Assembly (NCBI GenBank): GCA_002311855.1
Contig: DCAB01000012.1
Location: 462,063-526,062 of the forward strand
DNA from: Candidatus Dadabacteria bacterium UBA1144
Lineage (GTDB): Bacteria; Desulfobacterota_D; UBA1144
Direction: 5' to 3'
Length of the DNA stretch: 64,000 nucleotides
In this document: positions 1 to 64,000 of the stretch, one piece after another
Position numbering within the stretch: position 1 is the stretch's first letter
Layout: the number at the start of each line of letters is the position of its first letter
Program-made: the position numbers and the translations under genes
The notes under the pieces: model-generated
Told to the model about the DNA's origin: nothing
What the model saw: only the letters and a program-made list of their open reading frames with translations
The model's database searches: none

Positions 1-1677
1 CTTATTTTTAGTTTTTTTACCAATTCCATAAATATTATCTAGATCTGATACAAACATAGATTGTTTCCTTTTAGATTTGTGAAACTGGACGGCAAACCGA
101 TGTGCCTCATCTCTTGCATTGATTAATATTCTTAATTCTTCTCCATATTTATTGAAATTTACAGGTTTCTTTTTATTTGGTAGATATATTTTGTCGATTT
201 GTTCTGATTTTGTAGGTTTTGCAATTGACGCAATATTCACGATTCCTTTCGCTAATTTTAATACTCTATTTAAATGACCCTTGCCACCATCAATTAAAAT
301 TAAATCCGGCTTCTCCCAGCCAGGTTCCCCAATCCTATTAAGCCTTCTTGATACAACTTCTTCCATCATTGCATAGTCATTCGGACCTTTCGTTAAAATT
401 TTAAATTTTCTATATAAGCTCTTTTGCGGTTTCCCATTTATGAAAGTTATCATCGAAGCGACAGAATTTGTGCCCTGAAGATTCGATATATCAAAACATT
501 CAATCCTCTTAGGGGTATTTTTTAAATCCATAATTTCCTTTATCTTGTTAAGTCTTAAATTGATTTCCTTTTCTAGCTCTACATTCCTCTTTATTTGATT
601 CTGTGCATTTTTAATCGCAAGATCTATCAATTTGATATTTCTTCCTCTTTGAACAACCTCTATCTTCGTGTTCGACAAAGAAAAACTAAATAAATCTTTT
701 TTTAGTTCTTCTACATATGGGAAAGTAGGAGGCAATAAGATTGTTTTGGGAGCGGATGTTTTTTGTGAATAGAACTGCGAGATGAGTTGGTAAATTTCAA
801 TATTAATCTGGTTCGTTTTTGATTCAACGTACAAGTCGGCCTTGTCTATAATGCATCCTCCTCTAAGAAATAAAATAATTATTTGTATCTTATTTCCTAG
901 TACATACAATCCTATTATGTCTGTATTTTTTAATCCCCTTGTCGATATTGCTTCAAAGAAATGAGGATTACTTACTAAATTTAATTGATCTCTATAAAAG
1001 GCTGCCTCTTCAAATCTTTCTTCCCTGGACATTAAATTCATTTTTTCATTAATTTGTTTCTTTAGCTCGCCGACTTTTCCTTTGAATATATCTTTTATTA
1101 AAGATATATTTTTTGAATAAATTTTATTTAGAGAATGATCATCACAAGGACCTATGCACATGCCTATATCCTTATAGATGCAAGCCCTTTTTCTGTGCAT
1201 ATTAAATTTGTTATCGGTGCAATTCCTGATTCCAAATATCTTCTGCAGTAATCTTTTTGTTTTATACAATTTATCTGAGGACTTAAAGGGTCCCAGGTAT
1301 ATCGAATTTTTATCATTACATTTTCTAGCCATAGAAATTCGCGGGTAGTCTTTTTGAATTTCAATCCTTATTGAAGCATATGTCTTATCATCCTTAAGAA
1401 GGACATTGTATTTTGGCTGTCTTTTCTTAATTGTATCATTTTCAAGGGTTAAGGCATCATCTTCGGTTTTTGTTGATATAAAGTCAAAACTTTCGGTTTC
1501 TTTCATTAGAAAATCAATATTCATTCTAGAATCTCTAGATTTAGAAAAATAAGATTTAATCCTTTTTTTAAGGTTTTTTGCTTTCCCAACATATAAAATT
1601 TCATTTTCTTTGTTCTTAAATATATATATTCCAGGGTCATCAGGAATTGTAGATATTTTATTTTTTTCCAAATCCAT
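1..1677 (-). CDS. uvrC: Excinuclease ABC subunit C (UvrC), N-terminal ~559 codons; the 3' end runs off the window
   Basis: Absent from the ORF track, presumably because it is edge-truncated. Hand translation from the ATG at 1677 gives MDLEKNKISTIPDDPGIYIFKNKENEILYVGKAKNLKKRIKSYF (GIY-YIG motif). This is followed by NDTIKKRQPKYNVLLKDDKTYASIRI and CIYKDIGMCIGPCD, typical of UvrC. I checked the frame by hand only for 1141-1677. Confidence 0.85.
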   Translation of the reverse strand, partial: MDLEKNKISTIPDDPGIYIFKNKENEILYVGKAKNLKKRIKSYFSKSRDSRMNIDFLMKETESFDFISTKTEDDALTLENDTIKKRQPKYNVLLKDDKTYASIRIEIQKDYPRISMARKCNDKNSIYLGPFKSSDKLYKTKRLLQKIFGIRNCTDNKFNMHRKRACIYKDIGMCIGPCDDHSLNKIYSKNISLIKDIFKGKVGELKKQINEKMNLMSREERFEEAAFYRDQLNLVSNPHFFEAISTRGLKNTDIIGLYVLGNKIQIIILFLRGGCIIDKADLYVESKTNQINIEIYQLISQFYSQKTSAPKTILLPPTFPYVEELKKDLFSFSLSNTKIEVVQRGRNIKLIDLAIKNAQNQIKRNVELEKEINLRLNKIKEIMDLKNTPKRIECFDISNLQGTNSVASMITFINGKPQKSLYRKFKILTKGPNDYAMMEEVVSRRLNRIGEPGWEKPDLILIDGGKGHLNRVLKLAKGIVNIASIAKPTKSEQIDKIYLPNKKKPVNFNKYGEELRILINARDEAHRFAVQFHKSKRKQSMFVSDLDNIYGIGKKTKNK

Positions 1678-1731
1678 TTGTTTATCTTATCTGATTTTGT
1701 TTATATAGAAAATCTGCTAACTTTTATTATT

Positions 1732-2394
1732 ATGGCTAAGTTTGATATAGCAAAGATAATTAAGAAAATGCAAAACTGCAAAAAAAATAGTAATCCTACC
1801 GCTGTTGAGAGCTTCATTGAACTTAATAAAAAAAGGGATCCATTTAAAGTTTTAATATCAACAATAATAAGTTTGAGAACTAAAGATGAAGTTACTTACC
1901 AATCCTCAAAAAACTTATTTAAGTTAGCTTCAACTCCGAAAACTATATCAAATCTTTCAATCAGCCAAATTCAAAAAGCAATTTATCCTTGTGGGTTTTT
2001 CAGGAATAAATCAAAGACAATTAAAGAAATATCAAAGAATATTTTAAATGATCATAATGGTACAACCCCTGATTCTATAAATAAACTTCTAAAATTTAAG
2101 GGAGTTGGAAGAAAAACCGCAAATCTTGTAATGATACTTGGATACAATAAGCCTGGAATTTGTGTTGATACACATGTACACAGGATTTTTAATCGAATAG
2201 GTTATGTAAAAACGAAAACCCCAAACGAAACTGAATTTGTTCTGAGAAATAAATTGCCCTTAAAATTCTGGCTACCTATTAATTCTTTATTAGTGTTTTA
2301 TGGTCAAAAAGTTTGCAGACCGATATCGCCATATTGTAGCAAATGCGCAATAAACCTTTACTGTAGACAAGTGGGAGTTGACAAGAGCAGATAA
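1732..2394 (+). CDS. nth: Endonuclease III (DNA glycosylase / AP lyase)
   Basis: ORF 1678..2394 trimmed to the ATG at 1732 (MAKFDIAK). Has the HhH motif FKGVGRKTANLVM and the C-terminal 4Fe-4S cysteine ladder CRPISPYCSKCAINLYC (C-x6-C-x2-C-x5-C). Confidence 0.85.
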   Translation: MAKFDIAKIIKKMQNCKKNSNPTAVESFIELNKKRDPFKVLISTIISLRTKDEVTYQSSKNLFKLASTPKTISNLSISQIQKAIYPCGFFRNKSKTIKEISKNILNDHNGTTPDSINKLLKFKGVGRKTANLVMILGYNKPGICVDTHVHRIFNRIGYVKTKTPNETEFVLRNKLPLKFWLPINSLLVFYGQKVCRPISPYCSKCAINLYCRQVGVDKSR

Positions 2395-2419
2395 AGCCTT
2401 ATCTATTAAGCGGCTTTAT
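2391..2419. terminator. Weak inverted repeat between convergent nth and glnA (possible bidirectional terminator)
   Basis: ATAAAGCC (2391-2398) pairs with GGCTTTAT (2412-2419). The loop is long (13 nt) and there is no clean U-tract. Confidence 0.25.
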
Positions 2420-2422
2420 TTC

Positions 2423-3841
2423 CTAGACGCTATAATACATAACAAATTCAAACGGATTAGGCCTTGCTCGCCAAGGAGTAATTTCCTCATTCGTTTTATA
2501 ATCTATGTACGCTTCAATTAAATCTTTAGTAAACACATCTCCCTGTAGAAGGAACTTGTAATCCCTTCTGAGTGCCTCTAATGCTTCTTCTAACGATACA
2601 GGTACAGATGGATACTTACTCAATTCTTTATCTGAAAGTGTATAGATATCTTTTTCTAACTCAGGCCCAGGTTTGATTTTGTTTTTGATACCATCAAGTC
2701 CAGCCATTAAGAGAGCTGAAAAAACTAAATAACAATTTGATGCTGGGTCTGGGAATCTTATTTCGACCCTTTTTGCTTTTGGATTTGTTGAATACATCGG
2801 TATTCTTGCAGCTGCACTCCTGTTTCGTGCGGAATGGGCAAGAATAATTGGTGCCTCATAGCCTGGAACTAATCTCTTGTACGAATTGATAGTCGAGTTT
2901 GAAAACGCACAAATAGCTCTAGCATGCTTCAACACGCCACCTATATAATATAGTGCTGTGTCGCTTAAGCCAGCGTATTTTTTTCCTGCGAAAAGAGGTT
3001 TGCCTCCCTTCCATATTGATTGATGGATGTGCATTCCTGATCCATTATCCACGAACACAGGCTTGGGCATAAACGTTGCGGATTTCCCGTGAAGCTTTGC
3101 AACGTTCTTAACGATGTATTTGTACCACATAACTTTGTCAGCCATTGTTTTTAAGGGAGCAAAAGTCATATCGATCTCTGCTTGGCCTGGTCCCCCAACT
3201 TCGTGGTGGTGACATTCGACACTTATACCGCAATCTTGCATGATTTTCACCATTTCGGACCTTACATCCTGGTATGTGTCGTTAGGAGCCATAGGGAAAT
3301 AACCTTCTTTGTATCTAATTTTATGTCCGAGGTTAGGTAGCTCATCCTCTCCTGAATTCCATTCTCCTTCTACTGAATCAACAGAATAAAACGCTGAATT
3401 AGGTGATGACTCGTATCGAACATCATCGAAAATAAAAAATTCTAACTCAGGACCGAAATGTGCTGTATCACCGACCCCAGTTTTTTTCAAATATTGTTCC
3501 GCTTTGGTAGCGACATATCTTGGGTCTTTGTCATATCTTTCCTTTGTGACTGCATCCCTGATGTCGCAAGTAATTGAAAGAGTAGAGTGAGATAAAAATG
3601 GATCAATTACTGCGGTTGAGGGGTCAGGCATGAGAAGCATGTCACTATCATTAATGTCTTGCCATATTCTTATACTCGATCCATCAAATCCCAAACCATC
3701 CTTAAATACCCCGGCATCTATTTCTGATACAGGGAAAGAAGTATGCTGCCAAGTTCCCAATAAGTCACAAAATCTTAAATCAACGATTTCAATTTTTTTG
3801 GACTTAATAAGCTTTAGTACATCATTAACGCTATAACTCAT
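2423..3841 (-). CDS. glnA: Glutamine synthetase, type I
   Basis: 472 aa with GSI hallmarks: [40 protein letters not shown]. Lies directly downstream of a PII gene. Confidence 0.95.
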
Positions 3842-3882
3842 GAAGTACCTCCTTTAAATTTGTGTTAATCGAGTTTCAATTT

Positions 3883-4305
<423 letters not shown>

Positions 4306-4310
4306 CTATG

Positions 4311-4326
4311 TGCAATATTCATGCCA
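4311..4326 (-). promoter_or_regulatory. Sigma-54 (-24/-12) promoter upstream of glnB-glnA
   Basis: The minus strand reads TGGCATGAATATTGCA. This matches TGGCAC-N5-TTGCW with exact GG-to-GC spacing. It lies about 90 nt upstream of the glnB ATG and immediately after the stop of the upstream acyl-CoA synthetase. NtrB/NtrC genes are present at 47709-50240. Confidence 0.6.
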
Positions 4327-4335
4327 ATACTTTCT

Positions 4336-6060
4336 TTATTTTCTTGCACTAAATTTAAGCCCAGCTTCTGCTCTATCCCAAGTTTTGTCATTTATGTCTT
4401 TGAGCTCAGCTACTCTTACTTTTTGGGATGCAGTCATTGGGAAGCCACCTTCAAAAATCTCTATAAATCTTGGGACCATAGCAATAATGGTCTTTTCTGC
4501 CATCCATTTACAAAATTCAGCATAATCGAATTTTTCACCTTCTTTTACGATGACATTAAGCTTTAATTCATCATCGGAAACATCAGGAAGTCTGACACCT
4601 ACTGCTATAGCATCTTGTATGGCTGGATATTCTAATGCAAGATCTGCAACCGCTATTGGATCAACATTCTCTCCAGAAACTCTTAATCTGGAGTACCGTC
4701 CTTGGAAATAGTACCTCCCATCTGTACCAGCTGCAAAAATGTCATCAGAATTGAAAAATCCATCGTCATCAAATGCCTCACGAGTTCTTCTTTCATCTTT
4801 AAAATATTCATTAAGAGTCGTATTTGGTAGCAAGGGTCTAATAAAGAGCAAGCCTTTTGCGCTCTCTGGTGGAGATTTTTCAGATACCGGATCCCAATGC
4901 GGCCTTATGACTTCTTCAATATTCTCTGGATTTCTAATTTCTAAATAATATCCATCAACTACATATCCACAAGATCCAGCTCTTTCGTCTTCTGGATATT
5001 TCCATAAGGGCATTCCCATTTCGGTAGAACCATACCCTTCGATTATTTTTAAATTAAACCTTTCTTCGAATTCTTTCAGATTTTTTGGGGCAGGCCCTGC
5101 TAAAACAAATCTAATATTATGTTTTTGATCATATTCACTAGGTTTTGCAGACCATAAATATTCTGATACTGCACCTAAAAAGTTTGTTATTGTTGCTCCA
5201 CAAGCATGGGCCCACTTGAAAAACTTAGATGCGGAAAATCTTGGAAAGAATACGGCTGTTGCCCCTGCACCAATGGAGCTAAACAAACACATGGCTTGCG
5301 CATTTGCATGTGCTAGAGAAAGCACACTCATCAAAATATCGTCAGCACCTACTCCTTGCTGCAAGTAGCTTCTTACTGTCATTATTATTCCACCATGCTC
5401 TCTAACTACACCTTTAGGAAGACCAGTAGTTCCAGATGTAAACATACATCTCTCCTGATCTCTTATCGATACTTCAACATTAGGATTTTCAGAAGAAAAT
5501 TCATATAAATTATCAAAGTTTTCAACAGGAATACTTCCTACCTTCTCAGGAATATTTTGGGTTTTTCCTGTAATGAATATTGTCTTAACATGCTCTAGTT
5601 TGTCTGCTATAGCTTCTATCAATTGAAGGCCGGATAGATCAATTACTAGTGCTACCATTTCAGAATAATTTATTACGTATGCAAGTCTGTCTCCTTTCTC
5701 ATCCTTATTTATAGGAACTTGTATGCCACCTGTTTTATGTATTGCAATAATGGAAAGAACAAATTCAGCACAATTAATCATATACATGCCAACTTTGTCA
5801 CCTTTGTTCACGCCAACTTTTTCTATTAATCCATTTGCAATTTGGTTAGCCTTTTCATTGGTTTCTTTATAGGAATATGTTTCAATAATTTCCCCTTCAG
5901 GATTACCTATCTTAAACATCGCTTTGTCTGGATAATTAATCGCACCATCCTCTAAATATTTTGTGATTGGTTTCCAAGTAGATGTGTCCTTAAAGGTTCC
6001 ATTTGGGAGCCCGCCTGTTCCCATATACCTTTCATTTATTGGTCTGAAAAAAAGCTTCAT
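4336..6060 (-). CDS. AMP-forming acyl-CoA synthetase / AMP-dependent ligase (substrate unknown), copy 1
   Basis: 574 aa with adenylate-forming enzyme core motifs: MFTSGTTGLPKGV, GYGSTE, NSDD..DGRYYFQGR. It is a paralog of the adjacent gene. Confidence 0.85.
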   Translation of the reverse strand: MKLFFRPINERYMGTGGLPNGTFKDTSTWKPITKYLEDGAINYPDKAMFKIGNPEGEIIETYSYKETNEKANQIANGLIEKVGVNKGDKVGMYMINCAEFVLSIIAIHKTGGIQVPINKDEKGDRLAYVINYSEMVALVIDLSGLQLIEAIADKLEHVKTIFITGKTQNIPEKVGSIPVENFDNLYEFSSENPNVEVSIRDQERCMFTSGTTGLPKGVVREHGGIIMTVRSYLQQGVGADDILMSVLSLAHANAQAMCLFSSIGAGATAVFFPRFSASKFFKWAHACGATITNFLGAVSEYLWSAKPSEYDQKHNIRFVLAGPAPKNLKEFEERFNLKIIEGYGSTEMGMPLWKYPEDERAGSCGYVVDGYYLEIRNPENIEEVIRPHWDPVSEKSPPESAKGLLFIRPLLPNTTLNEYFKDERRTREAFDDDGFFNSDDIFAAGTDGRYYFQGRYSRLRVSGENVDPIAVADLALEYPAIQDAIAVGVRLPDVSDDELKLNVIVKEGEKFDYAEFCKWMAEKTIIAMVPRFIEIFEGGFPMTASQKVRVAELKDINDKTWDRAEAGLKFSARK

Positions 6061-6066
6061 GATACT

Positions 6067-7794
6067 TTACTTCCTTGCACTAAATTTAAGTCCAGCTTTT
6101 GCTCTATCCCAAGTTTTGTCGTTAATTTCTTTAAGTTCTGCTACTTTCACTTTTTGTGTAGCAGTCATTGGGAACCCATCTTCAAAAATCTCTATAAACC
6201 TTGGAACCATCGCAATAATAGCTTTCTCTGCCATCCATGTACAAAATTCAGCATAATTAAATTTCTCACCTTCTTTTACGACGATATTAAGCTTTAATTC
6301 ATCGTCAGACACATCAGGGAGCCTGACACCTACTGCTATGGCGTCATGTATGGCCGGATATGCCAATGCAAGATCTGCAACTGCTACTGGGTCAACATTC
6401 TCGCCAGAAACTCTTAGTCGAGTATGTCTTCCCACAAAATAATATCTTCCATCAGTTCCACAGGCCATAACATCATCTGAATTAAAGAATTCATCATCAT
6501 CAAATGCCTCACGAGTTCTTCTTTCGTCTTTAAAATATTCATTAAGAGTCGTATTTGGTACCAGAGGTCTAATATACAGAATCCCTTTAGCTGAATCTGG
6601 AGGATTTGGATCTGTGTATGGATCCCAATGAGGCCTTATAATTTCCCCTATATTCTCTGGATTTCTTAGCTCTACATAAAAGCCTTCCGTAGGATAACCC
6701 ATAGATTTATCTCTATGGTCTTCTGGGTTTTTCCATAAAACCATACCCATCTCAGTGGAACCATAACCATCTATTACTCTTACGTTGAATCTTTTCTGGA
6801 AATCTATTAAGTTTCTTGGGGCAGGAGAGCCAAGCATTATTCTAATATTATGTTTTTGGTCATATTCGCTAGGCTTAGAAGACCAAAGATATTCTGCTAC
6901 AGCACCCAACATATTAACGCAAGTTGCACCACAATTATGAGCCCACTTAAAGAAGTTTGATGCAGAAAATCTGGGGAAGAAGATAGCAGTAGCACCAGCG
7001 CCAATAGAAGTAAATAGACACATTGCTTGAGCATTTGCATGTCCTAGAGAAAGCACACTCATCATTGTGTCCTCGCTTCTAATTCCTTGCTGTTGTAGAT
7101 ACGCTCTGACAGTTAAAATAACTCCACCATGTTCCCTTACAACACCTTTGGGCATACCTGTAGTTCCAGATGTAAACATGCATCTTTCTTTATCATCAAT
7201 CCCCACATCTACATTGGGATTCTCGGTAGAAAAATCATAAAGATTGTTGAATGGTTCAGCAGGAATATTGCCAATCTTTTCAGGGACATCAGCTGGTTCG
7301 CCCGTTACATAAATATTCTTTAGGTTCTCTAGTTTGTCTGCTATATCTTGAATCAGTAGTAATCCGGAAGGGTCCACCACTAGTGCAACCTGATCAGAAT
7401 AATTTATTATATAAGCAAGCCTTTCACCTTTCTCGTCCTTATTGATTGGAACTTGTATGGCCCCAGTTTTATGAATAGCTATAATTGAAAGAACAAATTC
7501 AGCGCAATTAATCATATACATACCAACTTTATCGCCTTTTCTAACTCCGACTTTTTCTATCAATCCGTTCGCTACCTGATTAGCTTTGTCGTTAGTCTCT
7601 TTATATGAATAGGTCTCAACTACACTCCCTTCTCCATTAGCGATTTTAAACATAGGCTTGTCTGGATAGTTTACTGCCCCATCTTCTAAATATTTTGTTA
7701 CTGGCTTCCAAGTAGAAGTATCATCGAATGTTCCGTTTGGAAGAGACCCGCTGCCGGTGTACTCAGGAGATCTAGTTTTAAATAATAATTGCAT
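6067..7794 (-). CDS. AMP-forming acyl-CoA synthetase / AMP-dependent ligase (substrate unknown), copy 2
   Basis: 575 aa with the same motifs: MFTSGTTGMPKGV, GYGSTE, DGRYYFVGR. Only 6 nt separate it from copy 1. Confidence 0.85.
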   Translation of the reverse strand: MQLLFKTRSPEYTGSGSLPNGTFDDTSTWKPVTKYLEDGAVNYPDKPMFKIANGEGSVVETYSYKETNDKANQVANGLIEKVGVRKGDKVGMYMINCAEFVLSIIAIHKTGAIQVPINKDEKGERLAYIINYSDQVALVVDPSGLLLIQDIADKLENLKNIYVTGEPADVPEKIGNIPAEPFNNLYDFSTENPNVDVGIDDKERCMFTSGTTGMPKGVVREHGGVILTVRAYLQQQGIRSEDTMMSVLSLGHANAQAMCLFTSIGAGATAIFFPRFSASNFFKWAHNCGATCVNMLGAVAEYLWSSKPSEYDQKHNIRIMLGSPAPRNLIDFQKRFNVRVIDGYGSTEMGMVLWKNPEDHRDKSMGYPTEGFYVELRNPENIGEIIRPHWDPYTDPNPPDSAKGILYIRPLVPNTTLNEYFKDERRTREAFDDDEFFNSDDVMACGTDGRYYFVGRHTRLRVSGENVDPVAVADLALAYPAIHDAIAVGVRLPDVSDDELKLNIVVKEGEKFNYAEFCTWMAEKAIIAMVPRFIEIFEDGFPMTATQKVKVAELKEINDKTWDRAKAGLKFSARK

Positions 7795-7879
7795 AGGTAA
7801 TAACCCCCTCTCGTTGCATTATTTTATAGTACAAAATAGTTATTATAGGTTGCCATATATTTGAAAAAGATAAAAGTGA

Positions 7880-8689
7880 CTAAATAAAAGTTGCTTTCTT
7901 TATCTTTGAGACAAAGTTCGAAATCTGACCGATAATTCGCTCTTTTCTGCTCAAATTTGCTTCAATTATTTTTATAATCGCACTTCCTATTACTATTCCA
8001 TTGCACACCTTTTTTAATTGATTAACGTGGACTGGTTTTGATATACCAAATCCAACACAAACAGGTTTTTTTGTTTTTTTCTTAATTTTGGCGATGATGT
8101 TTCTTAGATTTTTATCTATTTTTTCTCTTACCCCAGTTACGCCCGTAACAGAAACTAAATAAATGAAAGAATTGGACAATCTTGATACGAGATCGATTCG
8201 TTCTTGAGTGCTGGTAGGAGCTAACAAATAAACTAATTCGAGTTCGGCATGATTTGCAGCTTGCTGAGTTTCAAATGCCTCTTCTGGTGGAAGGTCAACT
8301 ATTAGAACTCCTTCTGCCCCCACTTTCTTGATATCTTGCATGACTTTTTTTAATCCGTACTGCAAAAAGGGATTAAAGTAACCGAATATAATTATAGGAG
8401 TTTTATAATTCAATCTAAATTTTTTTACCATATTTAGAGCATTGGATATGTTTACTTTATTTCTCAAAGCTCTTTCCGAAGCTTTTTGAATAGTTGGACC
8501 ATCAGAGATTGGATCAGAAAATGGTATTCCTAATTCAATTATATCAACTCTATTTTTAGATAGTGATTCTAGAATTTTATAGGATGTATGAATATCGGGA
8601 TCCCCAGCGACAATGTAAGCTACAAAGCACACTTTCCCTTCTTTGTTAACTTTTCTTATTGTATCAATCAATGTCATGTTCAGCGACAA
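7880..8689 (-). CDS. trpA: Tryptophan synthase alpha chain
   Basis: 269 aa with [17 protein letters not shown] and GFGIS motifs. Overlaps trpB by 10 nt. Confidence 0.9.
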
Positions 8690-9903
8690 GTTTGTTTGTT
8701 CTCCAAAAAATCATTAACAGATTGTAGATCTTTATCTCCTCTTCCGGATAAATTAACAATTATTATCTGGTTCTTTTTCATTTTAGGGGCTGAAGTTAAA
8801 GCATACGCAAGTGCATGGGAAGTTTCTAATGCTGCAATTATACCCTCTTTCTGGGAGAAATATTGTAGAGCTTTGACAGCTTGCCTATCATTGACTGATG
8901 TATATTTAACTCTTTTTGTATCATTCAGAAAAGAGTGTTCAGGCCCAACTCCAGGATAATCAAGACCTGCAGAAACTGAATGAGTTTCCTTAATTTGCCC
9001 ATGTCCATCTTGTAAAACATAGGTTTTACTCCCATGTAGTACTCCGATGCTTCCAGCAGTGATGCTTGCTGAATGAAGCCCAGTATTAAGACCCTTTCCT
9101 CCAGCTTCGACCCCAACCATGCTAACATTTTCATCATTTAAAAAGGGATGAAACAACCCAATGGCATTGGACCCGCCACCGACGCAAGCAATTAAAAGAT
9201 CGGGTAATTTTGACTCTAGATTAAGAATTTGTTTTCGCGTTTCTTTCCCTATTATTGATTGAAAATCTCTAACAATCATTGGATATGGATGCGGACCAGC
9301 AACACTTCCTATTATGTAGAAAGTATCCCTAACATTTGTTACCCAATCTCTTAATGCCTCATTTAGTGCATCCTTTAGTGTTTGAGACCCTGATTTCACC
9401 GAAATCACATTTGCTCCAAGTAATTTCATTTTTTGTACATTGATTGATTGTCTGTAAGTATCTAAAACACCCATATAAATTTCGCATTTGAGTCCCAAGA
9501 GAGCACAAACAGTTGCGGTGGCTACACCATGTTGGCCTGCTCCGGTTTCAGCAATAATTCTTTTTTTGCCCATGGCTTTTGCTAATATTGCCTGACCAAC
9601 TGTATTGTTTATTTTATGAGCGCCAGTGTGGGCAAGATCTTCTCTTTTTAAATATATTTTTGCACCCCCGATACTCTTAGATGTTTTTTCAGCCAGATAT
9701 AAAGGAGTAGGTCTTCCTACAAAATTTTTAAGCAAATTATCAACTTGGGCCTTAAAATTTTTATTATTTTTAATTTTTTTATAATTTCTCTCAAGTTCAT
9801 CCAGGGCTGGCATTAAAGTTTCAGAAACAAATTTACCCCCATAATCCCCAAATCTTCCGTATTTATCGGGATTATTTCTGTAATTTTTGACGTTCTTATT
9901 CAT
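8680..9903 (-). CDS. trpB: Tryptophan synthase beta chain
   Basis: 407 aa with [16 protein letters not shown] (PLP lysine), [10 protein letters not shown] and GGGSNAIG. Confidence 0.95.
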
Positions 9904-10508
9904 GATTTTACTAATCTTACAATAGATTCAAGTTTTTCAACATCTTTATATCCTGGAGACGACTCTGTGCCAGAGCAAACATCAACGAAATTAATTTGGG
10001 TCTCTTGCATTGCTTTTTTTATATTGTTTTTATTTAAACCGCCTGATAAAATCATTTTCTCTTTCGGAAAAATATCTGAGATAGTGCTCCAGTCAAAAAT
10101 TTTACCCGTACCACCTCTTTCTTTATCATCCGAGGAATCAAAAAGCCAGTATTCGCTATTAAATTTAGAAATAGATTCCTGTAGATTCAATTTTCTGGCT
10201 GAAAAAGCTTTAATCGTTTTACAATCTATATTTTCTATTACTTCAGGGCTTTCATCTCCATGTAATTGAACATAGTCTAGGTCTAGATTCGTAACGTATT
10301 CGTTTATAGTTCCTATATCTTCATTGACGAAAACTCCAACTTTCAATATCTTGCTATCAAGCTTTTTGGCTATTTCGTATGCTTTTTTTAAATCCACAAA
10401 TCTTTTGCTTTTCGAGTAGAAATTTAACCCAATCAAATCGACCCCAAGATCGCTACATAAAACAGCATCTTCGACATTCGTTAATCCACAAATCTTAATT
10501 CTATTCAT
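9900..10508 (-). CDS. trpF: Phosphoribosylanthranilate isomerase
   Basis: 202 aa, N-terminal IKICGLT, then [13 protein letters not shown] and VQLHGDE. Overlaps trpB by 4 nt. Confidence 0.85.
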
Positions 10509-11652
10509 CGGTAATTAACTCTAAATAATCTTTTCTCATTCTTTGATAATTAAAATTTTCTTCTATAAAAATCTTAGCCGATTCTCCCATTTTATCTAAT
10601 TTATCTCTGTTTTGATGGGCCTCCATTATCTTCGTGCGTATGCTATTTGTATCGTATGGGTCAACAAGGAATCCATTAATTCCATCCAATATCAGCTCCT
10701 CAGTTCCACTATTTTTAGATCCAATAACAGGAATCGATCTTGCCATACTTTCAATCACGACATTCGGTAGGCCCTCAATTTTTGAATCCCATTTCCTGTT
10801 GCATAATATAAAAATATCAGCACAATCATAGTATTTATGAATTATGTCTCTATTGATTCCACCAATAAAAATCACTCTATCCTCGATTTTCAAAGAAGTA
10901 GCTAATTTTTTGTAATCATTTAGGAATCTTCCCTCTCCTACGCAGATATATTTGATATTCGTATTGCTAATTTTCGACAATGCTTTGATTACGTAATCCT
11001 GACCTTTTCTTGGTAAAAGTCTCGCTACTGTTAAAAGGACGAATTCATCTTTTTTTATGTTTAACGAGTTTCTTATTCCATAATCTTTATTCCTATTTAT
11101 GAATTCGTCATCTATTCCGTTATATATCAGCTTTATTTTCTCCTTACTAAAATAATCTGGATGTTTGTTCATCAATTTCTCAGTATTTTTACTGACTGCC
11201 ACGATAGATTTCGCATTCTTGTATAATTTTTTTAAAAAATGTTTGAAAATCATTTTGGAAAATTTCTTGCTGTTTAATATTGATTCGATTCCTGAACCGG
11301 CAATTCTAACTATTTGATCAATCTCTTTATTGTTTAGTAGCCCTCCCACAATTTCGGCTTCTTCTCCTAGGTAAACAATCTTGTGTGGTTCGAAATCGTT
11401 AATTGACTCCTTTAATTTCCGCAATCCTAAAAAATATTGAAGCAAGGGGATTTTTTTAAAATTTCTTCCCCCCAAAAAATCTATTCTCTTAATTGGGTAT
11501 TCTACTGTTTCATCACGATTTTCTATTGAATATGACGGACAACAAACCATTAATTCATATTCAGAACTTACAATATCAGCAATTCTCTTAGCCGATGTCG
11601 CTATACCACCTTGAAATGGAGGAAATTCGTGTGTGTAAAGAAGAACTTTCAC
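10501..11652 (-). CDS. Glycosyltransferase, GT4 / group 1 family
   Basis: 383 aa, N-terminal FPPFQGGIAT. The C-terminal GT-B motif EGLPNVVIESMA..PVIGS...G..ELI is the E-x7-E signature. Overlaps trpF by 8 nt. Confidence 0.8.
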   Translation of the reverse strand: MKVLLYTHEFPPFQGGIATSAKRIADIVSSEYELMVCCPSYSIENRDETVEYPIKRIDFLGGRNFKKIPLLQYFLGLRKLKESINDFEPHKIVYLGEEAEIVGGLLNNKEIDQIVRIAGSGIESILNSKKFSKMIFKHFLKKLYKNAKSIVAVSKNTEKLMNKHPDYFSKEKIKLIYNGIDDEFINRNKDYGIRNSLNIKKDEFVLLTVARLLPRKGQDYVIKALSKISNTNIKYICVGEGRFLNDYKKLATSLKIEDRVIFIGGINRDIIHKYYDCADIFILCNRKWDSKIEGLPNVVIESMARSIPVIGSKNSGTEELILDGINGFLVDPYDTNSIRTKIMEAHQNRDKLDKMGESAKIFIEENFNYQRMRKDYLELITDE

Positions 11653-11743
11653 ACACTAATTATATTGTATTATATGATATATCAAAGCTTATGATTGACA
11701 CTACAAGTTGGGTGAGTTAGCTTTTCCTACAGTGGAGGTATAA

Positions 11744-11938
11744 ATGATTGGTGGTTTAGGAATTTGGGAATTGGTTCTCATTTTGGTGATAGTTTTACTT
11801 ATATTCGGCCCTAGCAAATTAGGCGATATAGGATCCGCTTTGGGGAAAGGTGTCTCTGGCTTTAAAAAATCTATACAAGATAAAGATACAGAAGAAACAG
11901 AAGAAGCGGATAAAAACAATAGCTCAAAAAAAAGCTAA
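11744..11938 (+). CDS. tatA: Twin-arginine translocase subunit TatA/E
   Basis: 64 aa. MIGGLGIWELVLILVIVLLIFGPSKLGDIGSALGKGVSGFKKS is a single TM helix plus an amphipathic helix with the FGPxKL motif. GGAGG lies upstream. Confidence 0.85.
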   Translation: MIGGLGIWELVLILVIVLLIFGPSKLGDIGSALGKGVSGFKKSIQDKDTEETEEADKNNSSKKS

Positions 11939-11943
11939 GTATT

Positions 11944-12366
11944 TTAAATTTTTTGTGCTAATTCGATTAAAACGCTATTCATATCCTTTGGATGAGCAAA
12001 AGCTACGATGGTGTTATTTATCCCTTCTCTAGGTTCGTGATCTATCATTTCTATGCCCATACTTTCTAGACGTTTTATTCCTAACCGAATATCGTCTACA
12101 AGATAGCAAACATGATGTATTCCCTCCCCTTTTTTTTCCAAAAATTTAGAAATAGATGAATCTTGAACTATGGGTTCGAGGAGCTCTATGGCAGTTGATT
12201 TAATATCTTTGGGTAAAAGCATTATTGCTCTTATACCTTGATCCGAAGATGTTTCATCATGAGCAATCTCAAGACCTAAAGTCTTTTCATATAATTTTGC
12301 AGTTTTGGTGGCATTATAGACCGCGATACCCACGTGATACAAATTGCCAACTTCAAAGACGTCCAT
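11944..12366 (-). CDS. mce: Methylmalonyl-CoA epimerase (VOC/glyoxalase fold)
   Basis: 140 aa with HVGIAV near the N-terminus, IELLEP, GEGIHHVCYLVDDI and a C-terminal LIEL. Same operon as MeaB. Confidence 0.7.
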   Translation of the reverse strand: MDVFEVGNLYHVGIAVYNATKTAKLYEKTLGLEIAHDETSSDQGIRAIMLLPKDIKSTAIELLEPIVQDSSISKFLEKKGEGIHHVCYLVDDIRLGIKRLESMGIEMIDHEPREGINNTIVAFAHPKDMNSVLIELAQKI

Positions 12367-12399
12367 GGCTTATAAATCTAATACATAACCCCCAATTCA

Positions 12400-13812
12400 T
12401 CAACTTATTTCATATTGATTTATGGAGCTGTCTTCAAAAAGGTTGATATCTAACTTTTTAATATCTCGATGATTTTTATTATTTTCAATTATTTTGTCTA
12501 TAGTTTGAATTAAGTTGGGATTTATACTAATTTTAATCTTCTCTTTTTTGCTTGAATTAGTTTGTGCTATGATTTTTCTTAATAATTCATAGCATATAAT
12601 TTCTTTTTTTGTTACAAGACCCGAACCATAACAAAGGTGACAGTTTTCACTTACAAGTGTTGAAGTTCTAGTTCCTCTTTTCTGTCTTGTCATTTCGATG
12701 ATTCCGAATTTGGACATGGGGAGGATTGTATGTTTTGCCTTATCAATTTTCATCGAATTCTTAAAAATATCAAAAAGCTTCCTCATCTCAGCCTTTTTAT
12801 TCAAATCGATAAAATCTACTAGTATGATTCCACTTAAATTTCTTAATATTATTTGATGAGCTATTTCTTTCGCTGCATAGATGTTAACACTTAAGATGGA
12901 TTCTTTAGTGTTGTTGAGACTTCTGCCCGAATTAACGTCAACAACTGTTAATCCTTCTTTCTCTTCGATAATCAAGAAAGAACCATTTTTTAAATTTACT
13001 TTTTTATGGAATATTTTCTCTATATCTTTATCTATATTATTTCTCTTAAAAATATCTTCTTTCTTGCTTACAATCTTTAATTTTATATTGCTCTGGTTTT
13101 TCTTTAAATTTTTTTTAAAATAGTTGTAAGTTTTTCTCGAATTAAATTCAATTTCCTTTGTGGTATCAATTAAAAATTCTCTTAATATACTATCAATTAT
13201 ATTGTCTTCTTGATGCAAGATACCATGAGGACCATTTTCTTTAAATTGTTTTAAGATTTCTTTCCATTTTCTTTTTGTTTTTAAAATATCTTCGCTTATA
13301 TCTTTAATGGAATTGTTCTGAGATAGAGTTCTTAATATAATCCCAATATCTTTAGTGACCAATTTTTTTAACGATTTAAGCTTTGACCTTTTTTTCTCAC
13401 CATTGATTTTCTTTGAGATTCCGAAGAATCCAGGCTTGCTCAGAATAACACAAAATTTTGAAGGAAGAGCAATAAAATTGGATACTTTAGGAGCCTTTCT
13501 TGGATCATAATCACTTACTCCTTGAACCATGATAAAATTATCTTTTATTATTTCGCGTGCTTCTAAAGCCTCGTTCCCCATTTCCTCTTTTAAAGGATTG
13601 AAATTAGACAAAAAAGCAGATTTTCCAACACCTATATCTACAAAAGATGCTTCAATCCCACTAGCCGAACGATTTATTCTTGCTTTGTAAATATTGCCTC
13701 TTATAGATATTTGTTCGCTAATATTGTCAATAAAGAAGTTCCTTAGCCTAGAGTTATCTATAATAGCAACTCTTATTTCATCAAGTGTTTCACTAATTAG
13801 AATTTTTCTCAA
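12400..13812 (-). CDS. rng: Ribonuclease G/E family endoribonuclease
   Basis: 470 aa. S1-like N-terminus GNIYKARINRSASGIEASFVDIG, catalytic region VVDVNSGRS and ILVDFIDL, Zn-link-like CHLCYGSG. Confidence 0.8.
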   Translation of the reverse strand: MRKILISETLDEIRVAIIDNSRLRNFFIDNISEQISIRGNIYKARINRSASGIEASFVDIGVGKSAFLSNFNPLKEEMGNEALEAREIIKDNFIMVQGVSDYDPRKAPKVSNFIALPSKFCVILSKPGFFGISKKINGEKKRSKLKSLKKLVTKDIGIILRTLSQNNSIKDISEDILKTKRKWKEILKQFKENGPHGILHQEDNIIDSILREFLIDTTKEIEFNSRKTYNYFKKNLKKNQSNIKLKIVSKKEDIFKRNNIDKDIEKIFHKKVNLKNGSFLIIEEKEGLTVVDVNSGRSLNNTKESILSVNIYAAKEIAHQIILRNLSGIILVDFIDLNKKAEMRKLFDIFKNSMKIDKAKHTILPMSKFGIIEMTRQKRGTRTSTLVSENCHLCYGSGLVTKKEIICYELLRKIIAQTNSSKKEKIKISINPNLIQTIDKIIENNKNHRDIKKLDINLFEDSSINQYEIS

Positions 13813-14766
13813 TTATTCTCTTTTTAATAAATCAAATATTAATTCTGCTATATCTTCTGATTCCAATTTTCCATCTTTGAGTTTACTAATTGCTTTTTTA
13901 ACTTTATCCATATCTTTTATTCTTTCCAACTCTTGCTTGAGTTTTCGATTTAGTAGTTCATCTAATTCGGATATTTTCCTCGCACTTCTTTTTGCTAACA
14001 AGGAACCATTTAACTCCTCAAATTCTCTAAATGATTTTATTTCATCCATTATTTCATTGATTCCAATATCATTTTCTGCTTGGGCTGTTAAAACCTTGGT
14101 TCTCCATTTTGGAGTTGTTTGTTTTAGGGATATCATATAATCAATTTCTCTTGCTAGTTTCTCTGCTCCCCCACGATCTGATTTGTTTACTATAAAAATA
14201 TCTCCGATTTCCATTAATCCTGCTTTCATTGCTTGTATACTATCACCAGATTCTGGAACCAGGGTTACTATAACACAGTCAGAGATTTTAATGATGCCAA
14301 GTTCGGTCTGACCAACGCCCACGGTTTCAATTATTACGATATCCATTCCAAAGATATCAAAAAGCTTTATTATTGCACTTGTAGAATTTGATAATCCACC
14401 AAAATCTCCTCTGCTACCGATACTTCTGATAAAAACCCCATTATCTAGGGTATGCTCTTGCATTCTTATTCTATCTCCAAGCACAGCTCCACCAGTGAAC
14501 GGGCTACTTGGATCGACGGCAATTACTCCAATTTTTAATTTTTTTTCTCTAAACCTTGCTATAATTTTATTTGTCAAAGTACTTTTACCAGCACCTGGTG
14601 GGCCCGTCATTCCTATTCTGTACGCATGATTTGGAACTTCTTTTATAGACCGAGAAATCCTAGAAATTGCTGACGGGTCGCTTTCTACGATACTTATAAG
14701 TCTTGATAGACATACCCTGTCACCAGACAATAGACCGTTCATTAGATTTTTTTCATTTTTTTTCAT
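13813..14766 (-). CDS. meaB: Methylmalonyl-CoA mutase-associated G3E GTPase MeaB/ArgK
   Basis: 317 aa with P-loop GPPGAGKSTL, VDPSSPFTGGAVLGDR, ETVGVGQ and NKSD. Confidence 0.85.
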   Translation of the reverse strand: MKKNEKNLMNGLLSGDRVCLSRLISIVESDPSAISRISRSIKEVPNHAYRIGMTGPPGAGKSTLTNKIIARFREKKLKIGVIAVDPSSPFTGGAVLGDRIRMQEHTLDNGVFIRSIGSRGDFGGLSNSTSAIIKLFDIFGMDIVIIETVGVGQTELGIIKISDCVIVTLVPESGDSIQAMKAGLMEIGDIFIVNKSDRGGAEKLAREIDYMISLKQTTPKWRTKVLTAQAENDIGINEIMDEIKSFREFEELNGSLLAKRSARKISELDELLNRKLKQELERIKDMDKVKKAISKLKDGKLESEDIAELIFDLLKRE

Positions 14767-15166
14767 TAGATTTCCTAATTATTTTCTCAAAGTGTGTTTT
14801 CTTGATTTCCATGACTGATAATCTTGACTGTTTAATTAAGCCCATCTTTGATAATGTCGAATCTTCTTTTATCTCACTCAAGCTAATTTTTCTTTTCAAA
14901 CTTTTTTTTGCTTTTAAATCAACTACAACCCATTTTTTATCTTTTGTTGTTGGATCTTGATAGTATTCCTTTACAACTTCGGTGATACCTACTATTTCTT
15001 TGCCTTCATTGCTATGATAGAAAAGAACTTGATCCTTTTTTTCCATCATTTTTAGATAATTTCTTGCTTGAAAATTTCGAACCCCATCCCAATATGTTAC
15101 TTTATCTTTTAACATGTCATTCCATGAATATTTAAAGGGTTCTGACTTTACAAGCCAATACTTCAT
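14753..15166 (-). CDS. EVE (PUA-like) domain protein
   Basis: 137 aa. MKYWLVKSEPFKYSWNDM...WDGVRNFQARNYLKMM...LFYHS is typical of EVE domains. Overlaps meaB by 14 nt. Confidence 0.75.
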   Translation of the reverse strand: MKYWLVKSEPFKYSWNDMLKDKVTYWDGVRNFQARNYLKMMEKKDQVLFYHSNEGKEIVGITEVVKEYYQDPTTKDKKWVVVDLKAKKSLKRKISLSEIKEDSTLSKMGLIKQSRLSVMEIKKTHFEKIIRKSNEKK

Positions 15167-15212
15167 GAAATTAATTTAATTTATTAATTAATTTTTGTAA
15201 AATGTATTAGTG

Positions 15213-15944
15213 ATGTTTTTAATACCTGCTATAGACATAAAAGACCAAAAATGTGTGAGACTTTTTAAGGGAAACTTTGAGAAAGAAACGATTTATTCAA
15301 ATAGCCCCCTAGATGTTTCAAGCAAATGGCAATCAGATGGTGCTAAATTGATACACATTGTAGATTTAGATGGTGCTCTTGAGGGTGAAAGTAAGAATTT
15401 TCAACTTATACAGGCAATTCTCAAAAATAAAAAATGTGAATTCCAAATTGGTGGTGGAATTAGAGATTTGAAAACGATTGAGAGGTATATATCTATTGGG
15501 GCAAAAAGAGTAATATTAGGGACATCAGCATTCGTTGATGAAGATTTCTTTCAAACAGCCTGTGAAACTTATGGTGATAAGATTGCCGTTGGTTTAGATA
15601 TTAAAGATGATAAGATTGCAATTAAAGGTTGGAATACAAAAATTGACATGAAGATTAAAGATGCTATTTCAAGGTTTGAGAACTTGAAAGTCTCGCTAAT
15701 AGTTCTGACATCTGTTGATAGGGATGGGACACTTGAAGGTTTTAACAAGAATCTTACTGAGGATTATTTGAAATTATCTAATATACCAATAATAATATCA
15801 GGCGGAATTAAGGACTGTCGAGATTTAAAGCAAATAAAATCTATGAATGATAAAAGAATTTACGGAGTAATACTAGGTAAATCAATATATGAAAACAGAA
15901 TAAATTTCAAAGATTGTATTAAGGAATATGGCGATGTTAGCTAA
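15213..15944 (+). CDS. hisA: ProFAR isomerase HisA
   Basis: ORF 15210..15944 (GTG) trimmed to the ATG at 15213. Motifs: [27 protein letters not shown]. Confidence 0.9.
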
Positions 15945-16692
15945 AAGGATCATACCTTGTTTGGATATCGACAAGGGAAGAGTTGTAAAAGGAATTAATT
16001 TTGTTAATTTGATTGACGCTGGAAATCCTGTGGAAATTGCTGAGAGGTATAGTACGGAAGGGGCTGACGAGATTACCTTCTTAGATATAACAGCATCGAA
16101 TGAAGAAAGAAATATCATGATTGATACCATTGAAAGAGCAGCGGATAAAGTGTTCGTTCCTTTAACTATTGGAGGGGGAATACGTAATACTGAAGATATA
16201 AGACTACTTTTATTGGCGGGAGCGGATAAGGTTTCGATTAATACTGCTGCAGTTAACGATCCAAATATTGTTACCGAATCTGCAAAAAAATTTGGTTCTC
16301 AGAGTATAGTTGTCGCAATTGATGTAAAAAAGAAAAGAAAGGGTTTGTGGGAAGTTTTTACCCATGGAGGTAGAAAACCGACGGGAATTAATGCCCTTGA
16401 CTGGATAAAAAAAATGGAACGATATGGAGCCGGAGAAATTCTTCTAACATCGATGGATAGAGATGGAACAAAAAAAGGATATGATTTAGAAATCCTATCT
16501 TTGATAAGTGAAACCATAACAATACCTGTTATAGCATCTGGTGGTGCAGGCAACTTGAAGCACATAGCAGACGCATTTGTTTTGGGTAAAGCTGATGCTG
16601 CTCTTTGTGCGTCCATATTCCATTTTGGAGAGTACACTATCAGTGAGGTTAAAAATTTCTTATCAAAGCATGATATATTAGTTAGAAAATAA
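15928..16692 (+). CDS. hisF: Imidazole glycerol phosphate synthase cyclase subunit HisF
   Basis: 254 aa with [44 protein letters not shown] and ASGGAG. Overlaps hisA by 17 nt. Confidence 0.95.
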
Positions 16693-16695
16693 AAT

Positions 16696-17736
16696 ATGAA
16701 TATCCGTAGACGATTGGAAATTAACGAATCAAAGATTTTGTCCCCTTTTGCTTCTCTTAGTAGTGATACCAAAGGTAGATTACGAAAAGAAAAAAAATGT
16801 AATTTAAGAACAGAATATCAAAGAGATAGAGACAGAATAATTCATTCAAAATCTTTTAGAAGGCTAAAAGATAAAACTCAAGTTTTTCTTGCTCCATACG
16901 GGGATCACTTCAGAACTAGATTGACCCATGTTCTTGAGGTCGCACAGATTGCTCGAACGATATCTAGGTCTTTGGCCTTGAATGAAGATTTAACCGAAGC
17001 CATATCTCTTGGACATGATTTAGGCCATACACCTTTTGGACATGCTGGCGAACAGGCCCTTGACACAGTCCATCCAGGTGGATTTAGACATTATATTCAC
17101 AGTCTTAGGATTGTTGAATTACTCGAAAAGGAAGGAAAGGGTTTGAACTTAACACTTGAGGTTAAAGATGGAATATCAAAGCACTCAAAAGGTAAGGGAC
17201 CTATGGTGAATAAAAAAATTCCAATTATGACTCTAGAAGGACAAGTTGTTAGGTTCTCAGATATCTTTGCTTATTTTACACATGATTTAGATGATGCTAT
17301 AAGGTCATCTTTAATCAGAAAAAAAGATATACCTACTAGGCTACTTAAGTTTTTTGGGAATACGCATTCTCAAAGAATTTCTAAAGTTGTATCGGATATC
17401 ATCAATGAAACGAAAAAAAATTCTTTTAAATCAGCAACTATATCTAAGGAGCTTGAACGAAATCTTGTTTACATGAGAGATTTTTTATTTGAAAAAGTTT
17501 ATTATCAGAAAAAAATTAAAGATAATTTTGAAAAAGCTAAACAAATCTTAATTGATCTATATAATTTTTTCCTATTGAATGATAAGAAACTTAAAGAGTT
17601 ATATAAATTTAAAAGTGAAACTCATCAAAATGATTGTCGTGACTTCATCGCCGGAATGAGTGACGATTTTGCCCTTGAAATTCATAAGTCCATCTTTACA
17701 CCCAAAAAATGGTCTTTCGTAGACTTTAAAGCATAA
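16696..17736 (+). CDS. dGTPase-like HD-domain triphosphohydrolase (Dgt family)
   Basis: 346 aa with EYQRDRDRIIHSKSFRRLKDKTQVF, RTRLTHVLEVAQIAR and GHDLGHTPFGHAGE. Confidence 0.8.
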   Translation: MNIRRRLEINESKILSPFASLSSDTKGRLRKEKKCNLRTEYQRDRDRIIHSKSFRRLKDKTQVFLAPYGDHFRTRLTHVLEVAQIARTISRSLALNEDLTEAISLGHDLGHTPFGHAGEQALDTVHPGGFRHYIHSLRIVELLEKEGKGLNLTLEVKDGISKHSKGKGPMVNKKIPIMTLEGQVVRFSDIFAYFTHDLDDAIRSSLIRKKDIPTRLLKFFGNTHSQRISKVVSDIINETKKNSFKSATISKELERNLVYMRDFLFEKVYYQKKIKDNFEKAKQILIDLYNFFLLNDKKLKELYKFKSETHQNDCRDFIAGMSDDFALEIHKSIFTPKKWSFVDFKA

Positions 17737-17751
17737 GTTGTATATAGAAAT

Positions 17752-18552
17752 ATGATAAAATACCTTGGGTCAGTTCCTTTCTTAAATTCTAAACCCCTTA
17801 CATATTTATTTGATAATAATTTTATTAGAAATTACAAAACCTATGAATATTACCCCTCGTCATTATTGGATCCTTTAATATCAGGAAAAGTTTTTTTATC
17901 ATTACTTTCCATTGCTGATCATTTATCTAATAAGGATGTTCTTTCTCTGACAGATTATTGTATAAGTTCTTATGGAAAAGTCGGTAGTGTAATTTTGGTA
18001 TCTAAATCAAAATTAAAAGATATAAAAAACGTAGTTCTAGATAGTAGATCTAAAAGCTCAAACATGCTTTTCAAGGTAATTCAATCCTCTTTTCTTAATA
18101 TCGATGTTGATTATGAAATTAGAGAGCCAAAATTAAATATGAGAATGGAGCCTGGTGTCGGATATGTCATTATAGGTGATCTTAGTTTAGAGATTATTTC
18201 GTTAGACCCAATAGGGATTAACACATATGACTTGGGAGAAATTTGGTTTAAGGAGACCGGATTCCCCTTTACATTTGGGACATACAATTATTTAAATCCT
18301 TCTCCTAAAAAAGAAGAACTAGATTTTCTCGATAACTCTTATATGGAGGGTTCTAAAAATATTAATTCGATAATTGATGATTTCTTGATTGCTAATCAAC
18401 ATAAAATAGAAAAAAAAATTGCCGAAGAATATCTAAATGAAAGAATCTTTTATAAAATTACAGATGATCATATCAAGGGCATCAATCTTTTTTTGAAACT
18501 CTCTTCGAAATTTGCAAATTGGAAAAAAAATAGTTTTAATAACAAAATCTAA
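17752..18552 (+). CDS. mqnA: Chorismate dehydratase MqnA-like (futalosine pathway)
   Basis: 266 aa. The N-terminus LGSVPFLNSKPL is typical of MqnA. Adjacent to an MqnD-family gene. Confidence 0.6.
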   Translation: MIKYLGSVPFLNSKPLTYLFDNNFIRNYKTYEYYPSSLLDPLISGKVFLSLLSIADHLSNKDVLSLTDYCISSYGKVGSVILVSKSKLKDIKNVVLDSRSKSSNMLFKVIQSSFLNIDVDYEIREPKLNMRMEPGVGYVIIGDLSLEIISLDPIGINTYDLGEIWFKETGFPFTFGTYNYLNPSPKKEELDFLDNSYMEGSKNINSIIDDFLIANQHKIEKKIAEEYLNERIFYKITDDHIKGINLFLKLSSKFANWKKNSFNNKI

Positions 18553-18555
18553 ATT

Positions 18556-19389
18556 ATGTCAAAAAAAATTATCACTCTTGGACATAGTCCTGATGCAGAT
18601 GATGCTTTTATGTTCTACGCAATTTCAAAAGGTATTGTTAAATCAGACAAGTTTGAATTTAGACATTTTATAAAAGATATACAAACTCTTAATAAAATGG
18701 CAATAGGCAAAGAATTGGATACAACAGCTGTGTCTGCGTATGCCTACGTTCAATTATATGATAGCTATCGAATCATGGATTGCGGTGCAAGTATGGGAAA
18801 TAGATATGGTCCAATAGTAGTTGCGAAACCCGGAACGAAGATGACAAAGGGGATTAGGATTGCAATTCCGGGAAAATCAACTTCAGCTTTCTTGCTTCTA
18901 AGGCTTTATTGTGATGATGCCAAGTTCGTGGAATACAATTTTGATGAAATTATGCCAGCGATAATTAACTCCGAAGTTGATGCTGGACTTATTATACATG
19001 AAGGTCAAATTACTTTCGGAGCTTTTGGTCTAAATTTATTATTAGATATACCTAAACTATGGCACAATGAATGCAAATATCCGATACCTCTTGGCTTAAA
19101 TGTTGTGAGCAGATCCTTAGACTTGGGGATTCAAATAGAAATCTCTAAAATGATTAAGCAAAGTATTTCATATGCTCTATCAAATACCGAGGAGGCTCTT
19201 GACTATGCAATGGAATTTGGTAGAGGCATATCAAGAGATATAGCAAAAAAATTTATTTTTATGTATGTAAACGAAGATACCTTAGATTTGAATTATAGAG
19301 GTATCAACGGACTCAAATTCATGTACACCTCAGCCTTTACAAAAGGTTTAATTGAAAAGAATATAGAGCTTGATATTATTTTAACTTAA
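18556..19389 (+). CDS. mqnD: MqnA/MqnD-family protein, probable 1,4-dihydroxy-6-naphthoate synthase
   Basis: 277 aa. The N-terminus ITLGHSPDADDAFMFYA resembles the G-SP-x-ND-F-F signature of MqnD-family proteins. Only 3 nt downstream of the mqnA-like gene. Confidence 0.55.
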   Translation: MSKKIITLGHSPDADDAFMFYAISKGIVKSDKFEFRHFIKDIQTLNKMAIGKELDTTAVSAYAYVQLYDSYRIMDCGASMGNRYGPIVVAKPGTKMTKGIRIAIPGKSTSAFLLLRLYCDDAKFVEYNFDEIMPAIINSEVDAGLIIHEGQITFGAFGLNLLLDIPKLWHNECKYPIPLGLNVVSRSLDLGIQIEISKMIKQSISYALSNTEEALDYAMEFGRGISRDIAKKFIFMYVNEDTLDLNYRGINGLKFMYTSAFTKGLIEKNIELDIILT

Positions 19390-20614
19390 TCGTCTCCCCA
19401 TTAATCATTGATAGTTTTAAATCATTATTGTTTGAGTCAATTACGGACATAAAGGGGTTGTCATTTTTTATTCTAAAAGCTATTAAGTCGGCCTTTTTGT
19501 TTTTTTTTATTGTCCCTACCATATTCTCGATGCCGAGGGCTCTTGCTCCTCCTATCGTAGCTTTCTCCAGAACGATTTTCTCACAATTTTTCTTAGCAAA
19601 TTTCTTTGAGTGGAGATACAAAGACTTAATTTCATCTAAAAAATTTATTGAAAAATTGCTAGATAATCCATCCGTGCCTAATCCAATATTCTTGTATTTA
19701 AGGAAAAATTTTAAATTAGGTAACCTTTGATTTAAAAATAAATTACTTCGCGGGCATAGAACAACGCCATATTGCTCTCTCTCTAGTATTTTTAAGTCTG
19801 CTTTTATTAAATTATTCATATGCACTAGAAGTATTCTTTGTTTATTTTTATTAAGATTATTCAAGTAGGAAAGGGGAGAGTCACTTTTAATTTTTATTTT
19901 TGGTCTTTTTGGTAACATTGGAAAAATTATATCTTCCAGGCCACTCTTCTTTTTTTGAATTAATCTAATCTCATCTCTACTTTCAGAGAGGTGAATGCCG
20001 AGATTTATTTTTCTATTTTGAGCAATTTTGAATAGATTTTGCAATTTCTCAGTATCAAGTGTATAGATTGAGTGGGGGAACAGTCTTAAATTAAACATGC
20101 CGTTTTTATCTTTTCTGTCTAAATTAATCAATTTCCTAAAAAAACTTTTGTCGATATTCGGCATAGTTGAATTTACTACTTCAAAAAAATATACTGTCCT
20201 TATTTTACTTCTGATTATTTCTTGAAAATCTAGTCCATTATACGAACTTATCTGTCCAATGGTTGTAACGCCTGAATCAATTGATTCTTTTAGTGATTTC
20301 CTAACAGAATTAATTATCATTTCTTTCTTAGAAGTTTGTTTTTTTAAATCTATAATTTGAGCTAGCCAGGAAGAAAACGAATTAAAAGGAATTAATTTTC
20401 TTCTAATCCAATTTAATTCGAGATGGATATGAGCGTTAATAAACCCTGGCATTAATATGCAATCTTCCAAATTGATTATTTTATATTTATTTTTATTGAC
20501 TTCTGAATTGGGAAGAATATCTTCAATTTTGTCGTTATTGACTATGACCGAATACCCATACAAGGGTTGGCTGCCACAAAAAAGAATATATCTGGCCCTT
20601 AAAGCTTTTTGCAT
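19376..20614 (-). CDS. Amidohydrolase-superfamily deaminase; candidate aminodeoxyfutalosine deaminase
   Basis: 412 aa with the metal-binding HxH (GFINAHIHLE) and later HLSE and GTDG motifs of amidohydrolase deaminases. The specific function is inferred only from adjacency to the mqn genes. Confidence 0.6.
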   Translation of the reverse strand: MQKALRARYILFCGSQPLYGYSVIVNNDKIEDILPNSEVNKNKYKIINLEDCILMPGFINAHIHLELNWIRRKLIPFNSFSSWLAQIIDLKKQTSKKEMIINSVRKSLKESIDSGVTTIGQISSYNGLDFQEIIRSKIRTVYFFEVVNSTMPNIDKSFFRKLINLDRKDKNGMFNLRLFPHSIYTLDTEKLQNLFKIAQNRKINLGIHLSESRDEIRLIQKKKSGLEDIIFPMLPKRPKIKIKSDSPLSYLNNLNKNKQRILLVHMNNLIKADLKILEREQYGVVLCPRSNLFLNQRLPNLKFFLKYKNIGLGTDGLSSNFSINFLDEIKSLYLHSKKFAKKNCEKIVLEKATIGGARALGIENMVGTIKKNKKADLIAFRIKNDNPFMSVIDSNNNDLKLSMINGETIKLK

Positions 20615-20647
20615 ATCTCCTACGGCTCCAAATACTGTACTTGACCT

Positions 20648-21481
20648 TTAAAAACTAATCTGACCCGAACAAATTTGTTCAACTGGTCCTTCCATTACGA
20701 GATTGTAATTATCATCAATTTCGATAGACAAGATACCTCCCTGCATTTGGACATTTACTTTATTATCTAGAAGGTCTAATTTGTGGCCAACTGAGACTAC
20801 TGCACAGGAACTACTACCTGACGCTAATGTATAACCCGCTCCTCTTTCCCATATTTCGATTTTCACCTTTTTTCTTGAAACTATTTGAGCAAATTGTACA
20901 TTTGTTTTGTTGGGAAACATTTTATTTTTTTCAATTAATGGCCCAAATTCAGTTGCGTCCTTAGGGCTTATTGTTTTTTTGAAAATCACACAATGAGGAT
21001 TACCTACTGTTACAGAGGTAAAAATGAATTTTTTCTTTTTAATCCTTATTGTTTCATTTATAGCATATTTCATATGAGAGATTACAGGAATTTTTTTTGA
21101 TTCAAAAACAGCCTGACCCATTTGAACTTTGACTAGACTAGACTTTTTACTGCTCTTGATTATTGCACATTTAACTAAGCCCCCTTTCGTTTCAACGGTA
21201 AAAATTCTTTTTTTAGTATATCTATTATCGTATAAAAATTTTGAAAAAATTCTCAAACCATTTCCGCTTTTTTCTGCTTCTGAGCCGTCGGGATTAAAAA
21301 TTTGCAAACCGAAATCAGCTTTTCTTGAGGGAACGAGTAATAATAGCCCATCTGATCCAATCCCAAAATTTCTATCACATATTTTTTTAATTAAGCCCTT
21401 ATTTAGCTTACGGTTGAGTTCTTTCTTATCAATAACTATATAGTCATTGCCGAGTCCGTGAGATTTGATAAAATTGTTCAT
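20648..21481 (-). CDS. dapF: Diaminopimelate epimerase
   Basis: 277 aa with KSHGLGNDYIVID, FNPDGSEAEKSGNG, GNPHCV and ERGAGYTLASGS (the two catalytic Cys regions). Confidence 0.9.
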   Translation of the reverse strand: MNNFIKSHGLGNDYIVIDKKELNRKLNKGLIKKICDRNFGIGSDGLLLLVPSRKADFGLQIFNPDGSEAEKSGNGLRIFSKFLYDNRYTKKRIFTVETKGGLVKCAIIKSSKKSSLVKVQMGQAVFESKKIPVISHMKYAINETIRIKKKKFIFTSVTVGNPHCVIFKKTISPKDATEFGPLIEKNKMFPNKTNVQFAQIVSRKKVKIEIWERGAGYTLASGSSSCAVVSVGHKLDLLDNKVNVQMQGGILSIEIDDNYNLVMEGPVEQICSGQISF

Positions 21482-21589
21482 ATCCTGATTATATTAAACG
21501 ATTTAGTTTGTGATAATAGAGTGAATTTGTAGATAAATAATTTTTTTTTGTATAAAATTAATCAATGCAACCATGGGAGGTTTTTTGTG

Positions 21590-22348
21590 ATGATTGAAAA
21601 TATGTACGATGTTAAAGATAAAGTCGCAATCGTAACGGGTAGCTCAAGAGGTATAGGGAAGCAATGCGCTTTGGCTTTTGCTGAAGGCGGGGCTAAGCTT
21701 GTTCTTAATTATGTTAATAATCAAGAAGCGGCTGAGATTACAGCTGAAGAGGTAAGTGCTCTTGGCTCCGAAGCTATAATTGTCCAAGCCGATGTTAAGG
21801 ACTTTGAGGCTTGCCAGACTTTGGGCGAACAGGCAATAAAAAAGTACGGGAAAGTTGATTTTCTGGTTAATAATGCCGGTATCAATAGAGATATAACGTT
21901 TAGTAGAATGTCTCAGGAGCAGTGGAGCGAAGTTGTTAATACAAATTTAGGTGCTTTGTTCAATATGTGTAAGGCGGTCGTTCCACATATGAGGGATGCT
22001 GGTTCTGGTGTAATTATTTCAATTTCTTCTATTATTGGTGAAACTGGCAATATTGGACAATCAAATTATGCAGCAACAAAGAGCGGTATGTATGGATTTA
22101 CAAAAAGCTTAGCCAGAGAACTCGCAAAAGATAATATTAGAGTTAATACCGTGTCACCTGGTTTTGTTGAAACTGACATGCTTCATACAGTACCACCCGA
22201 TCTTTTGGCAGGAATTAAGGATGATATTCCCATGGGAAGATTTGGGTATGCTGACGAAATTGCCTTAGCTGTGCTTTATCTATGTTCTACCGCGGGTTCT
22301 TGGATTACGGGTACAAATCTAAGTATCAACGGTGGGCATAATATGTAG
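21590..22348 (+). CDS. Short-chain dehydrogenase: 3-oxoacyl-ACP / acetoacetyl-CoA reductase type
   Basis: ORF 21548..22348 trimmed to the ATG at 21590, which follows GGGAGG. Motifs: TGSSRGIG, NNAGI, S..(x)..YAATK catalytic triad. Confidence 0.85.
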   Translation: MIENMYDVKDKVAIVTGSSRGIGKQCALAFAEGGAKLVLNYVNNQEAAEITAEEVSALGSEAIIVQADVKDFEACQTLGEQAIKKYGKVDFLVNNAGINRDITFSRMSQEQWSEVVNTNLGALFNMCKAVVPHMRDAGSGVIISISSIIGETGNIGQSNYAATKSGMYGFTKSLARELAKDNIRVNTVSPGFVETDMLHTVPPDLLAGIKDDIPMGRFGYADEIALAVLYLCSTAGSWITGTNLSINGGHNM

Positions 22349-22353
22349 TTTTT

Positions 22354-22383
22354 ATTGTGGGAGACGATATGCTCTCCTACAAT
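22354..22383. terminator. Hairpin between convergent SDR gene and membrane-protein gene
   Basis: ATTGTGGGAGA (22354-22364) pairs with TCTCCTACAAT (22373-22383): 11 bp including one G-U, with an 8-nt loop. The flanking T/A runs are not canonical. Confidence 0.35.
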
Positions 22384-22395
22384 AAGAACATTTTC

Positions 22396-23187
22396 TTAGT
22401 AAATAAAATTGTGTGAAGGTAAATCAAGCAAATACATAAAAATGTATCCTGCCAGAATTGTTATAAAACCAGATATCGACAAATAAGAAATCCTATAGCC
22501 GCTAATTTTGTAAATTGATCTTAATAAAATTAATAGGAAATAAATACTCCATGAAAGAACCGAAATTGTAGCAACAGTTCCGAACCAGTAACTTCCAATC
22601 TGATTTTTTGAGAGGACAAAACCCAATACGAGACCTATTGTCATAAGAGGAAAAGATAGCGAAATCAACAAGAAATTAACTTTTTCGATCAGATCAAGAC
22701 TTGGCAGCCTGCCAATTTTATTAATTTTCTTATTTTTGATATTTTTATATTGATATAAAAACATTAGGCTAAATATTATAGAAACAAAAAGAATGGTATG
22801 AGAAAGTAGATTCAATAGTACATGAGATATTAATATTCTATTATTAAAAAGTAGATTATTACCCTCGCCTATATCAAAGATTATAGGAACAGTCAAAATG
22901 AAAGCTACTGGAGAAACAAAAAGTGAATATAAATTCTTAATGCTTGGTTTTATGAATAAGTAGCATGATATAGAAAGAAATAATGCTATTACAAAAAGAT
23001 TTACCTCTAAACTTTTTGATGCATAGTTTACATCTTTAACAATCAATAGTATTGCTTGAACGGAAATCGCCATAATAAAAAGATAATGGCCAATCTTGGA
23101 AAATTTTATTTTCCCAGAGGCAACGTAATACAAAGTCAGTATGAACGATATTGCATAGAGAACCGGAACAAAAATCGTTGATTCCAT
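22396..23187 (-). CDS. Polytopic inner-membrane protein, possibly YpjD/HemX (CcsA-like cytochrome c assembly) family
   Basis: 263 aa with about 8 predicted hydrophobic helices. Family assignment rests on size and topology only; no clear WWD motif is seen. Shares 1 nt with prfA. Confidence 0.35.
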   Translation of the reverse strand: MESTIFVPVLYAISFILTLYYVASGKIKFSKIGHYLFIMAISVQAILLIVKDVNYASKSLEVNLFVIALFLSISCYLFIKPSIKNLYSLFVSPVAFILTVPIIFDIGEGNNLLFNNRILISHVLLNLLSHTILFVSIIFSLMFLYQYKNIKNKKINKIGRLPSLDLIEKVNFLLISLSFPLMTIGLVLGFVLSKNQIGSYWFGTVATISVLSWSIYFLLILLRSIYKISGYRISYLSISGFITILAGYIFMYLLDLPSHNFIY

Positions 23188-24251
23188 TAAATTGTCTCAC
23201 TTATTTCTTTCTGATAATTCTTGGTTAATTCGTTGTTAAGTTCATCTAAATCACCGTCAAGAATATAATCGATTTTGTGAAAAGTTCGACTAAGCCTATG
23301 ATCGCTTACGCGTCCTTGTGGAAAATTGTATGTTCGTATCTTTTCACTTCTGTCTCCAGCGCCAACTAAAGCTTTCCTCGTCTTAGACATATTTTCTTGT
23401 TGTTTTATTTGTTCATTTTCAAAAAGCTTAGCTCTTAATATTCTCATGGCTTTCTGTTTGTTCTTATGTTGAGACTTTGCGTCTTGATTCTGTATTACAA
23501 TGCCTGATGGTTCATGAGTAATTCTTATAGCGGAATCAGTCTTGTTAACATGCTGCCCACCCGCACCGGAGGCCCTATAGGTATCGATTCTTAAATCTTT
23601 TTCATTGATTTCGATTTCTACTTCGTCTACCTCAGGCAAGACCGCAACGGTTGCTGTAGAGGTATGAACTCTGCCACTAGTTTCAGTAATAGGGACTCTT
23701 TGAACTCTATGAACGCCACTTTCAAATTTCATAAAAGAATAAATATTTTCTCCCCTTATCGAAACAATTGCTTCTTTTGTTCCGCCAAGCCCCATTTCGT
23801 TCTTGTTGATTATTTCTGCCTTCCATCCTCTGCGTTCCGCATACCTCAAGTACATTCTCAATAAATCGCTTGCAAAAAGTGCCGCCTCATCTCCCCCGGC
23901 TCCAGCTCTTATCTCTAAAATGACATCTTTTGAATCCATGGGGTCTTTTGGTTTAAATTCATCTTGAATTTTCTCTTCAATGTTTTTAAGTTCCTTATTT
24001 AAATTCTTTAATTCTTCTTGGGCTAGTTCTGCCAACTCTATGTCTTTAGATAGTTCCTGATTCTCAATTATCATATGTTCTACTTCTTGAAGCTGCAAAA
24101 AGAGTGCTACCATTTCAGAAATTTGACTTCTTTTTTTTGAAAGTTCTTTGATAGAATTAGAATTTAGATTTGGTGATGAAAGCTGTAAATCAATACTACT
24201 AAGCTCTTTTGATAAATCTTCTAGTTTTTCTCTGACTTTTTGCCCTATCAT
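23187..24251 (-). CDS. prfA: Peptide chain release factor 1
   Basis: 354 aa with the PxT-type recognition region, SGAGGQHVNKTDSAIRITH (GGQ motif) and IRTYNFPQGRVSDHR. Confidence 0.95.
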   Translation of the reverse strand: MIGQKVREKLEDLSKELSSIDLQLSSPNLNSNSIKELSKKRSQISEMVALFLQLQEVEHMIIENQELSKDIELAELAQEELKNLNKELKNIEEKIQDEFKPKDPMDSKDVILEIRAGAGGDEAALFASDLLRMYLRYAERRGWKAEIINKNEMGLGGTKEAIVSIRGENIYSFMKFESGVHRVQRVPITETSGRVHTSTATVAVLPEVDEVEIEINEKDLRIDTYRASGAGGQHVNKTDSAIRITHEPSGIVIQNQDAKSQHKNKQKAMRILRAKLFENEQIKQQENMSKTRKALVGAGDRSEKIRTYNFPQGRVSDHRLSRTFHKIDYILDGDLDELNNELTKNYQKEISETI

Positions 24252-24298
24252 ATAAAAACCCGGCTTGCAAACTCTTAACTATGGGATAGAATTATATC

Positions 24299-24508
24299 AT
24301 GGATATCTTTGATATCCTTGATAATAAGGTTAAGGATGCCGTAGAGCAAAAACTGAAATTGGAGAATAGGGTATCGAGTTTAGAGAAGGAGATTAAAAGA
24401 TTAAATAAGGATTGTCTAGACTTAAAAACGAAAGATACTGCCTGTAAAGATGAGATTGGCTCTGTTCTTAGTGAATTAGATAGAGCGGTAAAAGATTTAG
24501 ATATTTAG
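24299..24508 (+). CDS. Small coiled-coil protein (ZapB-like?)
   Basis: 69 aa with heptad-rich sequence (LKLENRVSSLEKEIKRLNKD). Sits immediately upstream of a ZapA-like ORF. Assignment is weak. Confidence 0.35.
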   Translation: MDIFDILDNKVKDAVEQKLKLENRVSSLEKEIKRLNKDCLDLKTKDTACKDEIGSVLSELDRAVKDLDI

Positions 24509-24762
24509 TGAAGGAAATACGATTAAGTCATTTAGAAAAAAGTTTAAAGTTTAAAACTGAATGTAGCGACAAGATTTTAAATGAAATTGAAGAATACATA
24601 AATAAAAAGTTCTTGGAGCATAGTTTAGAAAAAAATTCGCCTTCTTCCTTGGAAATATCTAATCTCCTTTTGGTAAATGCAGTTTACGAAATCCTTTCCT
24701 TGAAAAAAGATAAGGAAAAGGACAATGAAAGAATCTCTTCAATTATATCAATGCTCTCGTGA
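24508..24762 (+). CDS. zapA: Cell-division protein ZapA-like
   Basis: 84 aa. The pattern E..I.EIEEYINKKF......SSLEISNLLLVNAVYEI resembles ZapA. Conserved zapA / 5-formyl-THF cyclo-ligase synteny supports the call. Confidence 0.5.
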   Translation: MKEIRLSHLEKSLKFKTECSDKILNEIEEYINKKFLEHSLEKNSPSSLEISNLLLVNAVYEILSLKKDKEKDNERISSIISMLS

Positions 24763-25318
24763 TAAGTTTGAATTAAGAGAACATCTTAGAACTAAAAGAA
24801 GTAAGTTAAGTAGTTCATTTGTTTGGCTTAAATCGGAACAAATTTCGTATTCTCTGATCAAAGAGTTATCGTTGAAATTAAAAAAATCTGACCGAATTGC
24901 TTTATACAGCCCTATTGCTGGCGAGGTTGATACCAGATTGATAGATTTTGAGATAAGAAAATTGAATAAAAGTGTTTATTATCCAAAAATAATTGGTGAA
25001 AGAATGTATTTTGTTAAAACAAATTCACTTGACGATCTCTCACTAGGGCATTTTGGAATACGAGAACCAGCTGGTGAAAAATATATAAGCATCAGTAATC
25101 TTGATATTTTCATTATCCCTGCGATTGCCATAGGCCTTGATGGATCTAGATTAGGATTTGGTAAGGGATTTTACGATAAGGAACTTGAAGATGTTCCCAG
25201 AAGAAAGATGTTCTCTGCGATATTCGATTTTCAATTAGTCGACAAAGAATTTAGAGAAGAGCACGATATAAAAGTGGATAAAGTTTTTACAGAAAAAAGG
25301 GTTATTACAATAAATTAG
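24725..25318 (+). CDS. 5-formyltetrahydrofolate cyclo-ligase
   Basis: 197 aa. The N-terminus LREHLRTKRSKL, internal YYPKI, and GFGKGFYDK near the C-terminus are typical of the MTHFS family. Confidence 0.8.
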   Translation: MKESLQLYQCSRDKFELREHLRTKRSKLSSSFVWLKSEQISYSLIKELSLKLKKSDRIALYSPIAGEVDTRLIDFEIRKLNKSVYYPKIIGERMYFVKTNSLDDLSLGHFGIREPAGEKYISISNLDIFIIPAIAIGLDGSRLGFGKGFYDKELEDVPRRKMFSAIFDFQLVDKEFREEHDIKVDKVFTEKRVITIN

Positions 25319-25327
25319 GAGGAAATT

Positions 25328-26884
25328 ATGGATATTATCTTAATCTCGATTTGCATAGCATGTTGTGTTGGAGGATTTGGTCTATTCTGGTTAATAAGTC
25401 GGAATAATCTTATTAAAGACATTAAAGACAAGAAAGAAAGATCTGAAAAAATGATTTCAATTGCAAAAAGTAAATCGATAAAAATTACTAAAGAAACAGA
25501 AAGAAAAATTAAACAATTTAAATCTTCTCAGATTAAAAAAATTAAAGATGAGATTGAATCTACAAGAAAATTAATGACCGAGAAAGAGGCAAATTTATTG
25601 GAGAGGGAGAAGAATCTCAATGCTAGTCAGACCGAAGTAACCAGAAGAGGGGCTCAACTAGAATTAAAAGAGGAAACGTGCGATCAACTAGAGTTAAAGT
25701 ATAGATCCAAAGAAGAAGAATTAAATTCAATTTTAGAAGATGCTAAGTCAAAAATAGAAACTATTTCGGGTTTGTCCAGAGAAGAAGCGAAACAAGAGCT
25801 GGTTGGGGCTGTAGAGAATGAAGCGAAAATACTCGCGGCCAGAAAAATTAAAGAGATAGAAAAAAATTTGAAAGATGAAGCAGAGGAGAAAGCCAAAAAT
25901 ATTATTGCTTTAGCTATACAAAAGTATGCTGCTTCCTATACGTCGGAAAAAACATCATCCGTTGTTACTCTTCCAAGTGATGATATGAAAGGAAGGATTA
26001 TTGGTCGAGAGGGTAGGAATATTAGAACAATCGAATCAAAAACGGGAGTTGATATTATTATTGATGATACGCCTGGTATAGTCACGGTTTCTTCTCACAA
26101 TCCTTTAAGAAGAGAAATTGCCTCAAGATCGATTAAGAAATTGCTTGACGATGGAAGAGTTCATCCAGGAAGAATTGAAGAAATTGTTGATGAAATTAGG
26201 GAACAACTAGGCAAAGAAATCCAACAGTTAGGAGAAGATGCAATACTAGAAATTGGTATTAGCAATATGAATCCTGAGCTAATTAAGCTTGTGGGTAATA
26301 TGAAATATCGTACATCGTACTCTCAGAATATTTTGGACCATTCCTTAGAGGTTGCTCAAATTTGTGGGGTATTAGCTTCAGAAATAGGCCTAGATCCTAA
26401 ATTAGCTAAGAGAGCAGGATTACTACATGACATAGGTAAATCTGTCGATCATACAATCGAAGGTAACCATGTAGATATTGGAGCAGATTTAGTTAAAAAA
26501 TATCATGAACCACCTGAAGTTATCGAAGCGGTTGAATCTTCCCATTCCGATCATCCCTCTAGCCTTTATACTGTTCTTGTCCAAGCCTCTGATGCAATTT
26601 CAGCTGCAAGGCCAGGAGCAAGAAAAGAATCCTACGAGTCTTATGTTAAAAGAGTTAAAGAACTTGAAGATATAGGATTATCTTTTAATGGAGTGGACAA
26701 GTGCTTTGCCATTCAAGCTGGTAGAGAGGTAAGGGTAATGGTGGAAAGTGACAAAATTAATGATGATGAAGCGACAATTCTCTCTCACGATATAGCAAAG
26801 AAGATAGAGGAGGAAGTTTCCTATCCGGGTAACGTAAAAATTACTGTAATTAGAGAAGTTAGAGTAGCAGCAATGGCAAATTAG
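25328..26884 (+). CDS. rny: Ribonuclease Y
   Basis: 518 aa. N-terminal TM helix, long coiled coil, KH domain (GRIIGREGRNIR) and HD domain (LLHDIGK). Confidence 0.9.
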   Translation: MDIILISICIACCVGGFGLFWLISRNNLIKDIKDKKERSEKMISIAKSKSIKITKETERKIKQFKSSQIKKIKDEIESTRKLMTEKEANLLEREKNLNASQTEVTRRGAQLELKEETCDQLELKYRSKEEELNSILEDAKSKIETISGLSREEAKQELVGAVENEAKILAARKIKEIEKNLKDEAEEKAKNIIALAIQKYAASYTSEKTSSVVTLPSDDMKGRIIGREGRNIRTIESKTGVDIIIDDTPGIVTVSSHNPLRREIASRSIKKLLDDGRVHPGRIEEIVDEIREQLGKEIQQLGEDAILEIGISNMNPELIKLVGNMKYRTSYSQNILDHSLEVAQICGVLASEIGLDPKLAKRAGLLHDIGKSVDHTIEGNHVDIGADLVKKYHEPPEVIEAVESSHSDHPSSLYTVLVQASDAISAARPGARKESYESYVKRVKELEDIGLSFNGVDKCFAIQAGREVRVMVESDKINDDEATILSHDIAKKIEEEVSYPGNVKITVIREVRVAAMAN

Positions 26885-29616
26885 TCCTTAAGGGCTATTC
26901 TAGCTGCAGCAAGTCTCGCGATAGGGACCCTAAAGGGGGAACAGCTTACATAATCAAGTCCTATTTTATGACAAAATTCAATCGATGCAGGATCACCACC
27001 GTGTTCACCACAAATACCAACTTTAAGATTTTTTCTAGTTGATTTACCTTTCTCGAGGCCGATTTTCATAAGTTCCCCAACACCGTCGATGTCAATGCTC
27101 GTAAAAGGATCTTTCTCTAATATCTCGGTTGTTTTTCCATCTATATCAATTTTGATTTCCATATATGCGTTAATAAATTTAGCAGCATCGTCTCTTGAAT
27201 ATGCAAAAACTGTTTGAGTCAAATCATTTGTACCAAAGGAGAAAAATTCTGCTTCTTTTGCAATTTGGTCTGCAACAACAGTAGCTCTTGGAACCTCAAT
27301 CATGGTGCCTACCATGTAATTGATTTTCTTTTTTCCTAGAACTTCTTTTGCAACTTCATTGATTATATTCTTTTGGAATTTAATTTCGGATACCATCCCG
27401 ACCAATGGGACCATAATTTCAGGACTTACTTTAATTTTCTTTTTAGATACTTCAATTGCTGCTTCAAAAATTGCCCTTACTTGCATTCTTGTAATTTCTG
27501 GCATTATTATTCCTAACCTACAACCTCTAAGGCCCAGCATTGGATTAAACTCATGAAGCTCTTCGACTCTATCTAAAAGTTTTCTTTTCTTATCAATAAG
27601 GCTTGAACTACTTTTGTTCGTTTCTAGTTCTTTAATCTCCAACATCAAATCTTCTCTTTTTGGTAAAAATTCATGTAGAGGTGGATCTAACAATCTAATA
27701 GTGCAAGGTAAACCATTCATTGCGGTAAAAAGTCCGACAAAATCTTCTTTTTGCATCTTTTGAAGCTTGTTGAGATGAGAAATTCTATCATTTAATGATT
27801 TTGCGAGAATCATATTTTGCATAATTTTTATTCTGTTTTCCGCAAAAAACATATGTTCAGTTCTACATAGACCTATCCCTTCTGCGCCAAATTTGATAGC
27901 TATTTGTGCATCGACTGGAACATCGGCATTAGCTCTAATTCTGAGCCTTCTAAATTTATCTGCCCATTTTAGGATTGTTGAAAAGATTAAGTATCTCTCG
28001 GATGCTCTCTCTTTCATGTTGCCTTGCATGACTTGAATTACTTCTGATGCTACTACAGGGATATCACCTGAATATACTTTTCCGTCAAACCCATCGATTG
28101 AAATATAATCACCTTCATTGATTAATTTTTCATCTACACTAAAAGACCTTGCAGGTATATTGACCTTGATTTTCTCTGCTCCCACAACACAAACTTTGCC
28201 CATTTGTCTTCCTACGACTGCCGCATGACTTGTTTTTCCACCTCTTGCGGTTAGTACACCATGTGCTGCTGCCATACCATGTATATCATCGGGATTGGTT
28301 TCTTTGGTAACGAGAATGACTCTGCTACCTTTCTTGCTCATTTCAACCGCTGTTTGAGCATCAAGCGCAACTTGTCCTGATGCAGCTCCTGGAGAAGCCG
28401 CTAGCCCTTTAGTGAATTCATCAAATTTCTTTTTATCAGAAGGATTAAATATAGGAAATAAAAATTGCTCTAACTGTTCTGGCAATACTCTCATTACGGC
28501 TTCTTCTTTTGAAATTAATCTCTCTTTAACCATATCGCATGCAATTTTGGCTGCAGCAATACCCGATCTTTTAGCTGACCTTGTTTGTAACAGGTAAAGT
28601 GTTTCGTTTTCAATTGTAAATTCAAAATCCTGCATATCACGAAAATGCCTTTCTAAAGTTTTGGCAGTATTTTCTATTTGAAGATGGACCTTTCTCATCT
28701 CTCTTTGCATTGTTTTTATATTCTTAGGAGTCCTAATTCCTGCCACGACATCTTCGCCTTGCGCGTTTAATAGGTATTCTGCAAATAACTCTTTCTCGCC
28801 CGATGAAGGATCTCTAGTAAACCCAACTCCAGTTCCACAATCCCTACCCATATTACCAAAAACCATCGATTGTACTGTAACGGCAGTGCCAATTTCCGAC
28901 GGAATATCATATTGCTTTCTATAGAAAATAGCTCTTTTATTGTTCCAAGAAAGAAAAACCGCATCAATTGCTTTCATAAGCTGATTGTTTGGGTTTTGAG
29001 GAAATTGCAAACCCGTCTTTGATTTTACAAGTTTTTTGTAATCTTGGACAAGAGTTTTCAAGGCGGAATGATCAAGATCAAGATCATGTTTAGCCCCCTT
29101 TTTCTTCTTTAGATTATCCAACATTTCTTCAAATAAATTCTTATTCACTTTCAGAACTACATCTGAAAACATTTGAATAAATCTTCTATACGCATCCCAT
29201 GCAAATCTTGGATTTCTGGTTTTTTTACTCAATCCTATAACCGTTTTGTCATTCAAACCTAAGTTGAGAATTGTGTCCATCATTCCTGGCATAGAAAACA
29301 TCGAACCAGACCTTACCGAAACTAATAATGGATTAGATGAATTACCAAATCTTTTGCCTGTCAATTTTTCGATCTTGGATAGATTTCCTTTTATTTCACT
29401 ATTTATTCCTTTAGGAGTTTTTCTTTTGTTTTTATAGAATATTCCACAAACTTCAGTTGAAATTGTGAATCCAGGAGGAACATTAATGCCTATTTCTGTC
29501 ATCTCGGCTAAACCTGCCCCTTTGCCACCAAGGATTTCTTTCATTGATCCATTGCCATCAGCCTTTTTATTTCCGAAAAAATAAACACATTTTTTAGAAT
29601 TTCTTTTGGTTCTCAT
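26881..29616 (-). CDS. ppdK: Pyruvate, phosphate dikinase
   Basis: 911 aa with GGKGAGLAEM, the phospho-His region GGKTSHAAVVGR, and the C-terminal PEP-utilising motifs FFSFGTNDLTQ and VGICGEHGGDP. Confidence 0.95.
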   Translation of the reverse strand: MRTKRNSKKCVYFFGNKKADGNGSMKEILGGKGAGLAEMTEIGINVPPGFTISTEVCGIFYKNKRKTPKGINSEIKGNLSKIEKLTGKRFGNSSNPLLVSVRSGSMFSMPGMMDTILNLGLNDKTVIGLSKKTRNPRFAWDAYRRFIQMFSDVVLKVNKNLFEEMLDNLKKKKGAKHDLDLDHSALKTLVQDYKKLVKSKTGLQFPQNPNNQLMKAIDAVFLSWNNKRAIFYRKQYDIPSEIGTAVTVQSMVFGNMGRDCGTGVGFTRDPSSGEKELFAEYLLNAQGEDVVAGIRTPKNIKTMQREMRKVHLQIENTAKTLERHFRDMQDFEFTIENETLYLLQTRSAKRSGIAAAKIACDMVKERLISKEEAVMRVLPEQLEQFLFPIFNPSDKKKFDEFTKGLAASPGAASGQVALDAQTAVEMSKKGSRVILVTKETNPDDIHGMAAAHGVLTARGGKTSHAAVVGRQMGKVCVVGAEKIKVNIPARSFSVDEKLINEGDYISIDGFDGKVYSGDIPVVASEVIQVMQGNMKERASERYLIFSTILKWADKFRRLRIRANADVPVDAQIAIKFGAEGIGLCRTEHMFFAENRIKIMQNMILAKSLNDRISHLNKLQKMQKEDFVGLFTAMNGLPCTIRLLDPPLHEFLPKREDLMLEIKELETNKSSSSLIDKKRKLLDRVEELHEFNPMLGLRGCRLGIIMPEITRMQVRAIFEAAIEVSKKKIKVSPEIMVPLVGMVSEIKFQKNIINEVAKEVLGKKKINYMVGTMIEVPRATVVADQIAKEAEFFSFGTNDLTQTVFAYSRDDAAKFINAYMEIKIDIDGKTTEILEKDPFTSIDIDGVGELMKIGLEKGKSTRKNLKVGICGEHGGDPASIEFCHKIGLDYVSCSPFRVPIARLAAARIALKD

Positions 29617-29628
29617 TCATCCTCCTCT

Positions 29629-31722
29629 TTAAATCTCTGAGAAATTAGCAAATCCGGAGATTATATTTTTCATGTTTGTTAAAAGATTTATTCTGTTTCG
29701 TTTTGTTTCTTCGTTTTTGTCCATTACTAAAACGTTGTCAAAAAATTCTGATAGACATGGGGATGTTTTTAGAATTTCTTTCAAGCACACTTCGGGGTTT
29801 TTGCTCATCGAACTAGGAGAAAAAGCTTTTTGAAGTTTTTTTAATTCTTCAAAAAGAGAGATTTCAAATTTGTTATCAAGCAAGTTTTCGTTTATATCTA
29901 TTTTGGAATTTTCTTTAGTTATATTTTTTAATCTTTTAAATATTTCAATTACTGACATCAATTCTTTTTTACCTTCATATTTTTTTAAGACGAACGCTTT
30001 CTCTAAAATAGATTTCATATCTCTAATCTGATATTCATTATTTACTAGAGAATTAACAATGTTCATATTAAAACCTTTCTCAATTAGATAATTCCTTATT
30101 CTTTCATTGAAAAATTCTATTGCTTTATTCTTATTTTCCTCTTTGATTTTACTGTGACCACTCTTTTCAACTTCAGCGATCGAAAAATTTAAGATTTCAA
30201 TTAAATCTATATTTTTCTTAAGATTCTCGGCTATCCTAATTATACCTATACTGTTCCTTCGAAGTCCATATGGGTCCGAGCTGCCTGTTGGGTTTAATCC
30301 TAAATAAAAACAAGATGCGATGATATCGATTTTGTCAGAGATACTAATTATTTTTGCTAAATTATTACTTGGTAGCGCATCACTTCTCCCTCTTGGTAGA
30401 TGGTGTTCTTCAATAATTTGAGCGATATTTTTATTGTACTTTTTATAATAGTGTTTACCCATGAGACCTTGAAGTTCAGGAAATTCATAAACCATCTGAG
30501 AAGATAGGTCGGCCTTTAACAACCTACAGCAGGATTTCAAATCGACATTTAATTTTTTTTCATCTAAATCCAATATTTGAAGTAATTTCTTCGAATTTTT
30601 CAAAATTCTATCAGATTTATCTTTATAAGTTCCCACCCCCTCAATAAACGTTATAGATGATAGTTTTTTTACAAGATTAGATAGACCAATTTTTTTATCT
30701 TCCTCATAAAAGAATTTAGCATCAGCTAATCGTGCTCTGATTACTTTTTCGTTTCCTGAGATTACTACTTGATTGTTGATGAATGATGAACCAGCGATAA
30801 ATATAAATTGAGAATCCAATTTAGAATAATTACTATCTTTGAAGACAGGAAAGTATTTTTGATGACCTTTCATCACTGATATGTTAACTTCTTTAGGAAT
30901 CTGAAGAAAATTTTTATCAAATTTTCCAGACAAAACATTTGGAAATTCTGTAAGATTGGCAACGTGGTCTAACAATTCTTCATCGATTTCAACAAAAAAT
31001 TTTGATTTTTTCTCTATTTTCTTGATTTGATTAACGATAATCTTTTTTCTTTCTTTAAAATCTAAAATAACATGACTTTTTTTCATATATTCTAGATATT
31101 GTTTAATGGAATTAATTTTCGTGCCTTGATTTGAATAAAATCTATGACCATAAATGATATTTTCATTCTTGATGCCATTAATCTTTAATTTTATAAATTC
31201 TTTACCAAATAATGAGAAAATATTTTTTATTGGCCTTACAAATTCGATGTTGCTAGACCCCCACCTCATGGATTTTCTATTTTTTAATAATTTGATTGAA
31301 TTCGTTGTGACATCAACTAAAAAATCTTTTGTTTCTATTCCTTTTATATGTTGATTTGCAGATAAAAATTTATTACCATCTTTTTCTATTATTTTAATAT
31401 CATTTTTCTTAAGCGAGTTTTTCTCCAAAAAAGCTAATCCTGGCTTTAGGAATTCTCCTTTCTCATTAATTGATATTTTTCTTGGTGGGCCTACGATGAA
31501 TCTTTCCTTATCTTTCTGTTGGTTGGCTAATCCCCCTATGATAAGAGTGAGTCTTCTTGGTGTGCCATATCGAGTTATAATGGAGTAATTAATTGCATTT
31601 GAATCCAAATTGTCTTTGAAGATACTTTCCAATTGAATTCCTAGTTCATTTACAAGTCTAGCTGGTATTTCTTCGGTAAATATTTCTAATAAAAAACTCG
31701 AAAGATTTTTATTCTTTTTCAT
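29629..31722 (-). CDS. glyS: Glycine--tRNA ligase beta subunit
   Basis: 697 aa, N-terminal [18 protein letters not shown]. Overlaps glyQ by 14 nt. Confidence 0.9.
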
Positions 31723-32557
31723 AAATTTTCAAATATAATGCTGCAGACTTTTTAACAAGTTCTCTGATTTCTAATATGTATCTTGCTCTTTCTGTAACGC
31801 TTATACTCCTTCTAGCATCTAACAAATTAAATAAATGAGAACATTTTAAGCAATAGTCATAAGCGGGAAGAGGCAAATCATTTGTTAAAAGATTCTCGCA
31901 TTCTTTTTTTGATCCATCAAAAAACGTTTTTAGCATATCTATATTTGCAAGTTCAAAATTGTATTTAGAAAATTCGTACTCAGTCCTGAAATGAATATCA
32001 CCATATTTAATTTCTTTTGACCAATTTAAATCATACACGCTCTGAACTTTTTGGAGATACATAGCAATCCTTTCAGTTCCATATGTGATTTCTACCGTGA
32101 TAGGATTTAAATCAAAACCGCCAGCTTGTTGAAAATAAGTAAATTGAGTAATTTCCATTCCATCAAGCCATACTTCCCAGCCGAGGCCCCAGGCTCCAAG
32201 TGTTGGAGATTCCCAATCATCTTCTACGAATCTTGTATCGTGCTTTTTGGTGTCAATTCCTAATTTGTTTAAACTTTCTAGATAAAGGTCTTGAATATTA
32301 TCTACTGAGGGCTTTATTACTACTTGGAACTGGTAATAGTGCTGAAGTCTATTTGGGTTTTCTCCATATCTTCCATCTGTCGGTCTTCTGCAGGGCTCAA
32401 CGTATGCAGCCGACCAAGGAGTTTTGCCTAAACATCTTAAAAATGTTCCAGGATGAAAGGTCCCAGCCCCTTTTTCAACATCGTAAGGTTGAAGAATTAC
32501 GCAGCCTTTTTCTGCCCAGAATTCTTGTAATTTGAAAATTAGATTTTGAAAATACAT
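31709..32557 (-). CDS. glyQ: Glycine--tRNA ligase alpha subunit
   Basis: 282 aa. [43 protein letters not shown] and [23 protein letters not shown] are highly conserved GlyQ blocks. Confidence 0.95.
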
Positions 32558-32606
32558 AAAAAAATGATGATAACATCAAACTAAATCTAATTCTATTTGA
32601 TTTATT

Positions 32607-33917
32607 TCAGTATATTTCACCGATTAGCGAGTTCTGGAAAGCTTCCTTTATTTTTACGTTAACCATTTTTCCAACAAAGCTTCTATCAAGATTTCTTATA
32701 TTCACAACTTTGTTATGGGTAGTTCTTCCAAACAAATCATCGGAATTATTTTTGCTAACCCCTTCGACCAAGACCTCGTAGGCTTTGCTAATGTGTTGAA
32801 TATTGTTCTCTAGAGAAATTTCTTTTTGTTTCTTTTGAAGCTTATAGAGCCTATCTGATGCAATTTCATCTGAGACATGTACGTCCATTTTTTCTCCGAG
32901 GGTTCCAGGTCTAATGGAATACTTAAATGAATAAACTGTATCAAATCTGATATCTTCTATAAGTTTCATAGTTTCTTGAAAATCTTCATCTGTCTCGTTG
33001 GAGAAACCGATGATAATGTCTGTTGACAGACTCAAATCTGGCATTGCTTCTCTGAGTTTTCTTATGCTTTCTCTGTACCAATCGATTGTATAAGTTCTAT
33101 TCATCGATTTAAGAACTTTGTTTGATCCTGATTGGACCGGAAGATGTAATTGTCTACAAATCTTCGGATTGTTTTTCATTGAATCAATCATCTTCGAGGT
33201 AACATCCCTAGGAAAAGAGGTAGTAAATCTAATTCTTTCTAGCCCACCAAGTTTACCAAGATAATCAAGTAGATTATGAAATCTTTCTCCATTATGTTTC
33301 CAAGAATTAACAGTTTGACCAATGTATGTAAGTTCTTTTGCCCCTTGATTAATGAGAAGTTTAGATTCTTCGAGTATATCCTCTAGAGATCTATTGATTT
33401 CTTTACCTCTGACAGTAGGAACAATACAGTATGCACATTCTTTATTGCAACCTTGTTGTATGGAAACAAAACCATTTACTTTATCTTTTTTATGGTAGGG
33501 ATGTATTTCGAATACTTCTTGGACATCCATCGATGTTTCAATCTTCTTAACATCTAATGAATCTTTTAAATCCTTAACTATATTCATTAATTTCGGTATG
33601 CTCCTAGGCCCAACAACAAAATCAAGATACGGAATCTGTTTGATTAATTTTTTGCCATAGAGTTGTGCGACGCATCCAGTCATACCTATTAGAAGATTTG
33701 GATTAGATTTCTTAAGATTTTTGTATCTACCAAGCGCACTTGTAGCCTTATGGTCAGCTTTTTCTCTTATTGCACAAGTGTTAACTATTATTACGTCAGC
33801 ATCGGAAGGATTATTAACTGGAATTCCGGATAATGAATTCAGAATTCTATCTGAATCATATTCGTTCATTTGACAACCGTATGTCTCAATAAAAACGGAT
33901 AATTTTTTCACTCTCAA
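32607..33917 (-). CDS. miaB: tRNA-i6A37 methylthiotransferase MiaB
   Basis: 436 aa. N-terminal ETYGCQMN, VNTCAIRE, radical-SAM CNKECAYCIVP and a C-terminal TRAM domain. Confidence 0.9.
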   Translation of the reverse strand: MRVKKLSVFIETYGCQMNEYDSDRILNSLSGIPVNNPSDADVIIVNTCAIREKADHKATSALGRYKNLKKSNPNLLIGMTGCVAQLYGKKLIKQIPYLDFVVGPRSIPKLMNIVKDLKDSLDVKKIETSMDVQEVFEIHPYHKKDKVNGFVSIQQGCNKECAYCIVPTVRGKEINRSLEDILEESKLLINQGAKELTYIGQTVNSWKHNGERFHNLLDYLGKLGGLERIRFTTSFPRDVTSKMIDSMKNNPKICRQLHLPVQSGSNKVLKSMNRTYTIDWYRESIRKLREAMPDLSLSTDIIIGFSNETDEDFQETMKLIEDIRFDTVYSFKYSIRPGTLGEKMDVHVSDEIASDRLYKLQKKQKEISLENNIQHISKAYEVLVEGVSKNNSDDLFGRTTHNKVVNIRNLDRSFVGKMVNVKIKEAFQNSLIGEIY

Positions 33918-33984
33918 ATTTTAACAACCTTTCTCCCTTATGCAATAGTTTAAAAAAGTCTAGCTTGACTAACAAATTTCAATT

Positions 33985-35340
33985 TTGTACCATTTTTTGA
34001 TGTTAGCTTGGACTAAAGATATCAACTCAAAACAGTGGAAAACCTTTGTTGCCGCTTTTCTTGGTTGGACTTTAGATGCCATGGATCTTCTTCTTTATGT
34101 CTTCGCATTTACATTTATTGCACAAACATTTGATTTAACAGGTCCACAAGCAGCTGTTTTATTTAGTATAACCCTAGCTTCTTCCGCGCTTGGTGGAATT
34201 GTTTTTGGAATTATATCCGATTATATTGGCAGGGTAAGAGCCCTAACTTATTCTATTTTGATTTATTCATTATTTACCATGTTCTCTGCTTTTTCTCCAA
34301 CAATTGAATTCTTTGTTGTTTGCAGATTTCTTTTAGGTTTAGGAATGGGCGGAGAATGGGCTTCTGGTGAAATATTAGTTGCTGAGAGTTGGCCAAAACA
34401 ACATAGAGGTAAAGTAGTTGGAATGGTTCAAAGTGGTTGGGGATTTGGTTTCATCCTTGCAGCTATCCTTGCAACTTTTGTTTTACCTATCGATTCATTT
34501 AATCTCAATATGTTGCCATTTGTTGACAAAGACTTTCCAGTTGAAAGTTGGAGATTCTTATTCTTCTTAGGGGTACTCCCCGCACTTCTAGTCTTTTATG
34601 TAAGAAGGGTTTGCGAAGAGCCTGAAATTTGGAAAAAGAGTTCTGAGCAGCGTAAAAAATCTACCCAAGAATTTACTTTATTCCAGATTTTTAAAGGTGA
34701 TCTCAGACCGATGTTACTTAAGGCAACTCTTCTTACAAGTTTCTGTATGATTTCATATTGGGGCCTTAGTTATTTTGTTCCAAACTATCTAGCTAGTCCT
34801 GTTGAACAAGGCGGTGCAGGTTTGGGATTAGTTAAAGGTTTTGGATTTACTATCCCGCTTAATATTGGAGCAATCCTTGGTTGTATATCCTTTGGTATGA
34901 TAAGCGATAAGTTTGGTCGGAAATTTACCTTTGGTGCATATTTAATAATAGTAGCATTGCTTGTTCCCATATTTGGTAACCTAGTTAAGGTTCAGGAATT
35001 TTTAGGGTTTCTTTCAATAGATGCTCTAGTTTTAATTCTTGCCCCTTTGCTTGGATTTTTCAACACAGGCTTCTATTCTGGCTTTGGGGCAATTTTTTCA
35101 GAAATTTTTCCTACAAGAGCTAGGGGAACTGCGCAAGGATTTAGTTACAATGTAGGCAGAGGTGCTTCTGCGATCGCGCCCCCTCTCTTTGCCTTTATCG
35201 CGATTAGTTCATTTGCTTTCTTGTTTAATGGAGAGATTATTGGACACGGCAGAGCGCTTATGACTGCTTCAATTTTTGCTCTACTTGCCTTTTTAGTACT
35301 TCTAACGCTCCCTGAAACCAAGGGAAAAGAGCTAGACTAG
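33985..35340 (+). CDS. MFS transporter (substrate unknown)
   Basis: 451 aa with about 12 hydrophobic helices. MFS loop motif SDYIGRVRAL and a second-half equivalent SDKFGRKF. The start is either the TTG at 33985 or the ATG at 34000. Confidence 0.8.
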   Translation: MYHFLMLAWTKDINSKQWKTFVAAFLGWTLDAMDLLLYVFAFTFIAQTFDLTGPQAAVLFSITLASSALGGIVFGIISDYIGRVRALTYSILIYSLFTMFSAFSPTIEFFVVCRFLLGLGMGGEWASGEILVAESWPKQHRGKVVGMVQSGWGFGFILAAILATFVLPIDSFNLNMLPFVDKDFPVESWRFLFFLGVLPALLVFYVRRVCEEPEIWKKSSEQRKKSTQEFTLFQIFKGDLRPMLLKATLLTSFCMISYWGLSYFVPNYLASPVEQGGAGLGLVKGFGFTIPLNIGAILGCISFGMISDKFGRKFTFGAYLIIVALLVPIFGNLVKVQEFLGFLSIDALVLILAPLLGFFNTGFYSGFGAIFSEIFPTRARGTAQGFSYNVGRGASAIAPPLFAFIAISSFAFLFNGEIIGHGRALMTASIFALLAFLVLLTLPETKGKELD

Positions 35341-35422
35341 CAGTATTTTATTTTATTTAAAGTTTTTGTACAATTTGGTATAGTATTTGCTACTATATAA
35401 GTAAATCTTTAAGGAGGAAATT

Positions 35423-36562
35423 ATGCGTAAAATTATATTTTTTGCATTTGCTTTTCTGTTTGTTTGTTCAAATTTTAATTCATTTGCAAAAGAAGGAGAA
35501 TCATCTCAAATACCGCTTACTTTTTCAGGCTATGTACATACAGCAACTACCTATAACTTAGGCGATAATGAAGATGAAAATAATAATTTTCATACATTCA
35601 GTGATGACGATTATACTTTAACCCCTTCTGCTCAATTAGGAATATCAAACGATTTTTTCATAATTGATGCTTTATTTGGTAGTATTGCTCAGGATATAAA
35701 TACGACTGATGGAGGGAGTGACGAATTCTTCTTACATCAAGCTTATGGTATTTTGCCAGTAGGGCCAGTTAGTATTATGGTTGGTCATTTTGATACTATG
35801 TTGGGAAATGAGGTAATCAATCCTGCTGACAACCCTAACATTACGAGAAGCTTTCTTTTTGGCTACTCAATAAACTTTCAAAATACTGGAATAAGAGCAG
35901 TATACGAACCTGAAATGGGAGTAGTCGATGAAATTTATCTAGGTTTTGGAAATGGCCAAGATAGTATTTATGATGAAGGTGAGAGCCAAGGCAAGACAAT
36001 TGAAGCTGCCGTAGGAAAATCTATAGGAGATGCTTCATTGTTTCTTGCTATGAATCTTGGTCCTGAAACCGCAGTTGATAGTTTAATTAGACGGACTTAT
36101 ACAGCTGTTTTTGGAATGCCTGTTACTAATTCAGTATCAATAACAGTAAATGGGGTTTATGCTCACGAGGAAGATGCTGGAGATACCAGATCAGATGGAA
36201 GCAAAGTAAATGGTGAATGGTATGGTGGTGCAGGTTATATAACATATGACCACTCTGATACTTTATCTGTTACTTTCAGGGCGGAATATTTCAAAGATGT
36301 TGGTGGATCACGCCTAGATTTTGATGGAGTCACCAGTAAAGGCACTTTTACTGAAGGTAGTGACGAAGCTATCCTGAAGAGCTTGACTGTAACCCCTCAA
36401 TTATTAGTAGGCGAATATGGTGTACTAAGAGCGGAGTTTAGACGTGATATGGCAAACCACGAGGTTTTTCAACGTGAACCATACCCTACTACTCCGAATA
36501 CCAACACCGCAAAGAATCAAACTCAAGATACTGTATCTTTGCAATATGTAGTTTCATTTTAA
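35423..36562 (+). CDS. Outer-membrane beta-barrel porin-like protein
   Basis: 379 aa. Signal peptide MRKIIFFAFAFLFVCSNFNSFA, alternating-hydrophobic beta-strand pattern, and a C-terminal YVVSF ending in Phe. Strong AAGGAGG RBS. Confidence 0.65.
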   Translation: MRKIIFFAFAFLFVCSNFNSFAKEGESSQIPLTFSGYVHTATTYNLGDNEDENNNFHTFSDDDYTLTPSAQLGISNDFFIIDALFGSIAQDINTTDGGSDEFFLHQAYGILPVGPVSIMVGHFDTMLGNEVINPADNPNITRSFLFGYSINFQNTGIRAVYEPEMGVVDEIYLGFGNGQDSIYDEGESQGKTIEAAVGKSIGDASLFLAMNLGPETAVDSLIRRTYTAVFGMPVTNSVSITVNGVYAHEEDAGDTRSDGSKVNGEWYGGAGYITYDHSDTLSVTFRAEYFKDVGGSRLDFDGVTSKGTFTEGSDEAILKSLTVTPQLLVGEYGVLRAEFRRDMANHEVFQREPYPTTPNTNTAKNQTQDTVSLQYVVSF

Positions 36563-36576
36563 GACAAAATCTTCAA

Positions 36577-36601
36577 CTAGAGCTCCTTGCAGGAGCTCTA
36601 G
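36577..36601 (+). terminator. Stem-loop terminator candidate after the porin gene
   Basis: CTAGAGCTCCT (36577-36587) and AGGAGCTCTAG (36591-36601) form an 11-bp perfect stem with a 3-nt loop, followed by the T-containing TGTCTATTGATT. Confidence 0.55.
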
Positions 36602-36652
36602 TGTCTATTGATTAACAAATTATTTTATATAAACTTTAAAAATTATTTACTA

Positions 36653-36725
<73 letters not shown>

Positions 36726-36776
36726 ACAACTGGTCTTAGATTGAAAATCAACTAAAAAAGAGTATCATATTACCCT

Positions 36777-37214
36777 ATGTTAAGTAATTTAAATGTTTTT
36801 GGATCTTTTTTAAAAAGGATTCGAAAGAAAGAAAAGGTTACACAGGAAAAATTGGCTTCCTATTTGAATGTCTCCACTGTTTATGTTCATCAACTTGAGA
36901 CAGCAAAAGTTGATGCACCCAATAAAGAAAAGTGTTTAATAATCGCAGAAGCTCTGGGAGCTGATCCTGATTTGGTGTGGAACACCGCTAAGGAACAAAA
37001 ACTGCTTAGATTTCTTAATAAAGAAAATATTACAAATAATTTAGAAGAACCCATTACTGCTTCAGAAAAATTACTCTTAGATTTGTTTAGAAATTTATCT
37101 GATGATGTTAGGAAAGATTTTGTTGGTATGATTTATATGCTCCTTAAATCGGATAAAAGAATATCTGATGAAAAAATTCTTAAGTCTATTGAAAAACTTT
37201 CTCAAACTGCGTGA
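36777..37214 (+). CDS. XRE-family helix-turn-helix transcriptional regulator with a C-terminal helical extension
   Basis: 145 aa. The N-terminal FLKRIRKKEKVTQEKLASYLNVSTVYVHQLE is a classic Cro/C1 HTH. The C-terminal ~75 aa has no motif I recognise. Confidence 0.7.
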   Translation: MLSNLNVFGSFLKRIRKKEKVTQEKLASYLNVSTVYVHQLETAKVDAPNKEKCLIIAEALGADPDLVWNTAKEQKLLRFLNKENITNNLEEPITASEKLLLDLFRNLSDDVRKDFVGMIYMLLKSDKRISDEKILKSIEKLSQTA

Positions 37215-37960
37215 TGTATTTTTTAAAGAGATTTGCCGTAATTACTTCTATACAATTACTTATTCTGTCATTTATTTTTATTTTATTTATCTTCAATTTT
37301 AATCAACGTCGGGAGATTAACAAAATACAGTCAAAAGAACTTGCTTCAATAGTTGCGGAACAAGCCTCTAATTATTTCCAAAAGAACAAAATTAATTATT
37401 CATCCAATGACTTTTTTAATTATCTGGATTCTCAAATAGGAATTCAAAAATTAACTACTGCTTTCAACCTGAATTCACCCGAAATATTAACAATATACTT
37501 TAGATCTGATATCGAGAAAGGTATCGTTGATGCAGGCGTTGATTCTAATTTCAATAAAGACGATACTTCACCTGCCAATAAATCCATAAAATATTTTTTT
37601 AACAATAAATATGTTGCTATCAAACCTTTCTTTCTTGATGGAGCTAAAAAACCACATGGCGTAGTCAGGATTGAGACCAACACAATACCTATATTGACCA
37701 ATGTCCTTGCAAACAATGGGATTTTTTATCTTTTTCTGTTTTTAATTCTTAATAATCAAGCATTTTTATTTTATTTATGGGTCAGAAAGAAAAAGGATGT
37801 TGTTCTTGATCAGGGATACCTAAAGGATAGCTCATTGGGGGCTATAAAAATTATGCATAAACTACTTGGTGATATTATTGATGATCACAAAGAATCAAAG
37901 GATGCTGAGTTAATTAATGATATTGCAACAAATATTGTTAATTTAGATGATAAAAAATGA
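37211..37960 (+). CDS. Hypothetical 2-TM membrane protein with a ~135-aa extracytoplasmic loop domain
   Basis: 249 aa. TM1 is AVITSIQLLILSFIFILFIF and TM2 is IFYLFLFLILNNQAFLFYLWV, followed by a short acidic cytoplasmic tail. Start (GTG 37211 / ATG 37214) overlaps the upstream stop. Confidence 0.5.
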   Translation: MMYFLKRFAVITSIQLLILSFIFILFIFNFNQRREINKIQSKELASIVAEQASNYFQKNKINYSSNDFFNYLDSQIGIQKLTTAFNLNSPEILTIYFRSDIEKGIVDAGVDSNFNKDDTSPANKSIKYFFNNKYVAIKPFFLDGAKKPHGVVRIETNTIPILTNVLANNGIFYLFLFLILNNQAFLFYLWVRKKKDVVLDQGYLKDSSLGAIKIMHKLLGDIIDDHKESKDAELINDIATNIVNLDDKK

Positions 37961-38310
37961 AGTTTTTTACTATTCTACTGGCCAACTTACTTTTGTTGAT
38001 TTCCTGTGATGCTTTGATTCCTGATCAAAGAATAAGTTTGCTTGGACCCGTTCTTGAAACTGTTAATCGAGATGGCAACTTGGAATATATTGGTAGAGTA
38101 ATTAACAATTCAGAAGAGAAAGTTGAAAATATATCTCTAAGATACATCGTGAAAGACAAAGAAGACAATGTCGTTGAGGCGGTTACTCTTCCTGTCTCAG
38201 GTTTGGATGGAAATTTTGTTAACAAGGGAGAGATTGTTTTATTCCAATTTTCAATTAGATCAAATCCAAAAAGTATTTTCAACAAAGAATTCAGTTTACA
38301 TTATGAGTAA
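37957..38310 (+). CDS. Hypothetical small lipoprotein
   Basis: 117 aa. Signal peptide plus lipobox MKFFTILLANLLLLISC. ATGA start/stop overlap with the upstream gene. Confidence 0.5.
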   Translation: MKFFTILLANLLLLISCDALIPDQRISLLGPVLETVNRDGNLEYIGRVINNSEEKVENISLRYIVKDKEDNVVEAVTLPVSGLDGNFVNKGEIVLFQFSIRSNPKSIFNKEFSLHYE

Positions 38311-38351
38311 CAAATGAAAATTGAATATTCATATTTTTAGTGGAGTATAAA

Positions 38352-38756
38352 ATGTCTGGTAAAAGAAGAACAAGGATTTTAATTGCCAAAGCCGGTCTAG
38401 ATGGTCACGATAGAGGAGCAAAGATAATTACAAGAGCATTAAGAGATGCTGGATTTGAAGTTATATATACAGGTCTTCATCAAACTCCCGAAATGATTTC
38501 TGAATCTGCTCTTCAAGAAGATGTTGATGCTATTGGAATAAGCTTGCTATCTGGTGCGCACAATTTTCTGTTTCCGAAGATTATTAAAACCTTGAAAGAA
38601 AATGGGCTCGATGATTTGGTAGTTTTTGGTGGCGGAATCATACCTGATGAAGATATTAGGGGCCTTAAGGACTGTGGAGTCAAAGAAATCTTTGGTCCGG
38701 GAACATCTACAACTGAAATGATTGAGTGGATTAACTCTAATGTTAAACCAAAATAA
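38352..38756 (+). CDS. Methylmalonyl-CoA mutase small (B12-binding) subunit, stand-alone
   Basis: ORF 38340..38756 trimmed to the ATG at 38352, after [36 protein letters not shown] carries the DxHxxG cobalamin-ligand motif. GGGIIP lies later in the sequence. Confidence 0.85.
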
Positions 38757-38761
38757 GTATT

Positions 38762-38941
38762 CTAGCCCCTCTTGGATAAATGTGTTATAAAACCAATAAA
38801 TAAAGCAAACAATATGATGCCACCAATTACTTTTATATACATACTCAAATCAGTATGTGAAGCTTTGGAAATGGCTAAACCAAATAAACTGAAAAGAATT
38901 AAACAAACAAAAGCCGAACCCAAATAATCTCTTCTTAGCAT
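38762..38941 (-). CDS. Possible 59-aa small membrane protein (below the ORF-track cutoff)
   Basis: Hand translation: MLRRDYLGSAFVCLILFSLFGLAISKASHTDLSMYIKVIGGIILFALFIGFITHLSKRG*, with two hydrophobic helices. It fills an otherwise empty 233-nt gap. No clear RBS. Confidence 0.3.
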   Translation of the reverse strand: MLRRDYLGSAFVCLILFSLFGLAISKASHTDLSMYIKVIGGIILFALFIGFITHLSKRG

Positions 38942-38989
38942 TACTTCCTATTCCTTATTCCTCAGAATTAAAATATAATATATTCTACA

Positions 38990-39997
38990 ATGAAATCAAA
39001 GGGAACTGTGACGGTTTTTGGTGCAGGAAGTTGGGGAACAGCAATTGCAAAAGTTTTAGCTGAGAATTCTTTCGATGTGCTCCTCTGGGGTAGGGAATCA
39101 AATGTTGTAAACTCAATCGAACGATTTAGAGAAAACAAGCTCTTTCTTCCTGGAATTAAATTGCCACGTTCAATTCATCCTAGAAATGATTTAGATGATG
39201 ATTGTTTCAATGTAAAATTTTTGATTTTTTCTGTTCCAACTCAGTACATCAGAACTTTTTTAAAAACAATCAAGACTAAAATAAAAAAAGATTCCATATT
39301 GATTAATGCATCTAAAGGTATTGAACAAAAATCTATGAGTTCTATCTATGAAATTTTTAACGATGTAATACCAAACGTAAAAAGTAGATATTTAACGATT
39401 TCAGGTCCCAGTTTTGCTCAAGATGTTGCAAGAAGATTACCAACAGCAGTTTCTATTGCTTCCTTTAATAGTTCGGTTTTATCAAAAACCAAATCTTTAT
39501 TTGATAATGATTATTTCAGGACTTATACAAGCAATGATGTTATTGGTGTGGAGATTGGGGGGTCAGTCAAAAATGTGATTGCCATTGGAGCAGGAATCAT
39601 AGATGGGGTTGGTCATAGTGAAAGCACTAAGGCTGCATTTATAACAAGAGGTCTATACGAAACTAGGATATTGGCTGAACGTTTAGGTGCTAAGAGAAGT
39701 ACGTTTCTCGGCCTTTCGGGTGTTGGAGATTTAATGCTAACTGCATATGGTAATCAAAGCAGAAATAGAAATTTAGGTTTTATGCTTGGCAAAGGCTCAA
39801 AATTAAAGAAGATTCTATCTTCAACTCAAATGGTGGCAGAAGGATATTTTACTAGTAAAGCGATACATAAAGTGATAAAAAAATCCAAAGTCTCTTCCCC
39901 CATATTGGAATCAATATATGGAATACTCTATAGAAACCAAGACCCCAAAAATCTTATAACTAATTTGTTAAAAAAAGATGTAATTACAGATATTTAG
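38990..39997 (+). CDS. gpsA: NAD(P)H-dependent glycerol-3-phosphate dehydrogenase
   Basis: 335 aa with VFGAGSWGTAIA, SKGIE, GPSFAQDVA, GSVKNVIAIGAG and TFLGLSGVGDL. Confidence 0.9.
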   Translation: MKSKGTVTVFGAGSWGTAIAKVLAENSFDVLLWGRESNVVNSIERFRENKLFLPGIKLPRSIHPRNDLDDDCFNVKFLIFSVPTQYIRTFLKTIKTKIKKDSILINASKGIEQKSMSSIYEIFNDVIPNVKSRYLTISGPSFAQDVARRLPTAVSIASFNSSVLSKTKSLFDNDYFRTYTSNDVIGVEIGGSVKNVIAIGAGIIDGVGHSESTKAAFITRGLYETRILAERLGAKRSTFLGLSGVGDLMLTAYGNQSRNRNLGFMLGKGSKLKKILSSTQMVAEGYFTSKAIHKVIKKSKVSSPILESIYGILYRNQDPKNLITNLLKKDVITDI

Positions 39998-40050
39998 ACT
40001 TCATTTTTCACAATTAAAATGTATAATTATCCTACTATTCAATCAGGAGA

Positions 40051-42486
40051 TTGACTATTTCACCAGATCAAAATATTAAACCTACTGAGATTTATGATGA
40101 GCTCAAAGACTCTTATCTTAGCTATTCGTTAAGTGTAATTATAGGAAGGGCTTTGCCTGATGTCAGAGATGGTCTGAAGCCAGTTCATAGAAGATTGCTC
40201 TATGGAATGAAGGATTTAGGCCTAGATTTCAATAAATCCTATAAAAAATCCGCCAGAGTTGTTGGAGATGTGATGGGTAAATTTCATCCTCACGGTGACA
40301 GTGCCCTCTATGAGGCTCTAGTAAGAATGGCTCAAGATTTTTCCCTTAGATATCCACTCGTAGATGGTCAGGGGAACTTCGGTTCTGTCGACGGTGATCC
40401 TGCTGCTGCTATGCGATACACAGAAGTCAAGTTGTCAAAACTTTCATCACAAATCCTTGAAGATCTCGATAAAGAAACAGTCGATTTCATTGAAAATTAC
40501 GATGGCTCAACAAAAGAACCAAAAATATTACCATCAAAAATTCCTAATCTTTTACTTAATGGTGCGTCAGGAATCGCTGTTGGAATGTCAACGAATATCC
40601 CTCCACATAATTTCAAGGAGGTTACGACTTCGATAATTGAACAAATTAAAAATCCAAGAATAACAATAGATAGATTGTTGGAAATTGTGCCTGGACCCGA
40701 CTTTCCGACGGGAGGAATTATCCATGGTTCAAAAGATATTATTCAAGAAGCATATAAAACTGGAAGAGGAATAATTAAATTAAGAGGAGTCGCGCATGTA
40801 GAGCCCGAGACGAACAGAGTAATAATTACTGAAATTCCTTATCAAGTAAATAAAAGTAGATTAGTTGAAAAAATTGCTAATTTAGTTAGAAGTGAAAAGA
40901 TAAAAGGCATATCTGATATTCGTGATGAATCAAATAGGAAAGGGATAAGAATCGTTATTGATTCTAAAAGAGGTGAGGATCCTAATGTGCTTTTGAATAA
41001 TCTTTTTACATTAACCCCTCTTAGCACCAGTTTTGGAATCATTCTTTTAGCAATAGTCAATGGGAAACCAAAACTTTTAAATTTAAAAGAAATAAATCAA
41101 TGTTTTATTGATCATAGATTTGAAATAATTACTAAAAGATTTTTATTCGAGCTCAATAAATCCAAAAAACGACATCATATCCTCGAGGGTTTCAAGATTG
41201 CCTTGGATAATCTTGATAAAACAATAAAAATCATTAGAAAATCAAAAGAACCATCTGACGCTAAAAAATCACTAATGAAAGAACTTGGAACGACAGAAGT
41301 TCAAGCTCTTGCAATTCTTGATTTGCGACTTCAAAGACTCACGGGAATGGAACGTGAAAAGATTCATGATGAAAGAAAATTGCTTATTAGAAGAATTAAG
41401 GAAATAGAAAAAATTCTATCAAATGATGATGAAATTAACAGAATAATGATTTCAGAACTAGAGGAGCTAAGTACAAATTATGGTGATCATAGAAAAACGA
41501 GAATCGATGATCGTGATTTAAGTGCAATAACCGCTGAGGACCTAATAACTAAAGAAGATATGGTAGTAACATTAACGCATGAAGGATTCATAAAAAGAGC
41601 AGCATTGAGTTCATACAGAAGCCAAAAACGAGGTGGAGTGGGGAAAACTGGTGCAACGCGTAAGAACGATGACTTTGCCGAAACCGTCTTTGTTGCATCA
41701 ACTCATGATTATGTTGTTTTTTTTACAAATAAAGGAAAATGTTTTTGGAGAAAGGTACATGAACTACCGGAAGCAAGCTTAACAGCTAGAGGAAGGGGTT
41801 TGACCAATGTATTGAATCTATCCAATGAAGAGACGGTGAAAGCATTTGTCTGTGTAAGTAATTTTGATCAAGATAAATTTTTAATTATGACTACTAAGCG
41901 CGGTGTTGTTAAGAAAACAAAGCTCGAGGAGTATTCACGTCCTCGAACAAACGGAATAATTGCGATAAATTTAAAAAGTAATGATGAACTGATATCTGTT
42001 AACCCCAGTTCTGGACGAGATGAAATTCTGATTTCAACAAGAATGGGAAAAGCTATAAGATTTAGCGAGAAAAAAGTTAGGTCAGTTTCTAGAAATAGCA
42101 TGGGAGTCAAGGGAATGAGTCTAAAAAAAGATGATTATGTTGTTAGTTCTGAGGTAATAAAAAATAAGAACTCCCAAATTCTTACAGTTTCTGAAAATGG
42201 TTTCGGGAAAAGAACTCAGATTGAAAAGTACAGACTTACTTCGAGAGGAGGCAAGGGCGTAGTAACTCTTAAAATTACTGATAAGACTGGGGAGATTGTG
42301 AATGCCTTTCAAACCGATAAAGACTCAGACATAATTTTGGTTTCCTCGATTGGTAAAACCACAAGATTGAAAGCATCTGATATTTCTATAATCGGAAGAG
42401 CTACCCAGGGCGTAAAATTAATGAAAGTGAATGATAAGATTAAGATTGTTGCTGTAGCTAAGATAGCGGACAATACAAGTGAATAA
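40051..42486 (+). CDS. gyrA: DNA gyrase subunit A
   Basis: 811 aa with a TTG start. [48 protein letters not shown] and AAMRYTE (active-site Tyr region), plus C-terminal beta-pinwheel repeats. Confidence 0.95.
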
Positions 42487-42982
42487 TCTTTTTGTTGAAC
42501 TAAGAAATCTCTTTAAATCGATAGAAAATTATAATTGTTTTGTTTGCTCGGATACTAATCCAATTGGCCTTAATTTAGATATACAATTTAGAAAAAATAG
42601 TACTTATGCATATTTTAATTTATCAAATTTGTATTCTGGTTTCCCTTCCGTCGTACACGGAGGAATACAAGCAACTATAATCGATGAAATAGGTTTTTGG
42701 GCAATGTTTAATACCATAAAACGCTTGGGTTTTACAAAATCGCTTTCTGTTGAATACTTGTCAAAAATCGAGGTTAATAAGGAATTAAACGCAGTTGGGA
42801 AAATAATTGAGGTAACAGACGACTTGGTTAGTGTCGAAGTAGAAATATTATCAGATTCAAATTCCAAAACGAGAGGAATTGTCGAATATAAATTAATTAG
42901 TGATAACGTTATAAAGAAATATTTCGGGCTGGAATTTCATCAAAACTTTAATAGGATCATCAACAATGATAAAGCTCTATGA
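42479..42982 (+). CDS. PaaI-family hotdog-fold thioesterase
   Basis: 167 aa. [14 protein letters not shown] followed by [12 protein letters not shown] is typical of PaaI/YbgC-like thioesterases. Confidence 0.65.
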
Positions 42983-43565
42983 CCATCCTCTGTCGGGAAA
43001 CTCTTACAAAGTAAAATTGCTACTTGTTCAAGCTGGATTAAGTTTTGAAACTATATTAATAGATGTTTTCAAGGGCGAAAATCACAAAACTGCGTTTACA
43101 AGAATTAATCCCGCTGCAAAAATTCCTGTTGTTGATGATGGCGGATATATAATCTGGGAATCAAATGCAATATTGATTTATTTAGCAGAAAAATATGCAA
43201 ATAATTATATCCCATTAGATATAAACCTAAGAGGCACCCTTTTTAAATGGTTACTTTTTAACAAGACTTCTTTGGATCCTTATCTAGCAAAATCTAGGGC
43301 AATTTTAAAGTTTGTTCCTAAGGGCAAACAAGATTTTAAAGAATTAGAACTTTTACGAACTGACGCAAAGAAAGGATTAAAAATCTTTAATCAACATTTA
43401 AAAAAAAGGAGCTTTATTGTCGATAACTATTCAATTGCCGACATTGCCTTTTATCCATATATCAAACTTTGTCACGAAGGCGAGATAGATTTAGAGCCTT
43501 TTAAAAATATACTTTCGTGGATTAGAAATGTAGAAAATACTGATAATTTCTTTGATATATACTGA
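42966..43565 (+). CDS. Glutathione S-transferase
   Basis: 199 aa. N-terminal thioredoxin-like fold: [40 protein letters not shown]. Confidence 0.85.
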   Translation: MIKLYDHPLSGNSYKVKLLLVQAGLSFETILIDVFKGENHKTAFTRINPAAKIPVVDDGGYIIWESNAILIYLAEKYANNYIPLDINLRGTLFKWLLFNKTSLDPYLAKSRAILKFVPKGKQDFKELELLRTDAKKGLKIFNQHLKKRSFIVDNYSIADIAFYPYIKLCHEGEIDLEPFKNILSWIRNVENTDNFFDIY

Positions 43566-43571
43566 AAAAAA

Positions 43572-43645
43572 AGCGGGAAACGGGACTCGAACCCGCGACC
43601 TTCTGCTTGGCAAGCAGGCGCTCTAGCCAACTGAGCTATTCCCGC
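43572..43645 (-). tRNA. tRNA-Gly (anticodon GCC)
   Basis: The reverse complement is GCGGGAATAGCTCAGTTGGCTAGAGCGCCTGCTTGCCAAGCAGAAGGTCGCGGGTTCGAGTCCCGTTTCCCGCT. Acceptor GCGGGAA/TTCCCGC, loop TTGCCAA, discriminator U, one C-A mismatch at 27-43. It is followed by a T8 run, and CCA is not encoded. Confidence 0.95.
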
Positions 43646-43704
43646 GCTCTAGACTTTAACTAATTATACTTCTATATTTTCTATGTCAAGATGGGAACAA
43701 TAAA

Positions 43705-44844
43705 ATGAAATATAGAAAAGAAATACTTGGAGAAATTAAGAGAGTTGTTATTAAAATTGGCTCAAAGGCACTTGCCAATAAAGAAAACAAAATTAGCTTG
43801 TCTAGAATAAAATACCTAGCTTCATCAGTCGACTATCTTAGGTCGAAAAATATTGAATGCCTAATAGTTTCATCTGGAGCGATTCTTGCTGGTAATGAGT
43901 TCTTCTCGCTAAATATAAAAAATTTAAATATTGTTAAAAAACAAGCACTAGCATCCTTAGGTCAGATTAAATTGATGAGCTACTATATAAAAGCGTTTCA
44001 ATCAAAAAAAATTGATGTATCCCAGCTATTATTAACAAATGATATTTTCGGAGACAGAAAACGATTCCTAAACACCAGAGCCACAATACTTGAACTTATC
44101 AAAATGAACATTACTCCAATTATAAATGAGAACGATACAGTATCAGTTGATGAAATAATGTTTGGAGATAACGATATACTTGCATCAAAAGTCGCATCTA
44201 TGATGGATGCAGATTGTTTAATACTTCTTACGGATATTGATGGATTATATAGTTCTAATCCAAAAAATAATAAAAAAGCTGAATTGATTCAAATTCTACA
44301 AGAAGATAAATTTGATTCACAAATCATTAATGATACATCTGCTGATATATCGTATGGAGGAATGAAATCCAAGATAGATGCGGCATTGGAAGTTTCTAAA
44401 TTTGGCATTCCAACGATTATAGCAAACGGTAAAAAGAAAGATGAGTTGTTAAAAATATTTAACTACGAAAATATTGGGACCGCAATAGTTCCTAATCCTG
44501 TCAAGATTAAAAATAGAAAAAAATGGATAGGCATAGGACCAAAATCTTCTGGAAAACTATTCCTTGACGATGGAGCATCGGATGCAATAACCAATAAAGG
44601 TAAAAGCTTACTACCTTCTGGTATTTTGAAAATTGAAGGGAAATTTTTTAAAGGTCAACAAGTAGTATGTTTCAATAACACTACCAATAAACCAATAGCG
44701 AAAGGCTTAATCTCTTATAGTGCAAAAGAAGTGGATTTAGTTAAAGGAAAGAAATCTACAGAAATAGAAAAAATATTGGGATATAAATACTCTGACGAAA
44801 TAATTAACAGAGATAATATGGTCATTTTACAATTTGCTATATAA
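43705..44844 (+). CDS. proB: Glutamate 5-kinase (with C-terminal PUA domain)
   Basis: 379 aa with VIKIGSKAL, IVSSGAI, NENDTVS..E..FGDND.LA, and the PUA region LPSGILKIEG.F..G. Confidence 0.9.
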   Translation: MKYRKEILGEIKRVVIKIGSKALANKENKISLSRIKYLASSVDYLRSKNIECLIVSSGAILAGNEFFSLNIKNLNIVKKQALASLGQIKLMSYYIKAFQSKKIDVSQLLLTNDIFGDRKRFLNTRATILELIKMNITPIINENDTVSVDEIMFGDNDILASKVASMMDADCLILLTDIDGLYSSNPKNNKKAELIQILQEDKFDSQIINDTSADISYGGMKSKIDAALEVSKFGIPTIIANGKKKDELLKIFNYENIGTAIVPNPVKIKNRKKWIGIGPKSSGKLFLDDGASDAITNKGKSLLPSGILKIEGKFFKGQQVVCFNNTTNKPIAKGLISYSAKEVDLVKGKKSTEIEKILGYKYSDEIINRDNMVILQFAI

Positions 44845-45865
44845 AATTAAAAGGATTTTCAGCGTCTACATCTCTGACTGGCTTATTTAAGAATTGTGTG
44901 TTTGACTCCTTTCTTTCGATTCTAATCTTCCCATTCTTGTTCTCGTATGCTACGAACTGAGATCCATATGTTTCTCTCGATATTGCATCCAAGATCATAG
45001 GGAAATTTTTTGCACCTATGAAGATTGAATGAATACATATTCCTAATTTTTTTGCTCTTTCTCTCTCTCGTTTCACTTCAGTATCACCCGACGTAGGAAT
45101 TCCATCGGTTATAAAAAGAATATGTTTATTTCTGAAGCCTCGGCCTTTAAAATCTGATATGGCATCTTTGAGTGCCTCTTCATAATTTGTATTTCCAGAG
45201 CACTCAGTCTTATTAGCTGACTTAAGAATTGTTTCATATTCTTTTGTGAAAAATTTTTCCTCTACTATAGTCTTAAATGATTTATGATTGAATTCTATAT
45301 ATCCTACCCTCATTTTTTTTGTTCTAGAGAGTTCTAGAACTGCTCTAACGACCGATGAAGACCATTCACTATATACGCCCATCATAGAGGTACTTATATC
45401 TCTCAGGATTGCTATTTCACCCCCCATCCTCTCTTTTTCTCTTTGATGGACTCTGGGTAGTTGGGGAGAAAGATTTTTTATCCAAATTGATGCATCCATT
45501 GGATCCACGTCTTCTATCTCATAAAATGAATTCATTCTTTTGTATCTCCTGGGAAGACCACCCGGATGTGTACCTTTCTTCGCTAGGCTTCTTTGTATAT
45601 TCCCCTCAAGGCATTTCATAACGACTTGAACATTTTGAGCGACTTCCGAATTATCTGAGACGCGCATTTTCGCTGCGTCAGTATCACCAGCTCTTTTAGA
45701 TTTAGTTGCGTAGATTTTTTCAGACAATGGGGTATTATCAATACCTCCTTCATCATCGTTTTTACTTTGGTTGTGTGGATCTGTTGGTACTTTTTCATCT
45801 GAATCCATTGGTTTTGAATTATCTTCACTAGTTAAATTACTCTGAAGCTCCTCTAATGCATCCAT
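44837..45865 (-). CDS. von Willebrand factor A (VWA) domain protein, partner of the upstream MoxR-like ATPase
   Basis: 342 aa from the first ATG. MIDAS residues are present: DISTS (DxSxS), then FITDGIPTSGD. The acidic low-complexity N-terminus continues upstream in the same frame with no start codon (see findings). Confidence 0.75.
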   Translation of the reverse strand: MDALEELQSNLTSEDNSKPMDSDEKVPTDPHNQSKNDDEGGIDNTPLSEKIYATKSKRAGDTDAAKMRVSDNSEVAQNVQVVMKCLEGNIQRSLAKKGTHPGGLPRRYKRMNSFYEIEDVDPMDASIWIKNLSPQLPRVHQREKERMGGEIAILRDISTSMMGVYSEWSSSVVRAVLELSRTKKMRVGYIEFNHKSFKTIVEEKFFTKEYETILKSANKTECSGNTNYEEALKDAISDFKGRGFRNKHILFITDGIPTSGDTEVKRERERAKKLGICIHSIFIGAKNFPMILDAISRETYGSQFVAYENKNGKIRIERKESNTQFLNKPVRDVDAENPFNFI

Positions 45866-45990
45866 AAAAATATTCTGAGCCTCATTGATTTGTTCTTCTG
45901 TTAGATCTGATTCTTTATCTTGATTAGAGCCAAGTTGTTTATTAGGTGAATCTTCTTCGTATTTTCTGCCTTCTCTTTTGTCTCTATTCT

Positions 45991-46935
45991 CTATTTCTTG
46001 GTCTTTTTTTTTTGGTTCTCTATAGATTCAAGTTTGTCTTCAGCAAGTTGCAGCATATCTTCAGGCACTCTAAAAGCTAACAAAAACTTTAGAGCTTTAA
46101 GGTCAGACAGATTGGCTTCGTCTCTTCCGTTTAAAACTGAATGAGCCTTTATGATTTTTATGGATTTAACCAGGAAAGTTCTGTCGGATATGACAGAATT
46201 TGATTCATTCAATTTCTGATCTTCTATCAGCCAGGTTACAAAACTTATAAGACCTTCTTGTACAGACGCCGGGACTATAACTTTTTTAAGCTTATCATAG
46301 CTTTCATCTAATGCCTTTTTTCCAACCTTTGTAACAAAATCATAGGATCCATTTTTTGTAGAATAAAGACTCACGATCTTCTTTGCATTGTCCCACTGTT
46401 TTCCATAAGATAAGCCACTTGCGTTGATTTGGATTACAAACCTATCAAGATTGGCTGGATCCAATGGCTCGTTGTAGTACTCGTCTGCAGTTGGATTACT
46501 TGTTGCAATGGCAGTTAGGAGAGGAATAGACTCCTGACCATATTTTCTTTCATTTAATATTCTTAGAAGAACGTTTAAAGACTCCCCAGGTGCTCTGGAA
46601 ATATCATCAAGCAATGCTATTTCTGAAGTTAGTATCCCTCCTTTGATAATATCTTGTCTAATTAGCTCGCCATTTTCTGTATCTTCTCTAGAAATTACAA
46701 GATCACCAACTAATTCTGATAGCCTTGTGTCTCTGTGCATTTGATAGAAAAAAAACTTCAATTCAGCAGATTTAGAGATTATCTCGGAAAGCATTGTTTT
46801 AGCTGTACCAGGAGGACCTTGAATGTATATGTGCTCTCTCGAGATTACTCCCAATAAAAGAGCTGTTTTGACGTCATCATGCCCTATGACCAGCTCGTCC
46901 ATTTCGTTTCTTAATACTTCAAAAGCATTAGACAT
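45991..46935 (-). CDS. MoxR/RavA-like AAA+ ATPase
   Basis: 314 aa with Walker A GPPGTAKT, a Walker B-like LLDDISRAP, and NVLLRILNER. Size and order resemble MoxR-family chaperone ATPases paired with VWA proteins. Confidence 0.85.
   Translation of the reverse strand: MSNAFEVLRNEMDELVIGHDDVKTALLLGVISREHIYIQGPPGTAKTMLSEIISKSAELKFFFYQMHRDTRLSELVGDLVISREDTENGELIRQDIIKGGILTSEIALLDDISRAPGESLNVLLRILNERKYGQESIPLLTAIATSNPTADEYYNEPLDPANLDRFVIQINASGLSYGKQWDNAKKIVSLYSTKNGSYDFVTKVGKKALDESYDKLKKVIVPASVQEGLISFVTWLIEDQKLNESNSVISDRTFLVKSIKIIKAHSVLNGRDEANLSDLKALKFLLAFRVPEDMLQLAEDKLESIENQKKKTKK
46003..46009 (-). other. Candidate -1 programmed ribosomal frameshift heptamer A_AAA_AAG (or homopolymer indel site)
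   Basis: The minus strand reads ...AAC CAA AAA AAA AAG ACC AAG AAA TAG in the AAA+ frame. The last seven bases of the A10G run form the dnaX-type X_XXY_YYZ motif in the correct phase. The -1 frame continues GAC CAA GAA ATA ... into the VWA ATG at 45865 without a stop. Confidence 0.3.
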
Positions 46936-47059
46936 TTAATAATCCTACGGAATGAGCATACCCTTACCTAAATCTACATTAATAAGATTTTATTTGCAAC
47001 CACAAAGAAATTGAAGATTTTATCATAAAAATGTTTTTATTTTATGCTAGATTAATTGC

Positions 47060-47722
47060 GTGAACCTTGAAAAGAAAATAGGATACAAATTTAAGAAAAA
47101 AAACCTTCTCCTGGAGTCTATAACCCATAAATCCTATGGTAATGAGAATGGTAAGCCTGATAATGAAAGACTAGAATTTCTTGGAGATTCGATAATTGGT
47201 TTGATAGTTGCTAAATATCTATATACATTGTTTCCAGACCACGACGAAGGTGATTTATCAAAATTAAAGAATCAAATTGTTAGTTCAAAATCATTTTGTA
47301 AAATCGCGAAAAAATTAGATCTTGGTAGTTTTATGTTATTGGGTAGAGGAGAGTTGAAATCAGGAGGAAGAAAAAGGGAATCAAACCTTGCTGGATTATT
47401 TGAAGCAATAGTAGGAGCGGTATATCTTGATTCCGGTCCTAGGGCAACAGAAATTTTTTTGAATAAATTCCTTTTAAATCAAGATTTTTCAAAAATAATT
47501 GACGAAGATTATAAATCTATTTTACAAATTATATCTCAGAAACAATTTGGTTCTGTTCCCAAATACCAAATTGATAAAGAAGTTGGACGACCTCACGATA
47601 AAAAATTTTATGTCTCTGTTTTTATTAATGACATAAAACAGTCTAGCGCAATAGGTAAAAGTAAGAAAATAGCCCAAAATAATTGTGCGATGAAAACCTT
47701 GAAAAAACTCAAGAATCTTTAA
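47060..47722 (+). CDS. rnc: Ribonuclease III
   Basis: 220 aa with a GTG start. N-terminal IGYKFKKKNLLLESITHKSY, signature ERLEFLGDS, and a C-terminal dsRBD (GRPHDKKFYVSV...GKSKKIAQNNCA). Confidence 0.9.
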   Translation: MNLEKKIGYKFKKKNLLLESITHKSYGNENGKPDNERLEFLGDSIIGLIVAKYLYTLFPDHDEGDLSKLKNQIVSSKSFCKIAKKLDLGSFMLLGRGELKSGGRKRESNLAGLFEAIVGAVYLDSGPRATEIFLNKFLLNQDFSKIIDEDYKSILQIISQKQFGSVPKYQIDKEVGRPHDKKFYVSVFINDIKQSSAIGKSKKIAQNNCAMKTLKKLKNL

Positions 47723-49145
47723 TTATACTAGAGTCAATTTTTAAGGCAGCAATTTTTTTTCTTAGAGAATTTTCGTCGATACCTAGTTTTCTACAAGAAA
47801 TCCGCAAATCCCCTTTGTTTTTAATTAATACTGATTCTATTAGAGGTTTATCAATTCGATTAATAATAAAATCATATAAATTAGTTTCTGGGAGATCTGA
47901 ATCATCAAATAAATTCTCAATTAATTTTACATAATTAACTTTATTGCTTATTAGTCCAGATTTTTTAAATGTTTTTGGCAGGTGTTCTCTTATAGAATCT
48001 GATGTTAGTTCAGAGTCGGGTACCATAAGAACAAGTTTTTTGATTGAATTTTCTAGCTCTCTAACGTTTCCTGGCCAATCATATTTTAGAAAAATATTTA
48101 GAAAATCATCATCGATGGACTTAGGTGACTCGTCTTTATTTGCATATTTAATAAGAAAGAAGTCAATCAAAAGAGGGATATCGGATTTCCTTTCTCTGAG
48201 TGTTGGAAGCTCGATATTAATAGAATTTAATCTAAAAAATAAATCTTCACGAAAATTTTTGTTTTCTACCTCTTTCTCAAGATTCTTGTTTGTAGAAGTT
48301 ATAATTCTACAATTGAAATTTACTGGTTTTTGTCCACCCAATCTATAAAATTTCCTTTCTTCTAAAACTCTTAGGAGTTTACTTTGGAGGTCGTAAGACA
48401 TATCTCCAATTTCATCTAAAAGGATTGTCCCACCGTTGGCTTCTTCAAATCTGCCGATTTTCTTAGCTGTGGCACCTGTAAATGCTCCTTTCTCGTAACC
48501 AAACAGTTCGCTTTCCAGCAGCTCGTTAGGTATAGCGGTTATATTAATTTGGACGTAATTCCCCTTAGAATTTTTACTGCTTAAGTGTACTGCTTTAGCA
48601 ATTAATTCTTTTCCAGTTCCGGATTCGCCAGTAATTAAAACAGTATGGTCCGAATTAGAAATACGTCCAACATCTTTAAAATTTTTTTTTATCTGTGGAG
48701 ATTTTCCGATTATGTCAAAATTGTCGTCTTTCTTTTCTTTTAAATCTTCTTCTAGTTTAATAATTTTATTCGTCTTAATTGAGTTCTTTATAGCTCTGTC
48801 GATTGTTAATGAAAAATCTGAATCAAAATCAAAAGGTTTGGTTATATAGTCATAAGCCCCCCTCTTGATAGCTTCAATGATATTGGCCATTGTATCTTGA
48901 GCTGTGATTATAATAATTGAACAGTTGTTACTTATTTCTTTTATTTTCTCTAAGTACTTTAAGGAATTTCCGTCTGGCAAATTAATATCGAGCAATATTA
49001 ATTCAAATTGAGTCTTTTTTAGAATGGAATAAGTCTCAGATAGTTTGCCCGCAGTATCTGTCTGATATCCTATTCCGTTTAAATGGATACTTAGTATTTT
49101 TCTTATGCTTTCTTCGTCGTCGACAATTAAAATTGATTCATTCAT
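47709..49145 (-). CDS. ntrC: Sigma-54-dependent response regulator, NtrC type
   Basis: 478 aa. REC domain (ILIVDDE...LLDINLPDG), AAA+ sigma-54 activator domain ([31 protein letters not shown]) and a C-terminal Fis-type HTH. Confidence 0.85.
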
Positions 49146-49172
49146 AAAAAAATTATACCCTAGTCTAGAAAA

Positions 49173-50240
49173 TTAATTCTCAGGTATGTAGATTTTAAAA
49201 TTGCCTCCATTGGCTTCAGGATGAGCCTCGATAAATCCTCCAAATTTATTTATTATCTTCTGGCTCAGGAATAATCCGATTCCTTGACCATTTTTTTTCG
49301 TTGAATAAAAAGGCTGGAAGATTTTGTTAATTTCATCTTCTTTAATACCTTTTCCTGAATCTTGAATATTAATTTCCAAGAGATTCTTATTGTTCAATTT
49401 GAAATCTTTAATTCTTTTGGTTGAGATACGAATTTCTCCTTTTTTTGATATAGAATCATAAGCATTTTTAACGATATTGAGTAAAACTATTCTGAGTAAT
49501 TCTTTGTCACATAATATTTCTGCTGATTCGAATTCAAAGGATACAAAAAAAGAAATATTTTTTCTTGTGGATTCTTTTGAGCAAAGATTGATTACTTCAT
49601 CTAACAATTTATGGATGTTGACTTTAGTAAAAGTAGCAGGAGAGTGAGGCTGGAGATATTTAAAAGTGTTAACGAGTTTCGATAGCCTAGTCGCCTCTTT
49701 CTCAATAATATTTGCACACTCTTTGATAATTTTCGAAGAGGTCCCTTGTGAATTGATTAGTTGGGCAGCTCCTTTGATACCGGCTAAAGGATTTTTGATT
49801 TCGTGACCAAGACCGTAAAAAAGCTGACTCATTAGTTTTTCTTCTTCTTCAAGTTTCGTTTTTTTATTTAGAATACTCATACCTTTAAGATTTGAAAACT
49901 GTATTAATATATATTCAAGTTCTAGAGGGAACTTTTCAAAATTCAAAATTGGTCTTATATAAACTGAAAGAATATTTTCTTTTCCTAGTAGATTTCTAAC
50001 CTTAATTTCATTAATATATTTAGTCTTTTGATCAATTTTTATATTTTTTATTAGATTTACAATCTGTTTGTCAAGCAAATTTATATTATTGTTTCTTTTA
50101 AGGCGTTGGCTCGAAGCCCCAATTATATTTTCTGCTTCTTGATTCATGAAGATCAAATTTGATTCGGCGTCTAATAATATTATTCCTTCCCTAATGTTGT
50201 CTAAGATGAGATCTTTGAAATTTATATTTATTTTTTCCAA
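49173..50240 (-). CDS. ntrB: Cytoplasmic PAS sensor histidine kinase, NtrB type
   Basis: 355 aa with no TM segment. N-terminal PAS domain, H-box GLGHEIKNPLAGIKGAAQLI (very NtrB-like) and HATPase_c (DSGKGI..., GQGIGL). Confidence 0.8.
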   Translation of the reverse strand: MEKININFKDLILDNIREGIILLDAESNLIFMNQEAENIIGASSQRLKRNNNINLLDKQIVNLIKNIKIDQKTKYINEIKVRNLLGKENILSVYIRPILNFEKFPLELEYILIQFSNLKGMSILNKKTKLEEEEKLMSQLFYGLGHEIKNPLAGIKGAAQLINSQGTSSKIIKECANIIEKEATRLSKLVNTFKYLQPHSPATFTKVNIHKLLDEVINLCSKESTRKNISFFVSFEFESAEILCDKELLRIVLLNIVKNAYDSISKKGEIRISTKRIKDFKLNNKNLLEINIQDSGKGIKEDEINKIFQPFYSTKKNGQGIGLFLSQKIINKFGGFIEAHPEANGGNFKIYIPEN

Positions 50241-51514
50241 ATAAAATCCTCTATTGGAATTAACAGTGGATTATTAGCAACAAATTTCAATTTCTTTAAC
50301 GCACTAAGTGCTTTATTTACAATTTTAAATCTATTTTTCTTGGTCAAAATAATTACAGGAACACTTTTAGTTTTATTGTTTTCATTATTTTGAATTATTT
50401 TATCAATACTTATCTTATGTTTTCCAAGGATATTTGTTATTTTTCCTAGATTCCCACTTTTGTCTTCCAATTCTATTCTTAAGTAGAATTTTCTTTCTAA
50501 ATCATCTATTTTGAAAATGGCTAGTTTTTTGCCTTCATGTACGTCAGATTTGTAACCATCTCTCGATATTCTGATAATGTCAGATATAACTGCAGATGCT
50601 GTGGGAAGCATACCGGCCCCATATCCATAACTCATAAAAGGTCCAAGATTTTTTGAATTTATGAGAATTGCATTAAATTCATTATCGACATTAGCTAATG
50701 GATTATCTTGCCTTATTAAAGCAGGATGGACCCTGGCATCTATTTTATTTTTAAAAATTCTACCTATACCTAGAAGTTTAATTTTATATCCCAAATTTCT
50801 AGCACAATCTAGATCATTGGAGGTGATATTGTCAATTCCCTGAGTGAAGATATCTTTTGATTTTAAATCTATACCAAAACATTTTTTAGATAAAACAACA
50901 ACTTTGTGAGCGGTATCTTTTCCGTTTATATCTAGGGTAGAGTTAGCCTCAGCAAAACCAGCTCTTCGAGCAGCATTCAGAGCGTCTTTAAATTCTATTT
51001 TTTTTGACATTGATGACAAAATATAATTACAGGTGCCGTTCATAATTCCTTGGAAAGAAAAAATTTTATTAATCAAGATTGAATCTTCAATGACTCCAAT
51101 TACAGGTATCCCCCCACCGACACTTGCTTCATAAGCAATTCTTTTTCCAGACTTATTCAGAAGACTGTTTATATCTTTGCCACGTTCAGCGAGTAATGCT
51201 TTATTTGCTGTTATTAAGTTTTTTCCATTTAGAATTGCATCCTTTAAAACTTTGTATGCTATGCTAGTGCCACCAATAAGCTCTATAACAGTATGAATGT
51301 CTTTATCTCTAGTAATTTTTTTGAAATCCTTGGTGAATTTTGAATTGGCAATCTTTAGTTTTCTTTTTGTAGATTCTGATATATCACAACATTTAAGAAT
51401 GTTGATATCGACGTTATATAATTTTTTTATTTCCGCCTTTCTTTCTTTAAGAATTTTGTAAACACCGGACCCGATTGTACCTAAACCAATAATTCCTATA
51501 TTAACTTTTTTCAT
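50228..51514 (-). CDS. hom: Homoserine dehydrogenase (with C-terminal ACT domain)
   Basis: 428 aa with VNIGIIGLGTIGSGV, ANKALLA, EASVGGGIPVI and GIMNGTCNYILS. Confidence 0.9.
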   Translation of the reverse strand: MKKVNIGIIGLGTIGSGVYKILKERKAEIKKLYNVDINILKCCDISESTKRKLKIANSKFTKDFKKITRDKDIHTVIELIGGTSIAYKVLKDAILNGKNLITANKALLAERGKDINSLLNKSGKRIAYEASVGGGIPVIGVIEDSILINKIFSFQGIMNGTCNYILSSMSKKIEFKDALNAARRAGFAEANSTLDINGKDTAHKVVVLSKKCFGIDLKSKDIFTQGIDNITSNDLDCARNLGYKIKLLGIGRIFKNKIDARVHPALIRQDNPLANVDNEFNAILINSKNLGPFMSYGYGAGMLPTASAVISDIIRISRDGYKSDVHEGKKLAIFKIDDLERKFYLRIELEDKSGNLGKITNILGKHKISIDKIIQNNENNKTKSVPVIILTKKNRFKIVNKALSALKKLKFVANNPLLIPIEDFIWKK

Positions 51515-51582
51515 AGCTCTAAAATTGAAAAAAAACCAAGTTGGATATATTCTAACAAATTATATTTCTTTATAAAAGCAAA

Positions 51583-51658
51583 GGGGCCGTAGCTCAGCTG
51601 GGAGAGCGCTTGGATGGCATTCAAGAGGTCGAGGGTTCGATCCCCTTCGGCTCCACCA
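51583..51658 (+). tRNA. tRNA-Ala (anticodon GGC), CCA encoded
   Basis: GGGGCCGTAGCTCAGCTGGGAGAGCGCTTGGATGGCATTCAAGAGGTCGAGGGTTCGATCCCCTTCGGCTCCACCA. G3:U70 identity pair present, anticodon loop ATGGCAT. Confidence 0.95.
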
Positions 51659-51712
51659 AATCACTTTATAATCTATTAGAGGCTATGCTATAGATTTACT
51701 AGTTAAGTAAAA

Positions 51713-52903
51713 TTATAAAATCGCGAGACTTTCTTTAATTCTTTTCATACCTTCTTTTATATCTGACATTGAAGTGGCATAAGAAACTCTTATGTGATTG
51801 TCTGAGCCAAATTCCACACCTGGTACTACGGCTACTTTTGCGACGTCAAGCAAGAAGTCGGATATTGCTATTGAATTAGTAATTTTCTTTCCTTTATGTT
51901 CTTTGCCAAAATAACTTGATATATTTGGAAAAACATAAAATGCACCTTCTGGTAATACACAGTCAATTCCATTTATTTCATTTAATGCAGAAGTAATATA
52001 GTCTCTTCTTTCTTTAAATTCTTTAAGCATGTTTTGAACTGCGTCTTGGGGACCCCTAAAAGCTTCTATTGCGGCTTTCTGAGATATAGATGTTGGATTA
52101 GATGTTGATTGTCCAGATAAATTATTCATGGCAGAGATTACTTCCGAATTACCTGCAGCATATCCTATTCTCCAACCTGTCATAGAATAAGTTTTTGATA
52201 CACCGTTTACCAATATAGTTTTTTCTTTAACATCACTCCCTAGTTGAGGAAATGATGTGTGTTTTTCATCTTTATATAAAATCTTATCGTAAATCTCATC
52301 AGTTATTATTACTAGGTTGTTTTTTAAGGCAACTTCTGCAAATCCCTCGAGTTCTTGGCGATTATATGTAATTCCTGTTGGATTGGCGGGATAATTTAAA
52401 ACTAAGATTTTTGTTCTGTTAGTAATTGCGGTTTCTATCTGTTTTTTTGAAATTTTAAAGCCGGATTCCTGTAAACCTTCAAGAATTACAGGTTTGCCAC
52501 CTGCAATTTTAACTTGTTCCGGATATGAAACCCAATAAGGTGAGGGTATTAAAACTTCATCATCATTATCTACCAGAACCTGGAAAAGATTATATAGAAC
52601 ATGTTTGGCCCCTGAACCAACTAGAATTTCATTTTTTTTGTATTCCAGATTGTAATCAAGTTTTGTTCTTTTGATTATAGCCTCTTTGAGCTCGTTGGTT
52701 CCACCAGCAGCTGTGTATTTGGTGAATCCTAAATCAATTGATTCTTTTGCATATTCTTTAATATTATCTGGAGTATCAAAATCTGGTTCTCCGGCACCAA
52801 AACCGATGACATCTATTCCCTGAGCTTTTAACTCCTTAGCTTTAGCCGTAATAGCTAAAGTGGCAGATGGTTTTAAAGTTTTGGCCAATTTCGAGAGCTT
52901 CAT
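51713..52903 (-). CDS. Class I pyridoxal-phosphate aminotransferase (aspartate aminotransferase type)
   Basis: 396 aa with GEPDFDTP, NYPANPTG, and the PLP-lysine region NGVSKTYSMTGWRIGY. Confidence 0.88.
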   Translation of the reverse strand: MKLSKLAKTLKPSATLAITAKAKELKAQGIDVIGFGAGEPDFDTPDNIKEYAKESIDLGFTKYTAAGGTNELKEAIIKRTKLDYNLEYKKNEILVGSGAKHVLYNLFQVLVDNDDEVLIPSPYWVSYPEQVKIAGGKPVILEGLQESGFKISKKQIETAITNRTKILVLNYPANPTGITYNRQELEGFAEVALKNNLVIITDEIYDKILYKDEKHTSFPQLGSDVKEKTILVNGVSKTYSMTGWRIGYAAGNSEVISAMNNLSGQSTSNPTSISQKAAIEAFRGPQDAVQNMLKEFKERRDYITSALNEINGIDCVLPEGAFYVFPNISSYFGKEHKGKKITNSIAISDFLLDVAKVAVVPGVEFGSDNHIRVSYATSMSDIKEGMKRIKESLAIL

Positions 52904-52905
52904 TG

Positions 52906-53394
52906 TTATACTTTTTTCTTTAATTTCTTTTTTAATTCGTTTTCTACAATCTTAGGAATAAAAGCCTTGGCAACCCCACCTAATTTGATTATATCTTTAA
53001 TCAGTGATGAGCTAATATGTGAATAATTTGCATCCGAGACCATAAAAATTGTCTCAATCTCTGGATCAAGTATATTATTTGATCTTGCCATTTGTAGTTC
53101 ATACTCAAAATCCTGCACCGTTCTCATACCTCTTAAAATTGTCTTAATTCTTTTCTTTTTTGCATAATGAACAAGTAAACCTTCAAATCTATCGACCTTA
53201 ATTTTTTTATTCTTTTTAAATACCTCTTTTATTGTCCGGATGCGTTCGTCGATATCTAGAATCGAATTTTTATTTGAGTTTACAGCAACGGCAATCACAA
53301 CTTCATCAAAACATTTTGTTGCACGATTGATAATATTAACGTGGCCATTTGTTAGTGGATCAAAACTTCCAGGGTAAATTACAAATCTTTTCAT
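52906..53394 (-). CDS. coaD: Phosphopantetheine adenylyltransferase
   Basis: 162 aa with YPGSFDPLTNGHVNII, ILRGMR and ISSSLIK. Confidence 0.9.
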   Translation of the reverse strand: MKRFVIYPGSFDPLTNGHVNIINRATKCFDEVVIAVAVNSNKNSILDIDERIRTIKEVFKKNKKIKVDRFEGLLVHYAKKKRIKTILRGMRTVQDFEYELQMARSNNILDPEIETIFMVSDANYSHISSSLIKDIIKLGGVAKAFIPKIVENELKKKLKKKV

Positions 53395-53395
53395 T

Positions 53396-53941
53396 TTAAT
53401 TGGACCAACAAAAAGTTATACATTTATCTTTATATTCTTTTACCCTACAGAATTTTACATCAATTTTAATTTTTTCTTTTCTTGGATGTTCGCAAACCAC
53501 TATTCCATCGCTAACTAACAATTTCAACGCATTTCTAATGATACCATTAACTGTTTTCTCATCAAAATATGAGTAGGGAGGATCCATAAGGATTAGATCG
53601 AATTTTTTGTTTTGCTTTGCGAATTCTCTTAGCGCGATGGAAGAATCCTTTTTTATAACTGTTGATCTAGCTTCAAATTCACATTTCTTTAAATTTGCCT
53701 TGATGCATTTAATTGATGAGGGATTATTGTCTATAAATGTAGCGTATTTTGCGGCCATGCTAAGGGCTTCAATACCTAATGCTCCACTACCAGCGAATAC
53801 ATCTAGAACGTTTAGATTTGTTACGGGAGGAAGAATATCAAATATCATCTTTCTGACTTTACTGGTATTTGGGCGAACTGATCCACCAAGCGGAACTTTT
53901 AACTTGAACCCTCTTTTTGAACCACTGGATACTCTTAACAT
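53396..53941 (-). CDS. rsmD: 16S rRNA (guanine966-N2)-methyltransferase RsmD
   Basis: 181 aa with RPNTSKVRKMIFD, LDVFAGSGALGIEALS and the DPPY motif (ILMDPPYS). Confidence 0.85.
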   Translation of the reverse strand: MLRVSSGSKRGFKLKVPLGGSVRPNTSKVRKMIFDILPPVTNLNVLDVFAGSGALGIEALSMAAKYATFIDNNPSSIKCIKANLKKCEFEARSTVIKKDSSIALREFAKQNKKFDLILMDPPYSYFDEKTVNGIIRNALKLLVSDGIVVCEHPRKEKIKIDVKFCRVKEYKDKCITFCWSN

Positions 53942-53946
53942 ATAAT

Positions 53947-55722
53947 TTAAACCATCTTTTTTGAGAATAAATTCTCGGCTTCTTTTAATAAATTTCTCAT
54001 TAAATACATACTACTTTCCCAAAAATCATCTTTGCTTATATCTATCCCCACTTTTTTTACGAGACTTTCTGGAGATTCTGTACTACCAGAGGAGAGTAGA
54101 GATATATATTTATTGACAAAGTTTGTTCTCCCTTCGTCGTACTTAGCAAATAATCCATGAACTAATAGCTCTCCAAATGCATATGAGTAACAGTAGAATG
54201 GTGAATGGATAAAGTGCGGAATGTACATCCACCAACATCTGTAAAGATTTGTAATTTTTATTGAGTTGCCAAACATTTTTTTATTAACCTTGGTCCATAT
54301 TAAATCAAATTCGGCTGATAATAATTCCCCACTATTTTTTCTTTTCTCATGTATTTCTAATTCGAAATTTGTCATTACAATTTGTCTGAAAACTGTTGCA
54401 AAAATATCTTCGAGTTTAGAGCAAATTATATATAGCTTTTCTTCTTTCTTTTTTTCCTCAGAAAGTAATTTATTGAAAACAAGCATCTCAGCAAATACAC
54501 TTGCAGTTTCCGCAGTTGTCAAGGGAGTGTTTTGTTGAAAATAGCCATTCTTTCTTGAAAGATATTGATGAATTCCGTGACCTAGTTCATGGGCAAGAGT
54601 CATGACATCTCTAATTTTTCCTGTGAAATTTATCAGTACATATGGATGAACCGAAGGAACACAAGGATGACTAAAAGCCCCACTTCTTTTACCGTTCCTC
54701 AAGGAGTAGTCTATCCAATTATTTTTAAAAAAGAGACGTGCAATTTTACCAAATTTAGGTGAAAATTCATCAAAAGATTTTAGAACAATTTTTTCAGCAT
54801 CGTTGAAAGAATATTTCTTTGATGACTGGCTCAAGGGAGCATATCTATCATAATCTTTAAAGTCCTTTATCTTCAATATCTTACTTTTTAATTTGTAGTA
54901 TCTTTGTACTATAAAATTGTATTTATTGCATGTAGCCATTAAGGCGCCAACTGTTTTATCGGATATTTCGTTTGATAGGTTTCTTGACTGAATAGGTTTT
55001 TTATAACCTCGTATATCATTGAGAATTTTTGAATCACTAAGAATTTGATTAAATATGAATGTCAAAAGTTTTCTTTCGGATTGCAATCCTTCTGTTAAAG
55101 ATTGCGCGGCTTTAAATCTCACAGGTCTTTTCGTATCATATAATAAAGCGAGTATTTGAGTTTCGGTAAGAGTTTTTTTCTTTTTGTTTATTCTTATATC
55201 GAAATACATATTATTAAGTGTTTCATCAAATAATCTGTTGAATGCTTTTGAAGAAGTAAGTGATTTTTGATCGAGAATTCTTTCTTCGGGTTCACTAAGG
55301 ACGAATTCTTTATATTTCCTCTCAGATTTGAGTAAATGGGAATAGTCTTTTAGGATGGGAGAGGAATATATCCTCTTTGCATTTTTATCTTTTATTTTAT
55401 TCCAATCAAGAAAGAAAAAAATTAAATTCTTTCTAACAGACGATATTTTTTCACTTGTTGCTTGATAAAATTTAGATATTTTTTCGTTGTTTGTATCTGT
55501 GGCAAATAATAGCGAAGAATAAGATGAAAGTTTTCCAAGACCTTCATATATTTTCTCTAACTCCTTTATTGCTTTCAGGATTAACTTGGGGGATACATTG
55601 TCATTAATCTTTTTTCTATATTTTTGATTAAATTTGATAGCTGATTTTTCAAGTTTAGCAAAATCGATCTTGATCTGCTTAGAACCGGTTCCAGTATATA
55701 GATCTTTTAAATTCCATTCCAT
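53947..55722 (-). CDS. pepF: Oligoendopeptidase F family (M3B) metallopeptidase
   Basis: ORF 53947..55755 (TTG) trimmed to the ATG at 55722 (MEWNLKDLY). Zinc motif HELGHGIH. Confidence 0.85.
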   Translation of the reverse strand: MEWNLKDLYTGTGSKQIKIDFAKLEKSAIKFNQKYRKKINDNVSPKLILKAIKELEKIYEGLGKLSSYSSLLFATDTNNEKISKFYQATSEKISSVRKNLIFFFLDWNKIKDKNAKRIYSSPILKDYSHLLKSERKYKEFVLSEPEERILDQKSLTSSKAFNRLFDETLNNMYFDIRINKKKKTLTETQILALLYDTKRPVRFKAAQSLTEGLQSERKLLTFIFNQILSDSKILNDIRGYKKPIQSRNLSNEISDKTVGALMATCNKYNFIVQRYYKLKSKILKIKDFKDYDRYAPLSQSSKKYSFNDAEKIVLKSFDEFSPKFGKIARLFFKNNWIDYSLRNGKRSGAFSHPCVPSVHPYVLINFTGKIRDVMTLAHELGHGIHQYLSRKNGYFQQNTPLTTAETASVFAEMLVFNKLLSEEKKKEEKLYIICSKLEDIFATVFRQIVMTNFELEIHEKRKNSGELLSAEFDLIWTKVNKKMFGNSIKITNLYRCWWMYIPHFIHSPFYCYSYAFGELLVHGLFAKYDEGRTNFVNKYISLLSSGSTESPESLVKKVGIDISKDDFWESSMYLMRNLLKEAENLFSKKMV

Positions 55723-55781
55723 TTTATATACCTTTGTTTTTTTTATTGTAACCAAATTAAATCTTTGGGTATAGAATTAAT

Positions 55782-56855
55782 TTAACTTATTTTTTTGCAA
55801 TCTCCATTGGTGACTAGAAATAGAACATGGTCCCTCATCTTTAGGTCCAATAATTGTTTATTGCTTGCAGTTATGAAACATTGAGTATTAATTTTGGCTA
55901 AAAAATTATAGAAAAACTTCAATCTTTTTTCGTCAAATTCACTTCCAATTTCATCGACAAGTACTAGAGGGAATCTATCTTCCAATTTCTTTAACATTAA
56001 TATTTCTGATATTTTAATCGCTAGTGCTATTGTTTTTTTTTCTCCTTCAGAACCAAAATTAAAAACATCAATTTTATCTGCCAGGAAGGTAATTTTGTCT
56101 TTATGGGAACCAATTGAACTATGTCCTAATATCTTATCATGTCCTCTATTTTGTTTTAATTTTTTTTTCAATTTGGTAATTTCCAGTGAGTCGCTAACAA
56201 AATCAAGATTAATGGAAATATTTTTATCTAATTTTTTGATAATCTGATTTGTAAGATTTACAATTCTTGATATCCACAGCCTTCGATTTAGTGAAACTTT
56301 GTTCGATAATCTTATTAGTCTATCATCGATAAAATCTAGAACTTCGTCGTTCCTAGTTGTTCTTAAAATTTCATTTCTTCTTTGAATCTCTCTAGAATAA
56401 TTATTTATTAATACTCTATATTCATTACTAAAATTTGAAACAATGGAATCTAGGCAATCGCGCCTAGGCTTGGAAGATCTTCCCAAATTATAACTTAAGT
56501 CTTTATCGAACATGACTGTAGATACAATCTTCTTAATTTCTTTTCTACTGTTAACTTGTTTATCATTAAGCTCCAACTTCTTTTTGTTATCGATAATTGA
56601 GAATTTTATATAATTTGTCCTAAATTCGTCAGAAAACTCTCCACTTATTTCGAGAAATTTTTGATTAAATTTTATTAAATCATCAAATTTTGAATTCCTA
56701 AAGGTTCTTCCATTAATTAGTGTCCATATAGCTTCAAGAAGATTTGTTTTTCCTTGGCCATTATTGCCTAAAAAGATGTTGATCCTGGAATTAAGGTTGA
56801 ATCTTGTTTCTGAATAATTCCTAAAATTCTTAAGAAAAATAGAGTCTAATTTCAT
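55782..56855 (-). CDS. recF: DNA replication and repair protein RecF
   Basis: 357 aa with FRNY, Walker A GNNGQGKTNLLEA, signature-like GSEGEKKT and Walker B LVLVDEIGSEFD. Confidence 0.9.
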   Translation of the reverse strand: MKLDSIFLKNFRNYSETRFNLNSRINIFLGNNGQGKTNLLEAIWTLINGRTFRNSKFDDLIKFNQKFLEISGEFSDEFRTNYIKFSIIDNKKKLELNDKQVNSRKEIKKIVSTVMFDKDLSYNLGRSSKPRRDCLDSIVSNFSNEYRVLINNYSREIQRRNEILRTTRNDEVLDFIDDRLIRLSNKVSLNRRLWISRIVNLTNQIIKKLDKNISINLDFVSDSLEITKLKKKLKQNRGHDKILGHSSIGSHKDKITFLADKIDVFNFGSEGEKKTIALAIKISEILMLKKLEDRFPLVLVDEIGSEFDEKRLKFFYNFLAKINTQCFITASNKQLLDLKMRDHVLFLVTNGDCKKIS

Positions 56856-56920
56856 TTTCTTTTACAAATTATATTAATGGCTTGAAGTATTATAACCCAT
56901 TGGTAATCTAATTAAATACA

Positions 56921-58972
56921 ATGATTGATTTGAAAATCCAAAATTTAAGCGTTAAAGATGCAGGAAAAGGTTTTGCTAGGATTTCTAGTGCCAAGATGTC
57001 TGAATTAGATATAGAACCCCTAGATATTGTCGAAATTTGTGGTCAAAGAAAATCAGCTATTAAAATTATGCCAATGCATTCTGATGCCAATGATGATCTT
57101 GATACAATTAAAATTGATGGAATAACAAGACAAAATATTCAATCAACAATTAATGACAAGGTAACTTTAAAAAAAATTAAATTACGGACTACAAGCAAAA
57201 TCGTTCTTGCACCTCTTAACTTAAAGTCCTTACTTTTTCTGAATGATACAAAGATTTTATTAACTAAAATTGATGGCCATGTAGTAACATCGGGAGATAA
57301 ATTAGTTGTTAGACTTCCAGGTGCTAGATCGGAAGAATTCAAAGTCCTTTTAACAAGTCCGTCCTCATCCTCCGTAATAAGCTCTAAGACGAAAATTGAA
57401 ATCAAGAGGGTTAATAGTACCAAATCAAATAAAAAGATTACGACTTATGATGATATTGGTGGATTAAAAGGTCAATTGAAAAACGTTAAAGATTTGGTCG
57501 AGCTACCTTTGAAGCACCCTGAAATTTTTTCAAGATTAGGTATAGAACCACCCAGAGGTATATTGTTGGTAGGCCCTCCAGGGACTGGGAAAACACTTCT
57601 GGCTAGGGCAATAGCACAAGAATGTGGAGTCAATTTCAAGCTAGTTAATGGTCCTGAAATAATAAGAAAATTCTATGGTGAAAGTGAAGCACTATTAAGA
57701 GATATTTTCCAAAATGCTTCTGAGAATCAACCGTCAATAATTTTTATAGACGAAATAGATGCCCTTGCACCAAAAAGAGATAAAGTGCATGGGGAAGTCG
57801 AAAAAAGAATAGTCGGACAACTTCTAGCTTTGATGGATGGTTTACGAGATAGAGGGAAGGTCATAGTTCTTGCGGCTACAAATATGCCTAACTTGATAGA
57901 TTCCGCATTGAGAAGACCAGGTAGATTTGATAAAGAAATCGTTCTGGACCCACCGAATTCCTTCGGAAGGAGAGAGATACTTGAAATTCATACTCGAGGA
58001 ATGCCTCTAAATGACAATGTAGATTTAGACTCAATCGCAAATATTACTTCAGGTTTTGTTGGTGCTGATATAGAGATGCTATGTAAAGATGCTGCTCTCG
58101 TTTCAATACAAGAAATAACCAAAAAAGATCAGATAGATTATGAGATTCTAGATTCTATTACGGTTTCAAATGAAGATTTTATGGAAGCACTTAAAAATAT
58201 ACAACCATCAGCAATTAGAGAAATCTTTGTCGAGATACCCAAAGTAACATGGAACGAAATAGGAGGCTTAGTTGAAGTTAAAAAAACTCTTGAGAAAGTT
58301 GTCATCGATTCGATTAAAAACAATAAGAATGATGTAAGGATGCCTAAGGGAATTATGCTATATGGTCCTCCGGGTACTGGAAAAACAATGCTTGCAAAAG
58401 CTCTGGCTAATATAAGTGGGATGAATTTTATTTCGGTAAAAGGATCAGAGATTATATCAAAATATCTTGGAGAGTCTGAGCAGCTTATAAGAGATTTTTT
58501 TCAGAAAGCTAAGCAAGTATCACCATCTATTCTTTTTTTTGATGAAATTGACTCAATTTGTTCTAGTAACTTCGAAAAAGATTCCACATTTACAACAAAT
58601 CATAGAATACTGAGTCAGTTTTTACTTGAAATTGATGGATTTACAGATTTAGGTAATGTGATTGTGCTAGCGGCAACTAACAAAATTAATTCAATTGATA
58701 AATCTTTATTGAGGTCCGGACGATTCGACCTTCTCTTAGAAACGAAAAACCCTGAAATTCATGAATTAAAAGAAATTTTAGAAATAAAAAAAGATTTGAA
58801 ACACATTGAATTTAATTTCGATGCATCTTTAGATGATTTAATTAAAGATTTTAATGGAGCCGATATTGATACAATGCTTAATCTTGCAGCTCAATTTAGT
58901 GAAGGTGAGACTTTAGATTATAGTTATATAGAGAGATCTATTAATGAAATTAAAAAAAGAAAGACTATTTAA
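56921..58972 (+). CDS. Cdc48/VAT/p97-like type II AAA+ ATPase (N domain + D1 + D2)
   Basis: 683 aa. The N domain resembles the Cdc48 double-psi barrel (GKGFARISSAKMSELDIEPLDIVEICG). Two complete AAA modules are present: GPPGTGKTLLARA with IIFIDEIDA, and GPPGTGKTMLAKA with ILFFDEIDS. There is no C-terminal HbYX-type Tyr motif (the protein ends KKRKTI). Confidence 0.85.
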   Translation: MIDLKIQNLSVKDAGKGFARISSAKMSELDIEPLDIVEICGQRKSAIKIMPMHSDANDDLDTIKIDGITRQNIQSTINDKVTLKKIKLRTTSKIVLAPLNLKSLLFLNDTKILLTKIDGHVVTSGDKLVVRLPGARSEEFKVLLTSPSSSSVISSKTKIEIKRVNSTKSNKKITTYDDIGGLKGQLKNVKDLVELPLKHPEIFSRLGIEPPRGILLVGPPGTGKTLLARAIAQECGVNFKLVNGPEIIRKFYGESEALLRDIFQNASENQPSIIFIDEIDALAPKRDKVHGEVEKRIVGQLLALMDGLRDRGKVIVLAATNMPNLIDSALRRPGRFDKEIVLDPPNSFGRREILEIHTRGMPLNDNVDLDSIANITSGFVGADIEMLCKDAALVSIQEITKKDQIDYEILDSITVSNEDFMEALKNIQPSAIREIFVEIPKVTWNEIGGLVEVKKTLEKVVIDSIKNNKNDVRMPKGIMLYGPPGTGKTMLAKALANISGMNFISVKGSEIISKYLGESEQLIRDFFQKAKQVSPSILFFDEIDSICSSNFEKDSTFTTNHRILSQFLLEIDGFTDLGNVIVLAATNKINSIDKSLLRSGRFDLLLETKNPEIHELKEILEIKKDLKHIEFNFDASLDDLIKDFNGADIDTMLNLAAQFSEGETLDYSYIERSINEIKKRKTI

Positions 58973-59738
58973 TTTTTATCTTCTCATCGGAATATTTCTA
59001 ATTTTTCTACCATTTCAATATGTTCATTCTCATGAACATATTGAATACGAAGCACGTTATGCAGATAAAATAAACTATATTCTTAAAACTTTTACTTATG
59101 ATGATCTAAAGTCTGAAGTCTTCTTAGGGGTCCCATATAAAAGCAATACTTTAATCGGGGACAAGAATACTAAGGAAAAATTAGTTGTTAATCTAGAGGC
59201 CATGGATTGTTTCACTTACTTAGACTATGTCCATGCATTGAGGGTAGAAAACCCAAGGGATTATTATGATTTTATTGATAATCTTAAGCACGCTAGATAT
59301 AAAAAAGGAGTTGTAAGTTTCGAAACAAGAAACCATTTTTTCTACGATTGGAGCTTGAATGTTCAGGACATTAAAGATATTACAAAAGAAATTCGACATG
59401 ATAAGGTTACAACCGTAACGAAGAGACTTAATAAAAAAAGTGATGGTTCATTGTTTGTTGATGGCATACCAATAAGAGAAGTTGAAATATCATATTTAAA
59501 TCCAAGATTTCTCACGAAAAATAATTTAAATTTGTTAAACAATTTAGATTATATTGGCATATATTCGGAGAAGGAAGGGCTTGATGTGTCTCACGTAGGA
59601 ATCTTGATTATAAAAGGGGGCAAATGGTATTTTCGCCATGCATCCAATAAGCCTGAAATTGATTCTGTAGTTGATGTAGATTTTTTGGAATACATAAAAT
59701 CTATGCCAGGTATAATTGTTTACAGATACACGAAATAG
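58944..59738 (+). CDS. Secreted DUF1460-like (NlpC/P60-fold amidase-like) protein
   Basis: 264 aa. Signal peptide LLIGIFLIFLPFQYVHS, candidate catalytic Cys in LVVNLEAMDCFTYLDYV and His in DVSHVGILI. Family recall only. Overlaps the Cdc48-like gene by 29 nt. Confidence 0.4.
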   Translation: MKLKKERLFNFYLLIGIFLIFLPFQYVHSHEHIEYEARYADKINYILKTFTYDDLKSEVFLGVPYKSNTLIGDKNTKEKLVVNLEAMDCFTYLDYVHALRVENPRDYYDFIDNLKHARYKKGVVSFETRNHFFYDWSLNVQDIKDITKEIRHDKVTTVTKRLNKKSDGSLFVDGIPIREVEISYLNPRFLTKNNLNLLNNLDYIGIYSEKEGLDVSHVGILIIKGGKWYFRHASNKPEIDSVVDVDFLEYIKSMPGIIVYRYTK

Positions 59739-59755
59739 GATTTGTAGGATTCTAA

Positions 59756-60187
59756 ATGTCAGATTTATCAAAAAGCAAAGAGATTCAAGAAACCCATTCA
59801 GATTCAAGAACATTGACTTATTTAGTCAAAGAATTAAATAACGCTATTCGAGGCCTGCAGTCAGTAGATGAGTACTTAACTAGATTAACAAGAGCTAAGG
59901 AAATCTTAGGAAAAGAATCTATTGATCTTGGAGAGAACATAGATCAAAAAAAGACCGATTTGCACGATTCCCTTCTTGAAATAGGGAAATTTGTGAAATC
60001 TACACTTGATAGTATACCTATTCATGATGACGAATTAGACGTGGCTGCGGAACAGCTTATTAAATTTACAGAAGATAAACAGCATGCAATTGAATACACA
60101 CAAAAAGAATTAAAAGGACAAGATAAAGATTCGTATTGGTTTAAATACTGGTCTGGCTTGCTCGAACGTTTACATAAATCAGATTAA
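59756..60187 (+). CDS. Hypothetical helical protein
   Basis: 143 aa, predicted all-helical and acidic, with no motif I recognise. Lies 17 nt downstream of the previous gene on the same strand. Confidence 0.4.
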   Translation: MSDLSKSKEIQETHSDSRTLTYLVKELNNAIRGLQSVDEYLTRLTRAKEILGKESIDLGENIDQKKTDLHDSLLEIGKFVKSTLDSIPIHDDELDVAAEQLIKFTEDKQHAIEYTQKELKGQDKDSYWFKYWSGLLERLHKSD

Positions 60188-61068
60188 AGATTTGGAATCA
60201 GTTCTTCACTTAAGATTTGCATCGTCTCTATTGTCTCGTTTTTATTTGGTGTTATAAAATCTAGTACAACTTCCTTTATTCTTAAATCTCCATAAGACAA
60301 TATTTTTTCGAAAATCTCTTCTTTTGAACCTATTAAAGCAGAGGGTGGATGATCATCAGTACCCCTGTGGGCTGTAAGCTGTATTCTGTTTCTAAGAGAG
60401 ATATCAAAATCATCTATATTGATACTCTTTTCACCTGCAATTTTATGCAGAAAGGAAATCTTATCTCTCAATTCATTCGTGCTAAACCATATGGGTTGCC
60501 ATCCATCCGCATGCTCAAGCGCTCTTTCGATTACATGATCTGAGTTGCCACCCATCCAAATTGGCAATTTCTTTTGCTTGGGTTTTGGATAAAAAGTGAC
60601 ATCGGAGAAAGAGTAGTAATTACCTTTAAAGGTGGATGGATGATTTTCCCAGAGGTTCTTGATTAATTGAATATATTCAATTGTTCGATCCGTCCTTCCT
60701 TCAAAAGGTACATTCAGCACTTGAAATTCTTCCTCCATCCATCATATTGCAACGGTAGAAATTAGCCGACCTCCCGAAAAATGATCCAGAGTTGACATCA
60801 TTTTAGCTAAGATAATAGGATTCCTGTAAGGTAATATTGCAGCACTCGTTCCTATTGATATTTTTTTCGTATTTTGAGAAATTGCAGTGAGAATTATGAA
60901 GGGATCGGGAAAGATATCAGCAAATCTACCCCTCCATTCCTTAGGAATAACAACATGGTCGCTCGCCCATACAGATTTAAAACCTAATTCCTCGGCTTTA
61001 ATAGCAATCTCGAGTTGGTCCTCAAGATTGATATTTGCTAGAATTGGAAGGGCAATACCTAAATCCAT
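60184..61068 (-). pseudogene. Luciferase-like (LLM class) flavin/F420-dependent oxidoreductase interrupted by one in-frame TGA
   Basis: ORFs 60742..61068 (N-terminal part, ...SVWASDHV...DHFSGGRLISTVAI*) and 60184..60738 (WMEEEFQVLNVPFEGRTDRTIEYIQLIKNLW...) are in the same frame. They are separated only by the TGA at 60742-60744 plus a TGG. Together they give one ~293-codon LLM-type protein. Confidence 0.7.
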
Positions 61069-61149
61069 TTTACTTATTGAACCGAAATTTAATTTTTTGT
61101 CAATAATTCATTTATAATTAAATGAAAATTTACTATCAATGTGTTTGTT

Positions 61150-62880
61150 ATGAATAAAAATAAATCTCTTTTTTCATTAATTGGTAAGCACAAAAAAAAT
61201 GTTTTTTTTGGCGTCATTGGTCTTACTATGGTAGATGCCATAATGTTGCTTATCCCAATAATAGTTGGCAACGTAATTACTCAATTGTCAGAAATGGAAT
61301 CATCGGCAATATCAATAAATATAATAAATAAGTCAGCTTTGTACCTGTTGGTATGTGGAGTTGTTATGGCTTTTTTCAGATTTGTTTGGAGATATTTTCT
61401 AATGGGAACCGCGAGAAGGATTGAAAGAGACCTAAGGGAGGAATATTTCTTAAGACTTCAAAGACTTCCAATGAAATTCTTTAATAATTACAACGCGGGA
61501 GATTTGATGGCAAGAGGCGTTAATGATATAGAGACTATCAAAATGGCATGTGGCTTTGGAATAGTTGTTGCATATGATGGAATTGTTTTACTTGCATTTA
61601 TATTCGTATGCATGTTTTTGATTTCACCTGAATTTACAATATACGCATCTTTACCTTTTATATTAATGTCTTTTTTTATTATCAAATATGGACATGCGAT
61701 TGAACGTCTTTTTTTGAATGTCCAAAAATCATTTTCTAAATTGACTGAAGAAACTAGGAGAATTATATTTTCAATTAAAGTTATAAAATCATTAAATGAT
61801 CAAAAAAACCAAATTGATAAATTTACGTTAAGAAGCAAATCCTATGAATCCGAAAATATGAAATTGATTAAGATTTGGGCTGGCTATCAACCTGTCATAA
61901 CTTTTATGGCTGGAATATCGATATTGGTTCTAATTTTCGTGGGAAGCAATATGGTTCTTGAGGGGAAAATCACAATTGGTAATTTTTCATCATTAATGGT
62001 TTATCTTACTATGCTTAGTTGGCCGGTAATAGCGATGGGGCTCGCTGTAGATTATTTAAAACGAGGTACTGCATGTATTACAAGAGTCCAAGAGATTATA
62101 AGCGAATCGGAAGAAGATGATGAATCAGCTCTGAAAAATATTGATAATATAGAAAAAATTGAGTTAAGAAATGTAAATTTTTCATACAATGATTCAGCCA
62201 GATTAAAAAATCTTTCTTTCACAATTGAGAAGAGTTCCAATTTAGGTATAACTGGTAAAACTGGTTCTGGTAAATCGACTTTGTTAAGTTTAATTCTGAA
62301 ATTTAACAAAGCTAGAAATATATACATAAACGATATTGAAATAAATTTAATTAATAAATCATCGATAAGGTCTAAAATTTTATATGTTCCACAGGAACCT
62401 ATAATTTTTTCAGGAATATTAAGAGAAAATGTGAGTTTTTTTGAAAATAATGTTGATGAAGAAAAAGTTATTCAATGCCTAGGGATTTCAAATTTTTTGA
62501 AAGATTTAAACAATATGCCAGACGGGTTAGATACTATTATTGGCGAAAGAGGGCTAAATCTTTCAGGGGGGCAACGTCAAAGACTATCTTTGGCAAGAGC
62601 GCTATATCAGAATCCTGAGGTATTGATATTGGATGATACGTTGTCGTCTTTAGATGTTGAAACGGAACTATCAATTCTTAGAAATCTTAAAAAGCATTTT
62701 AGCGATAGAATACTTATCGTTGTCTCCTCAAGGATATCCACGATTTATTCTTTTGAAAATATTCTGGTTCTTGATAATGGAGAAATAATACAAAGCGGTA
62801 ATGCGAATCATTTAGAGAACGATGAAGGCCTATTTAAAGATTTAGTAAAAATTCAAAAAATATTACCGAGTGAGAATTAA
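61150..62880 (+). CDS. ABC exporter half-transporter (TMD-NBD) with a degenerate nucleotide-binding site
   Basis: ORF 61141..62880 (GTG) trimmed to the ATG at 61150. Six-helix TMD, Walker A GKTGSGKST and signature LSGGQRQR. Walker B reads LILDDT (Asp where the catalytic Glu is expected) and the H-loop reads VSSRIST (Ser where His is expected). Confidence 0.88.
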   Translation: MNKNKSLFSLIGKHKKNVFFGVIGLTMVDAIMLLIPIIVGNVITQLSEMESSAISINIINKSALYLLVCGVVMAFFRFVWRYFLMGTARRIERDLREEYFLRLQRLPMKFFNNYNAGDLMARGVNDIETIKMACGFGIVVAYDGIVLLAFIFVCMFLISPEFTIYASLPFILMSFFIIKYGHAIERLFLNVQKSFSKLTEETRRIIFSIKVIKSLNDQKNQIDKFTLRSKSYESENMKLIKIWAGYQPVITFMAGISILVLIFVGSNMVLEGKITIGNFSSLMVYLTMLSWPVIAMGLAVDYLKRGTACITRVQEIISESEEDDESALKNIDNIEKIELRNVNFSYNDSARLKNLSFTIEKSSNLGITGKTGSGKSTLLSLILKFNKARNIYINDIEINLINKSSIRSKILYVPQEPIIFSGILRENVSFFENNVDEEKVIQCLGISNFLKDLNNMPDGLDTIIGERGLNLSGGQRQRLSLARALYQNPEVLILDDTLSSLDVETELSILRNLKKHFSDRILIVVSSRISTIYSFENILVLDNGEIIQSGNANHLENDEGLFKDLVKIQKILPSEN

Positions 62881-62883
62881 TAT

Positions 62884-64000
62884 ATGACAAGAGATAGAAA
62901 TATATTGGGATGGTTGCTATCTTTTTCTAAACTTTTTAGAAATTGGCTTATTATAGCTTTTCTTTCTATGATATTAGTCGCTTCTTTTGAGATTGCAATC
63001 CCATACAAAATAAAAGAAATCGTTGATGGATTAATTTCAAATGAAATAGATAAAGAAATAATTGTTTCTATCTCGACTCACGTTTTATTATTAATTTCCG
63101 GCATATTAATATTTAGTGCAATTTTTAGCTACATACTAAATATTACTGGTCAAAAGATAATGCATGAAATAAGGCAAAGTACCTTTGACCATATCGTCTC
63201 ATTACCTCAATCTTTTTTTGACAAGCAAGATGTGGGAAGAATAACTACGAGAATAACAAATGATGTAAATGCGCTTAACGAATTTTATACTAACGTCCTA
63301 GTTCAATTTTTAAAAGAGATATTAGTTTTGGTTGGAATATTGATAGTCATGTTTAGCTTTAACTCTTTCCTGGCTATGATGATCGTTGTTGTTAATATTT
63401 TTATCATCATATTTGCTTTGCTATACAAAAAAAGACTCAGAAGAGTTTATGCCAAGCTGAGACTGACTATAGCTCAGTTGAATTCTTTTATCAATGAATC
63501 AATTAGAGGAATGTCGCTATTAAAGATTTACAACAAAGAGAATATGAATTATTCCAGATTCCAAGAATATAGTAATCAGAATTATCAGGCAAATATGGAA
63601 CAGATGTATACTTTTGCGATTTTTAGACCTTTGATTGAGTTTATGTACGTATTCTCGGTAGCAATAGTAATTTGGATAGGGGGAGGATTGGTAGTAAATA
63701 ATTCTCTAACTATAGGAGCTTTATTGGCAATTGTCTTCTATATAAGAATGGTATTTAGACCAATCTTGGAGCTTGCCGATAAATACAACATTCTTCAATC
63801 AGCTCTTGCTGCTAGTGAAAATCTGTTTGCAATAATCCAAACCCCTTCAGAAAAGAATGGAACTAGAAAGTTCGATGGAAACTTTAAAAAAATTGACTTT
63901 AAAGATGTATCGTTTTCTTATGATGAAGATAATTGGGTACTCAAAGACTTTAATCTAGAAATCAAAAAGGGACAATCAATAGTCTTACTTGGTCCAACGG
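62884..64000 (+). CDS. ABC exporter half-transporter, partner subunit (partial, runs off the window)
   Basis: Hand translation from the ATG at 62884: MTRDRNILGWLLSFSKLFRNWLIIAF... It has an ABC-exporter TMD, and the start of the NBD (VSFSY...IKKGQSIVLLGPT) lies at the window edge. It starts 3 nt after the upstream ABC gene. Confidence 0.85.
   Translation, partial: MTRDRNILGWLLSFSKLFRNWLIIAFLSMILVASFEIAIPYKIKEIVDGLISNEIDKEIIVSISTHVLLLISGILIFSAIFSYILNITGQKIMHEIRQSTFDHIVSLPQSFFDKQDVGRITTRITNDVNALNEFYTNVLVQFLKEILVLVGILIVMFSFNSFLAMMIVVVNIFIIIFALLYKKRLRRVYAKLRLTIAQLNSFINESIRGMSLLKIYNKENMNYSRFQEYSNQNYQANMEQMYTFAIFRPLIEFMYVFSVAIVIWIGGGLVVNNSLTIGALLAIVFYIRMVFRPILELADKYNILQSALAASENLFAIIQTPSEKNGTRKFDGNFKKIDFKDVSFSYDEDNWVLKDFNLEIKKGQSIVLLGPT

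Follow-up and report, generated by a model that had tools for sequence, protein, structure and literature searches.

A homopolymeric A tract at the junction of a MoxR-type AAA+ ATPase and a VWA domain in Candidatus Dadabacteria: a probable recoded gene with two products

Introduction

On the minus strand of the 64-kb stretch of DNA analysed here (the window), a MoxR-type AAA+ ATPase gene is followed by a gene for a VWA-domain protein. The first ends in a homopolymeric A tract, and from this tract a second reading frame leads across the supposed intergenic gap into the second gene. The question raised by this locus is whether these are two genes or a single one that is read by slipping and, in the latter case, at which level the slip takes place. 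The initial annotation had offered four readings: programmed -1 frameshifting of dnaX type, an assembly error within one fused ORF, slipped-strand phase variation and the use of a non-canonical start codon. The host is a marine low-GC member of Candidatus Dadabacteria, and in its lineage the locus is neighboured by genes for RNase III, a sigma-54 two-component pair, proB and GST.

Reading frames at the locus

The features of the locus are collected in Table 1. The AAA+ ORF, whose ATG at 46935 is preceded by an AGGA, ends on the minus strand in GAG AAC CAA AAA AAA AAG ACC AAG AAA TAG; this end, the A10 run and the in-phase heptamer A_AAA_AAG were all confirmed on the sequence as first described. 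The -1 frame, open just past the TGA at 46028-46030, reads ...KKKDQEIENRDKREGRKYEEDSPNKQLGSNQDKESDLTEEQINEAQNIF-M... and is indeed free of stops into the VWA region. As the first ATG/GTG/TTG of this frame in the ORF listing is that at 45865, the gap holds no canonical start. The zero and -1 frames overlap by 34 nt here and by 22-124 nt in other species. The A run that codes for KKK at the end of the AAA+ lid is one base short of the frame, so that standard decoding stops three codons later and yields AAA+ alone; a one-base slip on A10 would give the full AAA+-linker-VWA protein of ~79 kDa, with the predicted trans-frame junction peptide ...ENQKKKDQEIENR..., also written ...LESIENQKKKDQEIENR....

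The T10 at 46004-46013 is the only homopolymer of at least ten in the window, and the same 64 kb contain five A9 runs in ordinary ORFs. Stops account for ~7.5% of random codons at the base composition of the window, so that an open stretch of 46-54 codons would arise by chance with p ~0.015-0.03. The initial annotation regarded a stop-free gap as unusual in AT-rich DNA: the frame is open as claimed, but on its own this is only modestly unusual, and it is the comparative evidence that lifts it far beyond chance.

Table 1. Features of the AAA+-VWA locus (positions within the window)
Feature	Position	Strand	Remarks
Short product, MoxR-type AAA+ ATPase, 314 aa	45991..46935	-	zero-frame ORF, tail ...ENQKKKTKK*
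AAA+ core; lid	~46420..46908; ~46078..46215	-	within the 314-aa ORF
Slippery A10 tract (T10 on + strand)	46004..46013	-	codes for the conserved KKK motif
In-phase heptamer A_AAA_AAG	46003..46009	-	zero-frame phase
Shift window	45994..46027	-	sole stretch with zero and -1 frames both open
Bounds of the shift window	46028-46030; 45991-45993	-	-1-frame stop TGA; zero-frame stop TAG
Linker, 46 codons	45866..46003	-	-1 frame (DQEIENR...AQNIF); formerly called intergenic gap
Second linker part, VWA domain (~44951..45418) and C-terminal tail	44837..45865	-	-1 frame
Entire recoded gene (putative), long product 699 aa, AAA+-linker-VWA	44837..46935	-	would require a one-base slip at A10

Protein family and domain architecture

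By sequence and by fold, the ATPase domain belongs to the MoxR family of AAA+ proteins. Pfam bpMoxR scores 76 bits (cut-off 27) and AAA_5, AAA_3 and AAA_lid_8 are also above their cut-offs; 2r44 (1e-24) and RavA (2e-12) are the top matches of the domain in a PDB profile search, and the same two are the best Foldseek matches of its fold. The C-terminal half matches Pfam VWA, VWA_2 and VWA_3. An AlphaFold2 model of the fusion, moderate as a whole (pLDDT 64.8, pTM 0.47) and used for the domain boundaries and the AAA+ fold match only, assigns AAA+ to residues 1-310 and VWA to residues 505-675; the linker in between is mostly disordered, with one conserved helix. Pfam and AlphaFold2 together reveal the AAA+-flexible linker-VWA architecture of ChlD type. 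Membership of the ChlD family itself was considered and rejected: PF01078 (Mg_chelatase) reaches 19.4 bits, below its cut-off of 20.3, over residues 16-53 only, and TIGR02442 scores 18.5 against a cut-off of 779. Chelatase chains were absent from the PDB profile search and from the top 50 Foldseek matches.

Authenticity of the A tract

The A10 run is not an assembly error. The junction DNA, A10 included, is identical in six independent contigs (the window and five others, from ENA, JGI and Logan assemblies), and on this ground the suggestion of a lost base in a single fused ORF was discarded. Homopolymers are prone to error, two sister pairs at 97% identity lie one A apart (L053/L017 and L062/L009), and A9 versions have been assembled, all of which trace to one project and come from three different species. 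These observations would suit a true genome with A11 and a single ORF, but the chance of this is close to nil: the exact 314-aa protein is read on 13 contigs, 14 of the 15 cluster variants of the short protein are 314 aa long (the remaining one is a 249-aa fragment), all 15 share the zero-frame tail ...QKKKTKK, and the split is common to whole clades of 15-18 species, one single-cell genome included. Within the window's clade A10 is present in six of eight metagenome contigs. No A11 allele was detected in that clade in assemblies or protein clusters, and no fused (A11) protein from it occurs among 5.8 billion protein clusters, an absence that is uninformative on minority transcripts.

Split and fused relatives

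Over its entire length, the conceptual -1 fusion can be aligned at ~60% identity to AAA+-linker-VWA proteins that other Dadabacteria encode in a single ORF, and it matches more than 100 single-ORF proteins of ~700 aa at no more than 61% identity over 97-100% of the length. In the alignment with these single-ORF homologues KKK is near-invariant at the junction. At this same motif the gene is split in 47 other species-representative genomes (locus GC 28-55%), which are phylogenetically non-independent and represent some four to five independent split lineages; many of the genomes compared are MAGs, and some were assembled from long reads, a technique liable to errors in homopolymer length. In 46 of the 47 the VWA half is read in the -1 frame, always across A10 or A11. 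The run is A10 in 32 of the other species and A11 in 15; with the window counted in, one or the other is found at 47 of 48 split loci. Split homologues reach down to 57% protein identity to that of the window. The lineages of the family are labelled Dadabacteria, Entotheonella (Tectomicrobia) and Poribacteria, and fused and split states alternate along the tree. The comparison points to an ancestral gene that was a single ORF, AAA+ and VWA forming one gene rather than two.

The 21 fused relatives retain A9-A12 at the junction site at a GC content of up to 64%. The run is always at least ten in split genes, whereas in fused genes it is often only A9. Fused relatives use AAA AAA AAA with flanking A's even where AAG dominates in the rest of that gene (for instance 6 AAA against 47 AAG, or 2 against 25), and the flanking codons change amino acid while the A is kept, with CAA, GAA, CGA or TCA before the run and AGC, ACC, ATC or ACT after it. 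The run is in both respects longer than the protein sequence demands. An outgroup at 39-42% identity, labelled SAR324/Lambdaproteobacteria, is devoid of KKK and has no run longer than A4 in this stretch. We lean towards the view that lineages repeatedly toggle by single-A changes, which would re-tune the subunit ratio, and that the A tract is an ancient maintained device.

Selection on the linker and the start of the VWA half

The supposed gap evolves as coding sequence in the -1 frame. Across 17 species the differences in the linker at the three codon positions number 1292, 825 and 2781, the third position dominating, dN/dS in the -1 frame is 0.18, and the linker aligns with that of single-ORF homologues; the earlier suggestion that this stretch encodes a linker is thereby borne out. 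In three split clades dN/dS amounts to 0.03-0.05 for the AAA+ half and 0.04-0.06 for the linker+VWA half (0.058 for the part at 44837..45865), values that indicate equal constraint on the two halves under strong purifying selection. The conservation of the heptamer and of the -1 phase among orthologues, the occurrence of fused genes elsewhere and the selection on the linker are all as expected of the recoding first proposed.

The ATG at 45865 is, to judge by its alignment, an internal Met and not a conserved start of the VWA half. Close relatives have Leu or Thr in its place, it aligns inside a conserved helix of the fused homologues, and the sole GAGG upstream is 14 nt away. Across the split species there is neither a conserved start codon nor a conserved SD for the VWA half: the first ATG/GTG/TTG is found 5-128 codons past the run, at a position that varies by species, and an independent VWA start was rejected for this lack of conservation. 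The non-canonical start that had been considered was rejected on the same distances and on one clade in which the -1 frame only becomes open at a TAA created where the run starts. There the shift must fall inside the run or directly behind it, ahead of the zero-frame stop, which lies four codons on.

These data also bear on gene fission or a decaying pseudogene, whereby the frameshift would have become fixed, AAA+ would work alone and VWA would be dead or provided with its own start. MoxR proteins and their VWA partners are as a rule encoded separately, and gene callers annotate two ORFs at this locus. However, a VWA half under selection as strong as that on AAA+, a start-less linker with low dN/dS, up to 128 start-less codons after the run and no conserved start or SD fit poorly with such an event, and in a fissioned gene there would be no reason for A10/A11 to be kept in genomes of 50-55% GC. 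Fission is highly improbable.

Phase variation, in which populations would switch by slipped-strand mispairing of the DNA between A10 (off) and A11 (on), has in its favour the hypermutability of long homopolymers, rare other-phase variants among database proteins (P0188, P0192 and P0232) and the alternation of fused and split states on the tree. Run-length polymorphism within the species, the mark of a contingency locus, was not observed: the contigs that carry the window's protein all read A10, and the clade counts are those given above. The A11 allele that switching calls for is missing from every assembly and protein cluster of the clade, the split is fixed across clades with saturated synonymous divergence (dS ~2), the off-phase is not mixed but nearly always -1, and the product is probably cytoplasmic rather than a surface antigen. 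This makes phase variation, too, an improbable explanation.

Conservation of the split in dozens of species makes it most likely that both a short and a long protein are produced in the cell by slipping. Programmed recoding of one kind or the other, transcriptional or ribosomal, is on the strength of the comparative sequence evidence very probable.

Transcriptional or ribosomal slippage

The first proposal was that of programmed frameshifting with a stand-alone AAA+ and a fusion as products. The -1 split across A10 or A11 in 46 other species, the coding linker and the purifying selection on both halves uphold the recoding; the dnaX-type ribosomal label attached to it is not supported. In a purely ribosomal -1 shift of the E. 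coli dnaX type, all mRNAs would carry A10 and Lys-tRNAs would slip on A_AAA_AAG, the best -1 shifter known in E. coli and in phase here. This heptamer is kept in the window's clade and in the A11 clade (two of three clades), each of the 47 other split loci has an A_AAA_AAR in phase, the VWA half is off by -1 in 46 of the 47 species, and chlD genes, which share the architecture, reach 10-63% shifting on A_AAA_AAR in reporters. Since any A run of at least nine contains an in-phase A_AAA_AAR, a ribosomal shift is compatible with such runs.

What is missing is a stimulator. A single-sequence fold of the 80 nt downstream gives -4.9 kcal/mol (z = -0.18) for the window, the alignment fold of 12 species contains 0 pairs, and the MFE of 48 loci compared with shuffles gives a mean z of -0.6, with +1.29 for the window; the initial impression that no obvious hairpin follows the run thus holds at all three levels. 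No hairpin or pseudoknot with covariation was detected 5-9 nt after the heptamer. One other clade does have a hairpin, but at ~25 nt downstream it is more distant than a classical stimulator would be, and the window's clade lacks it. Upstream of the run, where an SD-like stimulator would be expected ~10 nt from the site, no conserved GGAGG-like motif of SD type was recognized by eye, and the clades differ there (..ATAGAGAACC, ..CAAAGCC, ..CTCACCTCC and ..GTTCAGGAT). A scan of 45700-46300 against Rfam (E <= 1) returned no frameshift element, its sole match being a spurious lncRNA. The tRNA genes of the window, tRNA-Phe, tRNA-Gly and tRNA-Ala only, are uninformative on ribosomal shiftiness.

Unstimulated heptamers in E. 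coli reach at most about ten times a background of 0.055% (PMC4066793), which is well under 1%, a figure that may not hold for Dadabacteria. The run is held at 10-11 and its flanking A's are kept across amino-acid changes, beyond the need of a heptamer, and in one clade A_AAA_AAA is followed by AGC, not AAG. A purely ribosomal shift is therefore unlikely, albeit a serious candidate.

The lack of a structure and of an SD-like element, together with the length of the run, makes RNA-polymerase slippage more likely than frameshifting of the dnaX type. RNA polymerase would be mainly responsible, inserting an extra A in a fraction of transcripts (programmed transcriptional realignment), with a possible contribution from ribosomes that slip by -1 on A_AAA_AAG; both routes lead to the same peptide, QKKKD. 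The features by which Baranov et al. recognize programmed transcriptional realignment are found across 46 other species genomes, and the A/T run of about nine or more at an ORF junction is represented here by A10. On A9, RNA polymerase slips at ~50% in Thermus dnaX and at 12-50% in endosymbionts, mostly by insertion (PMC5009743), values that may likewise not apply to Dadabacteria. The A10 runs of two-ORF dnaX genes have been assigned to RNA-polymerase slippage (PMC3711429), and A10-A11 is its signature. By the reasoning of Baranov et al., the five A9 runs tolerated in ordinary ORFs suggest that the RNA polymerase of this host may slip little. Taken together, the sequence features give the transcriptional route about an even chance of being the main one.

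A rationale for two products is offered by MoxR hexamers that bind one VWA partner, as in NorQ6:NorD1, with analogous low-resolution densities for CbbQ-CbbO (PMC9976466). By analogy, the two products may co-assemble: the hexameric ring would consist mostly of AAA+-only subunits, with the VWA adaptor arm present on a minority.

Comparison with known systems

Literature searches on MoxR with frameshift and VWA, and on Dadabacteria with frameshift, retrieved no description of such a case. The remark that no recoding is known for MoxR-VWA pairs stands in this respect; it is tempered by chlD, whose AAA+-linker-VWA genes use A_AAA_AAR. The locus extends a known kind of recoding to a new gene family, and the frameshifted chlD ('magnesium chelatase') genes (GeneTack cluster of Antonov et al. 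2013; PMC9227772) are the closest known case. The two have in common the AAA+-linker-VWA order, two adjacent ORFs of ~1 kb with a -1 shift on A_AAA_AAR, and single-ORF fusions in other species. There is a parallel in the products as well, one chlD gene giving rise to the small (AAA+) and medium (AAA+-VWA) subunits of a ring complex. They differ in that the AAA+ domain here is MoxR/RavA-like, a different sequence family, in that chlD sites usually have downstream structures of which none was found here, and in the A10-A11 run, which contrasts with the bare heptamer of chlD. Frameshifted chlD genes are reportedly also the subject of a 2020 article by Antonov in Mol Biol Evol.

The tau/gamma system of dnaX is similar in that two products of an AAA+ protein are made in a ratio set by a slip on a Lys-coding A run, and in that the long product arises in frame or by slipping in different lineages. 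Gene and function are unrelated, and the hairpin and SD-like stimulator of E. coli dnaX are both absent here. The best parallel is the transcriptional type of Thermus (A9) and of the two-ORF genes of Chlorobi (A10), rather than the E. coli type. In IS transposases, Shigella mxiE/spa and the poly(A) rescue of Buchnera/Blochmannia genes, A/T runs of at least nine fuse two ORFs in the mRNA and the ORF organization is likewise conserved; unlike those of IS elements, mxiE and the rescued genes, the present run belongs to a chromosomal, non-mobile and apparently housekeeping gene found across uncultured lineages. Degenerative rescue does not account for it, as the fused relatives keep the run too.

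RavA-ViaA, NorQ-NorD and CbbQ-CbbO combine the same two domain families, with an expected assembly of an AAA+ hexamer and about one VWA adaptor. In these pairs the partners are separate genes with their own starts, whereas here the VWA would be covalently attached to a copy of AAA+, in a ratio set by slippage.

Implications

Programmed slippage conserved in non-mobile chromosomal genes is rare, with dnaX, chlD and mxiE among the named examples, and comparative support as clear as that found here, with a run kept at 64% GC, both configurations and an outgroup without the run, is unusual. If the interpretation is correct, this would be the first recoded MoxR system and a second, independent case of the chlD solution, and the gene would join dnaX as a non-mobile chromosomal gene that exists in both configurations.

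There is also a consequence for annotation. In dozens of genomes the locus is described as a 'MoxR family ATPase' followed by a hypothetical protein with an arbitrary start, where a single recoded gene should probably be entered; the same two-gene annotation is repeated in many more metagenome contigs. In either case, the internal ATG taken as the VWA start would be wrong.

As for the biology of the family, the ratio of hexamer to VWA of ~6:1 is set elsewhere by separate genes, whereas here a homopolymer would hard-wire it, which would give direct experimental access to the stoichiometry and assembly of MoxR-VWA machines. The finding suggests that the two-product logic of the chelatases, AAA+ and AAA+-VWA from one gene, arose more than once.

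The AAA+-VWA junction

The initial annotation had drawn attention to a run of ten adenines at the end of a MoxR-like AAA+ gene, containing an in-phase heptamer and followed by an open, start-less -1 frame leading into a VWA gene; re-reading of the sequence confirms these elements (see the table). The -1 frame is free of stops from just past the TGA at 46028-46030 and contains no ATG, GTG or TTG ahead of 45865. By our arithmetic, a stop-free stretch of 46-54 codons has a chance probability of ~0.015-0.03 at the composition of the window (GC ~33%), so that the open frame by itself is suggestive, not decisive. The run, T10 on the plus strand, is the sole homopolymer of at least 10 in the 64 kb. 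The gene start at 46935 is preceded by AGGA.

Features of the AAA+-VWA junction in the window
Feature	Position	Strand	Reading
AAA+ ORF, 314 aa	45991..46935	minus	end: GAG AAC CAA AAA AAA AAG ACC AAG AAA TAG
A run, ten bases	46004..46013	minus	sequence reading
In-phase A_AAA_AAG heptamer	46003..46009	minus	sequence reading
VWA ORF, -1 frame relative to AAA+	44837..45865	minus	ORF reading

The 3' end of the VWA frame shares 8 nt (44837-44844) with the end of a convergent plus-strand ORF (43705..44844) that carries AA_kinase and PUA domains and looks like a glutamate 5-kinase. An RNase III gene (47060..47722) lies upstream in divergent orientation. Given these neighbours, the recoded gene appears to be a single-gene transcription unit.

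Two halves of a single ancestral gene

The upstream ORF encodes a MoxR-type AAA+ ATPase: the Pfam profiles bpMoxR, AAA_5, AAA_3 and AAA_lid_8 exceed their cut-offs, and NCBIfam RavA gives a weak match (61.6 bits vs a 681-bit cut-off). MoxR-like structure 2r44 and RavA are the best matches of this domain by sequence profile and by fold, and Pfam profiles place a VWA domain in the downstream frame. The conceptual -1 product of 699 residues (...ENQKKKDQEIENR...) was built and used as a search query. Its best 34 matches are single proteins of 689-714 residues from Candidatus Dadabacteria and related MAGs, which carry both domain sets and cover 94-100% of the query at 57-61% identity; more single-ORF relatives (~47% identity) derive from Entotheonella/Tectomicrobia. 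The alignment with single-ORF homologues is gap-free at the junction, and the KKK motif, which the A run encodes, is near-invariant. The linker is also alignable (homologues ..SEARKTFFQALKELKENL; window ..NEAQNIFMDALEELQSNL), which places the ATG at 45865 inside a conserved helix and not at a conserved start. Each of the two ORFs is thus one half of a gene that was ancestrally single. In an AlphaFold2 model of the fusion (pLDDT 64.8) the slip site coincides with the end of the last lid helix and is followed by a largely disordered linker and then the VWA domain; the position is a natural boundary between domains.

The suggestion that the gap is a protein-coding linker is supported by its substitution pattern. 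Over 45 linker codons in 17 species of the window's clade, 1292, 825 and 2781 differences fall at -1-frame codon positions 1, 2 and 3, so that third-position changes dominate, and dN/dS is 0.18. Across three split clades (halves in different frames) dN/dS ranges over 0.03-0.05 in the AAA+ half and over 0.04-0.06 in linker plus VWA, values that rule out a decaying pseudogene. The first ATG, GTG or TTG of the VWA frame is situated 5 to 128 codons past the run, depending on the species, with no conserved SD found at it among the split species compared, and the window's Met at 45865 is replaced by Leu or Thr in close relatives. Judged from sequence comparison, the gap encodes protein, each half is functional and the VWA half lacks a start of its own.

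Conservation of the split

When the AAA+ half alone served as query, nearly all of the top 120 clusters (61-98% identity) were stand-alone ORFs of 301-327 residues, some on Mb-size contigs. Nearly all have a stop within ~15 codons (usually 2-8) past KKK(K), after variable tails (TKK, TGTGGTS, IQMTS, SRMTS or PKKSK, each ended by the stop). Eighty species-representative loci were fetched from GTDB genomes and analysed by tblastn and frame walking; L057, a further locus, is truncated and was left unclassified. The comparison of orthologues proposed in the initial annotation finds the split in 47 other species, with the VWA half in the -1 frame in 46, and a fused gene elsewhere. In split species both frames are open together over 22-124 nt only, and an A10 or A11 run always lies inside this overlap, at locus GC from 28% to 55%. 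The run is found in three phasings: CAA/GAA AAA AAA AAG ACC (A10), in the clade of the window; AAA AAA AAA AAG ACA (A11); and GAT AAA AAA AAA AGC/ACC/ATC (A10). In the third the -1 frame opens at the TAA formed by GA-TAA; the shift must therefore fall on the run or immediately behind it, ahead of the zero-frame stop that follows four codons on. In a neighbour-joining tree, split clades are intermingled with fused ones within Dadabacteria.

The zero-frame TAG (45991-45993, and its equivalent in relatives) sits inside a -1-frame dipeptide that is conserved as Ile/Val/Leu-Glu and whose codons always read NTA GAR (ATA/GTA/CTA + GAG/GAA) in the window and its relatives. In most fused Dadabacteria relatives this TAG also ends the +1 frame, 8 codons past the run, and so the stop ending the short product may itself be conserved.

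A one-base assembly or sequencing error had also been considered, and was rejected since independent ENA, JGI and Logan assemblies agree on the A10 junction: the exact 314-residue protein is present on 13 contigs, and five representative loci match the window at 100% across the junction, A10 included. The 90% cluster of the short protein comprises 15 sequence variants (14 of 314 residues and one 249-residue fragment; one labelled Candidatus Dadabacteria), all ending in ...QKKKTKK, and no in-frame A11 version of the window's clade turned up in the protein search with the 699-residue fusion or in any of the clusters and assemblies compared. JGI metagenomes were pattern-scanned for this clade's junction with variable run length, yielding eight contigs, of which six carry A10 and two A9. 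These two and the single A9 case of this kind among the genomes (TMED58), at L031:3923-3931, L091:2392-2420 and L093:10802-10830, are in apparent +1 configuration and belong to three different species, yet share an assembly project (MDTE01 contigs, TMED58 MAG) that is the sole source of such one-A-short junctions; as their counterparts in other assemblies carry A10, a systematic homopolymer artefact of this pipeline is the probable cause.

Two pairs of sister species representatives with 97% identical proteins differ by one A near position 3920 of each locus (L053 vs L017, split A10 vs fused A11; L062 vs L009, split A11 vs fused A12). Either the configuration has toggled very recently or one member of the pair carries a homopolymer error; coverage of L009 is 5, and the contig names of L053 suggest a long-read assembly. 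A few database proteins (P0188, P0192 and P0232) have tails that fit the other wrong frame of their lineage, e.g. ..KKKTPSGLKKQYRTTADV followed by a stop, and a run that departs from the lineage norm by one base in either direction, owing either to natural run-length polymorphism or to sequencing errors.

Selection on the run

Fused relatives of the same subfamily (21 genes, locus GC up to 64%) carry A9-A12 at exactly this place. The codons there are invariably AAA AAA AAA, with no AAG among them, and a flanking A usually adjoins, whereas AAG otherwise predominates within the same genes (e.g. 6 AAA vs 47 AAG, or 2 vs 25). In these fused genes a one-base slip reaches a stop after 1-15 codons (-1) or 0-25 codons (+1), and slippage would here release an AAA+-only product. 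In a more remote set of nine fused genes, labelled SAR324/Lambdaproteobacteria and 39-42% identical, acidic sequence replaces KKK and no run longer than A4 was found in the junction stretch, which marks KKK/poly-A as a feature of one subfamily and not a requirement of the protein fold. By our per-locus count, 70 of the 95 runs of at least 9 in 592 kb of fetched loci fall at the junction site. The run is at least 10 in every split gene, window included (A10 n=33, A11 n=15); fused genes have A9 (n=6), A10 (n=12), A11 (n=2) or A12 (n=1). The run is thus under selection at the nucleotide level, fused genes included.

Five sense-strand A9 runs (18410-18418, 19500-19508, 48682-48690, 56033-56041 and 56160-56168, two of them within one ORF, 55782..56855) occur inside ordinary long ORFs of the window, so this AT-rich genome tolerates A9 in coding sequence. 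As a caveat to a transcriptional route, the host polymerase may be less slippery at 9, and the site may be held at 10 for this reason. One split clade (L061, L071, L074, L076, L077, L079 and L084) has a second conserved A9, intergenic and ~70-80 nt upstream of the AAA+ start (e.g. L074:2922-2930), which may be a promoter or leader feature.

The route of slippage

Standard decoding produces the 314-residue AAA+ protein, and a one-base slip on the run the 699-residue AAA+-linker-VWA protein. Any run of at least 9 includes an in-phase A_AAA_AAR, as ribosomal -1 frameshifting would use, and the junction peptide QKKKD is identical by either route; the slipping machine is thus unreadable from the DNA. 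Against the ribosome, the proposed search for a stimulatory structure downstream yielded none (window z-scores -0.18 and +1.29; 0 pairs in the alignment fold), and neither a conserved SD-like element in the aligned upstream sequences, inspected by eye, nor an Rfam element in a scan of the junction was found. Heptamers without stimulators reach at most ~10x the 0.055% background in E. coli (PMC4066793). RNA polymerase slippage on A9 results in ~50% altered product in Thermus dnaX and in 12-50% corrected transcripts in endosymbionts, mainly by extra-A insertion (PMC5009743); the -1 configuration calls for precisely such a one-A insertion. Two-ORF dnaX with A10 has been attributed to RNA polymerase slippage by Antonov et al. 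(PMC3711429), and the junction lies amply within the functional-slippage criterion of Baranov et al. (PMC1088944). These considerations favour transcriptional realignment, which we hold with even confidence, over ribosomal -1 frameshifting, which we consider less likely; programmed recoding of either kind is highly probable. The original proposal of a programmed frameshift with two products stands in substance, as a conserved programmed slip; its 'dnaX-type ribosomal' label is not established and probably does not describe the main route.

One Dadabacteria clade of the GAT AAA AAA AAA AGC type (L068, L072, L073, L075, L080, L082, L083 and L085) harbours a strong local hairpin, CCGGAUCAGAUGCCUGAUUCGG, ~25 nt downstream of the run (~25-47 nt past A10; z down to -3.3). 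It is too distant for a classical -1 stimulator and could affect polymerase or ribosome pausing; hairpins of this type are absent from the window's clade.

Two proposed products and known systems

MoxR hexamers take one VWA partner, as in NorQ6:NorD1, and CbbQ-CbbO displays analogous low-resolution densities (PMC9976466). With AAA+-only subunits as the majority and VWA-arm subunits as the minority, a single gene would supply a one-VWA hexamer; by this analogy we infer a mixed AAA+/AAA+-VWA ring.

Among known systems the recoded chlD 'magnesium chelatase' comes closest, with reporter efficiencies of 10-63% (Antonov et al., PMC3711429). Architecture and logic are alike: two ~1-kb ORFs, a -1 shift on A_AAA_AAR, fused homologues elsewhere, and small and medium subunits from one gene (PMC3711429; PMC5009743). 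Unlike chlD, the MoxR-VWA family is without the downstream structures described there and fails the chelatase sequence-profile and fold tests, on which a ChlD identity was rejected. dnaX presents the same two-configuration pattern. Literature searches turned up no account of recoding for MoxR-VWA genes or for Dadabacteria. The junction is best read as a genuine, conserved site of programmed slippage, and MoxR-VWA represents a new gene family for an already known kind of recoding.
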